This document shows, piece by piece, positions 1 through 57,084 of a stretch of 57,084 nt of DNA. Location of the stretch: positions 1 through 57,084 of the IMG/VR virus record IMGVR_UViG_3300010262_000001; one strand, 5' to 3'. How positions within the stretch are numbered: position 1 is the first letter of the stretch; each line of letters begins with the position of its first letter. Source of the stretch: a virus. The notes under the pieces are model-generated. The model saw only the letters and a program-made list of their open reading frames with translations. It had not been told where the DNA came from and made no database searches. A program made the position numbers and the translations under genes.

Positions 1-123
1 AAAAAATAAGTGTTTTTATTAACAGAATATTAATAATTAAGGTTATTTTTTACAATACAACTTGATCTTTGTAATAAATGCAGGCCTTACACTTATCTTT
101 GCACGGAACATCAAGTAGCAATG
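1..123. repeat. Wrap-around copy A, identical to 56962-57084; defines a 56,961-bp circular or terminally redundant unit
   Basis: Same 123 nt (AAAAAATAAGTGTTTTTATTAACAG...CATCAAGTAGCAATG) read at both window ends in the same orientation. Confidence 0.95.
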
Positions 124-310
124 AAGGACAGACTTCTAAATAGTCCGCTATATCCCAAAGTACTCGAACTGTTGGACTTTCTTTCCCGTTTTCTATATAA
201 GAAACATGAGCTTGAGTGATTCCAATAGACATAGCAACCTGTCTTTGGGATTTTCCCCTTAATTTTCTATATTCTTTTATTTTTAATTTATGTTCATTTT
301 TATCTGACAT
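50..310 (-). CDS. XRE-family HTH transcriptional regulator with Cys-rich C-terminal tail
   Basis: GKSQRQVAMSIGITQAHVSYIENGKESPTV is a classic HTH_3 motif. ATG at 310 (MSDKNEH) follows a GGTGG SD; the longer ORF-track start at 343 has none. Confidence 0.8.
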   Translation of the reverse strand: MSDKNEHKLKIKEYRKLRGKSQRQVAMSIGITQAHVSYIENGKESPTVRVLWDIADYLEVCPSLLLDVPCKDKCKACIYYKDQVVL

Positions 311-394
311 TTTTACCACCTTTATTAAAAAAATAGCGCGCACTTTAATTTTAATATCTAATTGTAATTAATAATACAAGAAAGTTGTGGAAAT

Positions 395-409
395 ATAACT
401 GTCAGTTAT
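395..409. promoter_or_regulatory. 15-bp perfect palindrome ATAACTGTCAGTTAT, candidate operator upstream of the 50-310 regulator
   Basis: 7-bp arms around a single central T (too short a loop for an RNA hairpin), in the promoter region of the minus-strand XRE gene. Confidence 0.35.
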
Positions 410-553
410 GCTTTTTTTTATTGCTTAATAATTTATATATAAAAAGTATTTAAAAAAGAAACAATTTATTGATAGAATAAATTTAACATTTTTTCTTTTT
501 ATTAGAATGTTTTTTAAAGTTGAATTAAATGTAGTATTAAAGGGGGATAAATT

Positions 554-709
554 GTGAGAAATACTTTAGGACAAAAATTGGATGGGTTAAATAAAATTAT
601 AAAAACTGAAGGCAATAAAGAGCTTTTTAATAGCATCCTTATTGAATCAACTGAAATTATTAAAGATCATATAGATAGTAAAAAATATAAAATGAAAAAC
701 GCGGGGTAA
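554..709 (+). CDS. Hypothetical 51-aa protein (below ORF-track cutoff)
   Basis: GTG start 6 nt after AGGGGGA SD; open 52 codons (VRNTLGQKLDGLNKIIKTEG...); its stop lies in a terminator hairpin. Confidence 0.45.
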   Translation: MRNTLGQKLDGLNKIIKTEGNKELFNSILIESTEIIKDHIDSKKYKMKNAG

Positions 710-726
710 TTATTCCGCGTTTTTTT
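695..726. terminator. Bidirectional intrinsic terminator between convergent genes
   Basis: AAAAACGCGG (695-704) pairs with CCGCGTTTTT (715-724); A-run before and T-run after. Confidence 0.7.
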
Positions 727-1066
727 CTTTAGATAGTTTTTTTAATAGAACCATTATTTTGCCTGTAATTAATTCTAAATCATCTTCATCTAAGACTGAT
801 GTGTCTATCCCCATTTCTGAGCAAAGCTTATCTAGCTCAGTCCCAAAAGTTTTAACTTCATCGCTATTTTCATCTTCTGTTAGATACTCTACTTTTACAT
901 TTAATGCATTTGCTAAAGATTTTAATACTTCTAAAGTTGGATTTTTAGTTCCTTCTTCGATCTTTACAATATAAGACTGGCTTATTCCACTAAGCTCTGA
1001 TAATTCCCTGCGAGAAAGCCTTTTTTCTTCCCTTATTCTTCTCAGGTTTTCCCCTACTAATTTCAT
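710..1066 (-). CDS. CI-like XRE-family repressor
   Basis: LSRRELSELSGISQSYIVKIEEGTKNPTLEVL HTH_3 motif plus C-terminal extension; SD TAGGAGGT; divergent from a Cro-like gene. Confidence 0.8.
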   Translation of the reverse strand: MKLVGENLRRIREEKRLSRRELSELSGISQSYIVKIEEGTKNPTLEVLKSLANALNVKVEYLTEDENSDEVKTFGTELDKLCSEMGIDTSVLDEDDLELITGKIMVLLKKLSKEKNAE

Positions 1067-1141
1067 TGAAATACCTCCTAATAACTAACGTTAGTATTAA
1101 ATAACGTTAACCAGCTACTAATAATTTTTGTACTAATAGCA

Positions 1142-1290
1142 TTATTTTTTACACTACCAGTATAATAACATAATATTTTTTAAATTTATAGAGAAATAGA
1201 GCGAAAGTAAGATAACTTTAGAAATAGAGAGCTATTTTTACACTGTGAGGGTTACATAAGTTTGAATATTTTACACTGTGGGTGTAAAAT
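1142..1290. promoter_or_regulatory. Immunity switch region: three TTTTACACT(G/A) operator-like repeats and divergent promoters
   Basis: TTTTTTACACTACCAG (1145-1160, followed by TATAAT 1161-1166), TTTTTACACTGTGAGGG (1235-1251), ATTTTACACTGTGGGTG (1268-1284). The last fills the 17-nt spacer of TTGAAT(1262)-TAAAAT(1285). Confidence 0.55.
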
Positions 1291-1315
1291 TAAAACATCG
1301 AAAGGAGGTGATGAA

Positions 1316-1501
1316 ATGAAACTAAAGTCTATTTGTGACTTAAGAGGAATAACCTTTGGAGCATTATCCAAAGAAACAGGCTTATCAGTTAGCTATCTAT
1401 ACACACTAGCTTCTAATGATAAAGTTAATCCTACATTAGATGTCTTAAAAAAACTTAGTAAGGCTTTAGATGTTCCAATTGATTTTCTTATTAAAGAATA
1501 A
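1316..1501 (+). CDS. Cro-like XRE-family HTH regulator (61 aa)
   Basis: ATG 1316 follows AAAGGAGGTG SD; RGITFGALSKETGLSVSYLYTLASNDKVNPTLDVL HTH_3; the upstream TTG ORF-track start is unsupported. Confidence 0.75.
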   Translation: MKLKSICDLRGITFGALSKETGLSVSYLYTLASNDKVNPTLDVLKKLSKALDVPIDFLIKE

Positions 1502-1568
1502 CATTTAAAAACTATTAAATAAATAGAAAGTTACTGGTATTTTAGTAAATAATTTAGGGGGAAAAGCG

Positions 1569-1718
1569 ATGATCACGAAAGAGTTAAGTGTTCGTCACAA
1601 AAGATTTTTAAAAGAACAAAAGTTAAATCCGGAGGATTTTTTATATATAGCGACAGATATGGAAGCTTTTAAATTCCTTCATAAAGAAACTGGAAAAGCA
1701 GTTTGGATAAGGAGGTAA
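1569..1718 (+). CDS. Hypothetical 49-aa protein (below ORF-track cutoff)
   Basis: SD AGGGGGA then ATG; MITKELSVRHKRFLKEQKLNPEDFLYIATDMEAFKFLHKETGKAVWIRR. Confidence 0.5.
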   Translation: MITKELSVRHKRFLKEQKLNPEDFLYIATDMEAFKFLHKETGKAVWIRR

Positions 1719-1723
1719 TTTAA

Positions 1724-1885
1724 ATGACTGAGACAGGAACAATAGTTTTTCAATTTTTAAGTATTATTTCACTTGGTTTCTTATTTTTTTTAGAAGTTAT
1801 AAAAAAAGAGATTAGCAAAGGAAGTTTAACTTCATTAAGATTAGCAGCTTTAGTGGTTATTTTGATTTATGTAAGCAATGTATAG
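1724..1885 (+). CDS. Small hydrophobic membrane protein (53 aa)
   Basis: SD AAGGAGG then ATG 1724; two hydrophobic stretches (IVFQFLSIISLGFLFFL, LRLAALVVILIYV). Confidence 0.5.
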   Translation: MTETGTIVFQFLSIISLGFLFFLEVIKKEISKGSLTSLRLAALVVILIYVSNV

Positions 1886-1898
1886 GGAGGGAATATTG

Positions 1899-3830
1899 AT
1901 GAAAAGTATTATTTTAAAAACTCTGATTCTTAGAAACTTTAAAGGGATTAAAGATTTAAGAGTTGATTTCAATAGAGTTACAGATATATCAGGAGATAAT
2001 GCGGTAGGCAAAACTACTATTTTTGATGCATTCACATGGCTTCTTTTTGATAAGAATAGTCTAGATGCTAAAGATTTTGAGATTAAGACACTAGATAAAA
2101 ACAATAATGTTATCCATGGTCTAGAACATGAAGTTTCAGCTTTACTTAATATTGATGGTGTTGAGAAGAAATTATCTAAAATCTATAAAGAGAAATGGAC
2201 TAAGAAAAGAGGGGAAGCTGAAAAGCAGTTAACAGGCCATACTACAGATTATTACATTGATGATGTACCTGTAAAAAAGGTAGAGTTCCAGGAGGCTATA
2301 GGTAACATAATAGATGAAAAGTTATTTAAGCTTATAACTAATCCGCTATACTTCTCAACTATATTGAATTGGAAAGATAGAAGAAATGTACTTCTATCCA
2401 TAATAGGTGATGTTGATGTAATGGATGTTATAAAAGGGAATAACACACTAAAAGGTTTTGATACCTTGCTAGGTGGAAAAACAGTTGATGATTTAAAGAA
2501 AACCTTAGCAGCTAGAAAGAGAAAAATCAACCAGGATATCAATTCGATTCCAGTTAGGATTGATGAGCTTGATAAATCAATTCTAAACTTAGATTTTGAA
2601 GCTTTAGAGAGTGAGTTAAAACTTAAAAATGAAGAGTTAAAACAAGTCGAAGATAAGCTTTACGATTCTACAAAATTAGGCGATGTAGTTCTAGAAAAGC
2701 AACAGAAGTTATTTAACTTAAAAAGTACGCTTCAAAAAATAGAGAATGAATCTAAGGTTCAAGCGAACAGGCCAAGAGCAGACTTGGAAAGTTTATATAC
2801 AGAAAAGAATTATGAGCTTAAAGATATTTCTAGAGAAAAGTACACTTTAGAGACTAGAAAGAAAGATCTTGAAGAAAAAAGAATTTTTTTAATAGAGAGT
2901 ATTGATTCCTTAAGAAATACATGGCACGAAGAAAATTTAAAAACACTTACTTTTAATGAGAATGAATTTATATGTCCTACTTGTAAAAGAGAGTTTGAAA
3001 CAGATGATATAGAAGCAAAGAAAGAATCTATGTTAGAACAGTTTAACATTAATAAATCAAGAATCTTAAAAGAATTAGGGGATAAAGGTTCTATTAAAAA
3101 AGAAAGACTTCAAAAATTTGAAAAAGAACTATCCGAATGTTCTATTAAACTTGAAGAAATCAAAGCTAAACACAAAGAAGTTGGAAAAGAACTTAATGAT
3201 TTGATGGCTAAAATACTTGATTTCAAACCTTCAATAATACTTGGAGAAGAGTATAAGAAGGTAAGCTGTGAGATAGCAGATCTAGAAGTTGAGATAAATG
3301 ATAATACATCAACTAAAGAGTTGATTTCAAACTTAAGAAGAGAAAAAAATGAGTTAGTTGATGCAATAGATAATATAAAAGCTAAGTTAACTTATAGAGA
3401 AAAGAATAAAGCTACTTTAGAAAGAATAGAAGAGCTTAAAGATGAAGAGAGAAAATTAGCTGAAACTTTAGCTAAAGTTGAAAAAGAAGAGTTCCAATGT
3501 GAAACCTTCATAAAGGCAAAAGTTAAGCTTATGGAAGATAGCATAAACGAAAGGTTCAAGTATGTAAGCTTTAAATTATTTAACACTCTAGTAAATGGAG
3601 CAGTTGAAGAATGTTGCGTAGCAACTGTAAATGGGGTTCCATTCGATAGTGTAAATAATGCAGGTAAGATAAACGCTGGTATAGATATTATTAATACTCT
3701 ATGCGACCACTATGATATAGAATGTCCTGTATTTGTTGATAACGCTGAATCAGTAAATGAGTTATTAGAGTGTAAATCACAAGTTATTAGATTAATTGTA
3801 AGTAAAGATAAAACTTTAGTAATTTCTTAA
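1899..3830 (+). CDS. SMC/Rad50/SbcC-like AAA ATPase with coiled coil and CxxC hook
   Basis: N-terminal Walker A GDNAVGKTT; long charged coiled coil interrupted by FICPTCKREF; C-terminal VFVDNAES Walker B/D-loop; ATG 1899 follows GGGAGGG SD. Confidence 0.8.
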   Translation: MKSIILKTLILRNFKGIKDLRVDFNRVTDISGDNAVGKTTIFDAFTWLLFDKNSLDAKDFEIKTLDKNNNVIHGLEHEVSALLNIDGVEKKLSKIYKEKWTKKRGEAEKQLTGHTTDYYIDDVPVKKVEFQEAIGNIIDEKLFKLITNPLYFSTILNWKDRRNVLLSIIGDVDVMDVIKGNNTLKGFDTLLGGKTVDDLKKTLAARKRKINQDINSIPVRIDELDKSILNLDFEALESELKLKNEELKQVEDKLYDSTKLGDVVLEKQQKLFNLKSTLQKIENESKVQANRPRADLESLYTEKNYELKDISREKYTLETRKKDLEEKRIFLIESIDSLRNTWHEENLKTLTFNENEFICPTCKREFETDDIEAKKESMLEQFNINKSRILKELGDKGSIKKERLQKFEKELSECSIKLEEIKAKHKEVGKELNDLMAKILDFKPSIILGEEYKKVSCEIADLEVEINDNTSTKELISNLRREKNELVDAIDNIKAKLTYREKNKATLERIEELKDEERKLAETLAKVEKEEFQCETFIKAKVKLMEDSINERFKYVSFKLFNTLVNGAVEECCVATVNGVPFDSVNNAGKINAGIDIINTLCDHYDIECPVFVDNAESVNELLECKSQVIRLIVSKDKTLVIS

Positions 3831-3843
3831 GGAGGAATTTAAG

Positions 3844-4758
3844 ATGAGTAATATTCAAACAGTTAAACAAAACACTTTAGCAATAGCAAAAGAAGAAGCG
3901 ATGAATCAAGTAACACAAAAGATAGCAGAGCTTAAAGCTAACAATTCTATAGCTTTTCCACCAACTTATTCAGTAACTAATTCTATAAACTCAGCATGGT
4001 TAATGCTGCAAGATGTAGTTGATAAAAATAAAAATCCAGCTTTAGATGTTTGTTCAAGAAACTCTATAGTAGAAACTCTATACAATATGTGTTTGCAAGG
4101 ATTAAGCCCTGCTAAAAAACAATGCTACTTTGTAGTGTATGGGAAAAAACTTCAACTGATGAGAAGTTATATGGGTACAGTAGCAGTTACTAAGAGGTTA
4201 GAAGGTGTTAAAGATGTCAAAGCTTATTGCATCTATGAAGGGGATATATTTGAAAGAGAATTTGATTTTACAACTGGATCTTTTAAGATAACTAAGTTTG
4301 AACAAGATTTAGATAATCAGGATGTAGAAAAAATTAAAGGTGCCTTTGCAATGATTATAGGAGAAAATGGACCGCTTCATGTAGAAGTTATGACTATGAA
4401 GCAAATCAAAAAGGCATGGGGACAAGGAACTGCTTTTAATTCAGGAAAATCTAAAGCTCACAATGACTTTACAGATGAAATGGCTAAGAAAACAGTTATA
4501 AATAGAGCTTGTAAAATGTTTGCTAATACATCTGATGATAGCGATGTTCTTATAGAAGCATTCAACAATAGTGATAAATCTGATTTTGGTGAAGAAAACC
4601 AAGAAACTCAAAAAACTATGACAGTTAAAGAAGAGATAAGTCAAAATGCTAACTCTAAGGTTATAGACATAGAAGAAGAACCACAAGTACAACAAGAAAT
4701 TATAGTTGATGTTCCAGAAGGTCAAATAAGTATGGCTGATGAAGGATGTCCATTTTAA
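3844..4758 (+). CDS. recT: RecT-family single-strand annealing recombinase
   Basis: QCYFVVYGKKLQLMRSYMGTVAVTKR, HVEVMTMKQIKKAW and DEMAKKTVINRACK resemble RecT; acidic C-terminal tail; SD GGAGG. Confidence 0.85.
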   Translation: MSNIQTVKQNTLAIAKEEAMNQVTQKIAELKANNSIAFPPTYSVTNSINSAWLMLQDVVDKNKNPALDVCSRNSIVETLYNMCLQGLSPAKKQCYFVVYGKKLQLMRSYMGTVAVTKRLEGVKDVKAYCIYEGDIFEREFDFTTGSFKITKFEQDLDNQDVEKIKGAFAMIIGENGPLHVEVMTMKQIKKAWGQGTAFNSGKSKAHNDFTDEMAKKTVINRACKMFANTSDDSDVLIEAFNNSDKSDFGEENQETQKTMTVKEEISQNANSKVIDIEEEPQVQQEIIVDVPEGQISMADEGCPF

Positions 4759-4778
4759 TAGTATAGGAGGGATATAAA

Positions 4779-4955
4779 ATGGAAGAAAAGAGAGCTACTG
4801 AAATAAATTTCGCATTAGGTTTAATTGAAACTATATGTGAAGAAAGTGAAATTGCTTTAATACCTTATACACTAAAGAATGGGCAACAAGTTGTTGCTAT
4901 ACATGATAACCAAAATGGGAAAACGCTTGTGATGACTAAGAATAAGGAGGCTTAA
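4779..4955 (+). CDS. Hypothetical 58-aa protein (below ORF-track cutoff)
   Basis: SD TAGGAGGG then ATG 4779; fills the gap between recT and the next gene. Confidence 0.5.
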   Translation: MEEKRATEINFALGLIETICEESEIALIPYTLKNGQQVVAIHDNQNGKTLVMTKNKEA

Positions 4956-4956
4956 A

Positions 4957-5316
4957 ATGAGGGATTTAACTTATTTAGATAATAAAAGAATTGATATGTT
5001 TGGAGATGGATATTTAGGAGATAGGCATAATGGAGCTTTTAAAATTTACTACAAAGGAATTGATTATATGGTAATAGCTAGTGATGGAGAAGGGTGGGAA
5101 CATGTATCTGTTAGTAGCCGAAATAGGATTCCTTCATGGGAAGTAATGTGTAAAATTAAAGAATTATTCTTTGAAGATGAAGAAGTGGTAATACAGTATC
5201 ACCCTAAGAAATCAGAATATATTAATAATCATCCTAATTGCTTGCATCTTTGGAAACCAATAAATCAAAATATACCAACTCCACCAAGATTTTTAGTAGG
5301 TTTCAAAAATGCTTAA
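4957..5316 (+). CDS. Hypothetical phage protein
   Basis: SD AAGGAGG; tightly packed with neighbours; no motif I can name. Confidence 0.55.
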   Translation: MRDLTYLDNKRIDMFGDGYLGDRHNGAFKIYYKGIDYMVIASDGEGWEHVSVSSRNRIPSWEVMCKIKELFFEDEEVVIQYHPKKSEYINNHPNCLHLWKPINQNIPTPPRFLVGFKNA

Positions 5317-6034
5317 AGTACTTTCAACTGGATCACATGGAAACTGCTACATCTTAGAGGCTGATGGAGAACAACTCCTGCTAGAATGTGGAATACCATA
5401 CAAAAGAATTTTAGAAGGTCTTGAATATGATTTAAGCAAGGTTAAAGGTTGCTTGGTTACACATGAGCATAAGGATCACTGCAAAGCTATAAAAGATATT
5501 CTTAAAAATGGGATTGATGTTTATAGCAGCGCTGGAACTTTAGAAGCTTTAGGAATTGAACATCATAGAGCGCATAGAGTAATAATAGAAAAACAATTTA
5601 AGCTAGGTGGATTTACTATATTACCATTCCACACTCAGCATGATGTTAGAGAACCTATAGGTTTTTTAATAAGCCATAAGGCTCTAGGAAAGGTTTTATT
5701 TGCTACAGATACTTATTACATTCAATATAAATTCAAAGCCTTAAATCACATAATAATTGAATGTAACTATAGCGAAAAAATACTAGAATCCAATGTTGAA
5801 AATGGAAAGGTTCATAAGTGGCTAAAATGCAGGGTTGAAAAATCACATTTTAGTGTAGAAAGCCTAAAGGATTTCTTTAGAGCTAATGACTTAAGTAAAG
5901 TAAAAAATATAGTTCTTATTCATCTAAGTAAAGATAATGGGAATCCAGAATACTTCCAGGAAGAAATAGAAAAGGTAACAGGCTTACCAGTAGTAGTAGC
6001 ACATGATGGTTTAGAAATTAAAGGAGGGATTTAA
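5309..6034 (+). CDS. Metallo-beta-lactamase-fold hydrolase (probable recombination-associated nuclease)
   Basis: VTHEHKDH (HxHxDH) motif, later H and D ligands; overlaps the upstream stop; typical partner of RecT modules. Confidence 0.8.
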   Translation: MLKVLSTGSHGNCYILEADGEQLLLECGIPYKRILEGLEYDLSKVKGCLVTHEHKDHCKAIKDILKNGIDVYSSAGTLEALGIEHHRAHRVIIEKQFKLGGFTILPFHTQHDVREPIGFLISHKALGKVLFATDTYYIQYKFKALNHIIIECNYSEKILESNVENGKVHKWLKCRVEKSHFSVESLKDFFRANDLSKVKNIVLIHLSKDNGNPEYFQEEIEKVTGLPVVVAHDGLEIKGGI

Positions 6035-6214
6035 ATGATTAATTCTATAGGGATTATAGTTAATAAGTTTGGAAAAGAAGAAAACTTCAAAATTAAAAGT
6101 GAAGGAACAGCAGTAAACTTAATGATTGAAGAAGATATAAACGTTCAAATGGACATGAAATCATTTGAAGAGTTAAGAGAAAAACTTAATGACCTTTACA
6201 ACGAGCTTAATTAA
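6035..6214 (+). CDS. Hypothetical 59-aa protein (below ORF-track cutoff)
   Basis: ATG 6035 directly follows the MBL gene stop; AAGGAGGG SD lies inside the end of the MBL gene. Confidence 0.5.
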   Translation: MINSIGIIVNKFGKEENFKIKSEGTAVNLMIEEDINVQMDMKSFEELREKLNDLYNELN

Positions 6215-6220
6215 AAAAGA

Positions 6221-6287
6221 GTACCTTCGCCAAAAGGTACCCACAACTGATAGCTCCTACTGACTGGTAATCTTTCAGGAGCTATCA
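6221..6287 (+). terminator. Two consecutive hairpins closing the recombination operon
   Basis: GTACCTT..AAGGTAC (6221-6240) and GATAGCTCCT..AGGAGCTATC (6249-6287, 10-bp stem); no clean T-run. Confidence 0.4.
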
Positions 6288-6373
6288 CCTTAAATTATAA
6301 AATGTATTATTTAAAAAGTCTAATTACTAAAGTTTATGAAGGATGAAAAGATTTTATACAAGAGGTGAGAAAG

Positions 6374-7270
6374 GTGTCTGATAACAAAAAATACTATTAT
6401 TTGAAGTTGAAAGAAAACTTCTTTGATAGTGCTGAAATTAAAGTTTTAGAGAGTATGCCTAATGGCTATAAATATTCTAACTTACTATTAAAATTATACC
6501 TTAAAGCTTTAAAATTCAACGGAAAATTAAGATTAAATGAGTTTATACCTTACAATCATCAAATGATAGCAGCTGTAACAGGCATTGATATAGACACTGT
6601 TAAAGTAGCATTTGATTTATTTGAACAGTTAAAGCTTATAGAAGTTATGGATGATGGAACTATATATATGCTTGAAATACAAAACTTTATAGGCAAGAGT
6701 TCAACAGAAGCAGATAGAATTAGAGCTTATAGAAATGAGATAGATAACAATAAAAAGAAAGCTTTAAAAGAGGTGGGACAAACTTGTCCACAGGATTCTG
6801 TACAAATGTACGACAAAAGTACACCAGAGTTAGAGTTAGAGTTAGAGAAAGAGTTAGAGATAGATTATTCTTATAGCGAAGCTAGAGAAAAAGAAGTAGC
6901 AGAAATTATGAAATTTTGTCAAAAAAATCAATATAAACTAAAGAAAAGTGATGCTAATCAACTTATAGAAACTTATGGAAGTAACACTTTAAAAAAAGCT
7001 ATAGTAACAACTGTTTCTACTAAAGCTTTTGAAGAAGGGAAAATAAATGGTAAAAACAGTTACTTAATTAAAGTACTAAATGACTTAAGTTCAGAACAAA
7101 AGAAAATAGTAAATATAAAGTATGAAAAAAGAGAACAGTCTAAAGCTAACTTTACTGAAAGAGATGATTATGACTATGACGCTTTAGAAAATGGACTATC
7201 AGGAATAGGTGATAAAGTGCCAGATAGCAGTTCTATAAATGAATTTTTAAGTAAATATAGGGAGGAATAA
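6374..7270 (+). CDS. Phage replisome organizer (N-terminal organizer domain plus DnaD-like C-terminus)
   Basis: SDNKKYYYLKLKENFFDSAEIKVLESMPNGYKYSNLLLKLYL is the typical replisome-organizer N-terminus; GTG 6374 follows a GAGGTGAG SD (ORF track starts at 6365). Confidence 0.75.
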   Translation: MSDNKKYYYLKLKENFFDSAEIKVLESMPNGYKYSNLLLKLYLKALKFNGKLRLNEFIPYNHQMIAAVTGIDIDTVKVAFDLFEQLKLIEVMDDGTIYMLEIQNFIGKSSTEADRIRAYRNEIDNNKKKALKEVGQTCPQDSVQMYDKSTPELELELEKELEIDYSYSEAREKEVAEIMKFCQKNQYKLKKSDANQLIETYGSNTLKKAIVTTVSTKAFEEGKINGKNSYLIKVLNDLSSEQKKIVNIKYEKREQSKANFTERDDYDYDALENGLSGIGDKVPDSSSINEFLSKYREE

Positions 7271-7273
7271 GAA

Positions 7274-7660
7274 ATGGTTTTATTAACAGTTTTAAATATA
7301 TTGGTGTGTGCAGGGACTTTAGTTACAGTTTTAGCTGTTAAAAGAGAGATTAAAGGTTTAGGACAAGAAGTATCTGAGCTTTATGATGTGGTTGAGGAAG
7401 CAGAAAGTGCGGTATATAGAGCTGAGGATAAAATTAAAGCTTTAGATAAAAAGTTCTTGGAGTTAGACAATGGGATTAACTTTATTATAGATGGAAATCA
7501 AGAAATGTTTGGCATTGTTGAAAAGATTGATAAGGATCAGGAGGAAAACTTAGATAATCTTAAAGAGTTTATAGAGAATGAACATGGTAAGCTTCACACT
7601 AAGATAGCTTTCACTCCATTAAAAGTTGTACAAGTAGGAGGTCAAGATGGAAGAGCTTAG
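7274..7660 (+). CDS. N-terminally membrane-anchored coiled-coil protein, function unknown
   Basis: Hydrophobic N-terminus LLTVLNILVCAGTLVTVLAV then a charged helical region; SD GGGAGGA. Confidence 0.55.
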   Translation: MVLLTVLNILVCAGTLVTVLAVKREIKGLGQEVSELYDVVEEAESAVYRAEDKIKALDKKFLELDNGINFIIDGNQEMFGIVEKIDKDQEENLDNLKEFIENEHGKLHTKIAFTPLKVVQVGGQDGRA

Positions 7661-7778
7661 AGCAAAGATGCATGAGTATATAGAAAAGTATGGAGTTTTA
7701 GATCCAAGGACAGTAAAGGTAAGCCAAGAATTGGACATTTATATAGTCCAAGCTACTAAGAAAAAGGGGGAAAAGTAG
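7647..7778 (+). CDS. Spo0E-family aspartyl-phosphate phosphatase-like protein (43 aa, below ORF-track cutoff)
   Basis: MEELRAKMHEYIEKYGVLDPRTVKVSQELDIYIVQ carries the SQELD signature and two-helix layout of Spo0E-like proteins; SD AGGAGG; ATG 7647. Confidence 0.65.
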   Translation: MEELRAKMHEYIEKYGVLDPRTVKVSQELDIYIVQATKKKGEK

Positions 7779-8431
7779 TGAAGCCGATATTATTCAACAC
7801 AAGTATGGTAAGAGCCATCCTTGATGGTGAAAAGACTTGTACTAGGAGAATTATTAAATTACCTAAGCATATCGAAAAACAAAGTAATGGATTATATATA
7901 TTATGTGCTGAAGGTAGCACTTATTCAGATAAAGAGTTTAAAGATGTTGTTGATTATATAAATCCACCTTACAAGGTAGGAGATATTCTTTACGTAAGGG
8001 AAACATGGTTTAAAGGTGATTTACTAAATGATGCTGAAGAGATAGAAAAACAAGGAATAGTTCTTTATAGAGCAGATGATATCAAAAATAATAATTGGGA
8101 TTATGATTCTATAAGATGGAGACCTTCAATTCATATGCCTAAAGAATTAGCAAGGATATTTTTAAAAGTAACAAGTGTAAGAGCTGAAAGATTAAAAGAT
8201 ATTACAGATGAAGGATGTTACCAAGAGGGAATAAGTTGTACAAGCTTTTATGATGAAGCAGAGCATATACAAATAGCAGGAATAGGATTAAATGATTCGT
8301 TAGAGAGAGCAACATTTGGTCTTTTATGGAACAGTACAGTTAAGGAAGATAAATACTCTTGGGAAGGTAATCCTTGGGTATGGGTTATAGAATTTGAAGT
8401 AGAAAATAAAGGGGGAGAAATAAATGAGTAG
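7778..8431 (+). CDS. Conserved phage protein (ASCH/PUA-like fold suspected)
   Basis: N-terminus KPILFNTSMVRAILDGEKTCTRR resembles a widespread phage family often labelled ASCH; GTG start after AAGGGGGA SD. Confidence 0.4.
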   Translation: MKPILFNTSMVRAILDGEKTCTRRIIKLPKHIEKQSNGLYILCAEGSTYSDKEFKDVVDYINPPYKVGDILYVRETWFKGDLLNDAEEIEKQGIVLYRADDIKNNNWDYDSIRWRPSIHMPKELARIFLKVTSVRAERLKDITDEGCYQEGISCTSFYDEAEHIQIAGIGLNDSLERATFGLLWNSTVKEDKYSWEGNPWVWVIEFEVENKGGEINE

Positions 8432-8576
8432 ATTTTCAGAGTGTGTAAAAGAAATTATAACTTGCGTAGAAGAGGGACATGCAGTAAAGGAAACTATAGA
8501 GGTTGTAAAGGAAAACTTAACTAGAAGTGGTTTGATGGAAGTTATGCTAAAGGAAATGGGGTGCTTTAATGAGTAA
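8424..8576 (+). CDS. Hypothetical 50-aa protein (below ORF-track cutoff)
   Basis: ATG 8424 after GGGGGAG SD; overlaps both neighbours by a few nt, consistent with translational coupling. Confidence 0.4.
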   Translation: MSRFSECVKEIITCVEEGHAVKETIEVVKENLTRSGLMEVMLKEMGCFNE

Positions 8577-24857: not shown

Positions 24858-25472
24858 ATGGTTAAGCAAATTGTTATAGATAATATTAAATTTACTAGAG
24901 ATGATAAGACTGGGTACTACCTAGCTAGTAAAAAGATGAATGGGAAAAGACCTAGGTTGCATGTTTATATATGGGAAAAACATAATGGGGAAAGACCTAA
25001 AGGTTTTGATATACATCATAAAGATCATAATAAAGACAATAATGATATCTCTAATTTAGTACTTGTATCTTCAAGCGATCACACTAAACATCATGCTATT
25101 AAATATGCAGAAAGTAACTTAGATTCTATGATAGAGAATTTAAATAAAAACGCAAGACCTAAGGCTATTGAGTGGCATAAGAGTGAAGAGGGTAGAAATT
25201 GGCATAAAGAACACTATGAAAACAATAAAGATAAATTTCATGTTAAAGAAAAATATACTTGTAATTACTGTGGAGTTGAGTTTGAAACTTTTAAAGGGAA
25301 TAATAAATTTTGCTCCAATAAATGCAAGTCAGCTTGGAGAAGAAAAGAAGGCTTGGACAATGAAGAAAGAACATGTTTCATATGTAATAAACCATTTATA
25401 ACTAATAAATATAGCAAGGCTATGACATGTTCTAATAATTGTAGAGGAAAACTTAAATGGTTAAACAATTAA
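24858..25472 (+). CDS. Free-standing HNH endonuclease with two C-terminal zinc ribbons, located between the intein halves
   Basis: Own SD TAAGGAG; FDIHHKDHNKDNNDISNLVLVSSSDHTKHH; CNYCG...CSNKC and CFICN...CSNNC. Confidence 0.8.
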   Translation: MVKQIVIDNIKFTRDDKTGYYLASKKMNGKRPRLHVYIWEKHNGERPKGFDIHHKDHNKDNNDISNLVLVSSSDHTKHHAIKYAESNLDSMIENLNKNARPKAIEWHKSEEGRNWHKEHYENNKDKFHVKEKYTCNYCGVEFETFKGNNKFCSNKCKSAWRRKEGLDNEERTCFICNKPFITNKYSKAMTCSNNCRGKLKWLNN

Positions 25473-25714
25473 AAATAAAAAGTATTAAGTTACTTGGTAA
25501 AGAAGATGTTTATAATATGGAAGTAGAAAACCACCATAACTTTAGTGTTAATGGTGGTTTTATTGTTCATAATTGTATGGATGCTGTTCGTTATTTTGTG
25601 AATACAATTTTATTAAGAGAAGAATCAAAACCATATGACGAAAAGATTACTTCTAAAGGTAAAGGGGTTATTAAACCTAATAGAAACAATAGGAAAGGAG
25701 GTACTGTATTCTAG
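25457..25714 (+). CDS. terL: Intein C-terminal half (IntC, about 39 aa) fused to the terminase large subunit C-terminal fragment
   Basis: MVKQLKIKSIKLLGKEDVYNMEVENHHNFSVNGGFIVHN|CMDAVRYFVNT: block F/G ending HN, Cys+1 (TGT 25574), then the TerL DAxRY motif. Confidence 0.8.
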   Translation: MVKQLKIKSIKLLGKEDVYNMEVENHHNFSVNGGFIVHNCMDAVRYFVNTILLREESKPYDEKITSKGKGVIKPNRNNRKGGTVF

Positions 25715-27198
25715 TGGAGCTTAATGAGATAAAAGAGAAACTTCTAAAGCTTTCTGATATTGAAAAGAAAGAAAGAAAAGAAGTTAAAAGGGATTATTTA
25801 TTTTATCAAGGGAAGTCATTTGATTTAGAAGCAGCTAAAAGCAATGATGACCTATTAGGACAGAACTGGCAGATTGGTGATAATGTTGATTATACTCCTA
25901 CCCAGGATATAAGAAATAAGGTTAAACCACTTCTTAAAAAACAGTCTAGGTTTATGTTTGGTAAGGAACCTACTTTAACATTTAAGCCTGATAATTTAGA
26001 TGATAAAGAGATTTGTGATGAACTAAGGCTATTTATAGATGATATTCTAAGCTTTAATAAGTTCTGGAAGAAAACTAGAAAGGCCTTTTTAATGTCTACT
26101 ATAGAGAAAAGAGTTTTATTAAGAGCAGAGGTAAATCCAAATAGTAACATAAGGCTAAAATATGAAAGAATAGATAACTTCTCTTATGAAGAATATGAGG
26201 ATGAGCTTTTAAAGGTTACTTTCTTTGAAGAGGATTCTAATAATGTTTTCGCTGAGAAAGATGATGATAAAAGATATATCCTGCATACTTATTATTATGG
26301 GGATAAAGACACTGTAAGGTATAAAAAGGATGTATTTAATGGTACAGAACTAGATAAGCCTATAGAGTCTACAGATGAAGATACAGGCCTTGATTCTATA
26401 CCATGCTGGTTAATTAAGAATGGCGGAGAGTTAGATGAGGATTTTGGAGAAAGTGATATAAGGGATCTAGTAGATCCACAAAATCAATATAATAGAAAAA
26501 TTTCTGATGCAGCTGATGCTCTTAAATTCCAGATGTTTGGTTCTACTTCTGTTATAGATGGTAAAAAAGAGGATGTAGATAACATGCTTGTTGTTCCTGG
26601 TGCATTACATGCTGTTAGAACTGATGATGAAGCAGCGGCGAATGGTAAACAAGCATCTTATAGTATAAATGAGTACTCTATGCAGTCTCTAAATGCTCTC
26701 AATGAATATCTAAATAGAGCCGAGGATGATATGAGGTTTGCACTTGATATGCCTTCCATAAAAGATTTAAATAACATTCCTTCAGCTAAGGCTATGAGAT
26801 ACTTAAACAATGATTTAATAGCTAGATGTGAAGAAAAGTGGAGTGATTGGGGACCAATTCTTGAATCTCTAATAGAGTTCTTAGTAGATAAAAGTGATAT
26901 TGCTTATAAAAAATTTAATAAGCAGTGGAAATCTCTTAACTATACTATAGACTTTAAACATAACTATCCATTACCTTCTGATGAGGAGGAAAGTAAAAAG
27001 TTAGCTATGGATGAAGTCAAAAATAGAGTAAGATCTGTTAAGAGTTATATAGATGATTTTGCTAAGGATGAGGATAGTAAGAAATCATTTAGTGAAATAA
27101 TAGAAGAGGTAAAGGCATTAACCGAGGCTGAAACATCAGATTCTTTTCAAATGGGGCTAGATGGTGAATTGAATAATGATGGTGGTTTAAATGAATAA
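25714..27198 (+). CDS. Portal protein (SPP1 gp6-like)
   Basis: 494 aa directly after terL; size, position and acidic C-terminus typical of portals; GTG start. Confidence 0.75.
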   Translation: MELNEIKEKLLKLSDIEKKERKEVKRDYLFYQGKSFDLEAAKSNDDLLGQNWQIGDNVDYTPTQDIRNKVKPLLKKQSRFMFGKEPTLTFKPDNLDDKEICDELRLFIDDILSFNKFWKKTRKAFLMSTIEKRVLLRAEVNPNSNIRLKYERIDNFSYEEYEDELLKVTFFEEDSNNVFAEKDDDKRYILHTYYYGDKDTVRYKKDVFNGTELDKPIESTDEDTGLDSIPCWLIKNGGELDEDFGESDIRDLVDPQNQYNRKISDAADALKFQMFGSTSVIDGKKEDVDNMLVVPGALHAVRTDDEAAANGKQASYSINEYSMQSLNALNEYLNRAEDDMRFALDMPSIKDLNNIPSAKAMRYLNNDLIARCEEKWSDWGPILESLIEFLVDKSDIAYKKFNKQWKSLNYTIDFKHNYPLPSDEEESKKLAMDEVKNRVRSVKSYIDDFAKDEDSKKSFSEIIEEVKALTEAETSDSFQMGLDGELNNDGGLNE

Positions 27199-28153
27199 TT
27201 ATCAAAAGCGTGTTCTTGAAACTAGAAAAGATTTCCTTAATTTAGTTAAAGGTACTGAAAAGAATATTATTAAAGTCTACTCTAAAGCAGCTAAGGAGCT
27301 TGAAGAAAAGCTTAGAACTGCTAAGGTTGGAAGTAAAGAAGAAAAATATCTATCCTCGATGAAGAGGGAGCTTGATAACTATGTTAAAGTTCTTAGAAAA
27401 GATTTAAAAAAAGAATTAGCTAGTGGAATTAAAGAAGCTTCTAATTTAGCAGCAGGTATTCAAACTAGTTTTTTTGATAATATCTTAGAACAAAGTGTAG
27501 AGGCTACTTTCAAGCGGATGTTTTCAACTATTGCAGATGAAGCAGTAAAGCAAATGGTTGCAGCGGGGTATTACAAAGATGGTAAGACTTTAGATACAAG
27601 ACTTTGGAATTTAACTAAAAAGAATGCTGAGGATATTGAGAGTTTGATAACTACTAATATTGCCAAAGGTTCTAATTCGAGGGAACTTGCTAAGTTAGTT
27701 GATAAGTATATTAATCCTAAGAAAGTTATAAAACAACAATACTTTGTTAAAGGTATGGATAAAAATATATCTTATCAAGCTACCAGATTAGCTAGAACTA
27801 GTTTAAAACACGCTTTTGATGAAAGCTATAGAAGAACAGCTGGAGCTAATCCTTTCACTAAAGGTATAAAGTGGAATCTAAGCCTTTCACATTATGATAG
27901 GCAGGTTGAAAAATGGGGCAAGGATATATGCGATGTGTACGCAACTCAAAATGACTATAACTTAGGTGTGGGAGTTTTTCCAGCTGATAAACTACCTATA
28001 AGTCATCCTAACTGTCTTTGTAATTTAACTACAGAGACTACTGACTTAAAAGATGCTAGAAAAGAATTAGCTGATTGGGTTAAAGGTGGAAAGAATGAAA
28101 AACTTGATGCCTGGATGGAGACTTACGGTAAAGAATATGGAATAGAATTATAG
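27191..28153 (+). CDS. Head morphogenesis / minor capsid protein (SPP1 gp7 / Mu F-like)
   Basis: Follows the portal; ...YQATRLARTSLKHAFDESYRR...ISHPNCLCNL resembles the Phage_Mu_F domain. Confidence 0.7.
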   Translation: MNNYQKRVLETRKDFLNLVKGTEKNIIKVYSKAAKELEEKLRTAKVGSKEEKYLSSMKRELDNYVKVLRKDLKKELASGIKEASNLAAGIQTSFFDNILEQSVEATFKRMFSTIADEAVKQMVAAGYYKDGKTLDTRLWNLTKKNAEDIESLITTNIAKGSNSRELAKLVDKYINPKKVIKQQYFVKGMDKNISYQATRLARTSLKHAFDESYRRTAGANPFTKGIKWNLSLSHYDRQVEKWGKDICDVYATQNDYNLGVGVFPADKLPISHPNCLCNLTTETTDLKDARKELADWVKGGKNEKLDAWMETYGKEYGIEL

Positions 28154-28165
28154 GAGGAAATATAT

Positions 28166-28471
28166 ATGAAAGTAACATGTGAAGAGTGTAAGAAAGATTT
28201 TCAAGCTACAAATGACATGATAAAGGAAAATTATTTAGGCTCTATGAAAACTGAGGTGACTTATAACTGTCCTAATTGTGGTAAAAAGTTCATAATAGGA
28301 GTAATGAGTACTAAGGCTAGAAAACTTAAGAGAGAGATGGAAAAGCTTAGATGTGTAATAGTTGAAAAATTCAAAATAGGCTACAAAGAATGTAATGAAC
28401 AAAAGGTTATTAAAGACTTGGGAAATCAATTACTTGCTGAAATGAATAAATATAGCAGAGGGGATAAATAA
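28166..28471 (+). CDS. Zinc-ribbon protein, function unknown
   Basis: CEEC...CPNCG; SD TAGGAGGA. Confidence 0.5.
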   Translation: MKVTCEECKKDFQATNDMIKENYLGSMKTEVTYNCPNCGKKFIIGVMSTKARKLKREMEKLRCVIVEKFKIGYKECNEQKVIKDLGNQLLAEMNKYSRGDK

Positions 28472-28474
28472 GTT

Positions 28475-28792
28475 ATGAATATACCTGAAAAAATTAGAAT
28501 AGGTTCAGTTGATTATGATGTAGTCTTAACTGATGAAAATTTAGTTTTAAACGGTAGAGAAGTTTATGCCTGGATAGATTACAATTATCATTTAATTAAA
28601 ATAAATAGAAATTTACAGGATAAGCAAGGTCAAGAACAAACGTTCCTACATGAGCTTATGCATGGAATAGTTAAAGAAAGAAGTTTAGAAATAGGGAACT
28701 GTGATGAAGAAACTTTAGTTGAAGAGTTAGCTATAGGATTGCATCAAGTTATTAGAGATAATCCTGGTATATTTCTAAAGAATGAGGGATAA
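28475..28792 (+). CDS. Small HExxH-motif protein (putative zinc metallopeptidase-like)
   Basis: FLHELMHGI motif; SD GAGGGGA. Confidence 0.4.
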   Translation: MNIPEKIRIGSVDYDVVLTDENLVLNGREVYAWIDYNYHLIKINRNLQDKQGQEQTFLHELMHGIVKERSLEIGNCDEETLVEELAIGLHQVIRDNPGIFLKNEG

Positions 28793-28794
28793 AT

Positions 28795-28977
28795 ATGAAT
28801 TTTAGCGTAGCTCTTAGGATAGGGAAAGATGGTTATGGAATACAGAGAAGAGGTTGGGGAGATAAGCATATAAAACTAAATAAAGCTACTAAGGAATTAG
28901 AAATGATTGAGGGAATATTAAGCTTGGGTTCTGATGACTTAATGGCTGATGATTGGATAGAGTATAGGAAGGATTAG
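28795..28977 (+). CDS. DUF2829-like mini-protein (family that includes the anti-Thoeris protein Tad2)
   Basis: MNFSVALRIGKDGYGIQRRGWG...DDLMADDWIEY keeps the N-terminal ...RRGW... and C-terminal ...L(L/M)AxDW... signatures I associate with DUF2829, but it is shorter than typical members. Confidence 0.35.
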   Translation: MNFSVALRIGKDGYGIQRRGWGDKHIKLNKATKELEMIEGILSLGSDDLMADDWIEYRKD

Positions 28978-29041
28978 TATATGAGGTTTGGATTAGAACT
29001 TGCTACAATGTTATTAGAAAAGTTTATGAGGAGGATTAAAC

Positions 29042-29590
29042 GTGGCTAAATATATAAAGAAACCAATAGAAGTTGAAGCAATTCAATTTGTAGATGATAG
29101 TTATGGAACTTTATGTGCTATTGGTAGTTTGGGATTAAAGCCTGTAGTTTTACAAAATCCATTAAGACTTGAAATTCAAACGCTTGAAGGAATAATGTAC
29201 GCAAGGCTTAATGATTATATTATAAAAGGTATTAATGGAGAGTTTTATCCATGTAAGCCTGATATATTCGAAAAAACATATATGAGAAGAGAAAATATTG
29301 GAGAAATAACTGATGGCTCCCATTCATTCAATGAATTATACTACCATAGAATGATTTTATTTTCGATTATATGTAACGATTGTTCAGATAAGGCGTGGAA
29401 AAGTTGGAAACATCATGATAATACCATGTTTGATAATTATTTTATTGTTGGAATAGATACTCCAAAAGGACAGTATTCATACCATTATCATAAAGATTAT
29501 TGGGGTTTATTTGATGTTAAAGAAATAGAATTTGCTCCTGTATGGGATGGACATCAACCCAAAGATGTTACAAGATTATTAAGTTTATAA
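29042..29590 (+). CDS. Hypothetical protein with C-terminal WDGH-type region
   Basis: GTG start after GAGGAGGA SD; KKPIEVEAIQF N-terminus; ...FAPVWDGHQPKD near the C-terminus. Confidence 0.45.
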   Translation: MAKYIKKPIEVEAIQFVDDSYGTLCAIGSLGLKPVVLQNPLRLEIQTLEGIMYARLNDYIIKGINGEFYPCKPDIFEKTYMRRENIGEITDGSHSFNELYYHRMILFSIICNDCSDKAWKSWKHHDNTMFDNYFIVGIDTPKGQYSYHYHKDYWGLFDVKEIEFAPVWDGHQPKDVTRLLSL

Positions 29591-29618
29591 AGTCTTAGAA
29601 ATAAGGCTTTTTTATTTT
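29590..29618 (+). terminator. Intrinsic terminator ending the moron island
   Basis: AAGTCTTA gaaa TAAGGCTT stem-loop followed by TTTTTATTTT. Confidence 0.7.
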
Positions 29619-29709
29619 GCCTTTTTATACTTAGCAGGCGTAAAAGAACAAAGTAAAACTACATTGCAAGAGCAACACTTGTAAAAAGCGTAAATGGAGG
29701 GAATGAAAG

Positions 29710-30306
29710 GTGAAATTTGAAGAACTTTTAAAGAAACAAGGCTTAACTGATGAACAAGTTAATGCCATTCTTTCAGGGATGAAGGAAAACAAAATCTATA
29801 CTACATCTTTAGAAAATGCTGAGGTTAGATATAACAAGCTTAAAGATGATAAGAAAGATTTAGAAACTCAACTTGGGAAGGCCAACAACACTATCAATGA
29901 TCTTAACAAATTAAAAATAGATAATGAGGAATTAAAGTCTAAGATAGGTAACTATGAAACAGAAAAAGCTAACTATGAAAAAGCTCTAGCAGACAAAGAT
30001 TTTAATTATGCTTTAGATAAAGCTCTTATAGACTATAAATGCAAAGACACTGAGCTTATTAAATCTCTTATTAAGAGAGATAGCATTAAGTTTGAAGGTG
30101 ACAATGTAATAGGACTTAAAGAGCAAATGGAGACTATCCAAAAAGAAAGAGATTATCTATTTGAAAAAGAGATTAAGGGAACTGGTAGCTTTAATACTGG
30201 TGGCAATCCTGGTGGGACTGGAACAGTAACAAATTTTGCTACTGAATTAGGAAAAGCGAAAGCACAGCAATCAAAAGATGCTGGTTTAGCAAATTTTATT
30301 AAATAG
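29710..30306 (+). CDS. Scaffolding protein (phage GP20-like)
   Basis: KFEELLKKQGLTDEQVNAILSGMKENKIYTT start, coiled coil, position before the capsid genes; GTG after GGAGGGA SD. Confidence 0.7.
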   Translation: MKFEELLKKQGLTDEQVNAILSGMKENKIYTTSLENAEVRYNKLKDDKKDLETQLGKANNTINDLNKLKIDNEELKSKIGNYETEKANYEKALADKDFNYALDKALIDYKCKDTELIKSLIKRDSIKFEGDNVIGLKEQMETIQKERDYLFEKEIKGTGSFNTGGNPGGTGTVTNFATELGKAKAQQSKDAGLANFIK

Positions 30307-30320
30307 GAGGATTAAGGAAT

Positions 30321-30692
30321 ATGAGACAAAGTTCTTATACAATTGGTGCGGCTCAAAAAGATATTAGGGCTATAGCTGGAGATCATTTTATAACTATACC
30401 AATGAAAGTTACCAAAACAAATGTTACTGATAAATTAGTAAATGGTGTTTTAGAGGCTGGAACATTACTTACTGCTAAAGGTGCTAAAGTAACTACTAAC
30501 TCAGGAAGTAGCGATGCTTTTGGAATAGTATTTACTGATGTGGACTTCACACATTCTAAAGGAACAGAAGTTGTTCCAGTATTAATCCATGGAGTTGTTG
30601 ACACTAAAAAGATAAAGCTTGATAGTGTTAATCATGCTAAAGAAATAGAAGCTTTAAAAAATATAATATTTCTTGGAGAGAAAGGAGAGTAA
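30321..30692 (+). CDS. Putative head decoration/accessory protein
   Basis: Synteny only: 123-aa Gly/Thr/Val-rich protein between scaffold and major capsid. Confidence 0.35.
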   Translation: MRQSSYTIGAAQKDIRAIAGDHFITIPMKVTKTNVTDKLVNGVLEAGTLLTAKGAKVTTNSGSSDAFGIVFTDVDFTHSKGTEVVPVLIHGVVDTKKIKLDSVNHAKEIEALKNIIFLGEKGE

Positions 30693-30698
30693 TAGAAT

Positions 30699-31745
30699 AT
30701 GAAATTACAAGACTTTATTAACTCAAAAAACATCACTTTATACATGAAAGAGTTACCAACTGAGCAATCTGTTGATAAAGCTTTATTCCCAGCTGTTAAA
30801 CAGTTAGGAACAACTTTAGAGTTTGCTAAAGGAGCTAAAAAGAAAGCTGTTGCTTTAAGAATGAGTCAATTTGATGTTGCTGCTAAGTCTAGAGCTTTAA
30901 GTGCTTCTTTAAATGTAGAAAAAAGGGAAATTCCATTCTTCAAGGAATCGTTACATTTGAAAGAATCTGATAGAAGAAATCTTATCAACGCTGCTAACTC
31001 AAACAATGAGAATTTAGTTAAAGCTTTAGCAGGACAAGTGTTTGAAAACTATGCTAACTTAATTGAAGGTGCTAATATAGTTGCTAAGAGGATGAGATGT
31101 GAGTTAATCCAAAAAGGTCAATTAAATATAACAACTGATGATGGTGATATTGTAGTTGATTATGGAGTTCCTTCTGGACATAGAAACGATAATGTTTCTC
31201 CTAAGTGGAATGTAGCTAGCACTGATATAGTAGCTGATATAAAGAAATTCCAAAAGGCTATAACTGATGATGGCTACATTAAACCAACTACTTTACTTAT
31301 GACTGAAAAAACATTTGCTGACACTATAATGATTAATACTGCTATAACAAATCATTTAAAAAGTGGTGCTAATGTTAAGAATTTAATCTTAAATGAACAG
31401 GATTATATAAACTTCTTAAAAGATAGAATGGGCTTAAGTGTAGTATTCTTAGAAAACTCTACATTTATACCAGTTGAAGGTGAAGATGCTCAACCATATT
31501 ACTTAGATGGATATGTAACTCTTATAAGTGGAAATACTCTAGGAAGAACAGTTTACGGAACTACTCCAGAAGAGTGGGATAAGGTTTATGGTTCTTCTAA
31601 GTTAGATACTGATATCTATGATTTAGCTATAGCTATAACAACTATGGTTAAAGAAGATCCAGTAACTATTGATACTAAAGTATCTCAATTAGTTATACCT
31701 TCATTTGAAAGAGCAGATGAAGTTTATTTTGCTAAAGTATATTAA
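30699..31745 (+). CDS. Major capsid protein (capsid protein E-like family)
   Basis: 348 aa; position; N-terminal ...ITLYMKELPTEQSVDKALFPAVKQLGTTLEF pattern typical of this family. Confidence 0.8.
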   Translation: MKLQDFINSKNITLYMKELPTEQSVDKALFPAVKQLGTTLEFAKGAKKKAVALRMSQFDVAAKSRALSASLNVEKREIPFFKESLHLKESDRRNLINAANSNNENLVKALAGQVFENYANLIEGANIVAKRMRCELIQKGQLNITTDDGDIVVDYGVPSGHRNDNVSPKWNVASTDIVADIKKFQKAITDDGYIKPTTLLMTEKTFADTIMINTAITNHLKSGANVKNLILNEQDYINFLKDRMGLSVVFLENSTFIPVEGEDAQPYYLDGYVTLISGNTLGRTVYGTTPEEWDKVYGSSKLDTDIYDLAIAITTMVKEDPVTIDTKVSQLVIPSFERADEVYFAKVY

Positions 31746-31805
31746 GAAATATAGGGTAGAGGATTAATTCTTCTATCCTTTTTATTTAGGATTGGAGGAA
31801 TTAGT

Positions 31806-32117
31806 TTGCAAGCTATAGAAAAGTTAGGAAAACTCTTACTTGAAGAAAAATATCCTTTCTTTGACTTAATAGACTTAGAGTTTTTACTACAAGAAAATAA
31901 CAACGATGTTTATTTAGCTGCATATTTCGGATGTATACAGAAGTCTAAATCCAATAAGAATATTAAGGTTGGTCCTATTGAAATAGAGAAAACTGATGAA
32001 ATATTTTGGCTTAGATTAGCTGAAACCTATAAAATTAAATCTGACACCTTAAATGCTACTGAAGAAAAACCAACTAGAGGTTATAAAACAAGAATGAAAA
32101 GAGCTGATGATTTATGA
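31806..32117 (+). CDS. Head-tail connector region protein (hypothetical)
   Basis: TTG start after GGAGGA SD; synteny only. Confidence 0.4.
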   Translation: MQAIEKLGKLLLEEKYPFFDLIDLEFLLQENNNDVYLAAYFGCIQKSKSNKNIKVGPIEIEKTDEIFWLRLAETYKIKSDTLNATEEKPTRGYKTRMKRADDL

Positions 32118-32479
32118 TTGATGTAAATGAGATTAAAGAAGCAGCACTTGAAGGTATAGCCTTAAAACCAACTCATATCGTCCTAGAACGCTATGAAAAA
32201 GTTAGTAATGGTATGAATGGTTTTAGAAAAGAAAAGGTTACTGTAGGCGAATATGATGTGTTTATAGATGATTCTAAAAGGAATATTAACTTAAATACAG
32301 AAGAGGCTGGATTAAGCATTTCTACTAGAAGTCTTACATTGCTTATAGTAATAGATTCTCTTTTAGTTGGTGACTTTTTTATCCTTAATGGAAATAAGTA
32401 TGAAGTTACTTATCCTGGAGAATTGGTCCAAGGAGTTTATAATGCAGATATTAAAATAGTAGGTGATACAGATGGCTAA
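32114..32479 (+). CDS. Head-tail adaptor-like protein (hypothetical)
   Basis: ATGA overlap with the upstream gene; synteny only. Confidence 0.4.
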   Translation: MIDVNEIKEAALEGIALKPTHIVLERYEKVSNGMNGFRKEKVTVGEYDVFIDDSKRNINLNTEEAGLSISTRSLTLLIVIDSLLVGDFFILNGNKYEVTYPGELVQGVYNADIKIVGDTDG

Positions 32480-32840
32480 TGCTACATTTGATATAAATGG
32501 AATTGATGAAGTTATAAAAAACTTAAAGAATTTTGTTCCTAGATTAAAAGCTGCTTTAGCTTTAGACGCAGAAAATATAGCTGCTAATATGGAATCTTGG
32601 GCAAAAAACAACGGTCCATGGACTGACCAAACAGGAGATGCTAGAGATTTTATAAAGCAAACAGTTAAATGGACAAATGCTGATATTTTAATGGTTAGTT
32701 TAAGCCATAATGTTAACTATGGTATATACCTAGAGCTTTGTAATGAAGGTAAATACGCTATTTTAGAAAAAGCTATGGCAGAGTTTGGCCCAAAATTCAT
32801 GGAAGGCTGGCAAGATGTTTTCAACAAGTTAGGAGCTTAA
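32472..32840 (+). CDS. HK97 gp10-like head-tail joining protein
   Basis: ANATFDINGIDEVIKNLKNF... start typical of the gp10 family; ATG 32472 after AGGTGA SD. Confidence 0.5.
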   Translation: MANATFDINGIDEVIKNLKNFVPRLKAALALDAENIAANMESWAKNNGPWTDQTGDARDFIKQTVKWTNADILMVSLSHNVNYGIYLELCNEGKYAILEKAMAEFGPKFMEGWQDVFNKLGA

Positions 32841-32843
32841 TTT

Positions 32844-33176
32844 ATGAGAAAAAGAATATTTGATTTAATTAATCCTGTGTTCCCATGCTATGCCATAGGA
32901 GAGCATAAAGGGGAATGTTTATCCCCATATGTAGTTTTAAAATTTGATAATCAGATGTCTAGCATAGGCAATAGTCAATTTGGCTGGCAATTTCTTACGC
33001 TTTTTTTATATGCTCCTTTAGGAGATATAACCGTACTAGATAACATGATTAGAACTATTAAAACTACAATGAAAGATTTTGAGTTTACAGGAGATATTGC
33101 TCCTGAACAAATAGAAGAAAGTAAGAAAGCTTATTTTAGAGTTTTAAAATATAGAATACCTAAGGAGGTTAAGTGA
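32844..33176 (+). CDS. Tail completion-like protein (hypothetical)
   Basis: Synteny only. Confidence 0.4.
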   Translation: MRKRIFDLINPVFPCYAIGEHKGECLSPYVVLKFDNQMSSIGNSQFGWQFLTLFLYAPLGDITVLDNMIRTIKTTMKDFEFTGDIAPEQIEESKKAYFRVLKYRIPKEVK

Positions 33177-33178
33177 AT

Positions 33179-33802
33179 ATGAGCGATTTTGCAAGAGATT
33201 TAGCTCCAGCAGCATCACAAGCTGGGGGAGATTGCCTTTATAATGTTGTAAAAGTAGTTTTAGAAGAAATAGATCCAAAGACAGGGGCTGTAAAGGCAGA
33301 TTCTCCTATCAAGGTCACTATTGATTGTGATAGTGAAATAGCTTTAGAGCCTATAATTTTAGAAGGTGAAACAAAAACATTAAGAGATTCTAAAAGAATA
33401 TTAGCGAGAGCTAAAGAAGATGATCTGTTAGAAGGAATGAAATTAACATTAACTACAGTTAAGTTTTCTCCAACTGCTTTATCATTAGTTCAAGGGGGTA
33501 AAGTTAGAAATGGAACTACTACTCATACTGATAAGATAGTTGGATATGACGCTCCTATGATGGCAGAAGGTGGTTCTAAAACACCATTTAAAATGACAGC
33601 TTATTGTGAAAATAGAGCAGGAGACGACATTGTAAACTATGTTGCATTTACATTTTGGAAGTGTTCTGGTAAACCTATAGGATTAGAGCTAAAGAAAGAG
33701 TTCTTTGCTCCTAAAATGGAAGTTACTGCAACTGAAAATACAAAGATCAATAAACCGGCGTATAGTTTTGACTATGTAGATAAACTGCCTGGAGAGGAAT
33801 AA
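33179..33802 (+). CDS. Putative major tail protein
   Basis: 207 aa immediately before the chaperone pair; ATG 33179 after AAGGAGG SD. Confidence 0.5.
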   Translation: MSDFARDLAPAASQAGGDCLYNVVKVVLEEIDPKTGAVKADSPIKVTIDCDSEIALEPIILEGETKTLRDSKRILARAKEDDLLEGMKLTLTTVKFSPTALSLVQGGKVRNGTTTHTDKIVGYDAPMMAEGGSKTPFKMTAYCENRAGDDIVNYVAFTFWKCSGKPIGLELKKEFFAPKMEVTATENTKINKPAYSFDYVDKLPGEE

Positions 33803-33821
33803 AAAGGAGGAATAGTATAGT

Positions 33822-42737: not shown

Positions 42738-45700
42738 ATGCTAAAAAAACTTTTTCTTGATTTAAACAACTTTAAATCTAACTTAGGTAGTGTTGAGCGC
42801 GGGGATAGTATAGAACTTAATATTAAGTTGCTAGACAGTGAAGACTACTCTAGAAGTAAATTTAGAGTGTTAGGAACTAAGGGTGATGGTAAATATGTAG
42901 AACAAATTGAAGGTATAAACTTAGAAGAAAAAGACTTAAAAGTTATTTTAGAAGATCAATTTGTTAATTGTGAAGGTATAGTTAAATTAGAACTCAATGT
43001 AGTATCTGGAGAAACAGAAATTACTACTAAAGAGTTCTATTTTTTTGTTTCAAATACAATGAATGCAAGTATCATTGATAGTGCCGACTCATTACCAACA
43101 CTTGAAAAAGTATCTAAATACGTTGATGATGCTGTTAACAATTTAGAAACTTTAAAAGGAGCTAGTGAAGATATAACAATTATAAATTCTGAATTTAAAG
43201 AGAATGAAATAAAAAGAAAAGCTAATGAAATGTTAAGAGAAAAAAATGAAAAAGCTAGATTGCAATCTGAAGATATTAGAATTACAGGAGAAGAAGAAAG
43301 AAAAACAAATGAGCTTGAAAGAATACAAGCTGAAAATGATAGAAAAGTTTCTGAGAGCAACAGAAAACTAGCAGAAAATACAAGAAAAACTAATGAAGCT
43401 GCAAGGGTAGAGGCTGAATTAAATAGACAGTCTTTATTTGAAGAAAATGAAGAAATAAGAAATTCTAATGAGAATTTAAGAATAGCATCTGAAAAAGAAA
43501 GGATTAAATTTAACAGTGAAGCTAAGACTGATGAACTAAACAGAAAAGAAGCTGAAAAAAACAGAGTTTTAGCTGAAGAAGAAAGAAAAACATCTGAAGA
43601 GTCTAGAGTAGCAGCTGAGGCTATAAGACAAAATACTTATACTGATTTTAACGATTCTGAAGTGGAAAGAAAAAATAATGAAATTAAAAGAGAAGAAGCT
43701 GAAGCTTTAAGGGTTGAAGCTGAGACTAGAAGAGATAATCTTTTTTCTGAAAAAGAAGAGGAAAGAAACACTTCATTTATTGAGAGCGAAAAAGTTAGAA
43801 ATGCTGCATTTAACAAAGCTCAAAATTCCAGAAACACAACTTTTGAAGAAAGTGAAACTGTTAGGGAAGAAGCTTTTAAAATATCTGAAAAAGCTAGAAA
43901 TGATGCTGAAGAACTAAGAGTTACAGCTGAGAGTGAGAGAGTTAAAGCTGAAAAGTTAAGAGTTGATTCTGAGAAAGCTAGAGTATTAGCAGAGGAAGAA
44001 AGAAATACTACTTTTATCCAAAAAGAAGAGGAAAGAAAAGCTACTTTTGAAGAGGCTGAAAATACTAGAAAAGTAGCTGAGAGTAAAAGAGTTAAAACTG
44101 AAAGTTCCAGGGTGGAAGCGGAAAAGCTTAGAGTAACAGCAGAAACTGGAAGAGTAGAGGCTGAAAATTTAAGAGTTACAGCAGAAGATGAAAGAGTAGC
44201 TGCGGAGACTAAAAGAGAAGAAGGATTTAATAAGTTCGAGGGTAAAATAAATGCTAATACAGAAGAGTTAAAGAACGCTAGATCCGCAACAACAGGAGAG
44301 CAATTTGATACTCTCGATGAAAGAATTGACCACGAGATAGATAGACTTAATAAAAAAATAGAAGTTTCTATGCTACAACAAGAAGACAAAGAAAGTCATG
44401 TTATAGAAAATACTGTTGAGGGTATGACTAAATATATGGTTATAAAGGGTAGGACTTTAAATAACTTATTTAATTCAAAAGTTGCAGCTCTAATTGAGGG
44501 GGTTAGTTGTTCCAATGGTGTATTTGATTGGAATGTAAGCACAACAAACAACTTGATGAACTATAAAAAGATGCAAGTTGAGGATGGCGTTAAATATACT
44601 GTTATATGTAATGTTATTGAAAATACTTTAAGTTCAATGACTAGAAATACAGTTAGATTAATTAGGCAAGAAAGTTATGGGGATGAAGTATTTCTCCCAG
44701 AAGGATTTACTACTGGTATATTTAAAACTTCATTTACTACAAACAAGAATAATGCTGAAAAGTGGGTGGAAGATAATGCAAATATATTTATAATAAATGC
44801 AACTGGAAGGATAAAATTTTCTTTAATGGTTATAAAGGGAGATATAGATTTTATTCCAACTCATTTTGAGGGTATTAAATCATTAGGAGGACAAGAAGAC
44901 AAAATTAGTATTTTAAGTAGTGGGAAGAATCTATTAAAGCCGCCTTCAAAGGAACAAACTTTACCCTTAACGGATAGTTATCCAGAAGTTACAATTACAA
45001 CTGATGGAAAATATATTTTAACCGGGGCTTCAACAACAAATGGTGGTCGTCATAGTTTTAAAGGTTTAACTCCGCCTATAATGTTAAAAAGGGGGAAAAA
45101 ATATAAATTGAATGGGAAAGATTTAAAAAATGTTTACCTATGGATTAATAAAGTTTCTGACAATTCACCATTATTCAACAATAAAAGTGATGTTTATACT
45201 GCCGATGAAGATATTGAAGTGTATTTTGGCATTAACTATACTGTTACAACTTATGACAATCTTGTAATAAAACCACAGTTAGAGGAAGGTATGCAAGCTA
45301 CTGATTATAAACAGTATAAAGAATATAAAAGGGATATTTCATTGCAAGAATTTGGATTTGATGAAGGACTTAAAGGGATAAATAGTGCAACAGATGAACT
45401 TAACACTATAAGAAATGTTGCTATTAAAAGAATAGGTAAAAGAGAATATAGAGAAGGTGATTTGTTACTAGAGAATATAATAACAGATAAAGTAAATACT
45501 TATTATGTTTTAGAAGAACCTATAGAAACTCCTTTAATTGAAAATATAAATATAAAAACCTTCGGAGAAAGAACTTATATTAACTTTGAAAACAACATTA
45601 CTGGTACAAGTAGTTTTAAGGTTCCAGTAGATACTACTGCTACTATCACAAGATTAAATAGAGAAAATAGAACTTTAGAAAAAGAGAATAGAAGTTTAAG

Positions 45701-46043
45701 ACAAGATTTTGAATCAACTACATTAACACTAACTTATAGTGATTTAGAACTTGTAAAGCAAAATGTGGATATGGACTTCAGATTAATGGAAGTAGAATTT
45801 GCTTTAGATATCCCTTTAGCAATTCTAAGTTCAAATATAAAATTTAAAAATAAGAAAGGTGAAGTGAAAAGTATGGCAAGAACTCCTTATGAAATGATGA
45901 AAATAGTTATCTTAAGCGGAGATTATGACAGAGAGGATTATATGCACAAAGTTGGAAAGTACTATGAAAGAGGAAGAATGACTAAAGAAGAGCATGATGA
46001 ATTAATGAGTTTAATGACAGCAGATGAAGTAATAAGTAAGTAG
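42738..46043 (+). CDS. Large tail fibre-like structural protein with a long ExxR-repeat coiled-coil rod
   Basis: 1101 aa; about 350 aa of (A/S)E(x)2R(x)3 repeats; globular N- and C-terminal regions; last structural gene before lysis. Confidence 0.6.
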   Translation: MLKKLFLDLNNFKSNLGSVERGDSIELNIKLLDSEDYSRSKFRVLGTKGDGKYVEQIEGINLEEKDLKVILEDQFVNCEGIVKLELNVVSGETEITTKEFYFFVSNTMNASIIDSADSLPTLEKVSKYVDDAVNNLETLKGASEDITIINSEFKENEIKRKANEMLREKNEKARLQSEDIRITGEEERKTNELERIQAENDRKVSESNRKLAENTRKTNEAARVEAELNRQSLFEENEEIRNSNENLRIASEKERIKFNSEAKTDELNRKEAEKNRVLAEEERKTSEESRVAAEAIRQNTYTDFNDSEVERKNNEIKREEAEALRVEAETRRDNLFSEKEEERNTSFIESEKVRNAAFNKAQNSRNTTFEESETVREEAFKISEKARNDAEELRVTAESERVKAEKLRVDSEKARVLAEEERNTTFIQKEEERKATFEEAENTRKVAESKRVKTESSRVEAEKLRVTAETGRVEAENLRVTAEDERVAAETKREEGFNKFEGKINANTEELKNARSATTGEQFDTLDERIDHEIDRLNKKIEVSMLQQEDKESHVIENTVEGMTKYMVIKGRTLNNLFNSKVAALIEGVSCSNGVFDWNVSTTNNLMNYKKMQVEDGVKYTVICNVIENTLSSMTRNTVRLIRQESYGDEVFLPEGFTTGIFKTSFTTNKNNAEKWVEDNANIFIINATGRIKFSLMVIKGDIDFIPTHFEGIKSLGGQEDKISILSSGKNLLKPPSKEQTLPLTDSYPEVTITTDGKYILTGASTTNGGRHSFKGLTPPIMLKRGKKYKLNGKDLKNVYLWINKVSDNSPLFNNKSDVYTADEDIEVYFGINYTVTTYDNLVIKPQLEEGMQATDYKQYKEYKRDISLQEFGFDEGLKGINSATDELNTIRNVAIKRIGKREYREGDLLLENIITDKVNTYYVLEEPIETPLIENINIKTFGERTYINFENNITGTSSFKVPVDTTATITRLNRENRTLEKENRSLRQDFESTTLTLTYSDLELVKQNVDMDFRLMEVEFALDIPLAILSSNIKFKNKKGEVKSMARTPYEMMKIVILSGDYDREDYMHKVGKYYERGRMTKEEHDELMSLMTADEVISK
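43200..44240 (+). repeat. In-frame degenerate tandem repeats (about 11-residue period, AExxRVxAExxR-like)
   Basis: RVEAEKLRVTAETGRVEAENLRVTAEDERVAAETKR and dozens of related units; they generate the long antisense shadow ORF 43820-44389. Confidence 0.7.
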
Positions 46044-46073
46044 AAATTTAATAAATAGATTAGCAATAAGATT

Positions 46074-46095
46074 AGAGCTTAAAGCTCTTTTTTTA
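46074..46095 (+). terminator. Short hairpin plus T-run after the structural operon
   Basis: AGAGC ttaaa GCTCT followed by TTTTTTT. Confidence 0.5.
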
Positions 46096-46128
46096 TTGCT
46101 TTTTAAAATAATAAAAAGAGGTGTATAA

Positions 46129-46554
46129 ATGGAAAAATTATTTGATTACATTAAACTATTCATAATAGCATTAGGAACTGGATTCACTTGGTTATTTGGT
46201 GTATGGGATATACCTTTAGTAGTGCTAGTTGTTTTTATGGTGTTAGACCAATTAACTGGTGTAATTAGAGGGTATGTAAATAAAGAATTAAGCAGCGATG
46301 TAGGACTTAAAGGAATAGCACGAAAATGTGTAATACTTATAATTCTTATAGTTGCTGTTATGCTAGATAGATTACTTAATACTGGAAGTTGGATGTTTAG
46401 AACAATGGTGGCATATTTTTATATAGCAAATGAAGGGATTAGCTTATTAGAAAATTGTGCAAGTTTAGGAGCACCTATTCCAGAAAAATTAAAAAATGCA
46501 TTAATACAACTTAAAGAAGGTAAGAAAAAAGAACCAATAAATGAAAATATATAA
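46129..46554 (+). CDS. Holin (phage_holin_4 / TcdE-UviB-like family)
   Basis: Three TM helices; LDQLTGVIRGYVNKELSSDVGLKGIARK and YFYIANEGISLLENCASLGAPIPEKL are typical of the family; lies before the endolysin. Confidence 0.8.
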   Translation: MEKLFDYIKLFIIALGTGFTWLFGVWDIPLVVLVVFMVLDQLTGVIRGYVNKELSSDVGLKGIARKCVILIILIVAVMLDRLLNTGSWMFRTMVAYFYIANEGISLLENCASLGAPIPEKLKNALIQLKEGKKKEPINENI

Positions 46555-46557
46555 GTT

Positions 46558-46585
46558 AAAAGGATCTGCAAAGATCCTTTTATTA
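46558..46585 (+). terminator. Hairpin with T-rich tail between holin and endolysin
   Basis: AAAGGATCT gcaa AGATCCTTT then TATTATTTT. Confidence 0.45.
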
Positions 46586-46617
46586 TTTTAAAAATTAATT
46601 TAATAGGAGTGATTGAT

Positions 46618-47307
46618 ATGAGTAAAATTTTTGGATTAGATGCAGGACATTGTACAAGTGGAGCAGATACTGGAGCACAAGGAAATGGATATAAGGAGCA
46701 AGATTTAACAAGACAAGTAGTTACTTATTTAAGTGAATACTTAGAAAAAGAAGGACATACAACTAAGTACTGTCATTGTAACAGTGCTAGTACTGTAAAT
46801 GAAAGTTTAAGATATAGAGTTAATAAAGCTAACTCTATAGGTGTAGATTATTTTGTTTCAATCCATTTGAATGCAGGTGGTGGAGTAGGAACAGAAACTT
46901 ATATTTGTGCTAGAGGTGGAGAAGCAGAAAGAGTAGCTAAAAGAGTTAACTCTAAATTAGTACAGTATGGTTATAGAGATAGAGGTGTTAAGGTTGGTAA
47001 CTTATATGTAATTAAAAACACTAATGCACCAGCTATATTAGTAGAAATTTGTTTTATAGATTCTTCATCAGATATAGCTAAATTTAATGCTAAGGCTATT
47101 GCTAAAGCTATTGCAGAAGGTTTATTAGATAAAATTATAGATGAGGTTGAAAAAAAGCCTGAAAGCGTTCCAGGCAATGCAGAAAACTCTAACACATACT
47201 TTAGAGTTGTAGTTGGAAGCTATAAAGACAGAGAAAATGCAGTAAAAAAACAAGAAGAATTAAAAGCTAAAGGTGAGGATAGTTTCTTATTAGCTTATAA
47301 AGAATAG
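46618..47307 (+). CDS. Endolysin: N-acetylmuramoyl-L-alanine amidase (Amidase_3) with C-terminal SPOR domain
   Basis: GLDAGHCTSGADTGAQGNGYKEQDL...SIHLNAGGG; C-terminal YFRVVVGSYKDRENAVKKQEELKAKG; ATG 46618 after TAGGAGTGA SD. Confidence 0.85.
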   Translation: MSKIFGLDAGHCTSGADTGAQGNGYKEQDLTRQVVTYLSEYLEKEGHTTKYCHCNSASTVNESLRYRVNKANSIGVDYFVSIHLNAGGGVGTETYICARGGEAERVAKRVNSKLVQYGYRDRGVKVGNLYVIKNTNAPAILVEICFIDSSSDIAKFNAKAIAKAIAEGLLDKIIDEVEKKPESVPGNAENSNTYFRVVVGSYKDRENAVKKQEELKAKGEDSFLLAYKE

Positions 47308-47308
47308 T

Positions 47309-47347
47309 AAAAAGCAAGGTAGGTTAATTCCTACCTTGCTTTTTTTA
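47309..47347. terminator. Bidirectional intrinsic terminator between the lysis cassette and the convergent maintenance operon
   Basis: AAAAGCAAGGTAGG ttaatt CCTACCTTGCTTTT; 14-bp stem with A/T runs on both sides. Confidence 0.85.
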
Positions 47348-47353
47348 CTTAGT

Positions 47354-47851
47354 TTATATTTTAAATATATTCTCTTTTATAAATTTTATTCTTTCTAAAA
47401 ATTCTTTTTCTTTTTTTTCTATCCATAGGTTATAAGCTTCTTCTTTGGTTACACTGTATTCTTTTATCTGTTCGTATTTTTCTCCGTTTATATCACATTC
47501 ATATATAAATTCTAATGCATCATCATCTTCGAATACATATTCCTTACCGTCTTTGATGTATCTTTCAGAACGATATTCTTCAAGTATTTCATCTATTTCT
47601 ATTTTTATTTTTAAAGCTTCCTTATAGCTTATAGCTACTGCCATAGTATTCTTTTCATATAAATCTATAATATCCTTTGCTAGTTCTTGTTCCGTATAAC
47701 CAAATTTGAATCCATCGAAATTTCCTTCTAGTGTAAATGTTGGTACACACACAACACACATTTTCAAATTACTTTTAGATTCAAAATCCATTATGTGATT
47801 GTAACTTTCTTTTACAAATTCCTTAACTTCTGTTTTCAATATCTTTCTCAT
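47354..47851 (-). CDS. Hypothetical acidic protein (165 aa)
   Basis: ATG 47851 after AGGGG SD; own promoter-like region and an upstream terminator; no motif recognised. Confidence 0.55.
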   Translation of the reverse strand: MRKILKTEVKEFVKESYNHIMDFESKSNLKMCVVCVPTFTLEGNFDGFKFGYTEQELAKDIIDLYEKNTMAVAISYKEALKIKIEIDEILEEYRSERYIKDGKEYVFEDDDALEFIYECDINGEKYEQIKEYSVTKEEAYNLWIEKKEKEFLERIKFIKENIFKI

Positions 47852-47969
47852 ATTTCTCAACCCCTAACATTATCTTTAACTATATATCACTACAAATGTA
47901 GTAACAAATCAATAGTTTTTCAAAAAAAGACTAAGCTTTATGCCTAGTCTTAAAAATCCAAGATAAAAA

Positions 47970-48566
47970 TCAATTTGTAATAACCTGTTGTTCTAAATTT
48001 AATACTAATCTGATTAAAGATTTTTTAATAGAAAAAATAAGTTTTTCTTTAGTAAAATCATGCCAATCTTTTTCAATGTTTTTATAGATCAAGTCATTTT
48101 CTTTAAGCATAATAGCATTATTATAACTATAATATTTATAATAATACTCTGGATAATTCTTTTTATAAAAACTTAATGCTGGATCATCTTCACATTCTAG
48201 TTTGTATAAATGTGGTGGAAGAAAACATTCTATTTCTTTTCTTAAGAAAAATCTAGTAGTTTCACTCATTTCTTCTATTTTAACTTCAGTATTATTTCTA
48301 AATTTTTTATTTCCTATATCAGCATTTATTTTAGAGATAATAAATTCTTCACCTTTTCTTACTTGATAAGGAATATAATCACTCTTTAAACTTTCATAAA
48401 CATCAAGCATACCATTTTTATCTATTGTAATTAAATAAGCATACCCAGGTTTTTCAGGGTGTAAAACTGAATCAAAATAAACATCTTTTAAATCTATTTC
48501 AACAAATTTCTTTATACCGTCAATATCATTTAAAGTGTCTTTTAAAACTTTAACAACTTTAGACAT
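47970..48566 (-). CDS. Hypothetical protein (198 aa)
   Basis: SD GGAGGG; Tyr/Lys-rich; no motif recognised. Confidence 0.55.
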   Translation of the reverse strand: MSKVVKVLKDTLNDIDGIKKFVEIDLKDVYFDSVLHPEKPGYAYLITIDKNGMLDVYESLKSDYIPYQVRKGEEFIISKINADIGNKKFRNNTEVKIEEMSETTRFFLRKEIECFLPPHLYKLECEDDPALSFYKKNYPEYYYKYYSYNNAIMLKENDLIYKNIEKDWHDFTKEKLIFSIKKSLIRLVLNLEQQVITN

Positions 48567-48589
48567 TTTAGCCCTCCACTTATTAATTA

Positions 48590-48814
48590 CTATTCTTCTT
48601 CAATTCCAAACTTATCAATTAATTTCTCTATACCTGGGATTACTTCATCAAACAAGTAATCTTCTAGACAATCTTCTAAACACTCTTCCATTTCTTCTTC
48701 TTCACACTCTCTAATAAAATCATCGAACTCTTGAAAAGTTTCTAAAATATCCTTAAGCGTAATATTCTCCTCATCGTTTAAAATACATTCAGAATTTTTT
48801 ATTATATCAAACAT
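48590..48814 (-). CDS. Very acidic 74-aa protein
   Basis: SD GGAGGC; runs such as ECEEEEMEECLEDCLEDYLFDE. Confidence 0.55.
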   Translation of the reverse strand: MFDIIKNSECILNDEENITLKDILETFQEFDDFIRECEEEEMEECLEDCLEDYLFDEVIPGIEKLIDKFGIEEE

Positions 48815-48855
48815 TCGATCGCCTCCAGAAATATAATTAATATAGAAAATTATAG

Positions 48856-49110
48856 CTATACATTACCATTTAATATATTATCAACTTCACTCAAAGTCTC
48901 ATCATCAGGTATATTAAGGACATTTTCCTTAGTTTCTTTTTCATAGCTTTTTTCTAAATTTTCTTTTTCTTGGATTTTTATTTTCTTTGTGTCTGAATTT
49001 ATCAAATAAGTTACATAAGCGCTAAAATCAAATCCCAGCTCAGCAGCTCTTCTTAATCCTCGCTTTAATATAGCTTCTTCTAAACTTAAATTTCTCTTAA
49101 TTTTTGCCAA
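48856..49110 (-). CDS. parR: ParR-like RHH centromere-binding adaptor
   Basis: Immediately downstream of and overlapping parM; N-terminal AKIKRNLSLEEAILKRGLRRAAELGFDFSAYVTYLI RHH pattern; TTG start after GGGGTGAG SD. Confidence 0.5.
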   Translation of the reverse strand: MAKIKRNLSLEEAILKRGLRRAAELGFDFSAYVTYLINSDTKKIKIQEKENLEKSYEKETKENVLNIPDDETLSEVDNILNGNV

Positions 49111-49996
49111 ACTTACTCACCCCTAATGTGTAGAAAGCTTTAGCATTTGTATATATCGTATCTTTATCTAGTTTCTGTCCTAAATTGTTAGCTAATCTTA
49201 GAGAACCGCCACCTATCCATATACGTTTACTTACATTAAACTCTTTTATAGACTCTAGTCTATTTAATATAAGTCCAGTATGTTGTTTTAAAATTTTCTC
49301 TATTAAAGTATCTATTTCTACAGGATCACCTTTTATATATATAACCTGAGAATCAAGAAGATCATCTGCTCTAAGAACATCATAAGCAATACCGTGTTCA
49401 TTTTTAATTTCAGTAACTAAAGCTTTACCTAAAATGTTCATTCCAAGCTCAAAAGTTTCTAATTTTTTTAATTTTTTGTTGTTAAAATAAGCTACATCAA
49501 CTGTAAATCCACCTACATCTATTACACAAACATCTCCACGAAGCTTTTCAGGTTCTAATAGTAGCACACCTGCTGATTGCGGAAATACTATTACTTCTTT
49601 AATAGTAAAATGTTTTGGTTTACCATTTAATACTATATCTACACTTTTATCTTTTAACTCATTTATTAAAGAATCCTTTTGTGAGTTATAATAAGATGCT
49701 GGAAGTCCAGTTACTATTTTCACGTCATCATCAACAAATTGATCTTCTCCCATAGCCATTGCTACAGCTGTAAATAAACATAGTTTAAAGTTAAGAGAAT
49801 CAATTTTATTTACATTGTTATCATATAAGCTAGTATCACTATTTTCCCCTATTGTATAATCTTTTCCTTTGTACTGTACATGAATTGAATTGCATACATC
49901 TAAAATACCTTCTTGGATAGTGCTCTTAAAGTTTGAACCACCATTTTTTGTCCAAACTTTAGTATGAGAATATCCTACATCTACACCTATTTTCAT
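49097..49996 (-). CDS. parM: ParM/StbA-family actin-like plasmid segregation ATPase
   Basis: MKIGVDVGYSHTKV (phosphate 1), VIDVGGFTVDV (phosphate 2), IWIGGGS (adenosine) motifs; SD AAGGAGAG. Confidence 0.85.
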   Translation of the reverse strand: MKIGVDVGYSHTKVWTKNGGSNFKSTIQEGILDVCNSIHVQYKGKDYTIGENSDTSLYDNNVNKIDSLNFKLCLFTAVAMAMGEDQFVDDDVKIVTGLPASYYNSQKDSLINELKDKSVDIVLNGKPKHFTIKEVIVFPQSAGVLLLEPEKLRGDVCVIDVGGFTVDVAYFNNKKLKKLETFELGMNILGKALVTEIKNEHGIAYDVLRADDLLDSQVIYIKGDPVEIDTLIEKILKQHTGLILNRLESIKEFNVSKRIWIGGGSLRLANNLGQKLDKDTIYTNAKAFYTLGVSKFGKN

Positions 49997-50044
49997 AAAA
50001 ATCTCTCCTTAAATTGTGTTTAATAAATTATATGCCTATTATAT

Positions 50045-50181
50045 ACATATTGTGCGCATATTTTAAAGCTTTTTCTAAAAAAAATATTTTTATGCGCATA
50101 ATAGGTTTATATCATAAACATATTGTGCTTATATTTATATTCCAAAATGAATAGTATAAGCATATCATGCGCACAATATGT
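50045..50181. promoter_or_regulatory. parC-like centromere/operator repeats upstream of parM
   Basis: ACATATTGTGCGCA (50045-50058), ACATATTGTGCTTA (50118-50131), inverted perfect copy TGCGCACAATATGT (50168-50181), plus TATGCGCATAAT (50091-50102). Confidence 0.5.
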
Positions 50182-50331
50182 TTATATAGAATTTAAAGCT
50201 AATCGTATCCATTTTGCGATTAAGTCTCTATTACCTTTGTATTTTTTATAATTTTTATATTCTTTTTCAGTGACTCTAATACTAATTATTCTACTTAGTT
50301 TTTCATTATCAGGAACTTTTGGTAGAGTCAT
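50182..50331 (-). CDS. Small RHH-like protein, 49 aa (below ORF-track cutoff)
   Basis: ATG after GGGGGTG SD; MTLPKVPDNEKLSRIISIRVTEKEYKNYKKYKGNRDLIAKWIRLALNSI (SIRVTEKEY beta-strand/helix pattern). Confidence 0.45.
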   Translation of the reverse strand: MTLPKVPDNEKLSRIISIRVTEKEYKNYKKYKGNRDLIAKWIRLALNSI

Positions 50332-50344
50332 GTTTACACCCCCT

Positions 50345-50376
50345 AAAATATGTTTACATACATTTTAACATATTTT
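50345..50376. promoter_or_regulatory. 10-bp inverted repeat over the promoter of the small RHH gene
   Basis: AAAATATGTT (50345-50354)/AACATATTTT (50367-50376); shares the ACATATT core with the parC-like repeats. Confidence 0.4.
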
Positions 50377-50390
50377 GGAAGAAAAGAAAG

Positions 50391-50431
50391 TATAAAAAAG
50401 TCTTGTTAGAAATCAAATCCAACAAGACTTT
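50391..50431 (-). terminator. Minus-strand intrinsic terminator
   Basis: AAAGTCTTGTT (50397-50407)/AACAAGACTTT (50421-50431); the T-run lies on the minus strand only. Confidence 0.6.
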
Positions 50432-50449
50432 ATAACTAAAAAATTAAAA

Positions 50450-50492
50450 TTATCCACAAATATAACTAACGGTTATGAGAAGATGTGGATAA
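50450..50492. promoter_or_regulatory. Two perfect consensus DnaA boxes in inverted orientation (candidate origin)
   Basis: TTATCCACA at 50450-50458 and TGTGGATAA at 50484-50492, 25 bp apart, in the non-coding region next to rep. Confidence 0.6.
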
Positions 50493-50554
50493 TTATAGAC
50501 AAATTATTACCAAATGTGCTAAAATTAAATCAATAATTTAAAGAAACGGGATAT

Positions 50555-50651
50555 AAAGCAAAAACCCATCAAGTTCGAAGTTTTAGCGGACCGAGAACTT
50601 GATGGGCCATCCCTAGAGAAAGTATCTCTAAATGTTTTACATATTTATTAT
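50555..50651 (-). ncRNA. Candidate small RNA of about 95 nt, defined by a consensus promoter and an intrinsic terminator
   Basis: Minus strand: TTGACA (complement of 50681-50686), 17-nt spacer, TAAAAT (complement of 50658-50663). 12-bp stem 50595-50606/50565-50576 followed by TTTTTGC; no ORF. Confidence 0.5.
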
Positions 50652-50730
50652 ACGTTTATTTTATGATAAATATGCCTATTTGTCAAATAAATTTATAATA
50701 TATTTGTTTAATTTAGGATACTTTCTCTAG
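50613..50730. repeat. 14-bp perfect inverted repeat flanking the sRNA promoter and rep promoter region
   Basis: CTAGAGAAAGTATC (50613-50626) and GATACTTTCTCTAG (50717-50730). Confidence 0.8.
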
Positions 50731-50769
50731 AATGAAAATTTGTTTTTTATTCTATGAGGAGGTTTTTTT

Positions 50770-51720
50770 ATGTCAGAAAACGCTAGATCAGGTCAATTCA
50801 GAAAAAAGAAAGTCTACTTTACACAAGTAAGTAATGTAGCTTTAAGAGATCCTAAACTTAGTTTGAAAGCAAAAGGCCTATATGCTTTAATACAAAGTTA
50901 TCTTACAATAGAAGATTTTACTTTATATAAGAATACATTGAAGAAGCATCTTAAAGAAGGAGAGAAGGCTTTTGAAAACTCCTGGAAGGAACTAAAAGAT
51001 GCTGCATATCTAATTCAGTACAGAATGCAAGATCCAAAAACAAAACATTTTTACTATGAATATGAATTATTAGATGCTCCAGATGTAGAGCTAGCTAATA
51101 AAGTACATAGTTCTCAAAACAGAAAAAAACATGAAGAAAAAATCCATACCCCTAAAAAGGTAGGTATGGATAAAAAAGATGAAAAAAATAAAAAAGCCAT
51201 ACCTACCAAAAGGGAAGGTATGGATAATGGATATAATGGGAAAGTGGGGGTACATAATAATACTAATACTAATTATACTGACTTAAGTAATACTATGAGT
51301 AATAGTAGTAGTACGGAATCAATAGAGGATTTATATAAATTATTTGAAGAAACATTTGATAAGAAACCTTCTAGTTATATGAAAAATAAACTATTGAAAT
51401 TTATAGATCAAACCAACTTAAAATTTGTTGCTGAAGTTTTACTTTATTGTTCAGAGCATAATGCTAAAGCTCCATCTTACTTATTTAAAACTTTAGAAAA
51501 TTTAATAAACAGAAATATAACTACTATAAAATTATTTAAAGAATCAATTGAAGGTCATTATAAAGAATTAGAAAGTAAAAAGAAATCACAAAAAACAAAG
51601 ACTAATAAAGTGATATCAAGACCGGTGAACTTCACTCAAAGACCTTATACAAGTGAGGATTATTCTAAAATAGAACAAGAATGGCAAGAAGCCTTATGGG
51701 GAGATTCGATTTTCGAGTAA
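50770..51720 (+). CDS. rep: Plasmid replication initiator (N-terminal winged HTH, C-terminal DnaD/DnaB_2-like domain)
   Basis: YFTQVSNVALRDPKLSLKAKGLYALIQSY... wHTH; C-terminal LFEETFDKKPSSYMKNKLLKFID...AKAPSYLFKTLENL DnaD-like; strong SD GAGGAGG; adjacent to the DnaA boxes. Confidence 0.65.
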   Translation: MSENARSGQFRKKKVYFTQVSNVALRDPKLSLKAKGLYALIQSYLTIEDFTLYKNTLKKHLKEGEKAFENSWKELKDAAYLIQYRMQDPKTKHFYYEYELLDAPDVELANKVHSSQNRKKHEEKIHTPKKVGMDKKDEKNKKAIPTKREGMDNGYNGKVGVHNNTNTNYTDLSNTMSNSSSTESIEDLYKLFEETFDKKPSSYMKNKLLKFIDQTNLKFVAEVLLYCSEHNAKAPSYLFKTLENLINRNITTIKLFKESIEGHYKELESKKKSQKTKTNKVISRPVNFTQRPYTSEDYSKIEQEWQEALWGDSIFE

Positions 51721-51738
51721 AAAATTTTTTTTTTAAAA

Positions 51739-51882
51739 GTGTAGCAATTTTTAAATTCTTACATAGTATGTACTATAAGCAATGCTAACAATGCAGAGAA
51801 AGATGAAATAAGTTTTATATGCTTACTAAAGCAATCTTTTTAAAGTTGATCTTTGAGATGCAATGTGTAGCAAAGTTTAAAT
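51739..51882. repeat. Two direct 18-nt repeats GTGTAGCAA(TT/AG)TTTAAAT 126 bp apart
   Basis: 51739-51756 and 51865-51882; the second lies about 20 nt before the next gene's SD. Confidence 0.6.
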
Positions 51883-51903
51883 ATACTTATGGAGGAATTT
51901 TAA

Positions 51904-52077
51904 ATGGCTACTCGACTTGTTATATCAGTAGAATTTTCAAAAGGTAAAACAGAAGAATTACAGCTCTATGCTAGACTAAAAGAATTTTCAGCACCAGGAG
52001 CTACTATTAAAGATATCCTAAAAGGAAATTTACCTTTATCAATATTAAATTCTCAGGAGGATGATTGTAATGAATAA
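51904..52077 (+). CDS. Small RHH-like protein, 57 aa (below ORF-track cutoff)
   Basis: SD GGAGGA; MATRLVISVEFSKGKTEELQLYARLKEFSAPGATIKDILKG (beta-strand then helices). Confidence 0.4.
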   Translation: MATRLVISVEFSKGKTEELQLYARLKEFSAPGATIKDILKGNLPLSILNSQEDDCNE

Positions 52078-52651
52078 AATGAATTTCAAAACTTTTTTAG
52101 AACTTTTACCAAATTCAGAGGATTATTTTAAAACAACATTCGAAAAGATCAATAGTGAAAAGGAAATCGAAGAAAAAGTTAACAGAGAAACCGAAAGCTT
52201 AGAGGATTACAATGAAACTTATATGAGAATAGCTAAAGAAGTTATTGGAAATAAGAAAAGAGAAAGAATGGCTGAAAGTTTAGAGTGCTTTGCAGATGCT
52301 TTAGGATTAGAAATTAGCAGTATATATTCTAGTGACTATAAGAAAGTAGACTTTAAAATCAAAGAATTTGATAACAATATAAGTTTAGATGAAATTGATA
52401 GTGATGAAATATATAAAGAGTTGGATAAAATCTTTACTAATATTTTTAATAAAGGTAAATTAACATTCCCAAACTTGTTAACCAATAGATTTTTTGATAA
52501 CTACTTACTAAAACCTTTAAGTGACGTTCTATATCTTTATGAGTTTAGAAGAGAATCTGTTGAGAACTTAACCTTTGAAAATGTAATAACTCTTATTTTA
52601 AGAGAATATTTTAAAAGTTTTATATCAGAGATTAGATTTTATTCAGTATAA
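52070..52651 (+). CDS. Hypothetical protein (193 aa)
   Basis: ATG 52070 after AGGAGGA SD; no motif recognised. Confidence 0.55.
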   Translation: MNKMNFKTFLELLPNSEDYFKTTFEKINSEKEIEEKVNRETESLEDYNETYMRIAKEVIGNKKRERMAESLECFADALGLEISSIYSSDYKKVDFKIKEFDNNISLDEIDSDEIYKELDKIFTNIFNKGKLTFPNLLTNRFFDNYLLKPLSDVLYLYEFRRESVENLTFENVITLILREYFKSFISEIRFYSV

Positions 52652-52770
52652 TGTTTGAGTTGAGTTAATAATAGTTTTAAATAATAAGGTCAATTTTTAA
52701 CTAATGAAAATTGACCTAGTTAACTCACTATGTATATTTTTGAAGGAACTATACATTGGAGGAATTAGTA

Positions 52771-53229
52771 ATGTTGGAAATTAGTATTACAAGTAATTAT
52801 CAAACTTCCTATAAGTATGAGCATAAAAAAAGTAATAAAAAAAAGTTTAATAGCATGTTTTTATTACCTACACTTTTAAATTTAGGGAATGATACTATAG
52901 AAAAGACAACAGAAGTGGTTGAACAGGTACAAGAAATTGATAAAGGTGTTTTAGAAACTATAGCTGAATTTTGTACAACTACTACAAAATTTATTAAAGA
53001 TACGATCTGGTGTTTTCAGAATCCAATTAACGTTCTTGTAATCATTCTAGAATGGATGGCTCCATTAATGTTTACATTTGCAACCATTGTACCAATAATA
53101 GGACTAACTTGTTTAGTCTGTAAAACTCCTAAGTTAGCATTTTGGAGTACTAAAGAGCTAATAGTTAGTCCTTTTATAATCTACATTATATATATAGTAA
53201 CTACATTGGCTTTAAAATCAATTATTTAA
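52771..53229 (+). CDS. Membrane protein, paralogue A (shared N-terminal leader with 53398-53850)
   Basis: MLEISITSNYQTSYKYEHKKSNKK versus MEISIIKNHKTVYKYSSKEKKN; TM helices WMAPLMFTFATIVPIIGLTCLVC and LIVSPFIIYIIYIVTTLAL; ATG after GGAGGA SD. Confidence 0.6.
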   Translation: MLEISITSNYQTSYKYEHKKSNKKKFNSMFLLPTLLNLGNDTIEKTTEVVEQVQEIDKGVLETIAEFCTTTTKFIKDTIWCFQNPINVLVIILEWMAPLMFTFATIVPIIGLTCLVCKTPKLAFWSTKELIVSPFIIYIIYIVTTLALKSII

Positions 53230-53306
53230 AATAAAAATCTTACAATTTCATATCCAACACCAGCAGCTAAACCTACTAGTAAATCAACTAAACCAAATCC
53301 TAGCAT
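53226..53306 (-). CDS. 26-aa hydrophobic peptide (type I toxin-like), convergent with the paralogue A gene
   Basis: GAGGTGA SD then ATG; MLGFGLVDLLVGLAAGVGYEIVRFLF; its 3' end overlaps the stop of 52771-53229 by 4 nt. Confidence 0.4.
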   Translation of the reverse strand: MLGFGLVDLLVGLAAGVGYEIVRFLF

Positions 53307-53397
53307 TATAATCACCTCACTTGAATTTTAGTATGTATTTTAGTGTGTGTAGTTTAATTAGGATTTATGCATATTAGAAATAATTTGGAGGTTTAAT

Positions 53398-53850
53398 ATG
53401 GAAATCAGTATTATTAAGAACCATAAGACTGTTTATAAATATAGTTCAAAGGAAAAGAAAAATCTAAATAATTTTGCAGGAAAGGTACTTAAAGATAAAA
53501 AATTAAGAACATATGTATGTTTAACATTAGCTAGTACAGCTATAATAACTGGTTTTACTGTTAAAGAAGTTTTATATCCAACATTAGCTACATGCAATGC
53601 TACGCTTGGTGGAGCAACAACAACGATTAGAAATGTAATGGATGAAGTTGTCAGCTTTGCTAAAGTTGTTCTAATAGGTATGGTTGTATTTAATACAATT
53701 TTGGGAGTGGGCCAAACAATTTGGAAGAGAGCTGGCGCTAACCTTTCTTACGAAGAGATATTTGGCATATTAATAAAAAACCTAGCAATACTTACATGCG
53801 GGTTAGCAGTTGATAAGATTTGCTGGTGGCTATACTCAATGCTAAAGTAG
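53398..53850 (+). CDS. Membrane protein, paralogue B
   Basis: Same N-terminal leader motif; three TM helices (TYVCLTLASTAIITGFTV, VVLIGMVVFNTILGVG, LAILTCGLAVDKICWWL); SD GGAGGT. Confidence 0.6.
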   Translation: MEISIIKNHKTVYKYSSKEKKNLNNFAGKVLKDKKLRTYVCLTLASTAIITGFTVKEVLYPTLATCNATLGGATTTIRNVMDEVVSFAKVVLIGMVVFNTILGVGQTIWKRAGANLSYEEIFGILIKNLAILTCGLAVDKICWWLYSMLK

Positions 53851-53865
53851 GAGGTTGAATATAGC

Positions 53866-56109
53866 ATGAAAAAGATTGTTAGGTTTAATAAAAGAGATTA
53901 TATATACTTACAAGTTACTCCAATAATAGGTCTAAGAAACTATAATAATAAAGATTTAGCAGCTAATATAAATAGATCTATTTTAAGTTTGTCAAAGTTG
54001 GAGAAAGTATACAATGATGAGACTGATAAATTTGACCATTTAAAAATAAATGGATTTGCAAATATTAGCTATATATTGAGACTTTCTAAAAAAGATACTA
54101 GATTTATTTTTAAAGTTCCTGAGGAAATTTCTAAACAATTTGCAAGCAAACTTCAAGAAACCTTTAAAGACTCTCTTATTACAGAAGTTGAGTTTAAAGA
54201 AAAAGACCTAAAGTTTAAAAAATGGTTAGCTTACAAAAATGAAGATCCATTAAGCTTGCATGTAGATAGCAGGCAACAAGAACTTATTAATAATCTCATT
54301 GAAAATATAGAGATGCTAGATGAAAGTGAATTTATAGAAGTTAAATTAGACTTTTTTAAAATTGGCAGGGTAGGGAAAATCCAATTTCAAGATTATATTA
54401 AATGTACGGAAAAAAAAATAAAAAATAGAGAAAGTGTTAGGATGTCGGATGGCATCGTTGCTGGAATCAGCGGAGCATTGCTAAACACGGGGAAAGAAAT
54501 GGTTAATGCTCTACTAATGACTAAGAAAGATAGTGTTAATAAGTTTACGGAAATAGCTTATGCATTAACTAACCAGGAAGAATTTAAGCTTACTAAAGCT
54601 ACTTTAGATAAGAAAAAGAGTGATGTTGTTAGGGTAGCTATACAAGTATCTAGTAGTAATAAAAAAGCTTTAGAAAGTACTATAAGCTCATTTACATTAT
54701 TGGATGAAGATAATGCTTTAGTACCTAAAAAGAATTTTAGAGACAATATAATGAGCGTTCAAGAAGCTGGACAATTAATTCAACTATGTGGCAACTCTGA
54801 GCTTATGGATAAATACAATATAGACTACCTAAAGCATAAAGAAATAAAAGTGCCTGCTGAAATATTGAAAGGTAGTATACCTATTGGTACATGTTCTTAT
54901 AGAAATAGCAAACAAAATATTTATCTTTCTGATGACGGATCTAATAAATTTTTACCTACTGTTTATACTGGACCTACTAGAAGTGGTAAAACAACTCTTA
55001 TACAAAACACTATATATAATGCTATAAAAAATGGAGATAGTGTAATATTCTTTGACTTTATAGAAACTTGCAGAGCAAGTAATGAAATCTTAGAAGTAAT
55101 TCCTAAAGAAAAAGTAACAATAATAAACCTGGCCCAAAAAGTTGAAGGGCTTGATTTTAATGAAATAAAAATGAGTGAAAATCTAGAACCTAAGCAAAAA
55201 TATAAAATGTTAAAATTAAAATCGAATGGAATACTCGCTTTGGTAGACTCCTGCAATTTGACAAATGATGAAGAACTTAAGAGTCAAATGAGGAAAATAT
55301 TAATGAGTATTACTTTAATTGCTATGTCTCAAGATAAAACTTTCAAGGTAGCGATTGATGCTTTACAGGACCATATCTTAAGAAAGAAACTTATAAATGA
55401 TATTCCAGAAGATTTAAAACCTTATTTAAATGACAGTGTCTATAATATAAAAGCTTTAGATGAGAAAAGTAAAAGTAATGGAGCTATAACTGGCACTAAA
55501 ACACACCTGGTTAATTCTATACTAAATAGACTTTATTCTTTGCAAATGAATGAATCACTTGAAGAAATGCTTAATACAGATAGCAAAAATAATGTGAATT
55601 TAATAGATGAGATGCAAAAGGGTAAGTTTATAGTAATCCAAATACCAGATTCTATAGCTAGTACAAATCCAGAAAAAGATATTATATGCAGCTATTATTT
55701 TAATAAAGTTTGGTTCGCCCTACAACAAAGAGCAGAGATAATGGATGATTCTAAAAAGAAAAGATTACTATTAATAGTTGATGAGATCTATCAGCTTGAA
55801 AATACTGAAATTCTATTTAAGCAAAGAATAAATCAGATTGCTAAATATTATTGTAAGTTTATAGTTAGTTGCCATGGTATAAGTCAAATAAGTAATCTAA
55901 AGAAAGAATTATTAACAGCTGATGCTAGTTATGTACTAATTTCTGGTACAGATGAAAGTTGTCTTAAAGACTTAGGGACAAGATTTAAAGATTATACAGC
56001 ACAAGATTTAGACAATCTTAAACAATACCATGCTTTGTGCAGCATAAAGACAAGATCCAACGGATATGTACAATGCATAACAAAGTTACCGCCTTCATTA
56101 AAAAAATAG
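53866..56109 (+). CDS. Large P-loop NTPase (FtsK-HerA / VirB4 / coupling-protein-like superfamily; subfamily unresolved)
   Basis: Walker A YTGPTRSGKTT about residue 370; Walker B LLLIVDEIYQL about residue 640; no N-terminal TM segment; SD AGGAGGT. Confidence 0.6.
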   Translation: MKKIVRFNKRDYIYLQVTPIIGLRNYNNKDLAANINRSILSLSKLEKVYNDETDKFDHLKINGFANISYILRLSKKDTRFIFKVPEEISKQFASKLQETFKDSLITEVEFKEKDLKFKKWLAYKNEDPLSLHVDSRQQELINNLIENIEMLDESEFIEVKLDFFKIGRVGKIQFQDYIKCTEKKIKNRESVRMSDGIVAGISGALLNTGKEMVNALLMTKKDSVNKFTEIAYALTNQEEFKLTKATLDKKKSDVVRVAIQVSSSNKKALESTISSFTLLDEDNALVPKKNFRDNIMSVQEAGQLIQLCGNSELMDKYNIDYLKHKEIKVPAEILKGSIPIGTCSYRNSKQNIYLSDDGSNKFLPTVYTGPTRSGKTTLIQNTIYNAIKNGDSVIFFDFIETCRASNEILEVIPKEKVTIINLAQKVEGLDFNEIKMSENLEPKQKYKMLKLKSNGILALVDSCNLTNDEELKSQMRKILMSITLIAMSQDKTFKVAIDALQDHILRKKLINDIPEDLKPYLNDSVYNIKALDEKSKSNGAITGTKTHLVNSILNRLYSLQMNESLEEMLNTDSKNNVNLIDEMQKGKFIVIQIPDSIASTNPEKDIICSYYFNKVWFALQQRAEIMDDSKKKRLLLIVDEIYQLENTEILFKQRINQIAKYYCKFIVSCHGISQISNLKKELLTADASYVLISGTDESCLKDLGTRFKDYTAQDLDNLKQYHALCSIKTRSNGYVQCITKLPPSLKK

Positions 56110-56127
56110 AATGAATTTTAATGAAAT

Positions 56128-56158
56128 ATGGAACATTCTCCACTGTGAGGCATATAAT
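56128..56158 (+). promoter_or_regulatory. Promoter-like element carrying a copy of the immunity operator core
   Basis: CACTGTGAGG (56141-56150) is identical to the 10-mer at 1241-1250; TATAAT at 56153-56158. Confidence 0.45.
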
Positions 56159-56284
56159 GGCATTACGAGTAATGCTTAAGGGCGCGAGCCATAGGCTTTA
56201 ATAAAAGACTTTAAAACAAGTAATAATTAGTTATAAAAGAAACATAAACCATTAAAATTTTAAAAAAATATAGAGGTGATTTAT

Positions 56285-56602
56285 ATGGAAAAATATTTAA
56301 TCGACATTACAAATAAAGTTGAAAAATACGTTGGGGATGAACTTGGAAACTTATTAGAATATATATTAAATAGTGATATATTTTTTGGCAGAATAAGGTC
56401 TCACATTATATGCTACGAAAATAATAAATGGTATGGAATGTTAGAGATCACTAGCAAAACTGATTTAGAAAATATAAAAAATAAAACTTTGCTTAATAGC
56501 AAAATAGTAAGAGTAGAGCCATTCTCTAAGAGAGCATATAAAATAAATATAGAGAAAAACTATGAGCAAGAAAAGTTTCTTAAAGAAATAGGTCTTTATT
56601 AA
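56285..56602 (+). CDS. Hypothetical protein (105 aa)
   Basis: ATG 56285 after AGAGGTGA SD; followed by terminators. Confidence 0.5.
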   Translation: MEKYLIDITNKVEKYVGDELGNLLEYILNSDIFFGRIRSHIICYENNKWYGMLEITSKTDLENIKNKTLLNSKIVRVEPFSKRAYKINIEKNYEQEKFLKEIGLY

Positions 56603-56687
56603 ATAAAATAATTGAATTTCAAATTAATGTATGTTACTATTATTACAGTAAATTTATAAAAATTCATTTAGCATATGAATGTTTTTT

Positions 56688-56718
56688 TAAAAGTGAGTGT
56701 TGCAGCGCTCACTTTTTT
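56688..56718 (+). terminator. Intrinsic terminator
   Basis: AAAGTGAG..CTCACTTT stem plus T-run; preceded by a weaker ATTCAT..ATGAAT hairpin with T7. Confidence 0.75.
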
Positions 56719-56756
56719 ATTTTAATAAATATATTCTTTTATACTGAAACTGGATA

Positions 56757-56792
56757 ATAAAAAAAGCTGAGGTTGTTACTCAGCTTTTTTTA
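56757..56792. terminator. Bidirectional intrinsic terminator
   Basis: AAAAAGCTGAG gttgtta CTCAGCTTTTT with long A and T runs. Confidence 0.8.
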
Positions 56793-56886
56793 TTATTAAC
56801 TTCGCCAAATTATTCTTTGTGGAAGTAATTTCTTACCAACTTCGCTAAATGATTTTTTAACGAAGTTGTTTTATGTAATAAAAAAT

Positions 56887-56919
56887 AGCTGAAAGCCTGC
56901 AATACCAACGCTTTCAGCT
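56887..56919 (-). terminator. Minus-strand terminator for the 50-310 XRE gene (read across the circular junction)
   Basis: AGCTGAAAGC (56887-56896)/GCTTTCAGCT (56910-56919); the T-run is on the minus strand (complement of AAAAA 56881-56885). Confidence 0.6.
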
Positions 56920-56961
56920 TTCGGTGGTTATAAAAACGCTCTGATCAGAGCTGAAAAAACT

Positions 56962-57084
56962 AAAAAATAAGTGTTTTTATTAACAGAATATTAATAATTA
57001 AGGTTATTTTTTACAATACAACTTGATCTTTGTAATAAATGCAGGCCTTACACTTATCTTTGCACGGAACATCAAGTAGCAATG
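56962..57084. repeat. Wrap-around copy B, identical to 1-123
   Basis: Exact re-occurrence of the first 123 nt, including the 3' part of the 50-310 XRE gene. Confidence 0.95.

Follow-up and report, generated by a model that had tools for sequence, protein, structure and literature searches.

A Minimal Spo0E-Family Protein Encoded by a Clostridium perfringens Phage-Plasmid

Spo0E, YisI, and YnzD of Bacillus subtilis are reported (Ohlsen, Grimsley, and Hoch, 1994; Perego, 2001) to be aspartyl-phosphate phosphatases that are specific for Spo0A~P. The B. subtilis Spo0E dephosphorylates Spo0A~P, and the aspartate of its signature motif is critical. Spo0E of Clostridioides difficile represses sporulation and binds Spo0A, where it contacts the receiver domain at the phosphorylation site, and the aspartate of its SxxxD motif is likewise critical; the same protein also binds the RRNPP regulator RstA and controls toxin and motility (DiCandia et al., 2024, PMC11115286). 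Clostridium perfringens is a spore former that has no phosphorelay and in which orphan kinases phosphorylate Spo0A directly, and its enterotoxin, CPE, requires sporulation (PMC11210211). Viral copies of such genes have been described before. Homologues of spo0E occur in Brevibacillus phages (PMC4909266), and Bernard et al. (2021, 2023) reported viral spo0E, abrB, and rap genes beside quorum-sensing systems, together with many matches to the Spo0E-like family PF09388 in the Gut Phage Database, and proposed that prophage spo0E serves to manipulate, or hijack, host sporulation. In addition, SigF/G-like sigma factors of phages cut the spore yield of B. subtilis when they are expressed (Schwartz et al., 2022, PMC9429907). 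Our search of the literature found no experimental test of any phage-encoded Spo0E.

The DNA analyzed here, which we refer to as the window, is the whole 57,084-nucleotide stretch of IMG/VR virus record IMGVR_UViG_3300010262_000001. It contains a spo0E-like gene with the following features:

7636..7641, plus strand: Shine-Dalgarno sequence AGGAGG, with a 5-nt spacer to the ATG, lying within the 3′ end of the upstream ORF
7647..7778, plus strand: spo0E-like gene encoding a minimal Spo0E-family (PF09388) protein of 43 aa, identified by its ORF, Pfam match, profile, selection, and RefSeq identity
7722..7736, plus strand: codons for S26-Q-E-L-D30, the Spo0E signature (SxxxD), in the N-terminal half of helix 2, identified by direct reading and conservation

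The plus strand from 7647 to 7778 translates as MEELRAKMHEYIEKYGVLDPRTVKVSQELDIYIVQATKKKGEK, followed by a TAG stop. A first-pass annotation, made from the letters alone, had described this ORF as having a good Shine-Dalgarno sequence and as overlapping both neighbors by a few nucleotides, and its translation proved to be exact. The ATG starts 14 nt inside the end of the upstream 128-aa ORF (7274-7660), whilst the stop codon shares its final base with the GTG that opens the 217-aa ORF downstream (7778-8431), an overlap of 1 nt. The same annotation had called the gene "unlisted", which holds only for the list of ORFs that it worked from, whereas RefSeq/PGAP and the GenBank record of Clostridium phage phiCp-D both call the gene and name the one at the matching position, in the RefSeq plasmids and in the phage, "aspartyl-phosphate phosphatase Spo0E (family protein)". 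Indeed, RefSeq has a MULTISPECIES entry with precisely these 43 aa ("aspartyl-phosphate phosphatase Spo0E family protein"), which is found on 146 contigs, and the assembly collection indexes the sequence in 283 blocks, many being gut-metagenome contigs of about 55 kb. The finding is thus correct, yet already annotated and conceptually anticipated.

Membership of the Spo0E family had been suggested on the basis of the SQELD motif, and a search with the Spo0E-like model had been recommended. That search was clearly positive: the match to PF09388 scores 50.5 bits (E=2e-13; gathering score, 23) and aligns residues 1-37 with positions 5-41 of the 42-position model, the protein being scarcely longer than the Pfam core. 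An NCBIfam search of the 43-aa protein matched no Spo0E model and returned only a sub-threshold match to MinE, a result that is uninformative rather than contradictory. In PHROGs there was only a weak match, to the unnamed family phrog_31003 (E=5e-4), and this may explain why phage-centered annotation left the gene without a name. Support for the family assignment came also from relatives. Using a small profile of close relatives as the query, we scanned 1.84 billion cluster representatives with HMMER and recovered 287 at E<=1e-3, with a median length of 52 aa among the 150 that were listed. The SxxxD motif is kept in 143 of those 150, mostly as SQ(E/Q/K/R)LD, and in a few natural relatives among the representatives listed (P0021 and P0084) asparagine replaces the signature aspartate. 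When 125 representatives were aligned, all 125 matched PF09388, and only G16, S26, L29, and D30, that is, the turn glycine and the signature motif, were at least 90% conserved.

A length of 43 codons is by itself within chance for AT-rich DNA, and there are many spurious ORFs of 25-45 aa nearby. The spo0E-like ORF is nevertheless uninterrupted, with its length and position unchanged, in relatives as distant as ~45-60% identity, and its AGGAGG Shine-Dalgarno sequence is unchanged in pZ1323HCP0073-3 and in phiCp-D. Relative to the phiCp-D copy, 14 codons differ synonymously and 6 non-synonymously (dN/dS about 0.03, dS being saturated), a pattern which indicates that the gene is under purifying selection. 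Because of the Pfam match, the intact relatives, and the mostly synonymous divergence, where length alone would have been insufficient, we take the ORF to be a real gene, and almost certainly a genuine member of the Spo0E family.

Two Spo0E-like aspartyl-phosphate phosphatases of Bacillus anthracis, 2C0S and 2BZB, have solved structures. In a single-sequence search of the PDB, designed-TPR proteins that share an "LDPR" string came out on top, and 2C0S was found only at E=0.64; the TPR matches are spurious, as was resolved with the family profile. The profile of the 125-representative alignment matches 2C0S at 8.2e-9 and 2BZB at 7.4e-8, with the next match at 0.11. The alignment extends over 47 residues and places the YG turn and the SQELD motif (SQELD/SRDLD) in register, at about 27% identity, although the solved proteins are chromosomally encoded and longer, at 62-64 aa. 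The AlphaFold2 model of the phage protein has helices at 2-15 and 20-41 (mean pLDDT 87.5), and its best Foldseek match in the PDB is again 2C0S (probability 0.93, query-normalized TM 0.70), with an E-value of 0.34 that is not significant alone for a 43-residue hairpin and is used here as support only. The predicted fold is therefore an antiparallel two-helix hairpin with SQELD early in helix 2, which agrees with the two-helix protein that had been proposed from the sequence, and in which S26-Q-E-L-D30 can be read directly. With the PF09388 match, the retained SxxxD, and a family profile that finds both 2C0S and 2BZB, the protein has, at the level of sequence, each defining feature of the Spo0E family. 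By analogy with the Spo0E studied by DiCandia et al. (2024), D30 is presumed to be the catalytic, or Spo0A-contacting, aspartate.

Like Spo0E, YisI, and YnzD of B. subtilis, the phage protein matches PF09388, carries SQELD early in helix 2 of a helical hairpin, and belongs to a host in which sporulation starts through Spo0A~P. It differs from them in size (43 aa, versus 85 for Spo0E and about 56 for YisI and YnzD), in being encoded on a mobile element rather than the chromosome, and in that its phosphatase activity is only putative. Compared with the Bacillus proteins in the profile alignment, its helix 1 is shorter by about 10 residues at the N-terminus and its C-terminal tail is missing altogether, and given these missing parts its binding or catalytic properties may differ from theirs. 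With Spo0E of C. difficile it shares a small size of the clostridial class, the SxxxD motif, and a host without a phosphorelay, but the C. difficile protein has a second partner in RstA, for which it uses a linker surface, and a role in the regulation of toxin and motility. The earlier phage and prophage genes, those of Brevibacillus phages and those of Bernard et al., are similar in being viral copies of a brake on the initiation of sporulation; however, they drew attention by adjoining a quorum-sensing receptor, whereas none was found near the present gene, which lies inside the replication module of a plasmid-prophage. The SigF/SigG-like sigma factors and Rap-Phr systems of phages are functional analogs, also being phage copies of host sporulation regulators, whose expression lowers spore yield, but they are unrelated proteins that act at later steps (sigma) or upstream (Rap, on Spo0F). 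To our knowledge, clostridia have no Spo0F, and clostridial phages therefore cannot use Rap-type control.

At ~57 kb, the window represents a phage-plasmid of C. perfringens. Two circular C. perfringens plasmids of 55-57 kb (NZ_CP148603.1 and NZ_CP143535.1) match the region at 96-97% identity, and phage phiCp-D matches it at about 85%. Terminase, holin, and amidase are encoded in the window; portal, capsid, and tail genes are annotated in a 96-97% identical relative, in which no integrase is annotated. Two genes of the plasmid replication and partition type were identified by Pfam:

49097-49996: ParM-like actin (ALP_N)
50770-51720: DnaD/DnaB_2 replication protein

The phage genes, the ParM-like and DnaB_2 genes, and the lack of an annotated integrase in the relative together make "phage-plasmid" the correct label, as the first-pass annotation had supposed, and it fits with relatives that are circular plasmids and a phage. 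As a caveat to this status, the spo0E-like gene is also found on a few metagenome scaffolds of >1 Mb.

The gene lies in an ordered block of early phage genes, the relevant members of which are:

710..1066, minus strand: CI-like HTH repressor, divergent from the early operon (HTH_3, 64.7 bits)
1146-1290: operator-like repeats TTTTACACT between the repressor and the Cro-like gene
1316..1501, plus strand: Cro-like HTH gene, the first of the rightward operon; relatives have an equivalent 61-aa HTH_3 gene
6365..7270, plus strand: phage replisome organizer, DnaD-like (PF09681, 110 bits)
7274..7660, plus strand: upstream 128-aa gene, no family match above cutoff, N-terminus hydrophobic by eye
7778..8431, plus strand: downstream 217-aa gene, PHROG 874 (function unassigned there), variable cargo at the 3′ end of spo0E

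Gene order is constant in 11 related contigs and runs from the repressor (minus strand) through cro, SMC-like ATPase, RecT, MBL hydrolase, a 59-aa gene, replisome organizer, the 128-aa gene, and spo0E, to a variable segment, NA37, Bro/ORF6C, and RecU. Within it there is a conserved block that opens with the replisome organizer and continues with the 128-aa gene, which is directly upstream of spo0E in 11/11 contigs, and then spo0E itself. The 217-aa gene, by contrast with this constant order, is absent from pZ1323HCP0073-3 and phiCp-D; the junctions fall within AAAGGGGGA, at the very end of spo0E, a sequence that doubles as the Shine-Dalgarno for whichever gene comes next. Two other candidates at this locus were considered and set aside. 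A frameshift or fusion with the upstream gene was raised by a 136-aa protein (P0007), which is better read as a deletion between two stretches that resemble each other, GAGTTTATAGAGAA and GAGTATATAGAAAA. The label Anti-Pycsar Apyc1, given to the nearby MBL hydrolase in precomputed tables, was also rejected, as the protein of the window scores 23.6 against a Pfam cutoff of 50 bits.

In the window, a long rightward operon begins at the CI/Cro-type switch, with spo0E about 6.3 kb from its start, and all genes from cro through RecU are on the plus strand. A simple scan of positions 1-12500 found no terminator-like site on the plus strand, every such site there being on the minus strand, and a simple consensus scan found that promoter-like sites were not enriched (43, versus 60 expected from shuffled sequence). 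The scan gave no convincing private promoter or terminator for the spo0E-like gene; one weak promoter-like site (7360-7387, 9/12 matches) is inside the upstream 128-aa gene, and an internal or constitutive promoter for spo0E is possible. Translational coupling to the 128-aa gene is likely, because the last 14 nt of that gene overlap the start of spo0E. Given the common strand, the lack of a plus-strand terminator, the lack of a promoter excess, and the overlaps on both sides, we consider it most likely, from gene order and simple consensus scans, that spo0E is co-transcribed and translationally coupled with the early recombination and replication genes.

Sixteen IMG/VR contigs and 3 clostridial prophage loci carry spo0E-like genes that are more distantly related (42-47 aa, 41-59% identity). 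In most loci with a recognizable homologue of a window gene as neighbor, they are co-oriented with early genes, namely those for a replisome organizer, an SMC-like ATPase, an MBL hydrolase, SSB, or an AbrB-like protein; in L020-L022, the gene is situated between a repressor and the replisome organizer, and in L011 and L015 no neighbor was recognizable. A scan of genomes for a host chromosomal Spo0E to serve as a comparison gave only prophage copies, from C. amylolyticum and C. ihumii, and these sequences also appear as IMG/VR contigs. Among 80 viral contigs with a related replisome organizer, only 3 have a Spo0E-like ORF within 5 kb, and because so few of these phages carry one, the gene is, as judged by its occurrence, accessory and dispensable for the phage life cycle.

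The reading we favor, and regard as reasonably probable when taken as a whole, is that the phage-plasmid makes a minimal Spo0E together with its early genes and thereby lowers Spo0A~P and blocks sporulation of the host; the target and the timing are held with less assurance than the gene and its family. We infer its target, catalytic activity, expression timing, and benefit to the phage along the following lines. Upon lifting of the repressor, or upon fresh infection, the protein would be made with the early genes and would bind the receiver domain of host Spo0A~P. Insertion of Asp30 at the phosphorylation site of Spo0A would then remove, or block, the phosphoryl group, so that the infected or induced cell would be held in a vegetative state while the phage replicates, given that commitment to sporulation would shut down phage production. 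Spo0A-dependent traits, such as the sporulation-linked enterotoxin, would be suppressed as a side effect. As C. perfringens has no phosphorelay and its orphan kinases phosphorylate Spo0A, direct action on Spo0A would be the shortest route. The place of the gene in the early operon would favor expression after derepression over a role in keeping the lysogen vegetative, which is one of the two scenarios of the first-pass annotation. C-terminal truncations of B. subtilis Spo0E are hyperactive, and since the phage form is tail-less, it may represent an unregulated core. Phage phi29 is under direct control by Spo0A. A similar direct control of the present phage was considered and is without support, in that Spo0A boxes are not enriched in the window (TGTCGAA, 0 versus 1.45 expected; TGNCGAA, 6 versus 5.8 expected).

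The gene might instead act in the uninduced carrier. Low-level expression from the plasmid-prophage, through read-through or an unrecognized internal promoter, would raise the sporulation threshold of its carriers, and this lysogenic conversion would alter spore yield, timing, and enterotoxin output of the host rather than serve the lytic cycle. Such a role accords with the proposal of Bernard et al. that prophage spo0E manipulates host sporulation. Maintenance as a plasmid (the ParM-like and DnaD/DnaB_2 genes) makes gene dosage and leaky expression plausible, the gene has the moron-like character of sporadic cargo beside a variable hot spot, and the promoter-like site at 7360-7387, weak as it is (9/12), lies in the gene upstream. 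Nevertheless, we think this rather unlikely. There is no intergenic space around spo0E, which overlaps both of its neighbors; promoter-like sites are rarer than in shuffled sequence; and the gene belongs to a repressor-controlled rightward operon and is co-oriented with replication genes in most relatives with recognizable neighbors. Moreover, fewer spores would cut the persistence of both the host and the plasmid-prophage.

It is also conceivable that the same fold does another job, the hairpin being non-catalytic or acting on another partner, for example as a stoichiometric blocker of Spo0A, or as a binder of an RRNPP/TPR-type regulator or of another response regulator. The main effect would then fall not on sporulation as such but on the regulation of motility, toxin, or biofilm, or on the lysis-lysogeny decision of the phage. 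The phage protein may have partners other than Spo0A, by analogy with the C. difficile protein, which binds RstA, an RRNPP regulator, in addition to Spo0A and acts on both toxin and motility. The phage protein is shorter than the characterized phosphatases, the relatives with asparagine in place of aspartate (P0021 and P0084) suggest that binding alone can persist, and spo0E adjoins RRNPP systems in other phages (Bernard et al.). However, the aspartate is kept in this protein and in at least 90% of its relatives, which favors a catalytic, or active-site-directed, mechanism; no TPR/RRNPP-type receptor was found among the part of the window ORFs that was scanned with Pfam; and there is no enrichment of Spo0A boxes that would link Spo0A to phage promoters. 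We therefore judge this to be improbable. The notion that the ORF arose by chance, or is a decaying remnant without function, might be prompted by its very short length and by the often spurious ORFs of similar size in the region, but it is effectively refuted by the Pfam match (E=2e-13) and strong Shine-Dalgarno sequence, by its intactness in relatives at 45-98% identity, by its mostly synonymous divergence from the phiCp-D copy, and by the presence of the exact protein on 146 contigs.

If the favored reading is right, in which an early-expressed Spo0E blocks sporulation of the infected or induced cell, the gene would offer a clean instance, found in nature, of host dormancy being blocked by a phage. 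The concept is already in the literature for the spo0E, rap, abrB, and sigma genes of phages, and the value of the present case is that it offers a compact candidate which can be tested by experiment. Type F disease requires that C. perfringens sporulate in the gut, as CPE comes from sporulating cells alone and transmission is by spores (PMC11210211), and a widespread mobile element with an antagonist of Spo0A~P could vary spore yield and toxin between otherwise similar strains.

Two further homologues of sporulation regulators are encoded on the same element:

13645-14208: 187-aa SigF/G-like sigma factor (best NCBIfam matches SigB/F/G and SigF, far below cutoffs)
15507-15752: 81-aa AbrB/MazE/SpoVT-fold protein (TIGR01439, AbrB family, 41 bits versus a cutoff of 28.3)

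The presence of an AbrB/SpoVT-like protein and a SigF/G-like sigma factor on one element with spo0E is the more interesting lead. The three could constitute a sporulation-interference kit of C. perfringens phage-plasmids, a suggestion that we put forward as speculative and, on balance, unlikely. If it were true, induction or infection would block sporulation at three levels, namely Spo0A~P, transition-state repression, and the forespore sigma factor; the tail-less Spo0E would be a phosphatase freed from regulation and constitutively active; and carriage or induction of the element would measurably shift spore yield and CPE in food-poisoning strains. The 81-aa protein also matches the N-domain of SpoVT, and its family is labeled antitoxin by PHROGs. 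The sigma-factor gene is found only in some relatives, being present in L030 and L113 and missing from pZ1323HCP0073-3. Both the AbrB-like and the sigma genes are situated in the same operon region as spo0E, and in two IMG/VR phages (L016 and L017) an AbrB-like gene is immediately upstream of the spo0E-like gene.

The 3′ end of the spo0E-like gene is a hot spot for insertion (window positions 7765-7790 and 8408-8426), and the sequence AAAGGGGGA(A/G)AA flanks the gene immediately downstream on either side:

7778-8431, + strand, 217-aa protein, PHROG 874 (function unknown)

This gene is missing from both the circular C. perfringens plasmid, pZ1323HCP0073-3, and the Clostridium phage, phiCp-D, and the gene content 3′ of spo0E varies between related contigs. 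Furthermore, a 46-aa Spo0E variant (P0002) terminates in GGEINE, which is also the C-terminus of the 217-aa protein. Such an ending is consistent with recombination at the AAAGGGGGA(A/G)AA repeat.

In a second natural variant, the 136-aa protein P0007, the N-terminal ~100 residues of the 128-aa protein encoded upstream are joined to Spo0E from residue ~12 onwards (corresponding to window 7274-7778). The fusion looks as if the segment between two similar stretches, GAGTTTATAGAGAA and GAGTATATAGAAAA, had been deleted; a deletion of this type would remove most of helix 1 of Spo0E. In two further Spo0E-family proteins, P0021 and P0084, the signature aspartate is replaced by asparagine (SQELN and SKELN, respectively), a change that is rare among the relatives. 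These proteins are natural counterparts of the D-to-N control mutant proposed in the first-pass annotation, and could be binding-only variants.

A one-residue variant of Spo0E, in the same gene neighborhood, is found on four contig blocks of >1 Mb (e.g., the 2.18 Mb scaffold L112). Either the element is sometimes integrated into the chromosome, or the metagenome scaffolds in question are chimeras. Other non-mobilizable plasmids of phage-plasmid size from spore-forming hosts also carry short genes of the Spo0E family (51-54% identity), namely H12-H14 from C. botulinum (43-50 kb) and H15 from Paenibacillus peoriae (36 kb). Based on these plasmids, Spo0E-family cargo may be common on Clostridium plasmid-prophages.

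Two other genes of the window encode a sigma factor and an AbrB-like protein:

13645-14208, + strand, sigma-70 family factor, 187 aa (Pfam regions 2 and 4; PHROG 351, sigma factor)
15507-15752, + strand, AbrB/MazE/SpoVT-fold DNA-binding protein, 81 aa (AbrB-family domain above cutoff; PHROGs label, antitoxin)

In NCBIfam, the sigma factor matches SigB/F/G best, at 94 bits, followed by sporulation SigF at 87 bits; the two scores are far under cutoff. The protein is akin to those phage-encoded SigF/G-like sigma factors for which a reduction of spore yield has been demonstrated (PMC9429907). Among the relatives compared, its gene is found in the related contigs L030 and L113 and missing from pZ1323HCP0073-3, and is therefore variable cargo. 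The AbrB-like gene is kept in every relative examined. In two IMG/VR phages, an AbrB-like homologue lies directly upstream of a spo0E-like gene (L016, 5326-5559; L017, 5754-5987), which suggests that the AbrB-like/Spo0E-like pair recurs.

The remaining genes considered are as follows:

5309-6034, + strand, MBL-fold hydrolase
15918-16595, + strand, HNH-type homing-endonuclease-like gene (NUMOD4/HNH_3)
17367-18515, + strand, TnpB/IS605 OrfB-type protein, 382 aa (HTH_OrfB_IS605, OrfB_IS605, and Cas12f1-like TNB domains)
18923-19546, + strand, HNH-type homing-endonuclease-like gene (HNH_3)
19656-20210, RinA-family late activator
20537-20950, + strand, HNH-type homing-endonuclease-like gene (HNH)

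The three separate HNH-type genes sit between the replication and packaging modules. Since no transposase is annotated in pZ1323HCP0073-3, the TnpB gene is probably an IS/TnpB insertion peculiar to this copy of the phage-plasmid. Precomputed tables give the MBL-fold hydrolase of the relatives the label Anti-Pycsar Apyc1. For the window protein, however, the score is 23.6 bits, with the cutoff at 50; it is a generic MBL hydrolase, for which an anti-defence role is at most putative.

The interval that separates the divergent CI-like and Cro-like genes carries three copies of the motif TTTT(T)ACACT (1146-1290). Two of the copies extend to TTTTACACTGTG, with a spacing of 33 nt, and one forms a perfect 9-nt palindrome (1268-1290). 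The repeats are probably operators of the lysis-lysogeny switch. The sole sizeable gap in the operon 5′ of spo0E is the 150-nt intergenic region 6214-6365, upstream of the replisome organiser, which contains two hairpins:

6219-6242, hairpin 1, GAGTACCTT..AAGGTACCC
~6250-6287, hairpin 2, GATAGCTCCT..AGGAGCTATC

The pair could represent a terminator acting on the opposite strand, part of an origin, or an RNA element.

Follow-up and report, generated by a model that had tools for sequence, protein, structure and literature searches.

The locus at positions 51904–56602 of the window (the whole stretch of 57,084 nucleotides analysed, IMG/VR record IMGVR_UViG_3300010262_000001) represents, by sequence comparison, a conserved phage module in the form carried by a Clostridium perfringens phage-plasmid; the prototype of the module is the SPP1 genes 31, 31.1, 31.2, and 32. 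The sequence-only reading had described it as an unexplained module of a phage-plasmid. On the contrary, the comparisons identify it as the widespread SPP1 gene 31–32/SPO1 27.4/Tyrovirus gp11–18 module, which is carried by strictly lytic phages, integrating prophages, and plasmids; for SPP1 a possible translocon of gp31.1, gp31.2, and gp32 was already proposed in 2018 (PMC6316719). We suggest that the module is probably a stripped-down inner-membrane translocation engine derived from a type IV secretion system (T4SS). Our best explanation overall, which we put forward tentatively, is that it uses ATP to carry phage DNA through a membrane while the host sporulates; the sporulation-linked delivery of DNA, taken by itself, is a somewhat doubtful possibility.

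As had been recognized before, the element is a phage-plasmid, encoding terminase, portal, capsid, tape measure, and endolysin together with a DnaD-like Rep and a ParM/StbA-type actin-like partition ATPase (49097–49996, minus strand; PHROG 691 partition protein, E 4e-47). All six plus-strand open reading frames previously listed for the locus are present at their positions, and each start is preceded by a GGAGG-type ribosome-binding site. The module region is 92–95% identical to two circular 56-kb C. perfringens plasmids, both of which are typed as non-mobilizable. In the phage-plasmid the module adjoins the repressor region.

The ATPase gene (53866–56109, plus strand) codes for a soluble two-domain protein of 747 amino acids which, from its sequence, almost certainly belongs to the same family as SPP1 gp32. 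The protein matches PHROG 5156 over residues 2–734 (E 3e-69), as do SPP1 gp32 (1e-288) and SPO1 gp27.4 (E 0); tblastn joins the family across phages, and 1362 representative metagenomic homologues, mostly full length, were found. The Walker A motif GPTRSGKTT (residues 369–377; 54970–54996, plus strand) and the Walker B motif LLLIVDEIY (residues 634–642; 55765–55791, plus strand), both noticed in the first reading, are invariant together with two arginines in 22 diverse family members, G374, K375, D639, and E640 among the invariant positions (alignment A2). Likewise the lack of a membrane segment was confirmed, since TM prediction gave none for this protein. An N-terminal alpha/beta domain (residues ∼1–350) is followed by a C-terminal P-loop domain of the VirB4/TrwB/HerA class with an all-helical insert at ∼440–585. 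The predicted structure places the ATPase in the VirB4/VirD4(TrwB)/HerA fold class: in Foldseek searches of the PDB the best full-length match is TrwK/VirB4 (E 3e-11), TrwB is matched with a TM score of 0.6 over its length, and HerA, DndH-C, and the VirB4 C-terminal domain are also found. In BFVD, JL gp150 and phage G gp156 match over the whole length (E 1e-35 to 1e-31). The N-terminal domain alone gave no significant structural match, VirB4 chains reaching only E 0.035–0.05. At the sequence level Pfam TrwB_AAD_bind is matched by 6 of the 22 family members.

Two small membrane proteins are encoded upstream of the ATPase. The first, m152 (152 amino acids, plus strand), is best started at the ATG at 52771, which follows GGAGG, and ends at 53229; the open reading frame listing has the TTG at 52756 instead. 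It begins with the tag MLEISI...YKY...KK, carries two C-terminal TM helices (residues ∼99–117 and 130–148), and has an orthologue in the contig L002. The second, m150 (53398–53850, plus strand; 150 amino acids), starts with the tag MEISI..N..YKY..K, followed by a long basic leader, a hydrophobic segment, and a two-TM domain of ∼78 amino acids. The 2–3 TM helices formerly assigned to each protein agree with TM prediction, and the shared N-terminal segment is real as well (13 of 27 identities, E = 7e-5 in a pairwise BLASTP). Both orthologues from an 81-kb phage contig, whose ATPase is 57% identical to the 747-residue protein, retain this tag (MVEISIHSNY... and MEISIFRNNSKVFDYKSKK...), which is therefore selected for rather than a coincidental similarity. 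Nevertheless, the term paralogous, which had been applied to the two proteins, is valid for the tag alone, as the similarity ends after ∼27 residues and the membrane parts belong, by profile comparison, to two different families: hhalign of m152 against m150 gave a probability of 17%, confined to the tag, and controls of type 1 against type 2 proteins gave ≤4%.

Profile–profile comparison ties m150 in two steps to a leader-bearing, two-TM family resembling TrbC/VirB2. The group of m150 matches the clostridial type 1 proteins (hhalign 71.5%, E 3.6e-5), and these match the Bacillus/pCLK group (91%, E 1e-6); an enlarged set of clostridial and window proteins aligned with the Bacillus group over a mature domain of 75 columns (65%, E 5.9e-5), whereas controls gave ≤4%. 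The type 1 member of C. botulinum pCLK scores 28.5 bits against Pfam TrbC, for which the gathering score is 27.9, and PBC5 and SPO1 gp29.1 give weak T4SS_pilin matches. The type 2 protein m152 stands in the VirB3 position. Its C-terminal part is like the SPP1 gp31.2-type proteins in topology and in an 'NP-TM-G.K-TM' pattern, a likeness without statistical support for homology (hhalign probability only 4%). Of the former proposal of VirB2/VirB3-like proteins beside a VirB4- or coupling-type ATPase, the fold of the ATPase and the link of m150 to TrbC can be upheld, the paralogy beyond the tag not.

The usual gene order of the module is RHH protein, type 1 (pilin-like), type 2 (small, two-TM), and ATPase; it recurs in SPP1, phiCp-D, plasmids of C. 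botulinum and C. tetani, Terrisporobacter phages, and a phage contig of ∼200 kb, and it resembles virB2–virB3–virB4 of type IV secretion operons. In Agrobacterium the dislocation of VirB2 from the membrane depends on VirB4. By this precedent, the VirB4-like ATPase might pull the pilin-like protein, once processed, out of the membrane, giving a short surface structure or a secreted phage factor that alters the envelope or cell–cell contacts. Such an export of protein or filaments would suit the gene order, the leader-bearing pilin-like protein, and TrwK/VirB4 as best full-length fold match. However, we regard it as improbable: the match of the N-terminal domain to VirB4 is not significant, a VirB5/VirB6 platform is absent, the sequence-level matches favour the DNA-binding domain of coupling proteins (TrwB_AAD_bind) over VirB4 families, and the conserved RHH partner, as a DNA-binding protein, suggests that the substrate is DNA.

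This RHH partner is represented in the window by p57 (51904–52077, plus strand), a small acidic protein encoded by the first gene of the module. Its strand–helix–helix pattern alone suggests an RHH fold, as searches by sequence gave no match in Pfam or the PDB. The corresponding gene in phiCp-D, the L002 contig, plasmids of C. botulinum and C. tetani, PBC5, SPP1 (gp31), and Terrisporobacter-type prophages likewise codes for a small protein with this pattern (alignment A6). The soluble acidic protein p193 (52070–52651, plus strand, alternative start 52061; 193 or 196 amino acids) is, from its distribution, accessory and outside the conserved module. It had no match in family searches and is missing from the close relative NZ_CP148603; L016 has it at 95% identity, and phiCp-D has a partial homologue (37% over 76 amino acids, E 5e-6). 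The downstream protein p105 (56285–56602, plus strand, alternative start 56276; 105 or 108 amino acids) is by the same comparisons no part of the conserved module. It probably represents a variable downstream gene in truncated form: in NZ_CP148603 the corresponding place is taken by a 227-residue coiled-coil protein, to whose N-terminus p105 is 60% identical over 96 amino acids, and in other lineages unrelated genes lie here. A terminator-like hairpin lies 3′ of p105 (56689–56716). In the gap between the two membrane protein genes an antisense open reading frame of 26 codons (53226–53306, minus strand; MLGFGLVDLLVGLAAGVGYEIVRFLF) has GAGGTGA 5′ of its start and is kept in NZ_CP148603 with one substitution; phiCp-D has a similar antisense frame of 24 amino acids upstream of the pilin-like gene. 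Whether MLGFGLVDLLVGLAAGVGYEIVRFLF is a member of the module is uncertain.

A conjugation-like apparatus, in which the pilin-like protein, the small membrane protein, and the ATPase pass the phage-plasmid DNA to neighbour or sister cells, would have its closest analogies in TraB of Streptomyces and the archaeal Ced system. The T4SS-type ATPase fold and the TrbC/VirB2-like protein would agree with it. In addition, a copy of the module with a TrbC-annotated neighbour is found on large C. botulinum plasmids of the pCLK type, which is reportedly conjugative. In SPO1, JL, and PJN02 a Replic_Relax protein (PF13814, E 3e-12 to 3e-18), directly downstream of the ATPase, would supply a nuclease helpful to such transfer, and the authors of the Tyrovirus study regard the region as plasmid-derived (PMC9703825). 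Nevertheless, the clostridial versions examined have no Replic_Relax gene. Relaxase, VirB6, VirB8, and a dedicated hydrolase are all absent from the window, much as the sequence-only reading had remarked, and the near-identical plasmids are non-mobilizable. Conjugation-type transfer, as originally considered, is also hard to square with the presence of the module in SPP1 and the SPO1-like phages, which are strictly lytic and kill their host. We consider this spreading unlikely, though a live rival.

Superinfection exclusion or defence, in which the membrane proteins and the ATPase, made early or by the prophage, block or expel foreign DNA at the membrane, is likewise a live rival, still rather unlikely in our view. 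In SPP1 the genes are early, and gp32 and gp31.2 are non-essential (PMC6316719), which would favour such a system. In integrating prophages the module is flanked by the lysis cassette on one side and the integrase/repressor on the other, a place typical of morons expressed in the lysogen; in the phage-plasmid it lies beside the repressor region. Moreover, the fold matches include HerA and DndH-type defence ATPases, and the PADLOC model mad8 is matched (E 1e-16). This match, however, covers the ATPase domain only, and the PADLOC scan of 51904–56602 gave no match for the RHH protein, p193, the two membrane proteins, or p105. Defence would also leave the conserved RHH protein, the pilin-like partner, the linkage to ParM, and the restriction to spore formers unexplained, since the need for exclusion is common to all hosts.

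SPP1 packages its DNA by a headful mechanism, and therefore the DNA that enters the cell first varies. This argues against an early-made membrane motor that pulls the rest of the infecting genome into the cell, an idea which we regard as far-fetched. The module is also found in circular plasmid prophages and integrating prophages without a fixed relation to the genome end, and it is non-essential in SPP1, whereas the early expression there and the DNA translocase class of the ATPase would be in line with such an aid to entry (PMC6316719).

The host range is drawn from collections of cultured phages and plasmids; the 1362 metagenomic relatives carry no host labels. In these collections, nearly all phages and plasmids so far seen to carry the module are those of endospore formers. 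Three ATPase queries retrieved 47, 89, and 146 phage records, with hosts from Bacillus, Geobacillus, Lysinibacillus, Brevibacillus, Alicyclobacillus, Clostridium, and Terrisporobacter and a single 'Microcystis' record as exception; full-length plasmid matches are restricted to Clostridium, Bacillus, and Alicyclobacillus. As a control, RecT of the same element matched 405 records, among them 70 from Staphylococcus phages and 34 from Streptococcus phages. ParM adjoins the module in the window, phiCp-D, PJN02, JL, and SPO1, and its place next to the module has been reported for the Tyroviruses (PMC9703825). For SPO1, which forms virospores, a contribution of the ParM gene 27.9 to entrapment has been suggested (PMC12991052).

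We tentatively favour a role in the forespore because of the restriction to endospore formers, the dispensability for lytic growth of SPP1, and the ParM/ParR neighbours even in lytic phages. A putative forespore translocase, one of the alternatives originally offered, fits the host distribution best. The idea is weakened by the integrating prophages with the module, which would reach the spore with the chromosome anyway, and, with VirB6, VirB8, hydrolase, and relaxase absent, it does not explain how the wall or a second membrane would be traversed. We infer the formation of a complex, DNA as substrate, and the role in sporulation as follows. The ATPase, presumably a hexamer, would be brought to the membrane by m150 and m152, possibly through their short N-terminal cytoplasmic tag, and would spend ATP on moving its substrate across the membrane, most probably the DNA of the phage or plasmid, for which the RHH protein would serve as a label. 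What is new here is the restriction to endospore formers and the repeated linkage to ParM and the RHH protein, even in lytic SPO1-like phages; the module may serve to place or keep the viral genome in the forespore, be it in virospore formation or in the inheritance of a plasmid prophage.

The large ATPase of the window (747 aa, 53866–56109) belongs to a protein family that is shared by many phages and plasmids. It matches PHROG 5156, a profile labelled as of unknown function, with an E value of 3e-69 (residues 2–734 on profile positions 18–760 of 824), and the same profile is matched by SPP1 gp32 (1e-288) and SPO1 gp27.4 (E 0). An exhaustive profile search yielded 1362 representative relatives, and 208 of these reach E ≤ 1e-30; most of the best 150 listed have 750–850 aa and match from end to end, the remainder being shorter fragments. 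Using the ATPases of the window, PBC5 and SPO1 as tblastn queries, copies were found in small and mid-sized phages (phiCp-D, Terrisporobacter phage TPDSL_ph2, PBC5, TP-84, D6E, GBK2, SPP1 with gene 32, and Basilisk), in SPO1-like and other large phages (SPO1 with gene 27.4, JL, CP-51, SP-10, 0305phi8-36, phage G, Tsamsa and other Tyroviruses) and on plasmids of C. botulinum, C. tetani, C. butyricum and the B. cereus group. Fold matches of the ATPase model to JL gp150 and to phage G gp156 run from end to end. The copies of SPP1, SPO1, phage G, the Tyroviruses and the clostridial plasmids and phage-plasmids are thus one family. A nucleotide search in the phage collection gave no match, and a search with the ATPase alignment A1 gave only one near-identical viral contig. 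In phiCp-D the homologue (4965–7380) is annotated as two overlapping CDSs, one of 179 aa named "lipid A export ATP-binding/permease" and one of 631 aa named "coupling protein", which suggests a frameshift or a sequencing error. The "MsbA/lipid A export" label found on several phage homologues is a mis-annotation.

The window ATPase is of the same family as SPP1 gp32 over its full length, and the window locus shares with the SPP1 module gp31/gp31.1/gp31.2/gp32 a small upstream protein resembling the ribbon–helix–helix (RHH) type, a leader-bearing two-TM protein, a second small two-TM protein and an ATPase devoid of a TM segment. Relatives of the SPP1 type found elsewhere are SPO1 gp29.1 and gp27.4, Tyrovirus gp11–18 and phage G gp156. 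Nevertheless, the window ATPase is only about 20–24% identical to the Bacillus phage copies, and the window differs from the SPP1 module in that the gene of the type-2 membrane protein precedes that of the type-1 protein, that both membrane proteins carry one and the same N-terminal tag, and that it has two insertions, an accessory gene of 193 aa and a small antisense ORF. The resemblance of SPP1 gp32 to TrwB, VirB4 and FtsK was pointed out earlier by Godinho et al. (2018), who suggested a translocon with gp31.1 and gp31.2 (PMC6316719), and the corresponding Tyrovirus region has been called plasmid-like (PMC9703825). Because these two regions had been described, the window locus is not a new system but a new, divergent member of a known, uncharacterised module; for the function of gp31.1, gp31.2 and gp32 our literature search gave only the 2018 genome paper. 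New with respect to the literature searched are the union of the clostridial phage-plasmid locus with the modules of the SPP1/Tyrovirus type, the pilin-like assignment, the common N-terminal tag and the restriction to spore-formers.

The window is a low-GC (about 30%) phage-plasmid of the siphovirus type with genes for terminase, portal, major head protein, tape measure and endolysin as well as for ParM and Rep, and two circular 56-kb C. perfringens plasmids are 92–95% identical to it across the module region. The six plus-strand ORFs of the module (51904–56602) could be confirmed downstream of a DnaD-domain replication gene (50770–51720), and a divergent parM gene (49097–49996) is also found upstream. 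The first membrane protein, m152, starts with an ATG at 52771 after a GGAGG and has 152 aa, in agreement with the annotated orthologue in a related plasmid. The 193-aa protein p193 is absent from one close relative and partly conserved in phiCp-D, and p105, encoded downstream of the ATPase, matches the N-terminus of a 227-aa coiled-coil protein of a relative; both appear to be accessory. In other lineages unrelated genes follow the ATPase, for example that of a Replic_Relax (PF13814) protein in SPO1, JL and PJN02, a gene which the window lacks. Direct Pfam, NCBIfam, PHROG and PADLOC scans gave nothing usable for the small RHH-like protein p57, for p193, m152, p105 or the second membrane protein m150, and the matches of small module proteins to geobacillin-26, stanniocalcin and a deaminase were dismissed as noise. 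A hairpin (GGTCAATTTT...AAAATTGACC, 52689–52717) lies 3′ of the p193 gene and overlaps a promoter-like site (52711–52738), and a strong terminator-like hairpin (56689–56716) lies 3′ of p105. These hairpins suggest that p57–p193 and m152–ATPase(–p105) may be separate transcription units. Elsewhere in the window (17367–18515) there is a gene of an IS200/IS605-type OrfB/TnpB-like transposase (PHROG 506, E 3e-115), and a similar gene is found near the module of the 81-kb phage contig L002.

Small RHH-like and small membrane proteins precede a soluble ATPase in the window, in L002 and in the loci L004–L010, L012–L014, L017 and L020–L025. At no fewer than 20 loci three small genes stand before the ATPase gene, coding for the RHH-like protein, the type-1 protein and usually the type-2 protein. 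The ATPase, its membrane partners, one of which is pilin-like, and a partner of the DNA-binding type form a conserved four-part module. This module is not limited to phage-plasmids, since lytic phages, integrating prophages and plasmids carry copies too; in integrating prophages of the Terrisporobacter type it is located between the lysis cassette and the integrase/repressor genes. The RHH-like protein has 50–95 aa and a strand–helix–helix pattern (alignment A6), and its profile gave nothing meaningful against PDB sequences.

The sequence-only reading had recognized a Walker A motif GPTRSGKTT, a Walker B motif LLLIVDEIY and no TM segment in the ATPase. All three observations hold: the motifs lie at residues 369–377 and 634–642, and no hydrophobic segment is found in the 747 aa. 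Across 22 diverse family members the catalytic residues do not vary. The protein is an active-looking ATPase of the translocase class that has no membrane anchor. In a Foldseek search the AlphaFold model (pLDDT 73) matched full-length TrwK/VirB4 of the R388 type IV secretion system (T4SS; 8rtd/7o41) with E 3e-11, TrwB with a TM score of about 0.6 (normalised to TrwB), the VirB4 C-terminal domain 4ag5 with a TM score of 0.6, and also HerA and the C-domain of DndH. The C-terminal part of the protein is thus a RecA-like ATPase domain of the VirB4/TrwB/HerA class, and both of its Walker motifs are intact. The N-terminal 355 residues modelled alone (pLDDT 65) had no fold match at E ≤ 1e-3; the top match was an ESX-3 chain (E 0.0095), many ferredoxin-like small domains were also hit, and the only long alignments were those to TrwK chains (E 0.035–0.05, probability 0.6–0.7). 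At the sequence level the window ATPase matches TrwB_AAD_bind with E 0.16, and six of 22 relatives match this domain, the best with E 2.3e-6. The TIGR03743 model gives 21 bits against a cut-off of 366, there is a faint TraD match, and some homologues bear the PGAP name "T4SS DNA-binding domain protein". Neither CagE_TrbE_VirB nor AAA_10 was matched in the Pfam and NCBIfam scans of the window ATPase and 22 family members, and PDB sequence searches with the ATPase alone or as a profile gave only P-loop-level matches. Because the sequence signals of coupling proteins are weak, the VirB4 models do not match and the N-domain is unmatched, the ATPase is regarded as a distinct clade of the VirB4/VirD4/HerA class. 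Its layout is that of a VirB4-like soluble two-domain protein, with an N-domain that has no significant match to VirB4.

For m152 and m150 it had been claimed that they are paralogous and share an N-terminal segment. The segment is real, as 13 of the first 27 residues are identical (BLASTP E 7e-5 for the pair), but beyond this tag no relation is detectable. Both membrane-protein orthologues of L002 keep the tag, although the ATPase of this contig is only 57% identical to that of the window. A chance origin was ruled out by its retention in both orthologue pairs, and the tag is a selected feature. Recent gene conversion looks unlikely, because in one alignment inspected by eye the tag-coding stretches are close over the first ~17 bases only and then diverge, leaving no long identical run. 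In the lineage of the window, where type 2 is followed by type 1, both proteins have acquired the same tag, and related N-terminal motifs (MKILING..., MIVKINGE..., MDIKINGQ...) start type-1 or type-2 proteins of other lineages. We suspect that the tag is a cytoplasmic docking peptide.

Type-1 proteins have 120–190 aa with a charged N-terminus and a hydrophobic leader, often with an AxA-like site at the leader end, followed by a domain of ~75 aa with two TM helices. Hydropathy and alignment predict the same for m150, namely a long leader and a mature domain of ~70–80 aa with two TM helices. While m150 and its close relatives did not match Pfam TrbC or T4SS_pilin at E ≤ 1, the type-1 copy of C. 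botulinum pCLK is annotated as TrbC/VirB2 and passes Pfam TrbC (28.5 bits, gathering score 27.9), and PBC5 and SPO1 gp29.1 have weak T4SS_pilin matches. With hhalign, the Bacillus/pCLK group matches the clostridial type-1 group (91%, E 1e-6), the latter matches the m150 group of the window (71.5%, E 3.6e-5), and the enlarged clostridial and window set matches the Bacillus group over the mature domain (65%, E 5.9e-5), whereas controls of type 1 versus type 2 gave at most 4%. The pCLK match and this chain of alignments argue with moderate strength that m150 is a divergent member of the TrbC/VirB2-like family. Type-2 proteins, which are usually but not always present, have 77–105 aa and two C-terminal TM helices. 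In topology and position m152 agrees with type 2, yet homology finds no statistical support (hhalign 3.5–4.3%, E about 0.01 against the two-TM domain of the SPP1 gp31.2 type, in a plausible register). On the large neurotoxin plasmids of the pCLK type there are the TrbC/VirB2-annotated gene, the family ATPase and a 197-aa protein (108421–112002 in pCLK). The ATPase is 28% identical to the PBC5 copy over the full length, and the N-terminus of the 197-aa protein resembles Replic_Relax proteins, but without a Pfam match.

The usual order of a pilin-like protein, a small membrane protein and a two-domain ATPase mirrors that of the virB2–virB3–virB4 operon. Like TrwL–TrwM–TrwK of R388, the module combines a pilin-type leader-bearing two-TM protein, a small membrane protein and a large soluble two-domain ATPase; moreover, the best full-length structural match is TrwK/VirB4 and one family member passes Pfam TrbC. 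The type-2 protein can be likened to VirB3 by position and size alone. In contrast to a T4SS, the module lacks VirB1, B5, B6, B8–B11, D4 and a relaxase, the ATPase has neither a significant N-domain match to VirB4 nor a Pfam VirB4 family match, and the genes are encoded by viruses, lytic ones included. With coupling proteins (TrwB/VirD4/TraG/TraD) the ATPase shares the C-terminal domain, which superposes on TrwB, an all-helical insert that separates Walker A from Walker B, a Walker A motif similar to that of VirD4 and the weak-to-moderate TrwB_AAD_bind matches in some of its relatives. However, instead of an N-terminal TM anchor it has a soluble alpha/beta domain of 350 aa, its scores with curated models are far below the cut-offs, and there is no relaxosome partner. 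The T4SS-like reading of the locus therefore stands as far as the components are concerned, but the module is no conjugation system and is not specific to phage-plasmids. As had been remarked before, a relaxase and a VirB6-like channel are absent: the module has only two small membrane proteins, neither as large as VirB6, and no relaxase domain among its proteins. The 92–95% identical plasmids are typed as non-mobilizable by MOB-suite. Reduced DNA-transfer machines without relaxase are known, namely archaeal Ced/Ted import and Streptomyces TraB/Spd spreading, which by analogy also pair an ATPase of the FtsK/HerA/VirB4 class with a few small membrane or pilin-like proteins. Ced, however, has the polytopic VirB6-like CedA, which is absent from the window module, and TraB differs in its recognition of clt repeats and in having a membrane anchor of its own. 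A conjugation-like spread from cell to cell is unlikely, and an export of pilin or other proteins is improbable.

A role in superinfection exclusion or defence could be argued from the moron position of the module and from its ATPase domain, which matches mad8 in PADLOC (E 1e-16). Membership in the MADS defence system was rejected, as the five other module proteins have no PADLOC match (scan of 51904–56602). The MADS preprint gives no description of the mad8 domain. We consider exclusion or defence rather unlikely.

In the window the module is accompanied by a partition locus. An RHH-type ParR is encoded on the minus strand (48856–49110), and a cluster of ~20-bp repeats in both orientations (core ATATTGTGCGCAT / ATGCGCACAATAT, 50037–50190), just upstream of the divergent parM, looks like a parC centromere for it. 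Different repeats precede p57: GTGTAGCAA occurs only twice in the window (51739–51747 and 51865–51873), the copies being 126 nt apart and each inside a 21-nt direct repeat. By chance 0.33 copies are expected, and two copies were reached in 4 of 100 shuffles. Two close relatives have the same spacing, and one copy precedes the homologue of phiCp-D. The repeats may be the operator to which the RHH protein binds. In the gap that separates the two membrane-protein genes, a hydrophobic antisense ORF of 26 codons (MLGFGLVDLLVGLAAGVGYEIVRFLF, 53226–53306, minus strand) with a good RBS is kept with one substitution in the close relative NZ_CP148603, and phiCp-D has a similar 24-aa antisense ORF upstream of its pilin-like gene (4126–4200). 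Its product may resemble a type I toxin or may serve as a small membrane partner.

ParM and an RHH protein adjoin the module in the window, phiCp-D, PJN02 (Zhangjivirus), JL and SPO1, and thus also in strictly lytic SPO1-like phages, and the same arrangement has been described for Tyroviruses (PMC9703825). Strictly lytic SPO1-like phages, and also Zhangjivirus/Tyrovirus phages, carry a plasmid-like block (88981–99266 in SPO1, and likewise in JL and PJN02) that encodes a pilin-like protein, ParM, an RHH protein, small membrane proteins, the ATPase and the Replic_Relax protein; a lytic myovirus thus owns a set of partition and nuclease genes.

With the three queries, the phage hits with a single exception, and the full-length plasmid hits without exception, came from endospore-forming genera, a restriction that rests on collections of cultured phages and plasmids. 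A control with RecT of the same element gave 405 records, among them many Staphylococcus and Streptococcus phages. Within the collections searched, family members outside the phages and plasmids of spore-formers are thus very rare, and ParM is a frequent neighbour. The sole exception is an 80-kb record (MT362618.1, "Microcystis phage MaeS") with a Bacillus-type module of RHH, pilin-like and ATPase genes; its stated cyanobacterial host may deserve checking.

In SPP1 the genes of the module are early ones and are not essential (PMC6316719). The host restriction, the linkage to ParM and the fact that vegetative lytic growth can do without the module together make a sporulation-linked role, delivery of the viral genome to the forespore or its retention there, our best single guess, which we put forward tentatively. 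SPO1 is known to form virospores, with a suggested contribution of its ParM (PMC12991052). [quoted passage not shown] SpoIIIE, which belongs to the same ATPase superfamily, moves the chromosome into the forespore, the very role proposed here, but has its own four-TM anchor and a gamma domain. The window ATPase and the 22 family members scanned do not match the SpoIIIE/FtsK Pfam models, and in the fold matches TrwB, VirB4 and HerA rank above FtsK. It counts against a sporulation role that integrated prophages need no such help and that there is no component for crossing a second membrane. An aid to genome entry is very improbable. Taken as a whole, the reading as a virus-encoded DNA translocation device, derived from type IV secretion, specific to endospore-formers and serving forespore transfer or retention with polar positioning by ParM/ParR, is possible but doubtful.

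The module is present in the well-studied Bacillus phages SPP1 and SPO1, in the jumbo phage G and the anthrax-group Tyroviruses, and in plasmids and phage-plasmids of C. perfringens, C. botulinum and C. tetani. One family with a pilin-like partner and a bias towards spore-formers offers an experimental handle on how phage genomes enter and survive in spores, and on a widespread unknown phage function. If it acts instead in exclusion or cell-to-cell spread, this would be a new job for a virus-encoded minimal T4SS core. If the sporulation role is true, the module would be the missing active mechanism by which lytic phages, SPO1 and SPP1 among them, form virospores and by which clostridial phage-plasmids are inherited through spores. 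It would then bear on how phage-plasmids of C. perfringens and C. botulinum outlast sporulation in food and in the gut.
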